DNA from: Cyanophora paradoxa CCMP329
Taxonomy: Eukaryota > Plantae > Glaucophyta
Direction: 5' to 3'
DNA: 64,000 bases
NCBI GenBank assembly: GCA_004431415.1
Contig: QPMI01000599.1
Location: 220,859-284,858, forward strand
Shown: positions 1 through 64,000 of the stretch, one piece after another
Layout of the letters: every line of letters starts with the position of its first letter
Numbering within the stretch: position 1 is the stretch's first letter
Program-made: the position numbers and the translations under genes
Notes under the pieces: model-generated
Told to the model about the DNA's origin: nothing
Database searches by the model: none
Seen by the model: the letters and a program-made list of their open reading frames with translations, nothing else

Positions 1-1633
1 AGACGAGGGGGACGCTGGCGAGGGAGGGGGCGGAGTCGGAGCGGGGCCGGAGGCGGCTGGGGCTGGGCACCCCCAGCTGCAGCATCGCCTGCGCGTCCAG
101 CTCCTCCGACTTGCGCTTCTTCGGCCTCCGCATCTTGTTCTTGACTGCGCGCGCCAGTTCAACCCCCGCGGCCGGATGGTGTCAAGAGGGTGGCGCGAAC
201 GCACATCTCAGGCCGGGGTACATCTTTTCGAACTCTTCCTTGGCCTCCTGAGCCAGGGCGGCGTACCTTTGGGGTTACGGCGCGTCAGGGATGCGTGCGC
301 GGCCGCAGGGGGTTCGCTCACCGATCCTTTTCCTCCTTTGGAAGCGCCTTCCACGTCTGCCCGTCGCGGGTTCGATTCCCGGCGAGAGAGAATCGAATCG
401 TGGCCGCGGACCTTGCCGAGCATGGCGGAGATTTCAGTGTTGGCAAGGTCCGGGTACTCGGCCGCGAAGCGCTTGCGGAACTGCGCAGGTGTGAGGCGTG
501 CCTCGCGATCGAAGTCTAGGGCCTCCGGGATCTGATCGAGATCGAGGGCGGGGATCGCAGAGCGTATGCACATGCGCACCGTGTTCGAATATATCATGAA
601 GCCGTTGCACTGCGGTAATGAATGTCAGGGCGCCGCGCGATACCGCCAACGGGGTACCGGTGCGCCCGGGCGCCCGGGCCGGGGGGGTGCGGACCGGGCG
701 CCTGGGCAGCTCTCCGGACGCGGAGTCGCGTCGGAGGGGCGGGGCGCTGGGGCCGGCGCCGGCGGGGGCGCGGCTGGGGTCCACGGGGGCGGGGGAGACG
801 TTGCTCGTGAGCTCCTCGAGCTCGCTGGCCCCGTCGCCGTCGCTCTCCTGCTCGCGATCGGTTCGTTCGGCTTCGGAGTGGAGTGGCGGGGCGGTGCGGG
901 GGCGGGGCGGGGGCGCGGACCAGCTTGACGTCGAGGGAGGAGGCGCTGGGGACGGAGGCGACGGAGCCGAGGGAGGCGGTGCGGCTGAAGCGGTGGCCCT
1001 CCGCCTCGCTCCAGCTCCCCGGCGCCGAGAGCGAGAGCGAGGCCGCCGAGGCCGGCCCCGCCTGCGAGGAGGCCCCCGAGCGGCGCCCCGCCGAGAGCCG
1101 CGCCGCGAGCCGCTCCGCCGCCGCCGCGATCGCGTTCCCGTCGGCGCTCTCCCACGGCGGGGCTGAGAGCTCGGCAGCGATGGCCGATGGCGAGCGGAGC
1201 GCCGGCACCGGGGGCCTCGCGAAGGGCCGGGCCGCCGACTCGGAGGCGGCCCCGGAGCTGGAGCTCGAGGTCGACGCGCCCAGGCCCACGAGCGGATCGG
1301 CATCGAGGGCGCCGACGCCGGCGCCGGAACAGGTTGCAAGGAAGGACGGTTCGGGCGGGCCGGCGATCGCCGAGTCGATCGAAGCCCAAGGGATGGGGAA
1401 GCCAGGGAGGCCGGCAAAGGGCGACGCGGCGTTGAAGAACTGGGACGCGTGCACTTGGGCGACGAGGTCCGCCCAGTCGGGGAAAGAGGATCCAGGCTGG
1501 CATGGCATGCCCCCGGGGACTGCGACGGCGGCGGCCGCGAGAGAGCGAGTCACGCGGGCGCCGGGCAGGGCTTGCGCAGCGCGGAGCGCTAGCGGAAGCC
1601 GGGCGGGGGACGCTCACAACTCGTTGTGTCCAT
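1..1633 (-). CDS. HMG-box (SOX/MATA-like, single box) transcription factor; multi-exon; 3' end runs off the left edge
   Basis: Splicing minus-strand exons between ~715 and ~130 at GT..AG sites gives ELPRRP/CNGFMIYSNT/FRKRFAAEYPDLANTEISAMLGK/TWKALPKEEKDR/YAALAQEAKEEFEKMYPGLR/FKNKMRRPKKRK, a complete HMG box with a basic tail. The upstream Ser/Ala/Pro-rich exons and the start codon (ATG at 1633) are tentative. Confidence 0.85.
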
Positions 1634-2621
1634 GAAATAAGACTTCAGAAGAGCTCGGGGGACACCGGAGGGACGACGCCCGAGGGCGGGGGGCGGCCGA
1701 GCAGCCGGCGGTCGGTCTGGAACTGAAGGTGCCGCAGCGTCAGCGCGTGCGGCGCATTCCGCACTGGGGGAAGCACGAGCGTGCGATGAGAAAGGCGGAC
1801 CGTAGCGCGGAGCATGGGGCGGGTTGTCGGCTCCAATGGTCGCTTCACGCGGGCTGAAAGCTGGCGGGACTCGGGGCTCGCCGAGTCGCGTCTCGTACGC
1901 GAGCGGAGTCGACTGCCGGTGGCTGCTGCTGCTGGTTTACGCGCGCGTCTACGGCCGGCCGATCGATCCGCCGCTTTCTGCAAGCCAGCTGCCCAGCAGA
2001 TCGCACGCGGTACCCGGGGCGGCAAGGCCGAACATCCACTTTTTTCGCGCGCCTGAGTGAGCACGGGACTCCATGACCGGCCAAAAAAACAGTTGAGTTT
2101 CGACCAATCGCGCTCGGTTGCGAGCGTGCATGAATGCGAAAAGCACAACCCGCGTGACGCGGTCGGGCCACGCGATCGCGGAGAATCGCCGGTGAATGGG
2201 CCCCGGGAGCCTCCGATATATATATATATATATATTATATAATATAAACGCGGCGATTGAAGCCGCGATTCCCGACGAATTTCCCGTTCCTGAATCTGGA
2301 CGTGTCCCTTCAACGCTACTAGCGCCGTCTAGCGGATCTAGAACTTACTAGAAGTCGACAACCGCGCGCGAGCGGCGGGTACGTATACGTACCAGTGTAC
2401 CACGTACGCGTAGATACTTACGCGGCGCGGCGCGCCGCGCGCGGCCGGGCGCGCGCCGCGCGGCGGCTGTTGCGGCCCCACTTGCGGGTACGCGCGGCAT
2501 TATGCCGGCAATGGCCCGGCATACGCCGTGACGTACCGCCGCTTACGCCGTGATGGTTGCGTTCGATTCGAGGCATACATGTACACGAGAGACGCGTGCG
2601 GATTTCGAGGCGGGCCTGGGC

Positions 2622-5600
2622 CTAGGAGGGGGCGGCGAGCTGGGCGTGGAGGAGGTTGTAGAGGGCGGCGGTGACGAGCTGGTGGCCCGTCTTCACCGTC
2701 AGGCGGAACGCGAGGGCCCCCGCGTTCGTCTCCACCCGCGCCATCACCGGGATCTGCACCGGCTGCGATGGGGGGGGAGGGTGAGACGGGAGGAGAGGGC
2801 CCCGCGGGCTGCGGAGGCGGAAAGAAGGGGGAGGGGGGGGGGGGGGGGGGGGGGTGCACCTGCTGCGGGTTCTGCGCGTTGTGCGCGAAGAAGAGGGCCA
2901 CCCCGTGCAGGGCCGCCGCGCCGGCCTCGACGCCCTTCACCACTGCCCCCGCCCCGCCTGTCAGCCGCAGGCAGCGCCGCGGCGGCCGCCGCCCGCGCTC
3001 ACCGCCGAGCTTGAGGCCGCCGAAGACGCGCTCGATCGCGGCCATGTCGACGGTCCGCGCCCGCGCCGCCCCGCTGAGAGGGAGGCGCCCCGGTCAGAGG
3101 CGGGGGGCGCGGCGAGGGGGCGGGGCGCGGGGCGCGGGCGCCTGTGCTCGCGGTGCGCCTCGGAGAAGACGGGGGAGGACCACCTGCGCGGGGGTACGCC
3201 AGCGCGATCAGAAGGCGCCGGCGAGCGGATGCTGCCGCCTCGCAGCCGCGACACGCTCCACGGGCTCGAGGGACGCTAGCAGACAGACGGAACCCCGGCA
3301 AGGGATGGGCTGGAGGGGGCGCGGGGGTGCGAGCGGGGGGCGCGGGGGGGGCACCGCTTGAGGAACTCCTCGGGGGGCATGGCGAGGGGCTCGTTGAACT
3401 TGGAGAGCACGATCGGCAGCCGCAGCGACACCTGCCCAAGGGGCCGTACATGAGTTGGACCGGGGGGGAGGAAAGGGGGAGGGGGGGGGACCTGGCGCTG
3501 CTGGGCGCCCGTCGGGGCCTCGACCCTGCGGGGGCACGCGGGGGCTCAGGGGGCGGAGGGGTACGATGGCACGGGGCGCCGCCCTCCTCGCGGCTCGTTC
3601 TACGAGAGGCGCGACGGTAAGAGAGCGCACTGGAACATGATGTCGATCTTGGGGGACTCGGGGAAGGGCTCCAGGCACTGGCACATGATCCCCTGCTGCG
3701 CCTGCGGGCGCGAGCGCGGCGGCGAAGCGAGGCGCGCAGGCTCAGGCCCAGAGGGGAAGGCGGCCGGAAGCGGGGGGGGGGGGGGGGGGGGGGGGGGCAG
3801 CGTGCCTGGAAGCGGGGCGCGATGGATGGCGGCGCGGGCCCGCAGTTGATCTCGACGGCTGCGGCGAGAATCGCATCGATCACGCGGGGAGGGGACGGGG
3901 GGCGCGCGGGCGGCGCACTGGCGAAGTGGGGTACTTGGGTGCGGAAGCTGCTGAGGGGGACGGGGGCCTTGTTGCCGTAGAAGAGCAGGATGCGCCCCTG
4001 GTGGCAGTGGAACTCCATCTTGAGCGCGACCTGCGGGGCGGCCCCGTGAGGATTCGAGGGCGGTGCGGGTCGCGGGGGCGCGGGGGCGCGGGGGCGCGCC
4101 TGGAAGACGTCGTCCTCGTAGAGTATGCCGTCGTTGGCGGTGCAGAGGGCGCGGAAGAGCTCCGGGTGCGCCTCCATGCCCGACGGCGCTGCCGCCGCGG
4201 CGGGCTGGGCCGGCTGGGCGGGCTGGGCGGGGCGGCGGGGCGGCGGGGCTGGGGCGGGGGCGGGAGGGCCGAGGAGGTCGACGAGGGCGGACTGGGGCTG
4301 GGCGGGGCGGGGCGGGGCGGGGGCGGGGGCGGAATGGGCGGAGGGGGCGGGGGCCATCGGGTGCATCGACTGCATGGCCGGCTGCATGGGGTGCATCATG
4401 GAAGGCGGCGCCTGCTGCTGCTGCTGCTGCATCGCCATCGGCTGCATGCCCTGCATGCTATGCATCATCGAGGGCGGCACCTGCTGCTGCTGCTGCATCG
4501 GCTGGATCGGCTGCATGCTCTGCATCGCGGAGGGCGGCTGCTGCTGCGGGGCCTGCTGCTGCGCCGGCGTGCGCAGGGCGTCGGCGAGGGACATCGACTG
4601 GGCCTGCTGCACGGGCTGGCCCATGCCGAGGCCCATGGGCGGCGGCGGCGCCGGCGGCTGCGCCGGGGCCTGCGAGGGCGACGCGAACGGGTTGTCTTCC
4701 TCGGGGGGTGCCAGCGCGGGGGGCGGCCCGACCGGGCCGCCCATCAGCAGGTCCAGGGCCCCTGTACCGGAGGCCCTCGTGAGGGCCGAGAAGAGGGGCG
4801 GTGAGGAGGAGGGAGGGGGACCTTGCTGGGAGGGGGCGGCGGCAGCGGCGGCGGCACCGGTCGGCGTGGCCGGCGCCGGGCGGGCGCGCGTGCGGACGGA
4901 GGGGGCCTGCGGGGGGCGGTGAGCGGGGCGGGAGCGGGCGCCTCGCAGGCGTCCACCTGGGAGAGCTCGGGGGCGCCGGCGGGGGCGGGCGGGGGCGTCG
5001 GGTCGGCGAAGGGGTTGTCGGGCTCCACGGCGGCCGGGCCCGACACGTCCAGCAGGTTGGCCTCCCTGCCGGCACCTCGGCGCGACGCCTCGGAGCGCCT
5101 GAGGGGGCGGGGCCGCACGCGGGGGGCGCCTTGGGGGTCTCCGGGGCCTTGGGGGCCTCGCCCTGCGGCGCGCGAGGAGCGTCAACAGCGCGCTGCGCCC
5201 GCTCTCGGCTCCCAGCTCTCAGCCATCGGCATCGGGGGGCGCCCGGGGCTGGCCGGCCGGCCGAGTCGCCGGGGGCAGGCAGGCGGGCACCTTCTTCTTC
5301 TGCTCGTCCTCGAAGGAGGCGGTCCACGTCTGCGCCCCCGCGTGCTTCTCCGCCAGGCGCTGCCCCCGGCGGCCCCGCCCGCTCAGCGCCGCTGCTCCGG
5401 GGGAGGCCTGGGCGCGGGGCGGGGGCACCTTGAGGAGGGCGGACTCGCGGTCCGGGAAGGCCGGCATCATCTCCCACACCGTGTGCTGGCCCCCGCCACG
5501 CGGTGAGCCGTGCGGGCGCAAGGCCGCACGGGCCGGCGCGGAGGGCGCCGCGGGACGAATGGGACGGCCGCTGGGCTCTAGCAGGGTGCCCCGTACACGG

Positions 5601-8600
5601 GGGGCGGCGGGGCGGGCGCACGACGACGTTGTCGGAGACGGCGCGGCCGAAGGCGGCGTACTCGCACGCCCGCTGCTGGATCTCCACGTCGAAGAACGCC
5701 TTGTGCGACTCGAACACTGCGGGAGCGGCGAGGAGGAGGAGGGCCGGCGGTGAGTGGGCGGTCGGCCGGGCGGTCGGCCGGGCGGCGGGGCGGCGCACCG
5801 GGCAGGATGGTCTCCTTCAGCTCGGGGTACACGTTCATGAACTGCGAGGGGAAGAGTGGGCGGGGACGAGGAGGCGGGCGGGGCGGGGGCGGGGCCCGGG
5901 GGCCACCTTGACGTAGGTGGAGAGGAGCATGGCGCGCGTCTGGCCCGTGCACGAGGGGAAGCGCCGGTGCAGCAGCCCGAACTGGTTCGCCGGCCTGCCG
6001 TCCCCCCGCCCGCCGTCAGCGGAGGCGGCTCGGAGGGGCCCGGGGTGGGGCTGGCCCCTCCCCCTCCCGGGGACGGCTGGAGGGGGCTCTGGAGGGGCCC
6101 GCGGGGCGCACGAGCACTGGGGCTGGTCCGAGATGAGGTGCCCGAACTCGCCGAGGAGGTACGAGCCGACCGTCAGCATCTTCTCGTGCACGTTCTCCGC
6201 CTCCAGGTTCTGCCCCCGCCGTCAGCGGCGCCCCGGCCCGCGGCGGCTGCGAGGGGCCTAGGGCGGGCGCAGCGGGGCGGCGGCCCGCGAGGCGCTTCCA
6301 CGTCTGGGAGAGACCGGAAGCGGCCTGGCAGGCCTCTCCTCCAGGCTCTCGGTAGGCCTCGGGGCGGGGCGGGGCGGGGCGGGGCGGGGCGGGGCGGGGC
6401 GGGCCTTGAAGACGGTGGCGGCGGCGTACTGCTGGAGGGCCTCGTTGTTCGTGACGATCCTGCGCGGGCACGCGCGGCGAGGCGGCCCGCTCACCGAGGC
6501 CACGCCGGCGGGCGGGAGCGCCGCGCGGGGCGCGGGCGCACATGACGACGCGGTGCCACACGACGTCGGACACGAAGTCCCTGCGCGCCAGTCAGGGCCG
6601 GCAGGTCCCGGGGCGGGCCGGCGGGGGGGCGGGGGGGCGGACCCGGCGAGGCTGATGAGCTGGAGGATGACATCGACGTACCTGCGCGCGCGCCCCGCCG
6701 TCGCCTCCCGCGCTCACCCGAAGCCCGGGGCGGCGCAGGACGGGCCCCTAGCGGCGCGCACCAGGCGAGGCGCGGTGCGAACTTCTCGGCGAGGATGGCG
6801 ATCTTGAGGACCTGCGGGGCGGGCTGGGCCCTCGGGGCGGGGCGGCGGGGCGGCGGGGCGCACGAGCTCCTCGCGGATGGCGAAGTCGGCGGTGACGAGG
6901 AAGTCGAGCAGCTCGCCCACGATCTCCTGCGCCGCCCCGCGCGTCAGCGAGGGGCGGGGCGAGCGGGAGGCAGCGCTGCGGGGCGGGGCGGGGCGGGGCG
7001 GGGCGGGCCTGGCCGTTGCTCGCGTCGCAGATGGCGTAGAGGAGGTCGAGGGCGCGGCGGCGGATGGAGATGTCCGCGTCCCTAAGCGACTCCACGATCC
7101 GCTGCTGGTGCTTCCGCACCTGCCGCGGGACCCGCGTCAGGGGGGCCAGGGGGGAGGGGGAAAAGGCGGGGCGCGCGTGGTCGGCGGCGTCGGGGATGAC
7201 GGCGACGCGGCCCATCGTCTCCAGCCCCAGGTACTTGATGTTCGGCTCCCGCACCTGCCCGGGCCCCCCGCCGACGCCCCGCCCCGTGAGGCCCCGCCGG
7301 GCGCGGCGAGGGCGCTACGCCGAGCGCGGCTGCCGGGCTGCGGGGCCGGGGGAGGGGTACGGGCGCACGGCGATGAAGCGGCCCAGGAGGTTGATGCCCT
7401 GCGAGACCAGGTCCCCCTCCTTCCTGCCGGCGACGAACGGTGAGGGGGGTACGGGTTCAGGGCCACCGGGGGGGGGGAGGGGGGGAGGGGAAGGAAGGGT
7501 ACGAGTCCATCTGAACGACGAGGTTGATCGCCTCGAAGAGAACGGCGTGGCTCGCGTTGTTCTTGTTCACATTCTGCACCCGGGCGGGGGAGAGCGGGGC
7601 GGGGTGAGCGTGCGGGGTACCCGATCCGGGACGAGGGGTACGCCGCGCACCTTAGTGACGTCCGTCGTGGCGATGATCTGCTTCAGGACCTGCGCGGCGC
7701 TTCAGCGCTGATCGCGGGGGTACGGCGATGGCGGCGCGAAAGGGGAGGGCACCTCGATGAGGTTGCGCTTGAAGCTGCCGCGCTCGCGCTCCGAGCGGCG
7801 CTTCTCCTTGTCCCGCTCCTTTTCGCGCTCCTTCTCGTCCTCCGGCCGGCTCGTCGGGGGGTAGTACTGCAGGAGCCGCAGCGCCTTCACCTGCCCGGTA
7901 CCCCCGCTCGCTGCGGGTCCGGGGTGCGCGGGTGCGAGGGCGCGGCGCGCCTGGATCCACGGGGAGGGTATGCCATAGTACGTGTAGTCGGGGCCGTACT
8001 CGCGGTCGACGAGCAGCTGAGGGGGTACGCGATTGGGGGCGCCGGCACGAGGAGCGCGGGGGCTGCGCGCGCACGCGGGAGAGGATCTTGCAGGCGGCGG
8101 GGGCGAGCGCGTCCCAGCCGCGCGGGTTGATGGACACGATCCCGTTGGCCATGGAGAGAGCGGACGTGACGACACCGAGGTCCCGGTCGCCCATCAGCTC
8201 GATGAGCCGCTCGGTCCACGTCTCGGGCGAGAGCACCTGCGGGACGCAGCGCGGCGCCACGCTCAGCTTTGCGCACCGGCGCTCACTCGCGTGCGAAGCG
8301 CACCTCCGGCTGCTTCCTGTAGAGGCGGAGCATGCAGAGGATCGCCTTCTTCCGGATGGAGGGGCGGTAGGTGCTGCGGGGCGCGGGGGCTCGGGGAGGG
8401 CGGGGCGGCCGGCACGAGCGGGCGCCGGCGGTCGCACTTGTTCATCACGATCTTCTCGACCTCGGGGGCGAGGGCCTCTGCGAAGTCGCGGCCGCCCATG
8501 TTTGCGACGGACGTCAGCGCGAGGGCCATGAAGTTCTCGTTCTTCGACACGATGTCGTTCCGGATTGCGTTGATAATGAGCCGCAGCAGCTCGCTCTCCT

Positions 8601-9030
8601 CGTTCAGCAGCAGCGACGTCGCCAGGTAGCCCTGCAGCGCCGCCTCGGGCGGCGAAGCGGGGCGCGGGCGGCGGGCGCGAGGCGCACGACTTGCTTCTCT
8701 GAGTACTTGCTGGACCCGATGAGGTTGATCGCTTCCATATGGCCAAAGTCGACCTCGTAGCCCAGCATGTAGATGTAGAGCAGCTTCCATGTGTACTTCT
8801 TCTTATCGTACGAGCTGAGCGCCGTGTCCGACTTGAACTTCTTCCGAATGTGCGCCATCTCTTTGTCCACGCGCTTCTTCTCCGCCTCCTTGCTCTGGCC
8901 TGCGGCGAGCCTCGGGGGGTCACAGAGGGAAGCATTTCGCGCCCAGGCGTGCGCGGAGGCGCTCACAGTTGCGAATGTCCGATATGAACACCGTCAGCCC
9001 GCGCATGTTGGACTGCGCGCCGAGGGTCAT
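2622..9030 (-). CDS. AP2A: AP-2 adaptor complex subunit alpha (alpha-adaptin), many short introns
   Basis: Exon translations [140 protein letters not shown] and ear domain NDGILYEDD are alpha-adaptin hallmarks. The last exon ends [16 protein letters not shown] (2622-2624). Confidence 0.96.
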
Positions 9031-9470
9031 TCGAAAACCAGGTGCCCGGCCGGCGGGCGGGCTCGGCCCGCCCGCGCCTCTCTGGCGCTGCGTACGGGCC
9101 ACGCGGCTGCGAACCTGCGCCATACTGAGCCGCGCCCGGTTGGCTTGGCGTTTTTGGTGTACCCGGTTGACCGGCCAAATTGCAACGTTCCTTGACACTC
9201 CTCTACCCTGGCGCGAATTGCCCCCTGAGCCTCGGAGGCGGCCCCGTGAGATCTTCGTCTATCGCTTATTCACCTGTACATGTGTGTTACAGTCACTGTG
9301 TACTAGTGTGTAGGCCTAGGCCTAGGGGCGGGGCGAGCCCCGGGCGACGCGACGGACGCGTACGTAACGGCGGTGACGCGTGCGCTCCCTTCGAGCAGGC
9401 CGTCGAGATCGCCCCCTGCCGGCGCCCTGCTGACCGCCCCGAGGTTCTCGACCGGAGGGCCGCGGTGGCC

Positions 9471-11620
9471 ATGGCGATGGACTTCGTCAGGAGGCACTTC
9501 CCCCGCCTCGTGCCGATCTCGTCGACGTCTTCCCAGCAGCTGCCGGCGGCCTCCGCCAGCGCGGGAGCGCCCCCGGCCCCACCCCGCCCCGCGAACGTGG
9601 CCATGGCGATCGGGGCGGCCGCCTCCGGGTCCGGCTCCGGGTCCTCGGCTCGCGATCGCGATCTGGGGCACGGGCAGTGCCGGCTCGCGCACCGGAGAGG
9701 ATCCGGCCCGCTCCCGGCTGCGGCCCAGGCGCGCGTGCCCGTGCACGTCGTCGGGCGCGCCGGGCCGGCGCTGCCCTCCGTAGAGGGGCAAATTGCAAGC
9801 CGCGCGAGCCGCGGCCGCCCGCTCATGATCAGGCGGGCCTCGCAGTCGGCGTCGGCGTCGCCCCCGCCGACGTCGCCGACGGTCTCCGACGACGACGGCG
9901 AGGATCTCGAGGAGGGCGGGGGCGAGCTCGAGCCGCCACCGCTCCTCCCCGACTCCTCGCCCTCCTCGAGTTCCCTCTCGCCGGCCGCCTCCTCGTGCCC
10001 CTCCTTGGGTGGATCCCCGCGCAACTCCCGCCCCCCCTCCATCCTCGACCTCTCCGCCCCGGGCCCGGGCCTCTCCGCCCCGGCGCCGGCCCCGCGGGCC
10101 CCGGAGCCCCCCACCCGCGCGCGGCTCATCAAACTGGTGCGGCCCCGGTCCCCGATCATGAACCGCGCCCGAGTCGACGTCGCTGACGCCCCGGGCCAGA
10201 TGTGGCTCGCGTCCATCTCGAGGGGCCAGCACCCCTCCGGATCCGACCGCAGCCTCGCCGGCCCCCGCCCCCTCGGCCTCCCACTGCGCATCGATTTCTC
10301 CCAATACGAGGTCCCTGTTCCCCCCCGCCCGCGGCCTTGGAGATCGGCCGCCCTCGCCCCCGCCCCCGCCCTGACGCCCCTGGCCGCGCCCCGTGGAGCA
10401 GGCGTTCCACCACGCGCTGAGCCGGGCCACGTGGTCCTCGGGCGAGTGGACCCTCGACGCCGCCGCCGCCCTCTGCCGCGTGCGCCCCCGCGGCCGCAGG
10501 CAGCCACGCGCACCCCCGCCATCGAGCGCGAACGCTGATGCGACTCGGCGGTGCGGCGTGGCGCGCTCGCTCGCAGGGGAACTGGAGGGTGGACTCGCGC
10601 GGCTTCGCCACGATGAGCCGCGAGGCCTTCGAGGCCGCTCTCGAGCTCCTCTCCCTCAACGTGCGCCCCCAATTGCAAAGCCTACGCTTCTGCGCGGCTC
10701 TAATTATAAATGCCTAAATGGCTCTGAAAGAGAAGAACGTATAAGCCCTAGGCCTGGACATGGGCCTAGGACTATGGTCATGATCATGAGCCTAGGACTA
10801 ACCTCTGCCGAATATTTTCACAAGCTTTTTAAGCCCCTCGTTTCGTCCACGTCATTAATATTCAAGATTCTTTTAGTGCACTTATACATTCTTCTTATGT
10901 TGCTCCCGATTTTTCGTGCAATCTTCGTATGTTGCCCTCAATTAACGGGGTGCGTTCGGGGGCGCCGCGCCGCAGTACGCGCAGCACATCGCGGGGTGCG
11001 AGGCCGGGGTGGCGCTCCGCCTGCTCGCCCTCGACGCCGGCCTCGGCGACGACGTACCCCTCGCCTTCCTCATGTGCCTCGCCGAGGCCATCGTCCGGGG
11101 GGGCGCCCCCTGGCCCTCCGCGTCCGCCACCCCCGCCCCCGCGTCCGCATCCGCCTCGTCGCAATCGGGACCCCCGCGCCTGCTGGCCTTGAAGCCCTGG
11201 GAAGGTCCGCCCGCCCTTTAATTTCTTTCAAGCGGCGCCGCGCTGCAGCGGGCTGAGGGGGCCGGCGGGGCAGAGGTGCCGCTGGGCAGCGCGACGCCGC
11301 AGGCGCTCCTGAGGCTGCTGGCCGCGCACCAGCTGCCGCGGCCCCCCAGGCGCGCCCCGGGCTCGAGCTCCTCCGAGAACCCGGGCCAGCCCCGGGCCCG
11401 GGGGCAGCCGCGGGCGGGGCGGGGCGGGGCACCGCAGCCGGCGCTCCGGCTGCGGCCGCGGGCGCCGCGCCGGGGACGAGGGCGGGGGCGGGGGCGGTGG
11501 AGGAGGTGGAGACGGCGTGCGGGGCGGGCGGGGGCGCCGGGGCGCCGGGGACGGCGGTGGGCCTGCGGCGGGCAGCCCTCCAGCAGCGCCTTCACCGCCT
11601 CCTCGCCCAGAGGCTCTTAG
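9471..11620 (+). CDS. Hypothetical multi-exon protein with Ser/Pro-rich N-terminus
   Basis: Coding-like segments (MDFVRRHFPRL; QAFHHALSRATWSSGEWTLDAAAALC; VALRLLALDAGLGDDVPLAFLMCLAEAIV) are separated by intron-like GT..CTGAC..CAG stretches. No recognisable domain; boundaries uncertain. Confidence 0.45.
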
Positions 11621-12235
11621 CCCCCGGGCCCTGAATCCCCGCCCGCCCGCCCCCGGCCCGCTCCAGCCCGGTACCCACGGATCCGGAGTCCACCCGCGGG
11701 GCCGCATCCAGCGCACCCTCGGGCTCTAGACCTGGCGGAGGCCGTACGCGTGCCACGGTGCGTACACGTACGGGACAGCTCTGCAGCTGGAGCAGCTGCA
11801 GACTGATTCGAGCGGCCCGGCTATCAATACTATATTAATATCAATCTATAATATCTGTATAAAGCTCGAGAAACGTACACTTCCTTCCACAAGCCTTGAA
11901 GAGTATTTTATATCGATGTCGCGCGCGTAGTATTTGTATTTTCTGTGGTTATTGTTTTTGAATTTGTACTTGTATGTATTATAATTATAGGTCTATAGTT
12001 ATATAGCTAAGCTAGCTAGTACACGTAGATCATGTAGTATTTAGTCTAGTCGTAGTATTTTCGCAGATCTAGAGCTTCGGGCTCGAGGGTGTGGGGGATC
12101 TTTTTGCATGCGCAGATTTTGCAGTATTTTAATTTTTTGTACGTTTACATGTACATGTGGGTATATAGGCTGAAATTAAGGGTACTACGGTACCGGTCAT
12201 TTCACGTACGTTCTTTCTGCTCGCTTTAAGGGCTA

Positions 12236-14443
12236 CCGTGTAACACTTAAGTAATGCGCGCACTTAAGTAATGCGGTACCAAATTAATGCGTTTTTCGCT
12301 GGCAAAACGCATTAATTTGGGACCGCATTAATATCGAAACGCTAAGAAACTGCTGTACATGTATGTCCCCCCCTACTGCAGCCAAAAAGCTTCAAAACGC
12401 ATTAATTCGGTGCCGCATTATTATCAACAAGATCCGTGCTCCTGCGGAGCACTAAGTACGGCGAAGCCTCGCGGACGCCCTCGCCGCTGTTACAGTAGGC
12501 CTATATATATAGGGCACTCAGCGACTGGCCAGCGGCCTGGCCGATCGCGAACAGCTTTCTGCAGCTGGCTGGAAGCTGGCTGGCTGACGGCCAGTCCAGC
12601 TAGCGCTGGCCGGCTAGAGGAATATTAATTTACTGAGGAACTAAAGGGTGGAGCAGATTGAGAAGAGATTAATTATAATATTGTTGGGAAGGAGGCCCGG
12701 GAGGGGCGAGGTTCTCGCGGCCAGGCGCATGCACAGAGCTTGCGAATCGCTTAAACAGAATCTCGCGATCGAATGTATATAGCATCGATGTGCGGGGCTG
12801 CGGAGGCGAGGGCGCGCGGAAAGACGTGCAGGTCCATGCAGGATCGAATTTTCGGGGTCGGCTGGATTCTCGCGCCCTGTCGCGTCCTCGGAGCTCGCGA
12901 AAAGCTTAACAAAGATCTCAAATTACTATTGTAGCGATGCGCACGCGCGAGGATGCGAGGGCGCGCGGAAAGCTGTGCAGGTCCGTATACGTACAGGATC
13001 GAATTTTCGGGGTCGGCTGGGTCCTCGCGGCCCGGCGCATACGCAAAGCGTGCGGAAGTCTTTGCCTACATCTCAAATGCTTATGCTATTGTTCCGCGCA
13101 TGCGCCGCGGCGTGGGCGCGCGGAAAGATGTCCGGGTCCGTGCAGGATCGAATTTTTGCCGTCGGCTGGGTTCTCGTGCTCTTTCGCGTCTTCGAAGCTT
13201 GTGGAAGGCTTTGATAAAATCTCAAATGAATATTGTAGCGATGCGCATGCGCGAGAATGCGAGGGCGTGCGGAAAGATGTTCAGGTCCGTACAGGATCGA
13301 ATTTTCGGGTCGGCTGGGTCCTCGCGGCCTGGTGCATTTAGAGACCGTGCGGAAGTCTTCTTCTACATCTAAAATGCATATGCTATCGTTCCGCGCATGC
13401 GCCGCGGCGTGGGCGCGCGGAAAGATCTCCGGGCCTGTCTAGGATCGAATTCTTGCCGTCGGGTATGTCCAGGATCGAATTTTTGCGTCGGCTGGGTTCT
13501 CGTGCCCTGTCGCGCCTGCAGAGCTTGCGAAAAGCTTTAAAAAGGAGTCAACTGAAAATTGTAGCGATGCGCTCGCGTGAGGATGCGAGGGCGCGCGGAA
13601 AGTTGTGCAGGTCCGTCCAGGATCGAATTTCCGGGGTCGGCTGGGTCCTCGCGGCCCGGCGCATTTAGAGACCGTGCGGAAGGCTTCTTCTACATCTCAA
13701 ATGCTTATGCTATCGTTCCGCGCATGCGCCGCGGCGCGGGCGCGCGGAAAGATCTCCGGGCCTGTCTAGGATCGAATTTTTGCCGTCGGGTACCTTCCTG
13801 CGCTCTTCCGGCTCCGAAAAGCGGATTTCGGGGTGCGGAGGCGCTGCTATGTCTATGCGCGCCCGTACGCATCGATTGCGCGCGTCGCGGGACCGGCCGG
13901 AACCGGCCGGATCAAATTTTCGGCCGACTCTTCGCACTGGAGCGTCGACGGCGCGCGAAATCGGGTTTGCGGCGATGCGCTCGCCCTCGCGCGTCATTCT
14001 GTATCGTTCTGGGGCGTTCCTGGCGCGATTTTGTCGCGGGACCGGGCGGACCGGGTCCCACCTTCTGACTCGGACTGGATTTGTCGGAGGTTAAGAACCG
14101 GAATTGATCCAGAGGAATATTCGATATTCGCGCGACGCCCACGGGAGAGCGGTCGTCTTAGGGGAGCCAGGACGCTAAAATTGGCTCTAGAGAGGTCTGT
14201 GGGGGTTCGGGTGGCTGTGTGACTAGCAGCAATCGCGTCTGTGTCGAGGCAAAATTAATAATTCTGCCTCGAGGGAGTGCGACACGGAAATTATTTAGCA
14301 GGGGGGATCTCGAGTGGAAAAAAAGGTTAAAAAAGGAATTTAGATCGTCGGTTTTTGGGTTTGAGAAAGAGGCTTCGCCTGATACTAGGGGTCCGGGTCC
14401 AAAAACGCATTAATTTCTGGCGCATTAATTAAGTGTTACACGG
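12236..14443. mobile_element. Non-autonomous TIR DNA transposon (Tc1/mariner/pogo-type, TA target), ~2.2 kb
   Basis: Left end TA|CCGTGTAACACTTAAGTAATGCG and right end CGCATTAATTAAGTGTTACACGG|TA are inverted repeats with one mismatch. Subterminal AATTAATGCG/CGCATTAATT repeats are present. The paralogous locus near 25549-25600 is the empty site. No transposase ORF recognised. Confidence 0.88.
12710..13800. repeat. ~149-bp tandem array (about 7 monomers, alternating A/B types) inside the TIR element
   Basis: The anchor GGATCGAATT starts at 12841, 12996, 13145, 13294, 13442, 13472, 13620 and 13769, giving spacings of 155, 149, 149, 148, 30, 148 and 149. Confidence 0.93.
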
Positions 14444-16429
14444 TAGATCATCGGATGCGCGATCGGTGCCAGTTTTCAGTGTGCGATCGGCGAATTCGAA
14501 GCGCGCACGCGCACCCAGCGGTCCCAGCCGCGGCTGGCCATGAGAGAGACCTCGACCCGCTGCCTCACTCTCCAGTTCCACGCGCATGCGCAACAGCTGC
14601 AAATGCAGATCTAGACCCGGCCCCACGTGCACGTGCACCGGCACTAGCTCTGCACTGCCAGCTGCAGGCTGCGGCAGATTCTGCCCCGCGCGCGCGCGGT
14701 GCACGTGCGCATGCGCGACCGGCCCCCGAGATCTAGAGCTCATCCGAAACTCGATCAAGCCGAGCGCGGCCGCGGCGCGCGCATGCGCACGTGCACCCGG
14801 GCCGGCACCAGGAGCTCCGGGGATCCGGCTGGCGCTCGGCTACCGCCGAATATTAATGCGCCGACCTCGGCATATGCATTGTGACGGACGAGGCCTAGCT
14901 ATAGGCCTAGGGGGAGGAGAGCCCGCTCGCCTCGCCCCATGGCCACAGCACCCAAAGCCCGGGCCCGGCCCCGGCCGGGCCGGCCCCCCGGCCCCGGCTG
15001 CGCGCGCCGCCTGCTCACAAGAAGTTGCATGCGCAGCATGCAACAGTCCGACGCCGGACGCCGCCGGACGCCGCCGAAGCTTTTAAGTCGCCGGCGCGGC
15101 CGGACCGTTGGCCATGGTCTCAAGAATATATCGGTGACGCGAGTCCGTCATGGCGTCACCGTGGCCCGTCATGGACGTCCGACCAGGCGCCGGCTAGCGC
15201 TCACCTGAGTTTCAAAGTTTGAACCGGTGGAAGCCTGGGACGGCGCGCCGCGCGCGCCGGCGCTGCCCGCTGCAGGATCACATGAAGCACATGTACAGCC
15301 GGAGCTGGGAGCCTTGCAATTGGACCCGCGGCACTGGCACCGCGGCTTGAAAGTACTAGTGCGAGCAGCGACAATAAGCGCCGCTGGATTTCAAGACAAT
15401 GGCCACGCGATACTTCCTCTTCCGGCCAGCGAAGCGAAAGAGGCTGGAGGCGTTGGATACATAGCCTAGTAGGATGCACACGCATCAGCAATTGCAAATT
15501 AAAGATTCATCGGCGCGAATTCAAAATTTTTAAAGCGCACCCAGCCGGGGGAGACCTCGGCACGCCTTCTCAGCTTCAACTGGCCCCACGTGCACCAGCT
15601 AAACTTGAAATATTAATGAGCTCGGGGCACCCGCGGCCGCTTCGCTGGCCGCAGCCTCGTCCAAACCACGTGCACCTTCTGCCGCCGCCGCCGCCCACGT
15701 GCACCGAAACTAATCGACGAATATATATTGCAATGTATGTATCCTAATCCGGCGCTCGGCGGCACAAGCGGACGGGCGCTACGTGTGCAGTCACATCGCT
15801 ACGTATGCAGGCTAGAGGCCGGCGGCGAGCAGGCTGCGCTTGATGGCCTCCCGCCGCGCGATGAGCTCGTCCAGCGTATCCTCCACCGAGCGCCCGCTCA
15901 GAGGCGCCGGCCCCGCCCCCGCCCCCGCCACGGCCGGCGGCGGCGGCGGCGCCGGCGGCGCGGCCAGCGGGGCGTGGGAAATATTAATGAGCTCGGGGCA
16001 CCCGCTTCGCTGGCCGCAGCCGCGTCCAAACCACCTTCTGCATCCGCCGCCCATGCGCATGCCACCGAAACTCATGATCAACTTGGCAAGCTTATAAAAT
16101 TATCGACGAATATTGCAATGTGTGTAATATTAATTGCAAAGGCCGCGCGCGGCGCCGCGGGTGCTTGGGGCGGCAGGCCTAGGCATGCGCAGGCCCTGAG
16201 GACGCCGCAGGCCTAGGTCACCCGCGGCCGGTTGCTCGCGGCGGCGGGCGCCGGCGTCGACGCCGGGCGCCGGCGGCCGGCGACGTCGTCGCCGATCGCC
16301 AGTCGCGTCGCGACGTCGGACGTCGCGCGGCGCGGCCCGCCGCGGCCCGCGTGGGACGTCGACTCTGAGCTCGCGATCGAGAGGCGGGCCGAATCCGGCC
16401 GCGGACTCCGGAGACTCGGGGAGAGCAGC

Positions 16430-16500
16430 TGATCATGATTCATGATCGCATGATCCGATGATCATGATCATGATCATGATTCATGATCTCATGATCATGA
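16430..16500. repeat. Palindromic microsatellite (TCATGA)n
   Basis: Imperfect GATCATGATCATGATCATGAT... run directly visible. Confidence 0.9.
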
Positions 16501-16799
16501 GCGGCGGCCGGCGGCCGCGGTAGCCAGAGCGGCTGAGAGCGCGCGCTAGCGCGCCGGCGCCGATCTGGCCTGGGGGGGGAGGCCCGGGAGGGGGGTTAAC
16601 GTTGCTCGATACCGCCAGCTCGAAAGCTGCCCGGAGAACCTCCTTGTAGGCTCTAGGAGGCGGAATTTTGCCAGGTCTTTAATTCTAATTGCCGTGAATT
16701 GCCGATCGAAACGCCGAATTTAATATTAACAACTCTGCAATATGTTGCTGGGGTATATATATACGTAGAATTTTCCTTCTAGCTATAGTCCTCCATATT

Positions 16800-16925
16800 T
16801 CACGCCTTCGAATCCCGCCCGTTCCACATAATTCCGATCGATCATGCCCCACCTTGCCTGTATACGCCCCCACAGTGCTGGAGTAGACTAGAGGCTGTGG
16901 CCGGTAATTCACCAAAAAAAAAAAA
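16800..16925 (+). mobile_element. 5'-truncated copy of the SINE at 55872, with poly(A) tail
   Basis: TCACGCCTTCGAATCCCGCCC...GGCCGGTAATTCA matches 55949-56060 with no difference I could find, and is followed by CC plus an A-run. Confidence 0.85.
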
Positions 16926-17533
16926 TTTAAAAAAATGTTAAAAAATTTGCTTTTTTTTTTAAAGATCTACGGTGGGCGTGCCCACTCGTAGTACACAACG
17001 AGGATACAAGTCACGGTATCGGGAATCACAAGGATTCGAAGTACAACGTAGCGGAAACAGCAGGAACCGAACTTGCTTTCGAATTCGGCAATTTATCGAT
17101 ATCGATACTAGGATATCGATATATATCGACTCCGAGCGGAGGCTCGGTCAGCCTCGGTGTCGACGACGACGGTGTGGCGCGGACTCCGGGTCCGGTGAGT
17201 CCGGGACTCCGGGGATCCGGGAGCTCGAGAACGTCGAACTTGACTCAGTGAGCTTGAGAAGCTCGAGCTGCCCGGCGGCCGAGCACAGCGGCTGTGGCCG
17301 CCGGGCTAGCGCTGCGGCCGCAGTGCGGCGTGGCAGCGGCGTGGCTCTTGTTCCTGCTCGGCGCGCCCGCGCGACGAGCAGCAGCAGCAGCAGCAGGCCT
17401 GAGGCAGCCAGCAGCAGCACACGCTCCGCCGGGCCGGGCGCGTTCAGCCGCTAGCGCTCCCAGGCCGCAGCTTGGTGGCGCTCTCCGTCGACGTCTGTCT
17501 GCAGCTAAGCCGCTGCTTCAGCGGTCGCGGACA

Positions 17534-20500
17534 ATGTATACGTATACGCCTCGCCCATGCGCCCGGCTGCGGTTAGCCGCTACCTTCAGTGCGCTGTTCG
17601 CCCTGGCATTGCTTGCTCTGCTGCCGGGCATCGACGCCAGTCACGGGCCGACTGGCCGGCCGGACCTGCCCGCCGGAGCGGAGACCGCCAAGGGCCTGTG
17701 GGCCACCGTGCAGGTGACCCGCTCCTCGTTAGCTATAGCTATGGCCGCGCGCTTCCGAGTCGGAGCTATCGCCTTCGATTCGACTGGCCCAGTGGCATGG
17801 AGGACATACATATATATCCAATTGCAAGCGGAGCCGTACTCGGCGTGCGCCGCGGTGCTTATATATGCGCAGCTAACTCGGCCGCGACCGCAGCGCGTGT
17901 ATGCGGCCTCGACTGCGTCCACGTCGCAGTTCGTCTTCGGCCGGAGGAGCACCCTGTGGCTGGTCGTCGAGTTTAATAACCCGCCCGGCATCACTGAGAC
18001 CATGTTCTCCTGCCTGACTTCCGGCTATCACTCCTGCGCCATCGACGAGAGTGCGATCTCTGAACCGCTTTAATTTCGAGCTAGGCCGCGGCTTACCGCG
18101 CGCGCCGTCACATGTGCAGTCTCCATGCTGGCCCAACCCACCTGCAACCCGTATCTAATCTTGTCGAATGAGGGACGCAACGCTTCCATCCGCGTGCCTC
18201 ACGTGCCACGGTGACCGCGCTGCAGTTGGTCTTAAGGATGGCTGACCCCCTGACTGGTCCCCATGGCCGAAAGGCACCTCACGCCATTCGCCACCGCGGG
18301 AGGGACCGCCTCGGTGCAGTCGCGCCTCTACTTCCGCCACCTGGTCTCGGACGAGGACCCCGTCCTGGAGCGCCTTCGGGTCCCGTTCCTGTGCGCTCTC
18401 TGCATATCTAAACATACATGGATTCAGTTCTTGAATTTTTAATATCGAGGATAAAAAAAACCGCGCCGACGTCCGCTGCGGTTCGCTCCACCGAAACGCC
18501 GACGTCGCGCACAGGAACCTCGCCGGCTGCGACTATCTTAGCTCCAACAAGCAGGAGGTGCGCTGGCTCGCTCAGCTCGCATCTTCAGCTTGCTTCCAGG
18601 CTTCGCTCACAGCCCCGCGCGTCTCGGCAGCTGCAGTACGTCGCGATCGACAACACGACTCTCACGACGAAAGGGGTCTTCTGGGTGGAGACCGACCCGT
18701 CGAACCCGTTCAACAGGGACACCATGATCGACGCGGTGCTCCTCCCTTCGGCGCAGGCCTTCGATTCGAGCCCACTCCGCTCACACACGAAAATTCCAGA
18801 GGATCGAGATTGATCTGGACCCTAGGCTGGCCCCAGAGTCTCTGCAGCTGGTCCGCTTGGCTGACTATAACGTCATACCCCCCGCGAGTTTCCTGATGTT
18901 TCGGCAGATCGGACCGTCGCCGGGCTCGACCGTCTCTGTAAATGACTTCCTCCTGATCGCAGTCGTCTTCAACGGGGTCCTCGTGCGCCCCAACACGGCG
19001 ACGCCGGTCTTCCGCGACTGCGCTCAAGTCCTAGCCCCTGACGCTCGCACCGCAGGACGAGCCTCTCCCTGCGAACTGCACCGTATCGCTCAACCTGTGC
19101 ATGCTTTTACCTGCTCGCTTCTACATTCCTGACTGAGCTGCCGCCCCCGCAGCAACTTCAAGACCATTACCGTCGAGGAGAAGCTGCCGCGAGCGGACGT
19201 GGACGCGCTGGTGGGGCTCTCGGCGGCCATCGGCGGCGCGGGCCTCAGCACCTCCACCGACCAGATGCTCGTCTATCGCCACCAGTGCGCGCGGCTCCCC
19301 TGAGCGTCTGCGTCTGTGTCGCGGGCTCGAGCGCCCGCGGCCGCCGCAGGATCGAGAAGGAGGAGAACGCAAACGCGATCGCGGTGCGGAGTCCCACGTC
19401 GCAGGCCCTCGTCGTCTCTGCCGAGTGCTCCTCCACGTGCGCCCCGCGCCCGAGTTCAAGTTCATGCACTTCTGTGACGCAGTCTGACTCGCGACGATCG
19501 CCAGGGGGATGCGCTTCGCGTCTGTGACGGGAAGCGGCACCAGCAGTTTCTTGAGCTTGTCAGGCGCGCAAAGCTTTTTTGGAGGGCGCCGCTATAGTAC
19601 TGAACGCGGCGAAATTTCGTTTCGCAGCGCCCGGCTTCGTTTTCTCGCCGTGCAAGAAATCCTCGACCTCTCCCACGGGTTGCGAGGCCGGAGTGACCTC
19701 GGTCGCCCTCGACACGCAGCGTCCGTGACCCCGGCCCCTCATCCTCGTGCACGTGCAAGTGAGTAACCTCATGCGCAGCCCCGCGGATGGTTGCCTTCGG
19801 CACCCGCAAGGCCAAGAACTCCGTTTTCTTCAGCGGCGATGCGATCGACATCTGTCCGCGCCGCACCCTTATACATGTACAATTACCCTCGCGAAGCTGT
19901 CGCTGACCGAGCTCCCTCGCCTTGCAGCGGTCGTCTTCTCCAAGCCCGTGATCTACGTCACGAGCGCCGACAACGGGAATCCTTTCGGTTCGCGCGCACG
20001 CCAATGCAAACGTTGAAGTTTTGATCTGAGAGAGGCCGCGCAGCCGTGGGTCGCCCCTACCTGGACCTCAACTCGGGCGGCGAGGCCGCCTTCGTCGGCT
20101 ACTTCCCCAACGATAACACGACGCTGCTGTTCCGCTACCAAGTTGGGGTGCCCGGCCGCGGCCCGGTCTGCTCGCGTCGCGAACGACCTAACCGTCGGAC
20201 GCTCGCGCAGTCTGGACAGTCCACCAATCAGAAGCCGCTCGAAGTCACCCAGTTCGTCGCGAACGGGGCCGTCATCACTTCCCCCAACGGCTTGGACAGT
20301 GCGTTAACGTTTTACGAGAGCCGAACTCGAAATTCTCCGTCGGCTAATCCCGTTCTCGCAGTCGTCGCGAACGACGAGGCTCTGAAGGCGGTTTTACATG
20401 CCAGGAGCGGTTTGACGGCGGCTGGCCTCATCATCCAGCGTTCCAGCTCCCCGAGAAAGGTGCGGACTCGTTGTCGAATTTTGTATTGGCCCAGTACGCA

Positions 20501-23500
20501 GCGGTTTGCGAGCGGATGTACGCAGCTTGAGGTTTTCGGGGCTGTCGGCAAGGGGCAGGACGTTTACTCGCTCAACGCAATCATTTACATCATTCTTTCC
20601 TTCGATGACGTGGTGAGCGCGCGCACGATTTGGTGACTTTCGCGGCGGTGCACTTCTAAATAATCCCTGCAGGTCTTCCCACCGACCGCAAGCCCCGCTG
20701 CCCTGACCGCCTGCCGGCCGACGCTACGAACGAACGTCGGCGTCTTCCAGTTCATTCCGCGCGACGAGTTCAACACGATCGTGCAGGCGCGCCACCCCAT
20801 CTTGTGCCTGCATTGCTGATGCTTCGAATTCCACTGACAATGCTTGCATTAATATTGCGCAGGGCAACGTGGCCAGCCAGAAGCAGATCGTGTTCCAGCG
20901 CACCGTTCAGGTGCTTACACAGCTTTTCCAGGAGCTTTTCGGGTGACCGCTAACGATCGCGATCTGCGCGCAGCGTGAAGACGGCCTGTACGACCGTATC
21001 GAGATCGAGAAGCCTTACAACAGCGCGGTCAACGCCACTGGCTGCAGCCTCGTTGAGAGTGAGCGTTGCCGCGCTCCGCGCCTTCCGTCGAGTTCGACTC
21101 GATGCGCGTGCAGCGGGCATGGTCATCCCGGTTCAGTTGCACAAGATTTCGGGCTTCTATCCGGCGGACAGCACGAGCAGCCCGTTCCAGGCGGCCGTAA
21201 AGGTGCGCGCAATGCAATGCAAGACTCGCTGCGCATGCGCGCTTGCGCCTCGAGCTCTCATAAATGTCTTCCAATCAGATCGATACTTTCCCAGCGTCGA
21301 TTATCGCTCTGTCCACGAAGGTGCCACGAATCTGGGGACGTCACCGTGGCGGGGGGACTGAGCCTCGCGCATCCTGCAGATCACGAACGTCACGATGGGC
21401 CTCGCCCCAGGACGGCTCGGCGTGCGCCACGGCTTCTCTAGATCGTCTAATGCGAGATCGCTAGCTGATTTCGCCGCCAGGAAATCGACATCCTCGTCAC
21501 ATTCTCAAAGCCCATCGAGTACCAGCTGATGGTCTGCTAGGATCAGCTGCAGACCCCGGCCATCAACGCCGCTTCTGAGAGAAAGCTCGCAGACCGACCC
21601 GATCACCTCTCTGGACGCGACCAAGTCGCGGGAGGTCCGCCTGTACGGCACGCCGCGCATCGCCCTCAACATCCCGGCCTACGCGTACCTGATGGGCTAC
21701 GCCAACCCGACCTCGAAGGTGCTCGCTCGACGGCGCGCCGCCGCCGTGCCGCGCCGCGGCTCATTTACGGCCTCAGACGACGCTGGTGTTCCGGTACTCG
21801 GTGCAGCTCGGCGAGGGCACGCCCGCCGGCAAGTTCCTCGACGTCCTCAGCGTCAACGGCTTCGACTCGTACGGCGGCGTCCTGCGCACCTCTGGCAACG
21901 CCCTCAACGTGCGCGGATGCAGGTTTGCTGTAAGAATTCGCTGACGGCGGCTCGCGTGCAGGTTCAACTGCTCCTGCCCCCGCCCGGGTCAGCGCACGGC
22001 CTCTCCAGCTCGCGGGTCACTGTGGAGAAAGTCGGGGCGCCGCCGATGCCGTTCGGATACGACCAGAGCCAGCCGCCGACGTCGGGGCCCGTCGCTCTCG
22101 TCGCGAACTCGACGGCGGGGAAGGGCACGCGGCACGTGCTCGCAGCCGTGCTGGAGCAGAAGAAGGAGCCACTGAAGATTGAGGTCATCGTTCAGATCAA
22201 CTCGGTCATCGACGTCTCGGTTCGAATTCGCGGGGCGACTCCGGGGTCCGTGCTGTACTATTAAGCGTTGATCGCTGTACGCAGACAAAGGACAGGAACA
22301 TGAAGGTCGATTTGACGCTGATGCAGGACTGGTCCGCCGCGACCGCTTTTGCGACCAGTTTGTAGACAACAAACTGCTGCTCTTTTTGCGACAGGGTGGA
22401 CTCGCGCTTCAACAACCCCCAACTGGCCGCCATGGCCGAGAACGAGACGAGCATCCTCAACACGATCTGGTGCGGCGCCACTTCGCTTGTCTGATCCAGT
22501 TAACGTTATCGCAACAATCTAACGACTTCCAGGTTCCCGAGACTGTCTTTTGTGAACACGCTTGTGCGCAAACTTTCGCGTACCATCCTGGTTCTTGCGT
22601 TCTGATCTCGAACATCGATATCAGGGCAAGCCCGATGCGTTCGACGGAAAGACCATCCGCTACAACGTGCGCAACTGCTCCGTGAAGCTGAACAATATAT
22701 GAGTTTATCTTTTGCGCAGAACGGCACTGTCAGGCTGTACCAGCGCTACATCCAGACGTTCTTCGGTGCGGCGTTTCGGCCGCGCAGCCAACCCCGGCAA
22801 TCCGCGCTCACGCGCGCGTGCCTCGCGCAGCGGACATCAACGTCAGGGACTTCCCGTTCGACCAGCAGGTGCGCAGCACTCTGCTAGCTGCTAGCTGTGA
22901 AACACGTCCTAACCACGGGGCACGCCGACCTGCAGACCCTGACGATTCAGGTTCGCGACACCAGCATGAGGCTTTCCACCTGTGAGCTGCAGCTGACTCG
23001 CGACCGCCCCGCAGCTGCGAAGCAACAGCTACGACGCGACGCAGCTGACGTTCACTCCGATCTCCGGAGCGAGGCTCCAGGAGCAGGAGGCGTTCATCCG
23101 CGCTCTTGGAGACCCCGCCTTCTACTTTGACAGCTACACGCAAGAGGTCACGAATACTGACCTCGGAATCCACGCCAACTACAATATCCTCACGACAAGC
23201 TGGAAGGCTCGGGTCCGTTTAATATTTAATGCAGCGCCGCGCGGCTGCAGCTGCGGCGTCTGGCTGAACCGCGCCGCGGCACGCAGCGCATCCGGACTTA
23301 CAATGTCGTCAACCTGCTCATTCCCCTCCTGCTCATTTGCCTCTCGGTTATCTTCACGTTCTTCCAGTGCGTCGTCGTGATCATGACTCGTCGAACTCGC
23401 TCGACCTTGGACGCCTGACCGCCGCCCGCCAGGCCCGTTGAGAGCGACAACCGCGTGGTCGCCTGCGAAACCGCGCTGCTCGGCACGCTGGCTTTCTCCT

Positions 23501-24739
23501 TCGTCTTGGCGGACATGAGCCCGCCCGTATCCTACATGACCAAGATGGGCGGGTTCACGTTCCAGGTGAAGCGACGCCTCCCGCACGCCGCGGCGCCCCG
23601 GCGTTGCTCGCAGCCTCCGCGCCTGACGCCCGGCAGGCCTACGCGTTCAGCATCGTGGGGATGGCCGTCAACATTGCCTTCAACCACGTCGTGTGCGCGG
23701 CTCCGCGGCGGGCCCCGCCCGGCTCTGGATCTGACGGCGGCGCAGGTGGGTCGTGGGAGAGCTGCGGCGGATGGACGACGCGAGCTCCTCCGACGACCGC
23801 ACGCGCATCAACGAGCACCTCTACGAGGCCCTTCTCAAGGTGTGAATAGGGCAATGCCGCGGCCGCCCGTCCGCGCGCCGACGGCAACGCAGTACAAGAA
23901 CACGCCGAGTCCGAACCCCATGTCCAGCGCCGTCGTACACCCGAAGCCGATCGGCGACTCGCCGCGCGTGGACGTCCGCGTGCAGATGCTGCAGCCGAGC
24001 GGCCGCGTGCCCGTCGAGCCCGGCAGCGCGGGGGCCTTCCCCGTGCCGGCGGCGGCGGTCGGGACGTCGGCGACGGCGCTCGAGCTGCCGACGGCGCAGA
24101 AGCTGCCGCAGCTGGGCGAGAACGCGAACCCGCTCGTCCGCTTCATCGACCGCCGCAGCTCCCTCCGCCTCCCCAAGATCTCCGACGATACCGAGGTGAG
24201 GAAACCGCCCACGGCGAGCCCAGTCCTTTGCGAACGAAACCTGCGGCAGGTCGACCTGGGAGACATCGTCTTCAAGGAGGGGCGCCTCACCACCCGCGCC
24301 ACTCCGGTGCGCAAGCGCGGAGGTTCCCATGAGATCCGGTTTCAGGCCTCATCCTGGGCGCAGGAGCAAGCCCGGATGCAGCCGCCGCCGCAGCCCGACC
24401 CGAAGCGCCTCGCGGGCCTCTTCGTGCCCTCGGTAGCGCTATCCCCGCTCCGACTTGCACTGCTTCCAGCCGCCCGCGCTCAGCGGCGGTGCCGCGCAGG
24501 TGCTGCCCCGCAAGTACTTCGCGTTCGACCTGTTCGGCCTCCAGCTCGGCGAGCTCCGCGTCGCGAACCGCGAGGTGAGACGCGCGCGCCGACGCCGGCT
24601 TCGAGTGTTGAACGACGGCTCACGATCACGCCGGCAGGTCTACATCGTCCGACTGCGGGTGGTCAACATGTGGGTCCGCGCGATCTTCATCACCGCGTTC
24701 ATCATCAGCACCGCCTGCTTGTTCACCATCAGCCCGTAG
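17534..24739 (+). CDS. Cys-less (Pro-loop) pentameric ligand-gated ion channel subunit with signal peptide and long N-terminal Ig-like repeat region; many exons
   Basis: Signal peptide-like LAATFSALFALALLALLPGIDAS. Extracellular-domain exons VDLTLMQDW, ILNTIW/VPETVF, NGTVRLYQRYIQTFF/ADINVRDFPFDQQ/TLTIQ. M1 VVNLLIPLLLICLSVIFTFFQ; M2 DNRVVACETALLGTLAFSFVLADMSPPVSY; M3 FTFQ/AYAFSIVGMAVNIAF; long loop; M4 VNMWVRAIFITAFIISTACLF-TISP-TAG. Continuity of the 5' half with the channel half is inferred. Confidence 0.82.
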
Positions 24740-25002
24740 TCTAGTTCGCGCAATCGTTGGGAACATGTCATGAATGCAGGCTTAGGATGGGGGGTTCGCA
24801 TTCTGTAGCAAGGCAAGCATGTTGCAAGGGGGGAAAGAAGACCGCAGGTCTTCCCCCCTTGCTTCCCGTTCCCTCGCTTCAGCCAAAAGTTTTCTATGAG
24901 GCCGTTTTCGAGGTCCAGTTTGCAACAAAAATGTGCCGAAATTCGGTTGCAGCGACACGTGTTTGTCGCTGCGGCCGTCCATGCAAAAAAAGGTTTTCGA
25001 GG

Positions 25003-25160
25003 GCGAAGACCAGTTTTCCTTGACTTGAAGCCTGGAAACCAACTTCTCTCTCATTCCGATCTTCGAATTCCTTCCGCGGATCTAGCGAAGACCAGTTTTC
25101 CTCGACTTGAAGCCTGGAAACCAACTTCTCTCTAATTCCGGTCTTCGAATTCCTTCCGCG
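25003..25160. repeat. 82-bp tandem duplication (2 copies)
   Basis: GCGAAGACCAGTTTTCCT...CTTCGAATTCCTTCCGCGG starts at 25003 and again at 25085. Confidence 0.9.
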
Positions 25161-25446
25161 GTTCTGCATGGAACCAGTTCTCCCTATAGCTAGCTGTCTC
25201 CTGTAGATTTCGGCTTCCTCGCTTATCAGCTGTCTCCTGTAGATCGCAGCGTCTGCTTATCAGCCCTTTTCTACTCTTTACAATCACATATAATCTGTCT
25301 CTATCTTTACTACTTCAACCTGCCGCGCGCGCTGGGCCGGGGTCGATCTACATCTGCCCCGTGCATGTTCGTGCCACTACTACTCTTTCATTCGATCCAG
25401 ATTCCCCCCTTGCACCCCCGGCGCGAGAATCGCGGCCGGGCCCCTA

Positions 25447-27405
25447 GTATATACAGGCTGAAGTATAAGTAGGTTAGTTCGCGTTTGTTCTTTTCGGCTA
25501 TAACTTTTATTTGAAAGCTCTGCGCATGCTCGCTTTGATTTGCTCTACAAGGGCTACATCTTGCGATCGGTACCGGTTTTCAGTGTGCGATCGGCGAATT
25601 CGAAGCTGAAGCCGCCGAGCTAAAATATAATCAAGTATACGTACTCAGTGACTAGTACGTGTACAGCTGCGCATGCAGCTGCAGCTGCAGGTCCCCGGCC
25701 CACGTGCACGTGCACCGGCACTAGCTCTGCTGCCAGGCTGCGGCATGCGCAGCTTCTGCCCCGCGCGCGGTGCGCGGCCGGCCGCGCGCGGCCTCGAGCC
25801 CCGAGAGCTCATCCGAAACTCGATCTACTATACTATAGCTATAGCTAGGCTAGCCGAACGCGGCGCACCCGGCCCGGCCGCGGGCCGGCCGGGCACAAGG
25901 AGCGCCGACGCCGGCTGGCGCTCGGCCACCGCCGAGCACGCCGAGCTCGGCATTCTGGAGGACGAGGGGGAGGACTCCCCTGGAGAGCGCTAGCCGGCGC
26001 CCGCTCGCCTCGAGTCCCGCAGCATCCAAAGCCCGGCCCGGCCCGGCGGGCCCGGCCGGGCCGGCCCCGGGCCCCGGCTGCGCGCGCCGCCTCATGCTCT
26101 GCTGCCAGGCTGCGGCATGCGCAGCTTCTGCCCGCGCGCGGTGCGCGGCCGCGCGCGCGGCCTCGAGCCCGAGAGCTCATCCGAAACTCGATCTACTATA
26201 CTATAGCTATAGCTAGGCTAGCCGAACGCGGCGCACCCGGCCGGCCGCGGGCCGGCCGGGCACAAGGAGCGCCGACGCCGGCTGGCGCTCGGCCACCGCC
26301 GAGCACGCCGAGCTCGGCATTCTGGAGGACGAGGGGGAGGACTCCCCTGGAGAGCGCTAGCCGGCGCCCGCTCGCCTCGAGTCCCGCAGCATCCAAAGCC
26401 CGCGGCCCGGCCCGGCGGGCCCGGCCGGGCCGGCCCCGGGCCCCGGCTGCGCGCGCCGCCTCATGAGGCGGCGCGCGCAGCCGGGGCCCGGGGGCCTGCA
26501 ACTGGAGCTGCTCACAAGAAGTTGCAGGCTTGCACTAGTACTGCGGCAGCATGCAACAGTCCGGGATCATGATCATATCCGATGATCCGACGCCGGAGTC
26601 CGGACGCCGCCGGCCCGGCGGGACGCGGCCGGACTCCCGGGACTCCGGAGTCCGGACTCCGGACTCCGGAGTCCGGATCCGGAGTCCGGGTCCAGACTCC
26701 AGAGTCCGGGAGTCGCGAGCCTCGCCGCCCTCGCGAGCCTCGCGATCGGAGTCGCGGCGCCGGCGCCCGGCCGGACTCCCGGGACTCCGGACTCCGGATC
26801 CGGAGTCCGGAGCCGCCGCCGCGGCCGGGCCGGCGCCGCCGGGCCGGCCCGCCGCCGGGCCGCCGGACCGATGGCCAATGGCCATGGTTTCAAGAAAACA
26901 AAGGTGACGCGAGTCCGTCATGGCGTCCATGCGGCCCGTCATGGATCAGGCGCCAGCTCACCTGAGTTTGAACCGATGGAAGCCTAGGCCTGGGACGGCG
27001 CGCGCCGGCGCTGCCCGCTGCAGGATCACATGAAGCGCGGCCGGAGCTGGGACCCGCAGCACTGGCACCGCGGCTTGAAAGTGCGAGCAGCGACAAAAAT
27101 CGCCGGTTTGGATTTCAAGACAATGGCCACGCGATACTTCCTCTTCCGGCCAGCGAAGCGAAAGAGGCTGGAGGCGTTGGATACATCGGATGCACTCGCA
27201 TCACAGCAAAGATTCATCGGCGCGAAAGCGCACTCAGCCGGGGGAGACCTCGGCACGCCTTCTCAGCTTCAACTGGCCCCACCAGCTAAATGAGCTCGGG
27301 GCACCCGCTTCGCTGGCCGCAGCCTCGTCCAAACCACCTTCTGCCGCCGCCCACCGAAACTTATCGACGAATTTTGCAATGTGTGTATCCTAATCCGGCG
27401 CTCGG
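25447..27405. repeat. Composite dispersed repeat, copy B (empty for the TIR element; internal ~372-bp tandem duplication)
   Basis: Homologous to copy A. GCTCTGCTGCCAGGCTG...CGCCGCCTCATG is repeated from 25724 and from 26096. Confidence 0.88.
26590..26812. repeat. Palindromic low-complexity array built of TCCGGA/GACTCC/GGAGTC words
   Basis: GACTCCGGAGTCCGGACTCCGGACTCCGGAGTCCGGATCCGGAGTCC...; similar shorter arrays lie at ~17181-17222 and ~60231-60290. Confidence 0.88.
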
Positions 27406-27848
27406 CTAGCCGACCCGGCCTCCTCCGAGTCTGCCCCCCCGGGCCCTAGGCCTGTCCTGCTCGTGACCAACTTGCACCACTCGCATGGGCATCGCGATCC
27501 GGGGACTTGTATGGCCGCGCGCGGAGCACGTGCGGATCCGCGGATCAGATCCGCCCCTCAGGGCCTCCCGAGTATCGACCTCAGACTTGCCGAATATACT
27601 CAATCGCAAGCAGGGGAAGCTCCAAGTCTAAATTTAAAGATCCCATTGGAAATGCCAGCTATATAGCGATATATGACTAAGCACTGCAGCAACTTCTTGT
27701 GACTATCGCTACTCTGTTCTAGATCTGCCCTGTCTTCATCGTGAAGTTCGGCTCTGTTCTGTTCTGACCCTCGAGCTCAGTGACTCTGTCCCGGAGTCCT
27801 GCTCTAGATTTGTCCTGACGAGCCGAATCTAAGCCATCGAGCTCACCA

Positions 27849-30482
27849 TCAGTACTCTAGGCGAAAGATATGGAGGCGCCTCCCGAGAGCTCCAGCGAGG
27901 ACCCCTCCAGCACGGCGCAGGCGTCTGTGCACATTAGGTTCAGGTGGATCCCCCTGCGCGGCGGTCAGCGAATGAGTAACTAGGGCGCAGTGGGCGAGAG
28001 GGCGAGCTATTTTCGGATGCCGGCGCACCAGACTTTCCCCGCGTTCTCCTCCAGGGGAACGTACGCCCGGCTCCTGCCCGCAAGTCAGCGAGAGAACTCC
28101 CTTAATCATCGAGCCGGGGCCCAGGAGGGCCGGGCCGCGGCCGCGCCTGTTGGCGTCAAGGACAAGGGTGCCGTAGCTCTCGAGACGGTCGTAGAACGAG
28201 TTGTGCGCCAGCCGCGCCTGCACCGTGTCGATGATGCCTGCGCGGGGCCCCTCAGGGGAGATCGAGGGAGGGTAGATGGGGGGTAGAGGCGCCGAGCCTC
28301 GGAGCCAGTCGCTACGGCACACGAGCCGAGCCGAGCTCAGCCGGGCTCAGACGAGCTGAGTAGGGAATCGAAGATAGCCGCGGAGATAGAGGCGCCGGCG
28401 CTAAGCTTCTTCGATCGCTACTCTGAGACGAGCCGAGCCGGCCGCAGGGCACCTCTTGAGACGCGTAAGCGCCTCACTGGCGCGCTCCTCGAGTCCGCCA
28501 CATACATCTGGAGGGCGCGCGGGGGGGGAGGGGGGGGGGGGAAGGCTCAAGGGGGAGGGGATGGGGATGGGGGTACTGCGTGCGGCACCTCGGTGAAGTA
28601 GAGCGTGTCCGTGGGGGCGTAGTAGCCCTGCGAGTGCACGATCGGGTAATAGACCGTCGCTGCGGGGGTACGGGGCGTCAGGGTGGGGGGTGGGGGGGTA
28701 CGGCGCGTCAGGCAAGGGGGAGGCTCGCCCGCGGTCCCCACGCCTGCGCCATCGAGAGGCGTAGTGAGGGGAGGGAAAGGGGAAGGGGGAGAAGGAGGGG
28801 GGGCGAAGCCTGGGCACCGTCCCTGCCGGTCTTTGCGGTGCCCAGCGGCCCCGTCACCGTCCGTATCTGCGGCGCCCGCTCAGCCCCTCCGCGGCCTGGA
28901 AGGGGAGAGGGGTGGGGTGGGGGTGGGGGGTGGGGGGGGCGCACCGAGCGGGCGCCCAGCTTGACGACGCGGAGGTGGTGCGTCCACTGCAGCGGGCCGG
29001 GCGTGGGTGGGAGCGGGGGGGGGGGGGGGGGGGGGGGGAGGGGGGGGGCGCGGGCACGGGTGGGGCGGAGGGAAGGGGGGAGGAAGGGGGCGGGGAGGGA
29101 GGGGGGTGGGGCGTACCCACTGGGCGTAGACGAGTGTGTCGTTGTCGATCTGAGTCCGGGCCCGAGGGCGTCGGGCGGGGCCGGGGGCGGGGAGGGGAGG
29201 GAGGGGGGCGGGGCATATGGAAATGAGAAGGCCTCGCCCGGAGCTTAGGGGCTAAAGCCTCTGCCCCTCGCAGCGCCACGCGAGCGGCGCACGAGGGCCA
29301 AGCCGCCGTCCACCGAGTCGAGCCGCGCGGCGCTGCCGACGCCGTCCAGGCTGCCCCGCGACCGATCCGTCGGGCCCAGCAGCGTCTTCACCTCCAGCGC
29401 TGCGGGGAAGGCCGCGGCCGCACGGCCGCTCGGACCGGCGCCTCGCGGGGGGTACCGGGGGGGGGGGGGGGGGGGGGCGCACTGTTCAGGTCGAGGCTCC
29501 GGATGACGTAGCGTGACGTGAAATATAGGACGTCCTCCCTTGGGGGGGGGGGGGGGAGTCGGCGAGTCAGGGCGAGGGGTGCCAGGGGGGGGGAGGGCGG
29601 GGGGGGGGGGGGGGGGGCGGGGGGCTCACGCTGGGCTGAGGGCCTGCGCGGGTCGAGGGCGTCCGACGGTCAGGCCCCAGCTGCAGAAGCCTGAGGAAGA
29701 AGGGCGGGGCGGACCATGGCGATGGCGCCGCTGGCGGCCGCGAGGGTCCCGAAGCCTGCGGGGCTCGCCTCAGCTTGGCTCTGGCTTCCGCGGGCGCCCG
29801 AGGCCGGGGCCGAGCACCGTCCTGGTAGTTCGAGGCGTTCCCGTTTCCGGCGAGCGTGGAGAGCGTGCCTGGGCAGGGGGGGAACGTGAGGGCGCGTCCC
29901 GAGGGTTACAGCCATCTGCAAGCACGCGCCGGTCGCTAGGTCGAGCTTGCGGACGTAGTTGTTCTCCTGGTCCCCTATGTACGCCTTCGCGCAGTCGCGC
30001 GTGAGAACGACTTGCCCGCCCGAGTCCGTCCCCAGCGCGAGCCGCGCGGCTGGCGCCGAGGGGATCATATGCACGATCAGCGCGCGGGCCCGAGTGGCGC
30101 CGGCCGCGGGGCACGGGCGCGGGCGCGGGCCGCGCACTCGTCCCCACGCCGTCGACGTATCCAATTGTTCCGGAAGGACTCCCCACTACGAGGGACGTCG
30201 CGCCTGAGCGGAGCTCTCGTTAGCTGCTCGCTGCGATTGCGCGAGAGAGCGGGCAAGGGCGAGGGCGCCTGTCTTCAGGTCGACCTTGTAGATGCCCGAG
30301 TACTGCGCGCCGACCAGCAGGAAGTCCTGAGAGGGGCACAGCGCGAGCGCCTTTGGGTCGCTCCCCGTCGGCAGCGTTGCGATCGGGGCGCCGCTGCCGT
30401 CAGGCGCCGCCGCCCCCCGCCCCAGCAGCGCCAGCAGCGTTATAGCCAGCCATATGCATGCCCAGCGCGCCGAAGGGGACAT
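27849..30482 (-). CDS. Secreted NHL-repeat (beta-propeller) protein; 3' end uncertain, possibly degenerate
   Basis: Signal peptide-like MSPSARWACIWLAITLLALLGRGAAA. NHL-type exons DPKALALCPSQDFLLVGAQYSGIYKVDLKT, GTIGYVDGVG, KAYIGDQENNYVRKLDLAT, TLSTLAGNG, DVLYFTSRYVIRSLDL, PTDTLYFTE. Confidence 0.7.
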
Positions 30483-30870
30483 ACTATTAGGATCGTACGG
30501 TCGGTACCGGTGCACGCGGCACGCGACGACCGCAGTAGCTAGCGGCGCCTAGCGCTGCACTGCGGCAGTTCGAAGGATTTCGCCGCCTGCATGTAGGCGT
30601 GAGGTGGTCCAATGCGCGTTAAGGCCGATATATAGCTGTGTACCCGTCGACGTCGTCCCGGCTGTCCGCATCCCGCGCGCGGTGCAACGGTTTGCAGGCT
30701 GCAGTTGCTTCATAGAGCGATGGCTCAGCACGAAGGCGCGTCGATCATGAGCCTGCCAGGTGCGAGCTCGCTGAATTCTTATGATTAAGCTTCGCTCGCC
30801 GCTCCGGTGCGCAAGCTGAGGTTGCAATTGTCTTTGTATTGCATGCACAGACGAGGTGATACTGTTGCTG

Positions 30871-33800
30871 ATGGAGAAAGAGGCGGCGGTCAACGGAACG
30901 ATGAGCGTCCTGCGGGGCCTCGCCTCGGCGCGGCGGCGCTTCCAGCAGCTCGCGTACGGGCCGTCCTCGAAGCTTTTCGAGGAGCCCGTCTTCGTCAGCA
31001 ACCGCCTAGGCTCTCGTGCGGTGCGCCGTTCGATCGCAGGAGCCCCCCGCGGCCGCGGCGCCCGGCCGGCCCGCGCGCGCGCGCGCGCGCGCGTTCGCGC
31101 ACGGGCCGCGCCGGGCCGGGCCGGGCCCGGGCGCGCAGCATTCGGTCACGATAGCGCTAGCGCCTGCAAGTTGCGCGCGCACGCTTGCGCACGCTTCTTT
31201 CTTCTTCAATTTTAAGCCTTGACGTCGCCGTACATGCGTCGACGTTGGCTAATTATAAGCATGCGCATGAATGCAGGCGGCGGAGTCGGAGTCGACTGCG
31301 TGCGCAGCTGAAGATCGAGACACGATCGTGATGATGGACGTCGCGCGGCTGTGCGCGCGATTCGGCGAGCGCGTCGAGCGCCTGCACCTCGGCGATATCG
31401 ATGTACATGTCAGTGCGGCCAGCGAAATCCAGCTCGAGCTCGGCAATGGCATCCTCCGCCACTGCCCGAACTTGACCCATCTCTCCCTCGCCGACTGCGC
31501 TGTCGACGTCAGCGTTGCTGTCGACCGCTTTTCCCTGCCCCGCCTCCGCCACCTCGACCTTTCCGGCCTCGCCGTTCCCTTCCCGAGTCTCCGCCGCCTC
31601 CTGGGCGCCTGCTCGGCCACCCTCGAGTGTCTCTACCTCCGGTGAGCGCTCACCAGCATGTGGAAGCCTTAAGCTTGAATGTAAGCTTTCGCCCATCAAC
31701 TCACCCCGAGCCATTGCGATCGGCAGCGGTGCGCGTGTGTATCGGGATAGGGCCAGCGCGTCGTTCGGATCCGACGACGTTCTCCCAAGCCTCGACGGCT
31801 TAAGCTGCAAGTGCGCGCCGCCTGAATACCTGCAGCTGGTTTCCCACGACCGGCCCCGGCCCCCACCCCATCTTTCTGACGGGTACCCCGGACGGACAGC
31901 TTTCCCTGCCTGCAGAGCCTCGATCTCTCCTCCACAGACGTTTGCGTCGACGTAGCGGGGCTGCGAGCCCTCCTCGCCCGCCTTCCTCAGCTCAAGGATC
32001 TTTACGTGGTGCATTAATTTTCAATTTGCGGTTTGCTAATCTCTTCAATTTCGAATTCATCGTTCCTGAACTCCTGATCTGAATTTGCGGTTTGCTAGAT
32101 CTCGAGCTCTTTGCTAAGATCTAGACTCCATTGGCAGGTCGGTTCGGGCCGTCAGTACATCCACCCGGAGAGGCTGGCCGAGGCGAAAAAGCTGATCGCG
32201 AACGAGTTCTGTCGCCCTGGCCGCCTCGTCGTCTGCAAGAGCTTGGTGCGTAGAATTAGATCAGGCCTAGCTATAGCTATAGGCTTTATTATAAGGTTTT
32301 TTCATTCAACAGAACCCATTAATACTTTCTTTGCCCCGCAGCTCGAGATGGACGCCACGTCGCTGCGGGCGCTCCGCGCGCACTTCGACGGGACGGCCGC
32401 GGCGCACCCCCGCCCCGATCGCGAGGGGGAACGCCTCACCCTGGCCCGCCTCGCCGTCCCCGCTTTCTTCAAAGGTGCCCCCGCATCTTCTTCAACTGCG
32501 CTCCCGATCGCGCGGGCATCAATTAATATTCATGCGTCTAATTATACGTTTGTCTGCAGCGCTCTCTCCCCGGGCGTTCAATGGTTCCCGCGGTCTGGAA
32601 GAGGCGCGGCGCCTCGTGGAAGAGCTGGGCGTCTCTCCCCGCGCCCGCCTCGAGGAAGCACGGGCCGATCGCTGGGTGGGCTGACCGCCTCGCCGGCGCC
32701 TGCGTCGCGATCGCCCTCACTCACCGCCCTCTGAACAGGCTCCCCCGTACTTCCGCGACGTCCCTGCGTGGCTGTGCAAGGAGGGCTGGACGCCTCTGCA
32801 CCTCCTCGCCAGCTCGTCTCGGCCCGCCGACGCGCAGCAGGCGAGCTGCGCTCTCGCCCACGTCGCACTGCCCCTAGGCCTTTGCAATTGCCAACCTTTC
32901 CTGCAGCTGATCGTGGAGTGGGAGCTGGCGCCCTTCGTGAACGTGCCGCTGCCCGCCGGCTGCGGCCGCGGCCTCACCCCTCTGCTTCTAGCCGTCGAGA
33001 ACTCGCCCGGCTTGGTTGAGGCCCTTCTGGAGCACGGAGCCGACCTTTTCTACCAGGTCACATTGCTCTTTTAATTTTAAATCCTGCAGCTGTTGATGCA
33101 CTCGTGACCACGCTGCGGGCAGGACGCGTACGCGAATGGCGCGACCGCACTGCACAAGGCTTTCACAGGAATGCCGGGGCGGCCGCGGGCGCGCGTGGCT
33201 CGGACGCTTCTGCAGGCGGCAGCTCGCCAAGGGCTCGGCATCGACGTCCTCTTTGCGAGGGACGGCACCGGCCGTGGACCGCTCGACTGGCTCCTCTGCG
33301 ACGCATCGCCGCAGGAAGCAGGTGATGGAGGGGACCGGTACCAGAAGCTCTCCGGGGACCCGCTGCGCCGGGTGGGTCAGCTGGATCGCATTCATCGGGA
33401 GGAGCAGCGGGAGGCGGAGTCCGTGCGACAGGACCGGTCCATGGTCGCCGCGCACGCCATCGGCAAGCTTGAGCGGCCCCAAGCCAGGCCTAGGCCCTTC
33501 CCCTCGCCACAGCCGACTGGCCAGGCAGAGGTCCTTGGCCTCACCGGCGGCGAGCTGGAGGCCCTGGGGGTGCGCCCCGCCTTCCTGGAGGAGGCCCGGT
33601 GGGGCCGGCAGCGTCGCGAGCCTCTCTTGTTCTTCGCGGCCCGCGAGTGCACCCCTGCAGCCGTCCGCGCCCTCCTCGACGCCGGCGCCGACCCCTGCAT
33701 CTCGGTTCGAATCCCCACGGCCGTCGCGCCCGGCCCGCCGTTATCCCGTCGGCGTTGCCGTCTCATCCCGTCGCAGACCGCGGGCGGGGCGACGCTGCTG

Positions 33801-33965
33801 CAGTTCTGCAGCGCAGAGGTGCGCGGCGTCCTCCTCGACTTCGCCGCGGCGCGCAGCGTGCCCCTCGACCGCCTCGGCGGCTCGCGGCCGGCCGCGGGGC
33901 CGCGGCCCAGCTGCGGCAAGCGGGCCCGCCCCGCTGCGAGCACCTACCGCGGGGGCAGGTACTAG
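30871..33965 (+). CDS. Leucine-rich repeat plus ankyrin repeat protein
   Basis: LRR exon CPNLTHLSLADC..LPRLRHLDLSGL..ATLECLYL. Ankyrin exons GWTPLHLLAS, GLTPLLLAVENSPGLVEALLEHGAD, GATALHKA, AVRALLDAGADP. TAG at 33963-33965; start codon tentative. Confidence 0.72.
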
Positions 33966-34370
33966 TAGAACCACATCGCAATCGCAATCGCTACAGCTAG
34001 CTTTAGGGCAGATCTAGATACATGCCTAGGGAATTTTTGAAACGAAGCCTACCCGCGGCCGGGTCACTCACAAAATGACGGGTCATGATCAGCTGAGACT
34101 CAGCTCATCTCCCGGCCCAGCTCCGAGCTCTTTAAACAATGCTAGTGCATGCATGAGCTCGAGAGCCCGGAATCCGCTGTCAGAATCCGGAAATAGTGGA
34201 GTGCTGCGCGGAAAAAAGGACGTCGCGACCGGACCCTTTCCTGGACTATCCCTTGCAGCGCCTGATCCTGTGGTCGTATAGGGCCCAGACCAAGTGCATA
34301 AGAGCCTGATCCTGTTGACACCGTGCGGGCACGCTAATGTTAACGTCGTTAACAGTCCAAGCCTCCGAAG

Positions 34371-35095
34371 GGTCTCAAGAAAAAAAAACGGTTGACGCGA
34401 GTCCGTCATGGCGTCACCGCGGCCCGTCATGGATCAGGCGCCGGCTCACCTGAGCTTGAACCAAAGGATCCAGGCCATGGGCCGGCGCTGCCCGCTGCAG
34501 GATCACATGAAGCACGGCCGGAGCTGGGACCCGCGGCACTGGCACCGCGGCTTGAAAGCGCGAGCAGCGACAAAATGCGCGGTTTGGATATTCAAGACAA
34601 TGGCCACGCGATACTTCCTCTTCCGGCCAGCGAAGCGAAAGAGGCTGGAGGCGTTGGATACATCGGATGCACTCGCATCACAGCAAAGATTCATCGGCGC
34701 GAAAGCGCACCCAGCCGGGGGAGACCTCGGCACGCCTTCTCAGCTTCAACTGGCCCCACCAGCTAAATGAGCTCGGGGCACCCGCTTCGCTGGCCGCAGC
34801 CTCGTCCAAACCACCTTCTGCCGCCGCCGCCCTCCGCCGAAACTTGTCGACGAATATTGCGATGTATGCATCCTAATCCGGCGCTCGGCGGCACAAGCGG
34901 ACGGGCGCTACGTGTGCAGTCACATCGCTACGTATGCAGGCTAGAGGCCGGCGGCGAGCAGGCGGCGCTTGATGGCCTCCCGCCGCGCGATCAGCTCGTC
35001 CAGCGTATCCTCCACCGAGCGCCCGCTCAGCGGCGCCGCCCCCGCCCCCGCCACGGCCGGCGCCGGCGGCGGCGGCGGCGGCACGGCCAGCGGGG
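34371..35095. repeat. Copy C of the dispersed repeat: the last codons and 3' flank of the coiled-coil gene
   Basis: Near-collinear with 15116-15972 and 26886-27405. It lacks most of the 6-bp palindromic insertions seen in copy A. Confidence 0.9.
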
Positions 35096-38000
35096 GCGCC
35101 GTGGGACGGGCGGCGGCCGCGGTCGTCGCCGGCTCGGCATCCTCTGCCCATGCGACGGCGGCGTGAGCGCGGGCGTGCGCCGGCGCCGAGGCCGGCGGCG
35201 GGTCGCGGGGGAGGCGAGCGGCTCTCCTCGCCCTCGTCCTCGACGATGCCGAGCTCGGCGCGCTCGGCGGTGGCCGAGCGCCAGCCGGCGCTCCAGGGCC
35301 GCCCCGGGTGCGCCCCGTTCGGCTTCGCGCTGCGCGGGCGCTCCCGCCGCTGCCCCGCCGCCCGCGCCGGCGCCTCGTCGAAGTCGTCGTCCCCGAAGTC
35401 CTCTGCGAGCGGCGCCCGCGGTCAGACTTCGCCGGCAGCCCGGCGGGGGCGCCCGACGTCGACGGCGGCGCGCCCGCACCGTACACGTCCTCGTCGGCCC
35501 ACGGCGCGGGCTGGTCGTGCCCCCGCGCAGCTTCGCGGACTGCGGCCGGGAGGGGACCCGCGGCGCGCCCGTCTGCTGCTGCTGCGCCGACGGCGGCCGC
35601 GAAGGTCGCTGCTGGGCCGACGCCGGGCGCTCGGGGCGCGCGCGGAGGCGGCGGCGGCGGCGGCGGCGGCGAGGCGAGGGCGCGGCGCTCGCGCTCGCGG
35701 TCGAGCTGCGGGGCGGCGCTGGGCGCGGGGCCGCCGGCGAGGCCGAGCCCGTCGACGACGACGGGCGGGGGCGGGGCGCGGGGGCCGGCCCCCGCTGCGC
35801 GTGCCGCAGGTGGGGCGCCCCCTGGTGGAGCCCGCCGGGGACCCCGTGCTGCGCCCCCGCCAGGCCCCCAGTGACCGCCGCCGTGTGGCCCCACGCCTGC
35901 GGGCCCCGCGCCGGCGACGCCGGCCGCGCCCGCGGCGGCGGCGACGGCGAGCGCGACCGCGGGCCCGGGATCTGCGGCGCGCCCCGGGGCCCGTCAGCCG
36001 GCGGCCCCGCCCCGGGCGGGGCGGCTCGGACCTGGGCGCCGGGGACGGGCCCCATGGTGACGCGGCCGTCGCGGCCGAGAAAGAAGGCGGCGTCCTTGAG
36101 GACCTCCCCGCCGGCACCGCCACCTGCCCCCGCCGCCCCCGCCCTCAGCGCCGGCGCCCGGCGCCCGGCGCGGGGCGGGCCGGCTCGCCTCGCCGCCCGG
36201 GCCAGCCACGGAGGCCCGCGCCACGGCCCGGTCCACGCGCGCCTCCACGTCCTGCCGGCCCCGCCCCGCCTCAGCCCCCGCCCCGCAGGGGGAGCGGCGC
36301 GCCGGCGGGCGGGGGCGCCTGGAGGAGGTACAGGTTCTCCTCCACCCGCCGCTCGTGCGCCACCGCCGCCGCCGACGTCACGTCCTTCTCCCGCCCCCGC
36401 ATGAACGCCTGCGCCCGCCTGCTCGGCCCGGGCCCCCGAGGCGTCCCTTCCGACCGGGCGGGGCGCACCTGCATGGTGGCCGATCCCGCCTGCTTGGCGG
36501 CCAGGTGCAGCTCGAAGTGCCTTCGAGGGGCGTCAGAGTCGACGGGGGGCGCGGGGCGCGGCAGCGGGGCGCGGGGCGCGGCGCACTCCGCCTTCTCCTG
36601 GGCCCGCCGCCGCTCGGTCTCGCGCTGCCGCCGGCGCCGCGCCTCCGCCCGCACCCGCTGCTCCGCCTCCAGCGCCTCCCGAGCCTGCCGCGCCGGCCCG
36701 CCCGCCCCGCTCGGCTCGGCTCGAGCCGGCGGGCGGGGACGGGAGGGCGGGGAGGGGCGCATGCGCACGGCGAGCGACTCGCCGTCGCGGACGGGGAAGC
36801 GGGCCTGGCCGTGCATGCGCACGTAGGCGCGCGAGGTGGCCACGAAGGGCCGGTCGAGGCCCTGCCGCCGGTCCGCCCGCGCCCGGTCGCCCGCCACGGA
36901 GCCCTCCCACCCGCCGCTCGGCGCGGGAGGTACCTGCGCAGGCAGCCGCCGGGCGGCCGGTCAGCCCGCGAGGAAGGGCCGGGCGGGGCGGGAAGCGGAC
37001 CAGGAGCGGCGGAGGGCGGTCTCCTGCTCGCGCTCGCGGTTGCCGGCGACGGCGGCCTCGAGCGACTCGCGCCACGCCCGCACCGCCAGACGGTCCACCG
37101 CCCCGCCCATCCCCTCCTCCCCCGCCGCCGGCACGCCCCTGCAGAGCGCGCACCCCTCCCCGCCCCCGCCGCCCCCGAAGAGCTCCCGGTAGAGGGCGGC
37201 CCGCTCCGGCTCCGGGGCGGCCCGCCCGCAGCGCCCGCAGCGCTGCTCCCCCTCCTCCTGCGGGCCGCCGCCGCCGCCGCTCGGCCCTCGTCCTCCTCCG
37301 AGAAGAACCGGTACCGCTCCGGCCGCCGCTGCCCCGCCTCCGCCTCCGCCTCGTCCGCTGCTGCCGCCGCCTCCAGCACGGCCGCCGCCGCCGCCGCCCC
37401 CGGCCCCGCGCCGTGCTCGGGCTCGGCCTCCCTGCAGCAGCAGCGAAGGCGCACGTCAGAGGCGAGCGCGGCGCCCAGCGCGGGCCTCGGCTTGCGGACC
37501 GGGGCCGGGCGTAGGGCCCGATGCCGAAGCGCTTGAGGGCCTCCTGCCGCCGCCGCTCTGCCTCCTTGTCCCGCCTCCGCTGCACGGGGGCCCCGCGTCG
37601 GCCCCCGCCCCCGGCGTCCCGCTCCGCGCCGCGGCCGCGCCCCGCCCTCTCCCTACCTTCTCCTTCTTCCACTCCTCGAAGGAGGGCGCCGGCTTGGGCT
37701 CCGAGCGCTCCCGCCGCGAGGCCCGCGCCGCCGCCACCTCCGCCTCCGCCGCCGCCGCCGCCGCCGCCGCCGCGATCGCCTTGCTCACCTGCGCCCCCGC
37801 GGCTCGGCGCGGCGCCGGCGCCTGGGAGGGAGCCCCGCAGCACCTCGCCCTCGACGGCGCGTAGGGAGACGCCGTCGGCCGCCGCCTCCGCCGCCGCTGC
37901 TGGCGCCTCGGCGGGGCCGGCGTCGCTGTGGGCGGCGGGGCCGCGCCGGGCGCCGCCTCCGAGGCGGGCTCCGACCCGAGGGACCGCCGGGAGCCCCCCG

Positions 38001-40282
38001 CCCGCTTCGACCTGGCGCGCGAGCGAGGTCAGGCCCCCCCCACCCCTCTCCCAAGGCGCGGGGCACAGGAGGAGAGGAGGAGAGGGCCGCACCCGGAGCC
38101 GGCGCGGCTGGCGCGCCAGGGCCTCTCCCGCTCCTCACGCTTCCTTACCGCGTCCGCCGCCGCCGCGACCGCCGCCAGCAGGATCCCCTCCGGGCCCTCC
38201 GGCACCCCCGCGAAGGGCGCCGCCTCGCTGCCCTCCGCCCCGCCGGCCTCCGCCGGCTTGCCCTCGGCGGCGGCCTTGGCGCGCGCCTCCTCGCGCTCCT
38301 TGGCGCGCGCCGCCTCCGCCGCCGCCTTCTCCGCGTCCTTCTTGGCCTTCCACTCGGCGAACCTGCCGCGGGGGAGCCGGGTCGTCAGTCGGGGGCCCGC
38401 GGCCCGCCGCACGGGGCGGCGCCCGCTCCCGCGCACCGTTTCGCCGACTCCTCCCGCCGCTCGTTCCTGCGAAGAAAGGCGTCAGGCGGTGAGGGCGGGG
38501 CGGCGGAGGGCGCAGGTGCGCGCTTCTGCTGGGCGCGGCGCTGGTCCTCGGCGGCCGCCTCCTGCCGCCTGAGCTTCTCCAGCGCGAGCTGCCGCCCGAT
38601 CCGCTCGTTCCACTCCTGCGGCCCGCGGCGCGCTCAGCTCGGGGCCCGCCCCGGGCGGCCGCGCTCTCCGCCCCGCCCCACTCTTCCCCGCTCGCCTGCA
38701 TGCGGCGGCCGCGGTCGGCTTCGTCGCCGGCGCCGGCCGAGGGCGGGCCGGCCGCGAGCTGGAGGGGCGCTTCTCGGGGAGGCGGAGCCGGCGGGGCGGC
38801 GCCCCTGCCGCTCCGTCTCCCGCAGCCACGCCTCGTACACCGCCTTGGCGTCCAGCCCCTGCGCCCCCCGAGTTCGCCCCGCCCCGCCCGGCCCCGCAGA
38901 GACCGCCCCGCACCTCGTCCTTCCAGTCCTTGCCCCGGTACACGCTCCTGTGCGCCTCCTCCACCGCCTGCGGGGCCGCGTGAGCGGCGCGCGGGGCGGG
39001 ACCGCGGCGGGGCGGCGCCGCGCGCCTTGATGCGCGCCGCTTGCCGCTTCTGCCGCAGCTTGCGCCTGTGCTTCGTCACCTGCGGCGGGGTCGGCCCGGG
39101 TCCGCCCCGCGCGCCGCGCCGCGAGGCCGCGCACCCCCGTCTCGTCGATCTGGGCGTCCGCCGCGGCCTCCGCCCCCGAGCTGGAGGCCCCCGGGGCCGC
39201 CTCGGGGCCGGAGGCGTCGTCGGGGCGGTGGCGCGGCTCCTCGCCGGCGCTCTGTCCGCTCTCGCCGGCCCACGGGACGTCCTGCTCGATGACCACGGCC
39301 GCCGTGCCCCCCGTCGAGAGCTCCAGCGGCCCTCCCCGTGCCCCTCCTCCCCGCCCGCGCCCGGCGCCCCCGCACCCGGTGCGACCGACTGCGGCGCGGG
39401 GGCGGAGGGCTGCGGGGCGGCTGCGGGGCCGGGGGCGCCGGGGCGCCGGCGGTCCTGGAGGAGGAGCGGGGCGCGGGGTGGCGGCCGCGGGGCGCGTCGG
39501 CCTCCAGCTCGCCCGAGGTCATCTTCCCCTTCAGGTTGTCCAGCAGCGCCTTCAGCTGCGTCTGCGGGGAGCGGCTCGGCTGCGGCGCGGGCGGGCGGGG
39601 CGGGCGGAGCGGACGTGTACGGAGTCGATCCCGATGGGGACCTCGCCCGCGGGGCGCTTGCTGGAGCTCCGCTTGACCTTCGAAGAAGACTCCGCAGCCT
39701 TCGCGCCGATGCGCGCGTCGGCGCCGCGCGACGGAGCGGCCGCCAAAGAGCGCACCGAGGAGGGCCCTGCGACGGGCGCCGATTCTGGCGGACGCGGCAC
39801 CTGCGCGGGAAGCGGGGGGTTGAGGCACTGCGCCCGAGCACGTAAGGACGCATAGCTAGCACCGCCGAGCCATGCCCCCCTGAAGCAAAGTCCCCAGGCC
39901 GATCATCCCGGCCCGGAGCCCCGTTTGGCGGTGCTGGCAGCCCAGGGCGCGCCGCCGGCCTGTCGCGGGACCGCGGGGCATGCGAAGAGTCGTGGTGATG
40001 CCTGCGGTCCCGATCCCTCTTCTCCGGGGCCGACGGACGGTGCCCAGCTTTTGCGAGGTCTGCATGACGCTGCCCGAGTGGCCGTTCGGGGTGCAGCTTG
40101 CGCTCACCCACCCAGTTCTTTGAAAACGCGGCATAAAGCGCGCTCTCCTGCGCGGCCCAGTCAGCGTCGGCGGAGCTCACCGTACAGCCTAGCGGCGAGT
40201 GCTGGGGCGCCGGAGAGAATGCAGATCGGCGAACCTCCTCTAAGAAGGCGTCTATGTCCTCGATGCTGTCCACCAGCGTCAT
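34941..40282 (-). CDS. Large low-complexity coiled-coil protein with repeated aromatic-x-x-W motifs (CCDC34/CCDC181-like flavour)
   Basis: Exons MTLVDSIEDIDAFLEE, QLKALLDNLKGKM, AKAVYEAWLRE, FAEWKAKKDAEK, PSFEEWKKEK, ending VEDTLDELIARREAIKRRLLAAGL-TAG. Family assignment is weak. Confidence 0.6.
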
Positions 40283-40609
40283 GGTCGAGGCACACGCTTT
40301 TGGCTGCGTTTGTAGACCTGTACCCCTGTCTTTCGGCTTGCCAGGGCTTGGTTCGCCGTGCTTAAGCTTGCACAATTCGCTAATGCGACTCACTGTGCGA
40401 GCTCCGGCGTGAATTGTCGGTCGGCGCCCCAACCCCCAGCACCCGTCCGAGGCGGAAATCACTCCAGGTTGCTGTACAGCACACACGCAAACGGGGTTGG
40501 GGCGACAGGGAATGAGCTTGGAAAAAGGGCCAAAGAAGCCCACAAAGAAAGAGGAGGTTTCTCTCCTAGAGACTACGAGCGAACAGTAAACTACGGTACG
40601 GAAAAAGCA

Positions 40610-42070
40610 TCACGCCCTGCCCTCCACGACGGCGCCGGGCCCGGATGCGTCGATGAGCTGTCTCCTCTGCATCGCAGCGAGCGCGAGCCGCTCGCGGCGC
40701 TCGCTGAGCGTGTTGCCGCCCTTCTCGCCGGCCTGGGTGGTCGTGCCGGAGGGGTCCGTGTTCTCCGCCTGGCTCCCCGGGCCCGCCGAGCTGGTGGATC
40801 CCCGGAGCGACTGCGCGCTGCTGGAATTCGATGCGAGCAAGGGCGTCTGCGGCGCGTCCGAGTGCTCCTTCAGCGACGACGAGCCGGCTGTTGCCGTCGA
40901 GTGGCCCGACGGCGAGGACGCAACCACCGGCCGCGGCGCCGCTCCTGAATGAAGGGAAAGAAATGAGCGAGAAAGAAACGCTCTGAAGCGGGGCGCGCGC
41001 ACCGAGAACCCGCCCTTGGTTGGTCGGGGTGTTCGCGGCGGCATTGGCTGTCGGCGGCCGGGCGATGCCAGTCGGCGTCTGGATGACGCCCCAGCCTGGA
41101 TAGAGGAGATCAGAGAGATCGACAAGACGGCGGCGCGAACGAAAGAAGGCACCCTCCGGAAGGACACAGTTGAAGAACATCCCTGCACAGCGATGCACAA
41201 GGATCAGAGCGCGCCAGCCGTCCTCCCCGCATGAACACGCACCCCAGTTAGCGAGGCGGTTGATATAGCCGGGGATGCCCTTCCCCACGAGTTTCGAGCA
41301 CAGGTCGTTTGCGAAGTGGTTGCAATTCCTGGTTGCGAGCGTCAGCGGCGGATTTGCGGCGTGCGCAGTAGGCTCTCGCACCTAGCTACAAGCGAGTAGG
41401 TGTTGCCAGGATACTCCTGAGCGAGCCGCTCGATCTGCCGCAGCCTCGCGGTGAGCACAACCACGACCACACGGTGCAAGGGAGCGCCGGGACGCGGCGC
41501 ACGATTTGCTTGACTTCCATTGGGCTCTTGTCGCACTCTCCCATCAGCACACTCTCCCTGCGTTCCGAGAGCCGGCTGTGAGCGCTCCTTCTCACGGCGG
41601 TTGCCACAGGGCGGCCGGACCGGAAGATTGCTTGGGGCGCGTGCCGCGGAGGAACATCGAAGACTCCGGTGAAGGCTGCGCAAGGGGGAGAGAAGTGGCC
41701 CAAGTGAGCGGCGCCAGCCGCGCAGAGCCGCGGCCTTCGGCCAAGACGGGGGGCGAGGGGACCGCGCACAGTACTCGTGCCCGCCGAAAGAGTACTCTGT
41801 GATGCCGCGGCGGGGGACGGGGGGTCAGGGCCCGTGGAGAGAGGCAGCGGCCGCGGGTCCGCGGGCACCTTTGCCGAGGACCTCGACGCCCGAGTGGAAG
41901 ATGCCGAGCCCAATCGTTGATGTGTACTCGTTGATCTTTGCGAGGTCATAAACCTGCCGCGCGGCGGGTGCCAACGTTACACAACGGATCGGCGCGGCGG
42001 GCGGAGCCGACCGCACGTTCAGATACACAGGGATCTTCCTCCGCTGAGAGCTGCCGACCGGGGCGGGCAT
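40610..42070 (-). CDS. PPPDE/DeSI family deSUMOylating or deubiquitinating peptidase (DESI2-like)
   Basis: VYLN/VYDLAKINEYTSTIGLGIFHSGVEVLGK/EYSFGGHE and YPGNTYSLVA/RNCNHFANDLCSKLVGKGIPGYINRLA contain the family's catalytic His (FHSG) and Cys (NCNHF) motifs. Confidence 0.93.
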
Positions 42071-42437
42071 TTCGTGCTGTTGTGCCGGGAGTGACTGTAC
42101 CCCCAATGGGGAGCGTTTCGTGTCGGGAAAATGCCGGAAGCCGGCAGCCGAAGCAGTCTGTAACGTAGAGAAAAACGAGCCTAGTGCCTAGCCGGTGCAT
42201 CCGATCTTGTCGGCGAGGCCGGACGCCCGGCGCCCGTTCACCCGCCCCGCGCGCCCGCCGCGACGCACGCCCGCGGTGGCCTCCGGCCGCGCGCGGCTCG
42301 CGCTCTCCGCGTAACACCGTGGAAGCTGCGATGGTCTAATTCCCATCCCTCGAGTGCCGCAGCGCACAGAGGGGCGTGAGCAGAGTCCACGGGTGCGGGT
42401 CGCCGCGGCGCAGGGGGCAGGGTGCGGGGGGGGAAGG

Positions 42438-44580
42438 CTAGGGGATGGTGAGGACGAGGGCGCCTGTGGCGGAGGGGAGGGCGGCGTGCGCGGCGGCGAG
42501 CTGCGTGAGGGGGAAGGTGCGGTAGCGGGGAACGATCGCCCCCGCCGACAGGTTCTCCATCACCGCCATCAGGATGTCTGCGCCCCCGCCGCTCAGAAAG
42601 GCTGCGGGGCGGGCCAGGGCGGGGCGGGCGGGGCGGGCGGACGGAGGTAGCGGCCGCGGTAGGAGCCGTCGAGGAGCCAGGCGTGCTCGAAGAGGAAGCC
42701 CACGCTCGCGTTCCGCAGGAACAGCTGCGGCCAACGCCGGTCGGCCCCGCGCCCCGCGCCCCGCCCCCGCCCCCGCCCCTGCGCCCCTCACCTCGCGAGT
42801 GTCTGGCGGGTCCAGCTGCGCCGCGGCCCGCCGTCAGCCGGGGGGCGGCGGGGCCGGGGAGGGGCCGGGGCGGGGGCCGGGGCGCGCCTGGGCGTCCGGG
42901 GCGGTGGTGACGAGCTGCCCGTGCGTGGCGAGGCAGCGGATGTTCCGCACGAGCCGCGCGTGCCGCGCCTTCCGCTCCCCGGCATCCCCGCCCGCCTCCG
43001 CCGCGGAGGCCGCCCCCTCCCCCTCCCGCCCCTCCCCGTCGCTCTCCTCCCGGCTGCTGCCCCCCGGGCCGGACCCGGCCCGCCCCGGGCCGCCCGCCCC
43101 GCGGCCCGACGAGCCGGCGCCGGCCTTGCCCCCCGCCGCCTTGCTCGGACCCGCCTTCGAAGCGGAGACGCCGCTGCAGGCCCTGCCGTCAGCGGGCCGG
43201 CGGGGGGCGGGCCGTCAGCGGGGGCGGCGGCGGGCGCACCGGGCCTGGGGCGCGGTGGCGGCGGAGGCGGGGCGGGCGGGACGGGCGGGGTGGCGGGCTT
43301 GGCGGCGGCGGGGCGGGAGAAGATGGAGTCGATTGCATCGACGCTGCTCTTCAGCTTGGAGAGGTTCAGCTCGAGATCTTTCAGCCCGGCGCCCTTCCCC
43401 TTGCCCTCCCCGCGCCCCGCCGCGCCCCCGCCCCGCCGCTCCCCCTTGCCCGCCCCGCCCGCCCTCCGCTCCCCGTCGCTGGCTGCCGGGGGGCGTGAGG
43501 GAGGGCGGGGGGCGAGGGGGCTGGGGGAGGGGGACCGGAGGGGGGCCGGGGGGCGGCGAGGGCGCGGCAGTAGGCGAGGTCCTCGTCGTCGAGGACGCAG
43601 TCGGCGCCGACGCCGCCCGTCTCCTCCAGCACCACCGCCCCCGCCTCCTCCCGCCTCCCGTCCACCGCCCGCCCTGCCCCGCACCAGCCCCCCTCGACGT
43701 CGCGCCCCCTCCGAGCGCGCCGGCCCGGGGCGGGGCGGGGCGGGGGCGGCACCCTCGGGGCGAGGGATCGCACGAGCGCCAGCTCCTCGTCACTCCCCGC
43801 CGTCACGAACAGCTGCCGGCCGCCCCGCCCCGCCCGGCCCCGCCTCGGCGCCCGCTCCAGGGCCGCGCGCGCCCCGCCGGCCGCACCTTCACCCCGTACA
43901 GCCGCGCCACCTGCAGCGCGATGTGCCCCGGGCCCTGCGCCCCGCTCGCCTCGGCTCGCCTCGCCTCGCCTCGGCGGGGCGGGGCGGACGGAGGCGCCGG
44001 AGTGGAGGAGGAGGGTGTCGTCGCGGTGGAGGCGCCGGAAGGCCGTGAAGGCGCGCACCCCCGCCCCGAGGCTCGCCGCCGCCGCCTCGTGGCCCACACC
44101 CTCCCCCTTCCGCACTGCACCCCCGCCCGCCCCCCCGCCGTCACCCCGCGCCCCGCGCCCGGCGCGCGCCCCCCGCCCCCCCGCACCCAGCTCGTACGCG
44201 TTCACCACGGAGAGCTCCGCGTAGCCGCCGCTCGAGCCGGGCGGGAGCAGGGCGCAGACCTCGTCGCCCATCGCAAAGTCGCGCACGCCGGCGCCCGTCT
44301 CCTCGATGACCCCCGAGATGCAGTAGCCGAGGACGCACGGCGCCGCGACGATGTCCGCGAACACCGCGCCCTCCCGAACGAGGGCGTCCACGGGGCTGAT
44401 GAGGCACGCCTTCACGCGCACGATCACATCCAGCTCCGAGGTCAGCGCCGGCGGCGGGTGCTGTGCGGCGCGGCGCGCGCTGAGCGCGGCGTTTTCCGGG
44501 GCGGCGGGTTCCAGGCGCACCGAATCGACGTATTCGAGCACCTCGGGTCCGCCGAATTGGCGGACCACGCACGCTCGCAT
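42438..44580 (-). CDS. CRYZL1: Quinone oxidoreductase-like protein (MDR superfamily, zeta-crystallin-like 1)
   Basis: MRACVVRQFGGPEVLEY, VLGYCISGVIEETGAGVRDFAMGDEV, GGYAELSVV, LEETGGVGADCVLD, and the CRYZL1-type C-terminal LDPPDTRE/LFLRNASVGFLFEHAWLL..ILMAVMENL. Confidence 0.8.
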
Positions 44581-44639
44581 TTTAAAGTGGCCGCCGGCGC
44601 CGCGGTTGTGTGCCTCGTGACTCGCAAGTACACAGAAGG

Positions 44640-47600
44640 ATGCTGCTCGCCAGGCGTGCTGAATGCAGCTTGATTACGCCAGCTTCAGTGAAGGCGTGGT
44701 TGGAGGGTACAGTCCGCGAGGCAGGGGTACAGTGCGAGGTAGCCTGCAGCACTCGCAGCAACTCGCCGAAGCCTGCAGACCCTGCGCGGTCCAGTCTTCC
44801 TCGTGCAAAAGCTTGTAGACGTACGGCTCGGGTGCACCCTCGCTGCGGGCCCTTCCCCCGGTCGCGGGCAGTTTCCATCGGACCTGATGGACCTTGCCAA
44901 TGTGCGTCCATCTCCTCACTAAACTCTAATCGGCGTTCTGAACCATTTCCATCGCAGGCCAAGTGGCCAGAGCGCCCTTCTGGCCTTGGCAAGCGCCCAT
45001 TTGGCGCTGGTAAGCGCCCCTTCGGCCCTTCCGATCCCGCCGCTGTACCTGTACGTCCCTCGGCTCGCGTCGTAGCGCTGCGCTGCGCGACTGACCCGCA
45101 GTTGCACGTTCCTCTTCGCAGGGTGATTCGGGTGCTGCGGCCTCGTCCTCGTCTGCGGTGCGCCGGTAGTGTACTGATGTGTGCTGCTGAAGGAAGAAGC
45201 CCTGATGCGCTACAGATGCTGCAGTTCGAGCTGCGGATCTCTCCGAGACTGTTCTCTTGGGTCGAGTGGTCGCGCCCTCCTCCGGGTATGACCAAGAAGG
45301 AGTGGGAGAAGAAACGCACGAACTATATCGAGAGGAACCGCTGGACTCCACACAGACCCCTGGCGGAGGTGCGGTATCTTCATCTGATAGCCTCCATCGG
45401 TATTTTCATCTGCTAACCTTCATCATACGTCAGTATCTTTACATCACATTCTTGGCCGAAGCTCTACGCAAGGTGTTCGAGGCCGCGGAGAAGGAGGCGC
45501 TGGGCATTCTCGCTATCTGTAAGAACAACCAGATCCGGGTCACAGTACGCCTTTCTCTCGCAAGTCCGGTCTTCCCACATTCTGATTCCTTGCAGTTCAA
45601 AGCGCCCGCAGACTTCACTGTCCCGGCCGGCTGCGATCTGTTGGTCTGGCGAAACAGCATTGAACTCGACGTCGAGTTGGACATTGATGAGCTCCGCTCA
45701 CTGCTCCGCTCCAAGCGCACAGCTGTCGGCCCGATCCCGGAAGACATCGCCGCTCGCGACCCGTTCAACGTGAATGCTGACATCGAGAACGAGGACCCGG
45801 CCGTCTACAGCCACAAGAAGAAACCCCGCCCTCTCGCCAAGCTCAAGCGCACGGAGACGCCCGGCGTGTTCACCGCTACGTGCCACATCCGCGATCCCAT
45901 GTCCAACAGTGACCGTAGTGTCATCCGGCTTTCCGAGTGCGTCCACTGCAGCGCCGCTCCAGCGCCCCGCCTCACGCGCTCGCAGGCTGCTCGTTCTGGT
46001 GTACAACCGATCGAAGAAGCGCGTCATCTCCGTTCTCGCCGTCTACGGAGATGCCTTCCTGAACGAGGCCAAGTGGCAGGGTCCGCCGCTGCTTCCCGCG
46101 CCTTCCCGTAGCAGGCGCAAACGCGCCCGTTCATCAGAGAACGCCGGGCCACCCTGCGGGGATGTCGCCGCGGGCAAGCGCAAGCGCAAGCGCGAGGAGG
46201 AGGATGAGGGGGAAGAGGAGGAGAACGACGCGAGCGACTGGGGCTCCGAGGGGGACGCCGGCGCGGCTCCCCCTCTCGTCAAGAGAGAGTCGTCCCGCCT
46301 CAAGCGCCAGCGCGGCCCGGCCGGCGCCGTCCCCGTCCTGCCGGACCCGGAGGAGGCCGACGACCCCGCCCCGGCCCCGGCCCCGGTCCCTGCGCCGGCC
46401 ACGGAGCGCCGCCGCTACCTGACGCGGGCCGCGGCTCGCCCCGCCGCCCTCGTCGCCGTCAAGTCGGAGCCGAGCGCGGGCGAGGCGGAGAGCCGCCCCG
46501 CAGGCGCCGCCGCCGCCCCCAGGGCCGCCCCGCCCCGCCCCTTGGTGAACATCGCGACGCCCGCCGGGCTCGTGCATCGGGCGGCGCAGGGCGCGCGCGT
46601 CTTCCACGACTCCCTGGAGGGCGGCTCTGACGGCGAGGACGAGGCGGGCCCGCACGCGGCCGCCGGCGCCCCGGCGGGAGAGCGGACGGCAGCCGGCCTC
46701 GCGGGCTCGCCGTCCTCGGGCGCCTGGGCCCCCGGGGTCGCCGACTCGCTGTCCGACGGCGAGGAGGTGGACGCCGCCGCCGACCTCAATGTGGACGGCG
46801 CGGGCGGCCAGCCCTGCGCCGCCGCCCCCGGCCAGGGCGACGCCCCCGCCCCCGCCGACCCGCCGCTGCCGGCCCGCCCCGCGGCCGCCCTGCAGCTGCC
46901 CGCCGTCTCCTTCGATCCCACGGGTGCAGTCGCCCGCCGCCCGCCGCCGGGCGCACGGCCTCTGACGGCGGCGGCAGCGTCTCTGCGGGGCATCCAGTGG
47001 CCCGTGCGGAGCCCGGCGGTGGTGAACGGGCGGGACGTGGACATCGAGCTCCGGGTCCCGCCCGAGCTCGCCGGCTGCGTCGTCCTGCGCCTCCGCGTCT
47101 CCTTCGCCGCCTTCGAGCGCGTGTACCTCATCGACGCCCCCTTCGTCCGCCCCCGGCCCCGGCCCGCCCTCCCGCCGCCCCGCCGCGCTCTGAATTGGGC
47201 CGGGGGCCCGCCGCGGCAGGCGGGGCACTTCTTGCGCAGCGCGCGGCGCGTGCTGGCGCGGGGCAAGTTGCAGACGGTGACCCTCGCGCTCTTCCTCAAG
47301 GACACCAACCAGGCCCTCGGGGCGGAGCGGCGGTACGAGGGCATCTACGTCACCCCGCCAGGTCCCCCGCCGCCCCGGCCCCGCCCCCGCCGCCCGCCCC
47401 TCGGGGCTGAACGGGCGGCAGAGTTCCCGGTCCCCGGCATGCGGGGCTTCTGCGGGGTCGTCCCCCCGTACGACGGTGCGTCCCCACTCCCGAGCGCGGG
47501 CGCCCCGCCGGCGCCACGCGCCCCTAGCCCTCGCACGACGCGTCCCCCTTCTAGCGGTACTCTACACGCCGCCGCCCTGCGCGCCCCTAGACTGCGCACC

Positions 47601-48156
47601 CTCGCCTTCCCTTGTGCACGTCCGCCTCGTCGGCGACTGCTCTTAATGTGACTCAGTCCTTAGCTGTGATCGTGTCCCGGGTCTGCTTTGCGCCTTTTGA
47701 GGCGCTTGTAGATCCAAGAACTATCCGAAGCCCCCGCGCGCTGCTCTCGTGTAGGCCCCGCGCTATTTTCGAGTTCTCATGCTTCCGCAGGTGGCCGGCT
47801 GCCCTACCAACAACGTGCGCGCCCCCGGCCCCGGCCCCTCTCGCCCGCTGGCCTCTGACGCTCGCGCCTCGGCAGCGGCGGCGCTGGCGGAAGACGCGGA
47901 GAGCGAGGGTGCGCTGGCGCCGCCTCCGGCAGCCGGCGCGGAGCCCGGCCTGACCTGACGCTCGCCCGCCCGCCCCGGCAGACTCGGGATCCGAGTCGGA
48001 GGGCGACGCGCCCCCAGCGGCCGCGGCCGAGGCCGCCTCCCCCTTTGCGGGACGCGCGCCCGGCCTCCCCGCCCGCCTCGGTGCGCCGCCGCGCCGCCCT
48101 GTGCCGACCCGGGACGCTGACGCGTCGGCAGCGCTATAGCGCCATCTCGCCAGTAG
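44640..48156 (+). CDS. Hypothetical multi-exon protein with basic/acidic (NLS-like) central region
   Basis: Coding-like exons MLQFELRISPRLFSWVEW, YITFLAEALRKVFEAAEKEALGILAIC, KRKRKREEEDEGEEEE, RDVDIELRVPPELAGCVVLRLRVSF, with canonical introns. Ends approximate. Confidence 0.55.
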
Positions 48157-48608
48157 CGCGAGTCCCGTCTGGAGGCACCCTGGCCTCTAGGCCTGCTTTG
48201 GCCTCCGCGCCTTGTCCAGTCGTGCCCTTGTAAATAATTGCTGCGCGTGCATTACAGCTGCAGCTGCATGCGCAGGGTGCCGCTCTTGCGATTCGGGGGA
48301 TATCAAGTACTTGACTCACGCGGCAGGTCAGGGTGCCGCTCTTGAGAGCACGCAGGGTACCGGTGCCGTACTATGGTTGCAAGTCACTGCAGCTGAGCCT
48401 CGGAGCCGGCGCAACTCATGATCACTGAACTTCAAAGGCTTCGGAAGTTAAATACCATGCATATATGGCCATGGTAACGTTCGAAATGCGGCACTCATGC
48501 ATATATGCTATATGATCAGAACTGGGTAATTTGCAAGGGGGGGTACCCCTCCCTTGCTCCCCTGGCCTGGTGAATTGGTGCTGCGTATATACGTATACGT
48601 ATACGTAT

Positions 48609-49115
48609 GCCCCGCCCCGGCGCCGCCGCTGTCCGAGGCGAGCTGACGCCTCGACCGCGGCTCTGCGCAGGCTATGCGCAGAGCCGGGCCCCACCTGCCG
48701 CTCCGCCCGCTTTCCCGCCCGCCGCCCCGCCCGCCGCCTCAGCTTCGTCGACTCCAGGTTCGCCCCGGCCCGCCGAAAGCGCTGCCGCTGCGCACCTCAC
48801 CCGGCCGCCGCCGCTGGGCCCCGCCCCGGCGCCGCCGCTGTCCGAGGCGAGCTGACGCCTCGGCCGCGGCTCTGCGCAGGCTATGCTCAGTGCCGGGCCC
48901 CACCTACCGCTCCGCCCGCTTTCCCGCCCGCCGCCCCGCCCGCCGCATCAGCTTTGTCGACTCCAGGTTCGCCCCGGCCCGCCGAAAGCGCTGCCGCTGC
49001 GCACCTCACCCGGCCGCCGCCGCTGGGCCCCGCCCCGGCGCCGCCGCTGTCCGGGGCGAGCTGACGCCTCGGCCGCGGCTCTGCGCAGGCTATGCGCAGG
49101 GCCCGGCCCCACCTC
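48609..49115. repeat. 209-bp tandem repeat, ~2.4 copies
   Basis: GCCCCGCCCCGGCGCCGCCGCTGTCCG starts at 48609, 48818 and 49027. Confidence 0.92.
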
Positions 49116-49788
49116 AGGGCCTGCCGCTCCATTCGCTTCCCCGCCCGCCGCCCCGCCTGGGGCCCCGGGCCCGGGCCCTCTGCTTCACCTTGTGTACATG
49201 TTCAAGTACCCCCCCTTGCACCTCCGCGCGCGGCCCGCACTTGCCGCGCCGGGCGCGGTCTGCTAGTATAATGAAGCCGTACTAAGGTGAACTTCGCGGC
49301 CGCCGCAGCTAATTTATAACCCGGCTTCCGAGTTCCGACTCGCCGTGGCCAGATACGTTGTTTAAACGGTTAATAAATAATACGTCGGCTATAGGTAGGC
49401 ATTTTGATTCCAACTATGACAAAGTAATGAAAGCTACTAACTCTTTATCTATATCTATAGGCTAACTATTGCAATTGAATGAAGAGAAGAGGCCGCTTAC
49501 TCGAGGCGTCGAGGCCGCGGGCCTCAAAGGACGTCGATCCCTCTGCAGCTGCCTGGCCCGGCCTCTCGAGATTGGAGTTCGGGGGGAATGCATATGCATG
49601 CCACGTGCACGCGAGGAGCAGTAAGGCCTCCACGCCGATGAGGCGTGAGAAGAAGGCGGAAGGGCGAGGAGGAGGAGGGGGCGGGCGACGAGGGGGCGGG
49701 GAGGGCGCGAACTGCGAAGGTGCCGGCCGCCGGGCCGGATCCGGAGGCCCATTGCGGCTTCCCGAGCCGCCCCGCACCTTAGCCGACG

Positions 49789-51029
49789 CTAAGGCGCCAG
49801 GAAGATCGCTTTCTGCCTCCGGTACTGCGCCAGGGGCCGCGCATCAGCCCGGGGTACAGAAACGCCGGGGGGGGTACGGGGGCACGCCTCGTCCAGGCGG
49901 AGCTTCGCGTAGGAGAGGTAATCGAAGTCGATGGCCGAGTGCCGCGCCTGGGGGTACAGCATGAGCTGGGCTCCTAGGAGGGCGGGGGTGGAGGGGTACG
50001 CGGTACCTGCACGACTGCCCATACCCCCCAGTACACGTGGGCGAGGAGGCCCCAGCGGGTGACTTCCCGGTACATCTCATCCAGCTCGGTACCCGTGGCC
50101 TCCCGCCCTACCCGGGGTGCCCGTATCTGTGAGAAGAAGAGGAGCGGGGAGGGCGGCGGGCTTACCCGTCGCCTCGAGGAAGTACGGCCTGCGGAGCGAA
50201 GAGAGTGAGGAGAGGGTGGGAGGGGAAGGACGGGGGTACGGGTAGGTCCACACTTGAAGAAGCGGTACTGGGCCTAGGCCTCCCGGTCGGGGTAGCACGA
50301 GTAATCACACTCGAAGCCGGCGTACTCCTAGGAGAAAATTTCCCGGAAGGGGGAAGGGGAGTGAGGGAAAGGAAGGCCGGCCGGGGGGGCGGGGGGGAGG
50401 GGAGGGGGGTACGGCCCGACCTGGAAGTGGTTGCCGATGTCGAATCCACGCGGGGCGCCCTTGCCGTACTCGTAGTCGATGATGTACATGTGCTCTGGGG
50501 GTGCGGAGCGGAGCGGAGTGGGTGAGGGGTACGCCCGCATCTCGTCTGCAGGGGGGTACGCACTGGTCCCGTCGTGGAGAAGGATGTTGCCGGAGAGAAG
50601 ATCGCAGTGGGCGAAGACGAGGGGGGAGGGTACGGCCGCCAGCGCCCCCCGGAGCTCCTCCACCTGAATCGCGGGTTCGAATCCCGGGCGGTCCCGATTC
50701 CCCGCAGGCTCACACCTCACGCGCGACGGCCGGCAGATCGACCGCCGCGAGCGCGGCGCGCTGGTCGTCACGCGTGAACTCGCAGCCGCGCGCTGCGCGC
50801 GCGTGCGCGGGGCACGTTCAGACGGCGCGGGGCGGGGCGGGCGGGCGGGGAACCGGCGGGCACCGATCTCCAGCCAGCGCTGGATTGTGGGCCAGAGGGC
50901 GTCGCCGGCGGGGAGCGGCACGTCGGTCCTGTGCAGCCGCGCGAGGCTGCGCGCGATGAGCGGCGCCAGCGTCGGGTCCGCCATCTCTGCGGCGGCGGCG
51001 GCGTCGGAGGCGGCGGCGGCGGCGGCGGA

Positions 51030-51064
<35 letters not shown>

Positions 51065-51131
51065 TGCCGCTGAGGCTGCAGGCGCTCTCGTGCGCACCCT
51101 CGGGCCTCAGAGAGCGGTACGGAACGAACTC
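49789..51131 (-). pseudogene. Ethanolamine/choline kinase, apparently 5'-truncated, with an in-frame TAG
   Basis: EFVPYRSLRPE/EMADPTLAPLIARSLARLH, Brenner motif FAHCDLLSGNIL, IIDYEYG..RGFDIGNHFQ/EYAGFECDYSCYPDREA*AQYRFF, SHVYWGVWAV, SAIDFDYLSYAKLRL. Stop at 50274-50276; no N-terminal lobe exons recognised upstream. Confidence 0.8.
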
Positions 51132-51649
51132 CTGTGCGCTCGAGGGGGACTTCACGCCGCGGCGCAAGCTAAGCTGCGCGCGCCCGGCGACGAGAGCTGA
51201 AATGCGCTTACGGAATTGCCCATTAGCAAGCTCCTACGCCTGGTTGGCATCCGATGATCCCTGCAGCTGATCATGAGTTCCTTCCGAAAACCGGGTGATC
51301 GCGGGTGATTCATGATTTGATCGGAGCCTGAGCATGTGGGGTACAAAGAAGGTTTGCGTCCGGGTACACCCACACAAGGCTCGCGGTTGCCAGACTGGAA
51401 GCCGGCGCCGGCCAGTAGAGGCAACAGGCTTCGTGTCAATGACGGATAACCGCTGGTCAAAGCCCTGCAGTTGAGAAGCAGAACTTCGGAAGTAACGGCC
51501 GAAGCTTGCGGTAACGCCCCGGCTGCCGGTGGGACAGCGCCAAGTCGATGCCGTGATGGAGCGGTTGGCATATGATGTAACGCTTGTCGACCAGGCGCGC
51601 CTGGCTCCGGGACCCCGTGGCTCTGCCCTTGCCTATAGCTACGCAGCGC

Positions 51650-54600
51650 GCTTTTGACAGCTGCCGGCCCCCCGACCCCGGCCGCGGGCCTCATCCACGA
51701 GCTTCTTCCTCGAGCGCGAGCTGAGGCGCGGGCGCGGGCGCAGCTTCTCTCGGGGGCGCTTGAGGTGACGAGGCAGGAAGGCTACAGCGTCAGTATGGAG
51801 CACGGGGTCGGCGGCTCCGCGGAAGTGAGCGTCCGAGTCGAGACCAAGTGCGCACTGCCGCGCACTGTTCGGCTGACCTGCGATCCGCGTGCGCGTTGCA
51901 CCCACAGCGCTCCTCCCGACGCGCGCGCGGCAGCGATCGGCAGTCGCCTTTCACGGCTTTCCGCGTCGTGACCGAGTTCGAAGGGATGCCGGCCGCTTTT
52001 GCCACGTCCGCCATCCTCGGCCGCTCACGCACCACGGTTCCCTCCCGCTCCGCGCCAGGCGCCGGCCCCGCTGGCCTCGGCTAATCAGCGGAGGGCCCCG
52101 GCAGGATTTTAACGAGTTCGTTCTCCGTGAGACTCTGGTGGCTGAGCTGGAGCGAGCACCCCCTGAGGTTCGCGCGATTGGACGGGGCGGGCTTCGCTAC
52201 GCGCGCACGCGCACGCGCGCTCCAGATCGGTTTGATCTGGCCTCATTTGAATCGCCAGGACCCCCAAAACATCGGCGCCGTATCCGTATATGAGGACCAC
52301 GCGAGCTACTTCGGTACCCCCCCCCTTTCCTCCCTCGAAGCCCCCCGACCGCCATCCGCCCCCCCCCCTCCCCCCCCCCCCCGCCCGCCCCCTCTCCACC
52401 GCCAGGCTACGTTCTGGAGAGCTACATGCTGCGTGCGACCCGCAGGCCCGCCCCCGTCCCATGCACCTGCAGCCCTCCTCCCGCCCTTCTGAACACCGAC
52501 CGCAGGCTTCCGGACGGGTCTGCGTTCGCGATTCGGGTACCCGTCGAGTGGGAGGGGGAGGCCTGGTCCGCGCCCCTACCCCTTCGCAGCTTCCGCTTTC
52601 GGCAATTAGAGTTCTTCACCTAACGGTACCCGCCCGGCATGCGCAGGACCCCACGGCGCTACCGGGAGAAGATTCGGGCCCTCTCCGCGTGGCACGTTGC
52701 CGGTACCCCCCGCGGCTGCCGGTGCGGCTACCCCCTCTCCTCGCCCGTACCTCCCCCCCCCCCCCCCCCCCCCCCCCCGGCCCGAGTCACCGAACCACCT
52801 GGATCACGCCTGAGCGCGGCGCTGTACCCCCAGGTTCACATACATCGGCCTTGAGAAGGCTTCCTTGATCTTCTCCTTCCTCCCCCTCTACGGCGCGCCA
52901 GTCCCCCCCTCCCTGACTCCCGCTCCCCCTCACGGTTTCTTTCTTTCGCCACAGCCGTGAGGCAGATTTTGTGCCGAATGGTGGCGAAGTACATCCTCCG
53001 AGTCCGCCGCGTCGTCTTGAAGGCACGCTCGCAGCTTCGGCGCCCCTTGCCTTGCTCTTTACTACTTCGCCCGACACTTGCTGCCCTCGTTTCTTGCGCT
53101 GACCGCCCCGCGTTTTCGCCCGCAGGAGTTCGCCAGCGATGGCTGCGCCGAGATTCGGCCCCAGCGCTCCTTCCTCTTTGCCTCGGGGAGCGCAGGGGTA
53201 CCCCTGCACTGGAGCAGCCGGGGGCTCTCGCGGTCCCTGGGGCTGTCCCCCGCTGACGAAGCCGGAGCGGAACCCTCCTCCCGATCGCCCTTCGTCCTTC
53301 ACTCCTGCGCCCCCCCGCGGCGCGCGCCGGGCGCGGCCACTCTACCCGTCCGGGAGGCGCGGGAGGCGCCGAAGGCCACGGAGCTTTTTTTCGACCTCGT
53401 CGGCATCGATCTCGAGGCCCGCCCCCCCCCCCCTCCCCCCCCCCCCCCCCCCCCCCACCCCGCCCTTCCCTTCCACCCCCCCCCCCCTCAAATCGGGCGC
53501 AGCGGCGGGCGAGCGAAGCCCCCTGGTCGCTGGATGGGGGCGCCTCCTGGGTCGCTCCTACCCCCCTCAGCCCAGACTCCCGCCCAAGACTGGACGACGG
53601 ATCGGATCTATCCAGGGCGGGGCAGGTGGGTACCCTCTCTCATACGAGGCTGCATCTCTGGCCGGCCCGACGCGAGTCGCCCGGTGGGCGGTCTCAGCTG
53701 TCGCGCTCTGACGGGTACGGTTCCTTGTTCCCCTCTAGGTGTTGCGGGCCGGGGCGAGGAGGTTACAAATGAGCACAAACCCCGCCGCCCTCAACATGGT
53801 AATCCCCCCCCCTCCCCCCCCTCCCCCCCCCTCCCCCTTTCCTTCCCCCTCCCCTTCCCCGCCTCCCACTCCGCCCCGAATCCGAATCAAAGAAACGGAA
53901 GAATCAGCCTATTAGACGTCCTAGGCAGTCGGCCGAGGCGTACCGTGATCCGGTACCCCGCCCCCCCGCCTCTGCCGGGCGCCCTCCATCGCCCGCCTTC
54001 ACTCTGCTCGTTCTCACGTCGACCCGCCTCGCGCGCGTGCGCACTGCGCAGTCCGCGGAGGCGTGCCGGGCCTCTCTGGAGCTGTCAATGCGGCTGGAAA
54101 CGATGTCGCTCGCCGAGTCCGTAGGGGGCCACGGCGGGGCGCGAGGAGAAGAGGGGGGCGAGGGGGAGGCAAGGGGCGAGACGTACCCCCCGGAGGTCGG
54201 CGCGGTGGGGGACATCGAGTTCGGACCGCAGCCGTTGGGCGACGACGCGAGCGGGTCCGACTTCGACGTACCCCCCTCGCTGCCCCGATCCGCCCTCACG
54301 CCCGGGGCCGCCCCCGCAGCTTCAACACGTACCTGAACGAGTTCCTGCCCGGCGCCGCGAAATTCTTCCCCGGGTGCGAACCGCGGATCATATGAGCCGC
54401 CCGGCGCCCTCGCTTCGCCTGGCGCCGCCGTCTCTCTGTGCCCCTCTTCTTCAGCTGAACGCCCCTTTGAATGTGCAGCGTACCCCTCAGCTTCGTCAGC
54501 ACCGTCCTCCGGGGTACTCGTTTTCCTCTCTTTCCCTTTTCCCCACCCACCCTCGCCCAAAACTCGACCCCCCCAGCTCACGTGCTCCCCATCTCTCGCC

Positions 54601-55618
54601 CTTAGAGAGCTGGCGGGCGCTGAAGGAGGAATCCAAAAAGGGGTACAGGATGCGGGCTGCGGACGCGAAGGAGCGCACGACCCCGACGCCGCCCGTACCC
54701 CCCCACGCCATCGTCGACGCCCCGCCCCCCGCCTACGTGGAAGATCCCAATTCCTCCAGAAAGGTCTGCGGTACCCGCCGCGGATCACTGTACCCCCCTG
54801 ATCGCCCCTCCTTTCGAAGTCGCGGGCGCGGCGCTGCTCGGATGCTCTGGCAGAGGATGAGGCAAGGACGCCCCGCCGGGTCTGTACCCCCCGGGAGAGT
54901 GCCCCCGGACCCTCTTCGAGGCCCCGAGCCCCCGCTGGGTCCGCCCTCCGACGCACTATTTAGAGTATCCCCCCTGGCCCTGCCGATGCGGCCGTCAGGG
55001 TTTCGACTTTCCTGAATATGCGGCTCGCGGACGCAATCAAATCCCAGCCCGGGTCAGCTGCGCCCCCCCGGGGCCCCCGCCCCGCCCGATCCTGCGCGCA
55101 CAGATCGAATCTCACTCTCTCCTCTCGCAGGGTACCCCTGGGACTGATCATCGATCGACTGAGGGGTACGCGCGCACTGATTCTTTCGGAGCAGCGGCTG
55201 CCCTCTAATTACTCTCCCCGCATGCGTAGCGGAGTGGGACTCGTCATCGGAAGCGTCGAGGGCGAGATTCGAACCCGTCTCTGCAGCCGCCGCCGCTGCG
55301 CTGGGCTTGAGCCCGCCCCCCCTTGGCCGGGCTTCCCCCATGAGGGTGGTTGACCAGTCTCCTGCCGCTCCCGCCCCCCACGGCGCTCAGCACCCCGCCG
55401 GTCCCGCCCCGGCCCCCAACCCAGAGCTCGTCCCACGCGGGCCAGATCGCAGCACGAGGCGGCCGTCGATCCAGCCCATCCTTCCCGTCCCCATCCCCGG
55501 GGCTCCGGCCCCGGCGATCCCCCCCCTGGTGTTTTCTCTAGATCTTCCCACGCCCCCGTCCGGGACGTCGAGCTCCGCCTCGAATCTGGCGACGTTCGGA
55601 GAGATAGCCTACAAGTGA
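51650..55618 (+). pseudogene. Series of spliced-looking coding fragments of unclear identity, some with stops
   Basis: Short exon-like pieces (DFNEFVLRETLVAELE, IGAVSVYEDHASYF, FRFRQLEFFT*, EAPKATELFFDLV, FNTYLNEFLPGAAKFF) are flanked by GTACCC donors and CAG acceptors. I could not assemble one intact frame. Confidence 0.35.
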
Positions 55619-55871
55619 AGGCCCCTGGGGCAGCGGTACCCGCCCCCGCCCTCTCCCCGTGCGCCCACGGCCCACAGCCATGCCTTTCTGTATGAAGACC
55701 TGTGACCGGCGGCCTGTATTAGAAGCATGAATATTATCGATAATCATCAGAATTCGAAGTATTTGCGTATTTAAGCTAAAGACAATGTATAGATCTGTCA
55801 TCTATCTATTGAGATTATATATATATAGCTATATATATTCGAGATTCACTGAGTCATTGAGCTATGAAGCC

Positions 55872-56073
55872 CCCGCTCATAGCGGTGTGGTTATCATACA
55901 CGCTTTTCATTTCATGCCTTCCGTGTTCGAATCGCCCTGCGATGAGAATCACGCCTTCGAATCCCGCCCGTTCCACATAATTCCGATCGATCATGCCCCA
56001 CCTTGCCTGTATACGCCCCCACAGTGCTGGAGTAGACTAGAGGCTGTGGCCGGTAATTCAAAAAAAAAAAAAA
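55872..56073 (+). mobile_element. tRNA-like SINE with poly(A) tail and 9-bp TSD
   Basis: TATGAAGCC lies at 55863-55871 and 56074-56082. A-box-like TAGCGGTGTGG at 55880; B-box-like GTTCGAATC at 55925; 14-A tail at 56060-56073; second partial copy at 16800. Confidence 0.85.
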
Positions 56074-56555
56074 TATGAAGCCTTGAAGCTTGATCATGAT
56101 CATGACTCAGTGATGATGAAGCCATCATGGCATCATCATCCGATGATCGCTACATGGCATCTCGCTGTGCACGTGGAAGCTATAGCTACGGCTTGCGCCC
56201 GGTGAAATTACTCTAAGCTAGTCACTGAGTTCGTCCGACCCCGGAAGCCTTGAAGGACCACACGGAGCCTCGAGTTCCTACGGCTACGCGTATTAAAACG
56301 AAACTGCGATGCACTGTGGGAGATGTTTATCAGGCAACGAAAAGAAGAGAATAAGTAAGATGAAGAAAAGGCGAATAAGTTAGAATGCGCTGACGAATGC
56401 AATGATCTCTGTCTCTGAGGTGTAACAAATCAAAAAAAGTTACAATTAAGGAAAGGGAAATAGGGAAAACTCTTTATTCCAATCCGAGCGCGTCGCGCTC
56501 AGCGGCTCGCCAATGGACGTGAATTCGGGGCGAGCGTCGCAGCCGCGAAGGCGGC

Positions 56556-59315
56556 TCACGTTTCGGACGAGCCCGAAGAAGCCCGTACCCGGGAGGAGCT
56601 CGCGACCGAAGGCCCCAGCTGGAGCCGCTCCGGCTCGGGGTACGGGTGCGCCGGCGTCGGCGCCGGGGCCGGCCCGGCGTGGGGGTCATAGCCCTGTTCG
56701 CCCCCGGGGCCCCCGAGGGGCCGGAGGGTGCGGGGGGAGCCGCCGGGCCCCGGCCTCACGCTGAGGAGCCCCGCCGCGCGGGGCGCGAGGGACGGCGAGC
56801 CCGGCCCCGGGCTGCGCGCCCCGGACGCCGGCGCGGGGCCCAGGGCGACCGCCGCCCGTGCCGCCAGCAGCGGGGAGACAGGCACCGGGCTCCGCGTCCC
56901 GGGGCTTCCGGCGCCGGACGCGTAGCCGGCGGACACGTGCGCGGGGACCGCGGTGCGGGGCGCGAGGGCGGGGAGGCCGGCCCGGCCGCCGGGCTGCGGG
57001 GCCCCGGGGTCGAGCCCGGGCTGCAGCTGCCCGCCCTGGGCCCGGGGGCGGGCCCCGTGCCGGCGAGCTCCTGCACCGTGCCCTGCAGACGGGGCCGGGG
57101 ACCAGTCAGGCCCAGGCCGGGCGGGGCGGGGAGGGGGAGAGGGGGGTACCTGGAGGGAGGCGAGCTGGCCGCGGACGCCCTCGAGGGCCTCCTCGAGCCC
57201 CTCCACGACCTCCCGCGACCTGCCGCCCCGCCCCGGCCCGCCCCCTCAGCCCCCCGCGCACTCTTTCGTTCGCGCCGCGCGCGCACCGGTGCGCCTCTCG
57301 GTGCAGGCCCGTCACCGTCTGCCGTTTGCACCCCGCATCAGCGGTGCGAGATCTAGAACGTCGGCGTGGGCCCGGAGGGTGCGGGGGAGGGCGGCTCGCC
57401 CGCTCGGTGACGGAGACGCGGTCGATGGCCTCCTGCAGCCGCGTCCGCGTCGTCTCCGCCTCCCGCGCCTGCGAGCGCGCCCCGCCGCGTGAGAGGGTGC
57501 GAGGTTCGAGTTCACAGGGGATGGAGGGCCCGGCCGGGGCGCGCCCGCTCCTGCTCGTTCTCAATGCGGGGGTCGGGCTGCAGCGGCACCGCGTCGGGGT
57601 CCATCAGCGTCCACAGGTTCAGCGCCCCGCCCGCCCCCGCCCCCGCCGGCCTCGCCGCCTTCGCGACCGGAGGCGGGGAGCCCGTACGCGCCGCCTCCGC
57701 CCTGAGCGACGCGCGCCGCTGCGCGGCCGGCGCCGCCTCAGCGCCGCCGCCGCGCGCGCGCAGGGCCTTCGCGCGTCACTCGGGCCGCGCGGGCGGGGTT
57801 CGATCAGGGGGCACCTCGTCGAGGCGCTGGGTGAGGCGCATGAGCTGCATGCGGAGCTCCTGCTGCACCGCCCCCGCCTCCTCCACCTGCCCCGAGGTCA
57901 CGATCGCGATCGAATCGCGAGGCTCGAGGGCGCTGCGCCGCCGGGCCGCCCGGCTTCGGATTCGCACCCGGGCGCTGCAGGCGGCGATGCGCTCCTCGAG
58001 CTCGCCGAGGCGCACGCCCTCGCGCCCCGCCCGCTCCGCCAGCTCCTCCCGCACCGCCCGCCCCGCCGCCTGCCCGCGCCGCGCGTCGGCGGGACTCGGG
58101 CCGGGGGCGGCGGGAAGGGCGGCGGCGCCGCGGCAAGACGGAAGCAAGCGAAATTAAAGCTGAAACAGAAAGGAAAGGGGAGGAGGAAAACAGGAAAATT
58201 GAAGAGAAGCGAGGAGGATGCGGAGCAGAGACAGCCGCAGAGGCTCGAGCTCGCACCTGCTCGGCGATGCGCTCGATGTGGCGCTGCAGGTCGGGCGCCA
58301 GGGCCCCGGCCGAGGGCTCCTCCGGGCCGCTCGGAGCCTGCCCGTGGCCCCCCGAGGCGGGGCCCGCCGCAACGCCCAGGCGCGCCTCCATCGCCGAGAG
58401 CCGCCCCTCGAGCCCCCCGAGCTGCAAACCGCGTACCCCCGTGAGATCGAATTCAGAAGAATTGATTGAAAATTTCGAGTACGGCACCTGCAGGCGGTGG
58501 GCGATGGCGCGGCGCTGCGACTCGAGCTCGACGCTCCGCAGCGCCCCGGCGGCCGACCCCGCCGCGTGCGAGACCGGCGGCCTCCCGTGCTCTCCCAGCT
58601 GCAATTTCGCAAATTAAATTAATGCGACGCCTCGCCCTATACGTTAAAACCGGCGAATCAATGTTAAAATTTGAGAAAGCAGAAGCTCACCCGCAACTCC
58701 AGGCGGGGCCTGAGCGGCGCGCTCGGGCTGCGGGCGCTGGCGGCGCCGCCGACGGCGGCAGCGGCCTGGGAGAGGCCGAGCTCGAGCGGCTGCGGCATCC
58801 TCGCCTCGACGGCCTCCAGCCGCACGGCGAGGTTCCCCACCGCCTCCAGGATCGCGTCGATGGCCCTCGCGCTCTGGATTTGAATGCGCATGCGCCGCTC
58901 GTATGAGATTCGACTAGATTAAAATCAATTCTACAGGTGGGATATCGAATCCGAGTGCGGATCCGCGCACCGCGGCATCGACATCGGCGCATGCGCCCGG
59001 CCCGGCGAAGCTTGGATTCGGGTCAGGGCCGCAGAGGCCGAGGTCGAGTAGGAGTGGGGCCGGCGCGGGCCCGCCGGCCGCCGGGCGCGACGTCGATGGG
59101 GGCGACTGCGGGGGCGTCACGGGGCTGCTGTCCGCCTTGCCGGCCCCGCGCTCGCGCCCGTCGACGTCGCGATCCCCGTCGGCCGGCGGCTCGCGATCGG
59201 GCCCCGGGGACGCGATCGCGAGGGCCCCTCCAGGGGCGCTCCACGGGCCGGCGGGGTTGGCGTTTAGAGGGGCCCGCATGTGCACTAGTACTGAGCGCGC
59301 CCCCGGGAGGCGCAA
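56556..59315 (-). CDS. Hypothetical coiled-coil protein with Pro/Ser-rich tail
   Basis: Heptad-like exons IDAILEAVGNLAVRLEAVEARM, LQLGGLEGRLSAMEARL, QQELRMQLMRLTQRLDE, VEGLEEALEGVRGQLASLQ. Start codon not established. Confidence 0.5.
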
Positions 59316-60756
59316 CTTGGCAAGGCTGCTCGCGCGTGCTCTGCAGCTGGTCCAGTGGACGTCGAAGCTCAGCGGCCTAAGCTTGGCGCGCGTCGCACGG
59401 CGGCGCTCGGCGCCAGAACTAGAAGCACGACGTCGACCCGCGACGCTTCAGCTGCGGCTGAGCAACGTGTGCTTCCCTGGGGCACACGCGCGCGCGCGCG
59501 GCCGGCGCCCCGGCTTACGCGTCAAGGTTGGCTGGAGGCCTAGGTTACGCGCGCTGCGGCTGTCAGACTGCAGCTGATGAGCGCCTTGGGGGCGCTGATG
59601 AGCGTGTTTAGAAGAGCCCCGCTTATTCTCCGGGAATATTAATCCGCCGGAGATGCGATGGTCGAAGTTCCTAAACACATGCACGGCGACTGCGCGCGCG
59701 CGCGTCTACTCGCCGTCCAGCGAAATCTAGAGTCACTGAGTAGGCTGCAGCCTGCAGTCTGCATTGCGCATGCCGCGCATGCTGCGCAGCGCTCAGCGGG
59801 AGTGCGGCCGCCGGCCGCGGGGCTAGGCTGGCTGTACAGCAGTGCTCTAGATCTAGTAGGCTAACCTACTAGGCTAGGATCGGAGCGCGCGGCGCGCGCG
59901 GCGCGCGCGCGTGCCATGATCAAGCTTAAGCCTGCTGAAGCTCATGCGCGCCATCATCGCCGCCAATGGCCCGCCATACGGTCGTGCCACGCGGTGCTCT
60001 TTGCGCTGCTCTCGTGATCCGATGATCACGGATTCACGTGCACGGTGACCAGCACGGGTTGAACATGAACGAGGCTGTACATGTGACGAGAGCATCACGA
60101 GGACCGATCAAGGCGCCTTGAAGCCTGTTGAAGGCGGTCACGAGGTCACAGGCTTTCGAATTTCGAAGAGGCGCACTGCGGCACTGGAAATTCTGGAATG
60201 GTTAGCAATGCTTATAATTAGCATTGGTTGCGGACTCCGGAGTCCGGATCCGGACTCCGGAGTCCGACCGTCGGACTCCGGCGGATCCCGGGGGCCGGAG
60301 CCTCCAACGTTAACCGCCGGATGGGGCAAGAGATATACATATACGCCAAATGACCGGTACCCGTCACTCGCTCGCAAGCTCCAACCTGGCTGTACCCCAT
60401 CGGGCCGGCCTTGGCTCAGCGCGCGGTGGCCAGCGCCGAGGCCGACGGACCGGCGCGCGACGGTGGCCGTGGCCGGGCGCCACGCCGCCACGTGCACATG
60501 CACGCTGGTGCATGGCGCGCCCGGCTGCAGCCCTGGTTGATCCGCGTGCGAAGCAATATCTAGATATATATGGGCCTGAGGCCTATAGCTAGGCCAGGGC
60601 AGCTCTGCATATGCATGCACGTGCATATGCGCATGCATCGCCATGGCCAGCGCTCTCGCGGCCGGCCGCGACGCTATGCGGCCATCGATATCCGCCATGT
60701 GCACGGCGCGCGGAAAAATTGAAGGTTGCGATTATTTAAAACGGAACTCCGAATTC

Positions 60757-62660
60757 TTATCCCCGCGCGGGCCCTGGGAGGAGGCGGGCAGAGGGAAGGG
60801 AGCTCGCCGCGGCGGCCCGTGCGGCCGCCTCGGCGGCCTCGTCGCCCTCCAGCGCGCCGACCAGCGAGAGCCGCACCTGCGCGCGCCGCCTCGCTCGGGC
60901 AGGCCGCCCCTGGGGGGGGGGGGGGGGGGGGGGCGGCTGGCAGAGGGCAGGCACCTGGAGGGGCTCGAGGGAGCAGGCGGCGAAGGCGGAGAGCGAGGCC
61001 AGGCGGCCGCCGGCCAGGTCCTCGGGCCCACGGGACGCAGAGGCGCAGGCGGCGGGGCGGGGCGGCGGCGAGGGCGGCGGCGAGCGCCGCGGGGCCGCCC
61101 GAGGCGGGGTCGAGGTCGAGCCACGTCTCCAGCGCCAGGCGCCCGCCGGCGGCCGCCCTCGCGAGCCCGCCACCGCCGCCACCGCCCCCGGCGTCGACGG
61201 CTGCGAGTCTGCGGGGGATCGCGGTCGGCGCGCGGCACGGCACGGGCGACCGCGGGTCGGGGCGGCCGGCGCACTGAAGTACAGGTCGAGAACGAGCTTG
61301 GGGGACCGCTCGAGGGCCGCCCGCAGGCCCGCGAGCTGCTCCGCGAAGCGCAGGGGCGCCCCCTCGTCGCCGTCGGGGTACAGGTGCGGCGTACCGAGGC
61401 TCCGGAGGGCGGGGCAGGCGCCGAGGCACGCCACGTCGTCCGCCGAGACGGCGAAGTCGACCTGCTGGCGGGGTCGGATCCCGGGGTACGGCGAGCTGGG
61501 AGGAGGGCGGGGGGGGCGGACCATGAAGTACCCGTGGATCCTCTCGAGGGCGACGAGGCGGGGCAGGGCGCGGAGGGCGCCGGCGGTCAGGTCCGAGCTG
61601 AAGTGCAGCCTGCGGCGGGGCGTCGGGGCTCGCTCAGCGGGGGCCGGCGCCCCGGGGGGGACGGGGCCTCCGGGGGCGCACTCGCGCAGGGAGCGGGCGG
61701 CGGGCCCGGCGGCGAGGCCCGAGACCAGCGGCGCCGGGTCTTGCGGCCCGCACTTCACCTCCAGGCGCTCCAGCGCCGGCAGCGACGCCAGCGGCGCCGC
61801 GTCCCCGTACCCCCGCAGGAACAGCGAGGCCTGCCGGCGCCGAGAGAGCGGGCCTTCAGGAGGCGCGGAGGGCAGCGGCGGGCGGGCGGGCGGGCGGGCG
61901 GGCGGACCCGCTTGAGGCGTGGGAGGCAGCGGGCGATGGCGGACGAGGCCGCGGCGTCGGCGGTGCAGCAGTCGGGGAGGGCCAGGCTCTCCAGGTTGGG
62001 GAAGCCCCGCAGCTGCTCCCCAAGCCCCGCCGGCAGGCCGAAGCAGTCGAACGAGTAGTCGCCGCCGATGGCGAGGCTGCGGAGGAGCGCGCGGCCGGCC
62101 GCCGGGGCGCCGCTGGGCGGCGAGAGGGCGCCGAGGAGGTCGCCCGTGCAGGCGCTGCGCGAGCGGCGGCAGTCCACCTCGACGCTGCTGAGGCCGCCGC
62201 TGGCCGCCACGCACGCCGACACGAGGGCGAGCGCCGCCGCCCACGGGGTCCTTGCGATTGGCCGCTCCCAGCTCGATCCGAATTCGAAGCCGTAGCATTC
62301 GAATTCGTAGCTGCCGTACGTGCGGCCGCCGGCCGCGGCCGCCTCCTTCACGGCGGCGCGAAACGACGCGCCGGCCGCGACGCGGATCCATCGGCGGCAC
62401 GCGGAGGGATCGCCTGCTGAGCCCGCGGTGCGAGCGGTCTGCTCGCCCGGCTGGCGCAGAAGGCTAGCGAGCTGATCCGCGCGCTCGGGGCTCGAGCATG
62501 CGACATCCACGCGGCTCCAGACAACGGCCTCAATCGTCTCGCGGAAACGCCGGCACGCTCCGCGCGCTGCGGCGGCATTTTGCAAACCGAGGTGCTCGAG
62601 GACGAGCGAAAGGACGCCGTCGGGCAGCGTGTCAAACGCGCTTGGCGCCGGCACCTCCAT
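60757..62660 (-). CDS. F-box plus LRR protein
   Basis: N-terminal FDTLPDGVLSLVLEHLGLQNAAAARGACRRFR is an F-box. Downstream FPNLESLALP, LPALERLEV, CPALRSLG are LRR-type. TAA at 60757-60759. Confidence 0.82.
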
Positions 62661-62765
62661 CCCGCACGCCTCGCTCACCGCTGGAGCTCTTCTTGGCGTC
62701 CAGGACTGAAGCTGCCTGTCCCCCTCTACCGAAACTTCCCCCCTCAGGCTCGCCTCGCCAAAGCA

Positions 62766-64000
62766 ATGCAGCCGGCCTTCGCGGGGCTGTTTCCCTGCGC
62801 ACCATCAACGTCGCGTCCCGCCCGTCCAGGTGCGCTCTTCCGCGCGCGCCCGTGGGCGCGGATCCAGACACTGCCACGCAGGCGCGCCCGGTGCAAGGGA
62901 TGGCGCTGCATGCACGCTCGGGGCCGGCCGCGACGCGGTGCGGCCAGCGGCCAGCTGCAGGCCTGCGAGAACCTTCCACACGCGGCCCCAGCTGCAGCTG
63001 CAGCGCCCGCGGCCGGAGCAAGCGTCGACCTGCTGGTGCTCTGCCGGGGCCTCGGCGCCGGCGCCGCCTCCCAGCGGGCGCTCAAAGCCAGCGCGGCCCG
63101 TCCCGCCTGCGGAAGTCACTGAAGCGATGCGGACCGCGCGCTCGGAGGGCGTTCCGGAGCGCGCCATCGAGGAGTACGACAGGGCTAAGCTGAAGGGGAC
63201 GCGCCCCGACACCGGCATGTGCTTGGAGGTGCGCCCGCGCGCCCGCGCGCCGGCGCCGCCGCCTGACACAGCGCGCGGGGCGCAGGCCCTGGCGGCGTGC
63301 GCGGACCTCGGCAACATGGAGTTCGCCTATCGGGTCTGGGACGACGTCTCGGTGCGCCCCCTTCGACGCGCGCGCGCCCCGCCTGCGTCAGGCCCGACCC
63401 GCTCCGACCAGGTCCCCACGACGGCCCTCTACAACGCGCTCATGCTCTGCTGCGCGAGGGTGCGCGGGACGCCCCCGCGCGCGCCGGCAGCCCGCGTGCC
63501 GCGGGGGCCGAGCGGCCGCGCGGCAGAGCGCGTGCGTGGCGGGGGCGTACGAGGTGATGCGCGAGATGGAGGAGCTGGGGGTACAGGCCGACGTCGGCTC
63601 CTTCAACGTCCTCCTGGGAGCCGCCTTCGACGCCGGGCAGGCCCAGGAGGCCGCCGACACCTTCGAGGGGCTTCTCGAGGCCGGGGTACGCTGCTACCCT
63701 TCCGCGGCGCGCCGTACCCCCGCTGGAGGGGCGCCGCAGCTCCTTCCCGACGCCGAGACGGTCGCGATCGTCCTCGACGCCCTGTCCGAGCTCCAGGCAC
63801 GCGTACCCCCCTTCCCGCACCCCTCTCTCTCGCCCTTCCTTGAGCGACGTACCCCCAGTCGGAGGGGGCGGCGCCGGAGGCAGCGCGCTCCCTTCTCGCT
63901 TCGCTGCGCGAGGTGCCCCCCGCCCCCCGGCGCTGCCGCCGCGCGTGCGCGCTGGGGCGAGGCGGGGATACGGGGCCAGGCGGGGGCGGAGGTGGGCGGG
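62766..64000 (+). CDS. Pentatricopeptide repeat (PPR) protein, probably organelle-targeted; runs off the right edge
   Basis: ALAACADLGNMEFAYRVWDD, PTTALYNALMLCCAR, AYEVMREMEELGVQADVGSFNVLLGA are PPR motifs. The N-terminus MQPAFAG..STSRPARP is transit-peptide-like. Confidence 0.85.

Follow-up and report, generated by a model that had tools for sequence, protein, structure and literature searches.

A premature stop codon within a palindromic six-base insertion in a 5'-truncated ethanolamine/choline kinase copy of Cyanophora paradoxa

How does a kinase gene whose exon borders, reading phases and catalytic motifs are in order come to be interrupted by a single in-frame stop codon, and was the gene still working when this happened? 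The question is raised by a locus on the minus strand of the 64,000-nucleotide stretch of Cyanophora paradoxa DNA analysed here, referred to below as the window.

The kinase copy and its paralogue

The 5'-truncated ethanolamine/choline kinase copy spans positions 49789–51131 (minus strand), as delimited by homology and by the published model tig00021312_g20096.t1. It was assessed exon by exon, in the form of a ten-exon model, and as an unspliced reading frame. All ten surviving exons lie on the minus strand, and the first of them (51098–51131) was placed by its match to the paralogue described below, from about residue 149 onwards. Borders and phases define exon 2 (50864–50986, also matching the paralogue), exon 3 (50716–50792), exon 4 (50564–50663), in which the catalytic HCDLLSGN is intact, exon 5 (50421–50494), with IDYEY and RGFDIGNHF intact, exon 6 (50254–50327), of 74 nucleotides between AG and GT borders and again matching the paralogue, exon 7 (50166–50188), exon 8 (50007–50107), with the motif HVYWGVW, and exon 9 (49888–49947), followed by a GC-AG intron. 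Exon 10 (49789–49824) was recognised by comparison with the paralogue and contains the TAG that terminates the copy itself, two residues short of the paralogue's end. From 51131 to 49789 the phases are consistent, all acceptors are AG and all donors are GT except for one GC. The 18 splice sites are all intact, the 702 exon bases contain no frameshift, and a TAG at 50276–50274 is the sole break across the 234 codons.

Comparison with the PF01633 family reveals the catalytic HxDxxxxN in exon 4, as HCDLLSGN, and the choline-kinase motif IDxEY...FDIGNHF in exon 5. The uninterrupted frame of the family is broken by the TAG at the cost of the last 80 codons, and the N-terminal lobe (GGITN, LxRxFG, FxNG) gave no tblastn or HMM match within the 64-kb window. 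No N-terminal fragment was found as a separate gene model or short protein, in a search run without a positive control, and the 670 bp 5' of the copy gave no Pfam match; a plus-strand gene seems, by eye, to begin about 670 bp upstream. To judge from its sequence, the window copy is probably a pseudogene of the PF01633 family and not a working member. Its label as an ethanolamine, as opposed to a choline, kinase comes only from the names of its nearest homologues.

Some repeats were observed in and around the copy. Most of the first surviving intron consists of a (GCC)n tract, 25 units long (50989–51063), an inverted repeat (10 bp, loop of 4 bases, one mismatch) runs across the copy's own stop (49797–49774, minus strand), and a GTACCCC motif recurs in the introns of the copy and of its plus-strand neighbour (49800–55700). 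Further away, a SINE-like element of 125 bp with a poly(A) end is found at 16800–16924 and, 98% identical, at 55949–56073.

Two C. paradoxa gene models were matched by the unspliced kinase frame. One of them (P0001, the published model named above) is the window locus itself; it uses a donor at 50310 that skips the stop, thereby dropping 19 residues, and has a short start added, and its entry in EukProt probably represents a false protein. The other (P0002, tig00021434_g21354.t1) is encoded on another contig and is a full-length, uninterrupted PF01633 protein of 381 amino acids. The 233 residues common to both copies are about 90% identical, the motifs are the same and the intron DNA is alignable, whereas P0002 has an intact frame and residues 1–148, and the window copy lacks these residues and has a stop. 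Their synonymous divergence is at least about 0.11 (13 of 121 sites). Beyond what had been described in an earlier note on this DNA, the locus is thus a second copy, devoid of the N-terminal 148 residues or so, beside an intact paralogue. The genomic DNA of the paralogue is not on record and had no match in the metagenomes searched.

The six-base insertion and its class in the window

At the stop, the minus strand reads GAC CGG GAG GCC TAG GCC CAG TAC CGC TTC TTC, and exon 6 translates as EYAGFECDYSCYPDREA, a stop and AQYRFF. The TAG (50274–50276, minus strand), assigned from sequence and exon phase, is in frame in the sixth of the ten surviving exons. It lies within AGG-CCT-AGG (50273–50281, minus strand), a word of the form X-revcomp(X)-X, written X-rc(X)-X below, by which six base pairs were gained. 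The earlier note had read the TAG inside this word, which is confirmed in the window sequence, and had proposed that removal of CCTAGG restores YPDREAQYRFF; the intact paralogue P0002 reads exactly YPDREAQYRFF. It had also considered that orthologues might carry two extra residues at this point, and neither P0002 nor any of the 11 other homologues, Gloeochaete included, shows any additional residue in the stretch from YP to the conserved Q. Since the paralogue and the homologues are without the two extra codons, it is the window copy that gained 6 bp. The proof of an insertion lies in this comparison and not in the motif, because a chance match to X-rc(X)-X exists elsewhere in the copy, at 50483, in the conserved HMYI codons. 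The insert has a slide of 5 bases, which gives six equivalent placements, and in an alternative reading GCCTAG-GCCCAG is a tandem duplication of 6 bp whose halves differ at one base. A non-standard code in which TAG stands for an amino acid was rejected, given that the homologues have no space for two residues and that TAG is the gene's normal end.

Contigs from two DNA runs (X1 and X5) hold the insertion unchanged, which answers the concern of the earlier note that reads might lack it. In both runs a 591-nt contig spans 49903–50493 with 0 differing letters and 0 gaps, its depth equals that of the neighbouring single-copy contigs, and the main contig at the site has the scar allele only, no allele that still bears an element having appeared. 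Two further runs, presumed to be RNA, yielded no contig over the copy. These identical contigs exclude an assembly error behind the insertion; the runs may stem from the assembly's own strain, so that they bear on assembly error and hardly on the species as a whole. Another contig family shows about 52 differences from the window copy and encodes residues of the paralogue (e.g. GMRAPRG). That this family is an allele instead of the paralogue is ruled out by these residues, by the synonymous divergence of about 11% and by the report that C. paradoxa is probably haploid (PMC6704402). Binned depths are consistent with a piece of paralogue contig that covers 50277–50334 in X1 and X5 and ends at the last base before the TAG, which points to GCC as the codon for alanine in the paralogue, as deduced from depth rather than from read bases. 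In X5, an extra depth of 14.5 extends over two bins (50192–50275) and is gone in the next, with none in X1; it would agree with a minor form of the locus that lacks the insertion and ends at 50275, or with a short G-rich piece of unrelated sequence lying over a bin border.

By its form, the kinase insertion belongs to the commonest class of 6-bp indels in the window. Among the 17 six-base indels found between copies of repeats within the window, ten are perfect X-rc(X)-X words and none is a tandem duplication; the scar at 26982 is built on the same CCT/AGG word as the one at the kinase stop. The window contains 303 A/T-containing X-rc(X)-X 9-mers where Markov models predict 11–27 (about 13-fold enrichment), and the enrichment peaks sharply at an X of three bases. 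For a sister class, X-C-rc(X)-G-X, 43 instances compare with an expectation of 1.1 (about 40-fold), other spacer pairs reaching 0–3. The kinase copy itself is poor in scars, with a single true scar over its 1,343 bp versus 4.5–15 per kb in the flanking spacers, and its 641 intron bases contain no A/T-containing scar. Directly upstream of it, scars are present at 51249, 51261, 51481 and 51633.

Near the kinase copy, 8-bp scars of the sister class lie at 48395, 49112, 51249 and 51481. The one at 49112 uses the CCT/AGG word and separates copies of a 209-bp tandem repeat that lies downstream of the kinase copy (48609–49157) and has 2.4 copies agreeing to 96%. The scar load is very uneven among the copies of a three-copy repeat, the first of which (15089–15990) holds most scars, together with several longer nested palindromic insertions, in comparison with those at 26850–27410 and 34340–35120. 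The scars in a large gene at 17.5–24.7 kb seem, by eye, to be mostly intronic. An X-rc(X)-X word at 19747 may sit in an exon of a large ion-channel-like gene (LVHVQ, just 5' of a GT), either by chance or as an in-frame scar. A non-exhaustive search of the literature found no published description of an X-rc(X)-X scar, in Cyanophora or elsewhere.

Candidate origins of the scar

We consider it moderately probable that the locus represents a second ethanolamine kinase copy that was inactivated recently and bears two lesions, namely the loss of its 5' exons and a TAG-writing scar of +6 bp left by the excision of a transposon that duplicates 3 bp of its target. A cut-and-paste element with such a duplication would have inserted at AGG and subsequently excised, each flank being sealed as a hairpin. 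Opening of the hairpins three bases past the tip would produce overhangs ending in rc(X) and X, and the complementary CCT and AGG ends could then anneal and be filled in to yield AGG-CCT-AGG. The insertion of the element would already have been a knockout, and the scar would have failed to give back a stop-free frame.

Two traits of hairpin footprints are seen at the site: the target AGG flanks CCT on each side, and the added CCT is the reverse complement of AGG. The fixed C and G of the X-C-rc(X)-G-X class likewise suit the ends of an element and not random slips of a polymerase. The formation of flank hairpins is well documented for hAT, MULE and Transib elements, and the footprints of Ac/Ds (hAT), Muta1 (MULE) and Transib/RAG share with the scar the target on both sides and the palindromic (P-nucleotide) addition, often joined by microhomology (PMC5499845, PMC5873905). 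These footprints are of variable length, some of them with deletions, whereas the window scar has a 3-bp unit and one fixed form, and the target duplications of hAT and MULE measure 8–9 bp. The target duplication of Transib is 5 bp, and the Tpn1 family belongs to the CACTA elements. According to the accessible parts of the respective reports, Tpn1 (Ipomoea nil, 10.64898/2026.08.24.746626) and mJing (rice, PMC6850418) resemble the scar in their 3-bp target duplication, and their footprints can fix a mutant allele, premature termination included. The same parts describe footprints of 3–5 bp, for the Tpn1 family (10.64898/2026.08.24.746626), or heterogeneous ones, and mention no fixed X-rc(X)-X, in contrast to the fixed form in the window.

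The heterogeneity of documented footprints argues against the excision model, as does the prior GGCC symmetry of the kinase site, which would be equally helpful to a template switch during replication. No convincing transposon with matching ends (terminal inverted repeats and a 3-bp duplication) was found within the 64-kb window. At 12233–14446, nested inverted repeats of 18 bp and 16 bp surround 149/327-bp tandem arrays, with no target duplication seen; this is possibly a non-autonomous element. From the comparison with known systems, we infer that the kinase scar is probably a hairpin-type footprint, although an unusually uniform one. The palindromic 6-bp insertion claimed by the earlier note is upheld, and the term fold-back that it used names one possible mechanism, which hairpin-type excision repair matches at least equally well.

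An origin of the scar free of any transposon, by fold-back or template switching of a polymerase over three bases or by a staggered break mended via hairpins, appears possible but rather doubtful to us. In favour of it, the scar amounts to a minimal inverted triplication, a switch could be primed by the GGCC palindrome, the window yielded no element, and small inverted triplications with the same direct-inverted-direct architecture are documented as replication errors (PMC13334657). However, the documented ones are linked to FEN1 loss and have arms of at least 7 bp, up to kilobases (median 148), with a spacer of about 30 bp between the inverted junctions (PMC13334657), whereas the kinase scar is made of 3-bp units with no spacer. 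Moreover, neither the fixed three-base unit nor the fixed C/G sister class is predicted by such an origin. A slide of 5, as at the kinase site, is expected at 24% of random sites, and most scars identified between repeat copies show no prior symmetry, 6 of the 10 having a slide of 3.

The second reading of the insert implies a two-step change, in which slippage duplicated GCCCAG and a C-to-T transition then made the first CAG a TAG, the palindrome being coincidental. The sequence corresponds exactly to a 6-bp tandem duplication plus one transition, and slippage and transitions are both generally common mutations. Nevertheless, we regard this course of events as very improbable: tandem duplications are absent from the six-base indels of the window, in which scars prevail, and one specific non-CpG change would be needed on a branch whose length is about 0.06 changes per site, methylation in C. 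paradoxa being of CpG only (PMC12344493). The rough odds are about 100 to 1 against it, softened for the small sample, and the scar reading is strongly favoured over duplication followed by C-to-T. That the copy still functions, the TAG being read through or spliced out by means of the donor at 50310, is very unlikely: the kinase motifs are intact and in-frame alternative splice pairs exist, one of which the published model uses, but every bypass splice drops 45–87 coding bases (15–29 residues), always with the conserved YP and usually with the conserved Q, skipping of exon 6 shifts the frame, the N-terminal lobe is missing regardless, and TAG is also the gene's normal terminator.

Order of the lesions and reach of the process

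The state of the sequence suggests that the kinase copy probably died recently, because it has no frameshift and its splice sites and catalytic motifs are intact. Its amino-acid differences spare the conserved columns (2 of 17, P = 0.04), and one exonic indel is seen where about 7 (range 3–12) would be expected had the copy been neutral since duplication (P from 0.16 to <0.001). The substitution test, with 13 synonymous and about 13 non-synonymous changes, does not reject neutrality since duplication (P = 0.14). The tree-based share of changes falling on the window copy ranges from 0.25 to 1.0, two models disagreeing on the polarity of the amino-acid changes, and CpG changes are uninformative as a sign of silencing (4 vs 3).

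Concerning the order of the two lesions, the balance tips a little towards a copy that was born, or made, 5'-truncated first, in which case the scar hit dead DNA and would be silent about functional exons. The loss of the N-terminal residues is a second and sufficient lesion, neutrality since duplication is not rejected by the substitutions, and several scars lie just upstream of the copy. On the other hand, the lack of frameshifts, splice-site losses and intron scars points to a short neutral time, so that either lesion could lead. We give slightly more weight to truncation before the scar, and exon 6 may already have been dead when the scar struck.

Simulation of an X-rc(X)-X scar at every exonic site of the kinase copy produced a stop at 47 of 627 sites (7.5%), the remainder adding two residues in frame. 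The locus shows that the scar process can write a stop, whereas one case does not show that it frequently disables working genes. In the same way, the statement of the earlier note that the process hit an exon and made a TAG stands, in the form of a 6-bp X-rc(X)-X insertion, and the idea that stops are commonly made by it does not follow from one site. A wider reading takes the stereotyped excision scar as an active force on the coding sequence of C. paradoxa, here the first lesion, killing a working duplicate, with about nine in ten exonic hits adding two residues, since +6 preserves the frame. We consider this reading unlikely; if it were true, visits of transposons would routinely insert two residues into proteins and bring about the loss of duplicate genes.

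The kinase copy itself is of little weight, as the intact paralogue remains. Its value is that of a clean and polarised example of insertion, for which the ancestral protein is known, contigs from raw data confirm the event, and strains can be typed by PCR; its stop also reveals what is probably a false gene model in public annotation. The kinase scar shows that such scars are not restricted to spacers and introns. Should working genes be hit by them as well, the usual outcome would be two additional in-frame amino acids, which would constitute a testable route of protein change.
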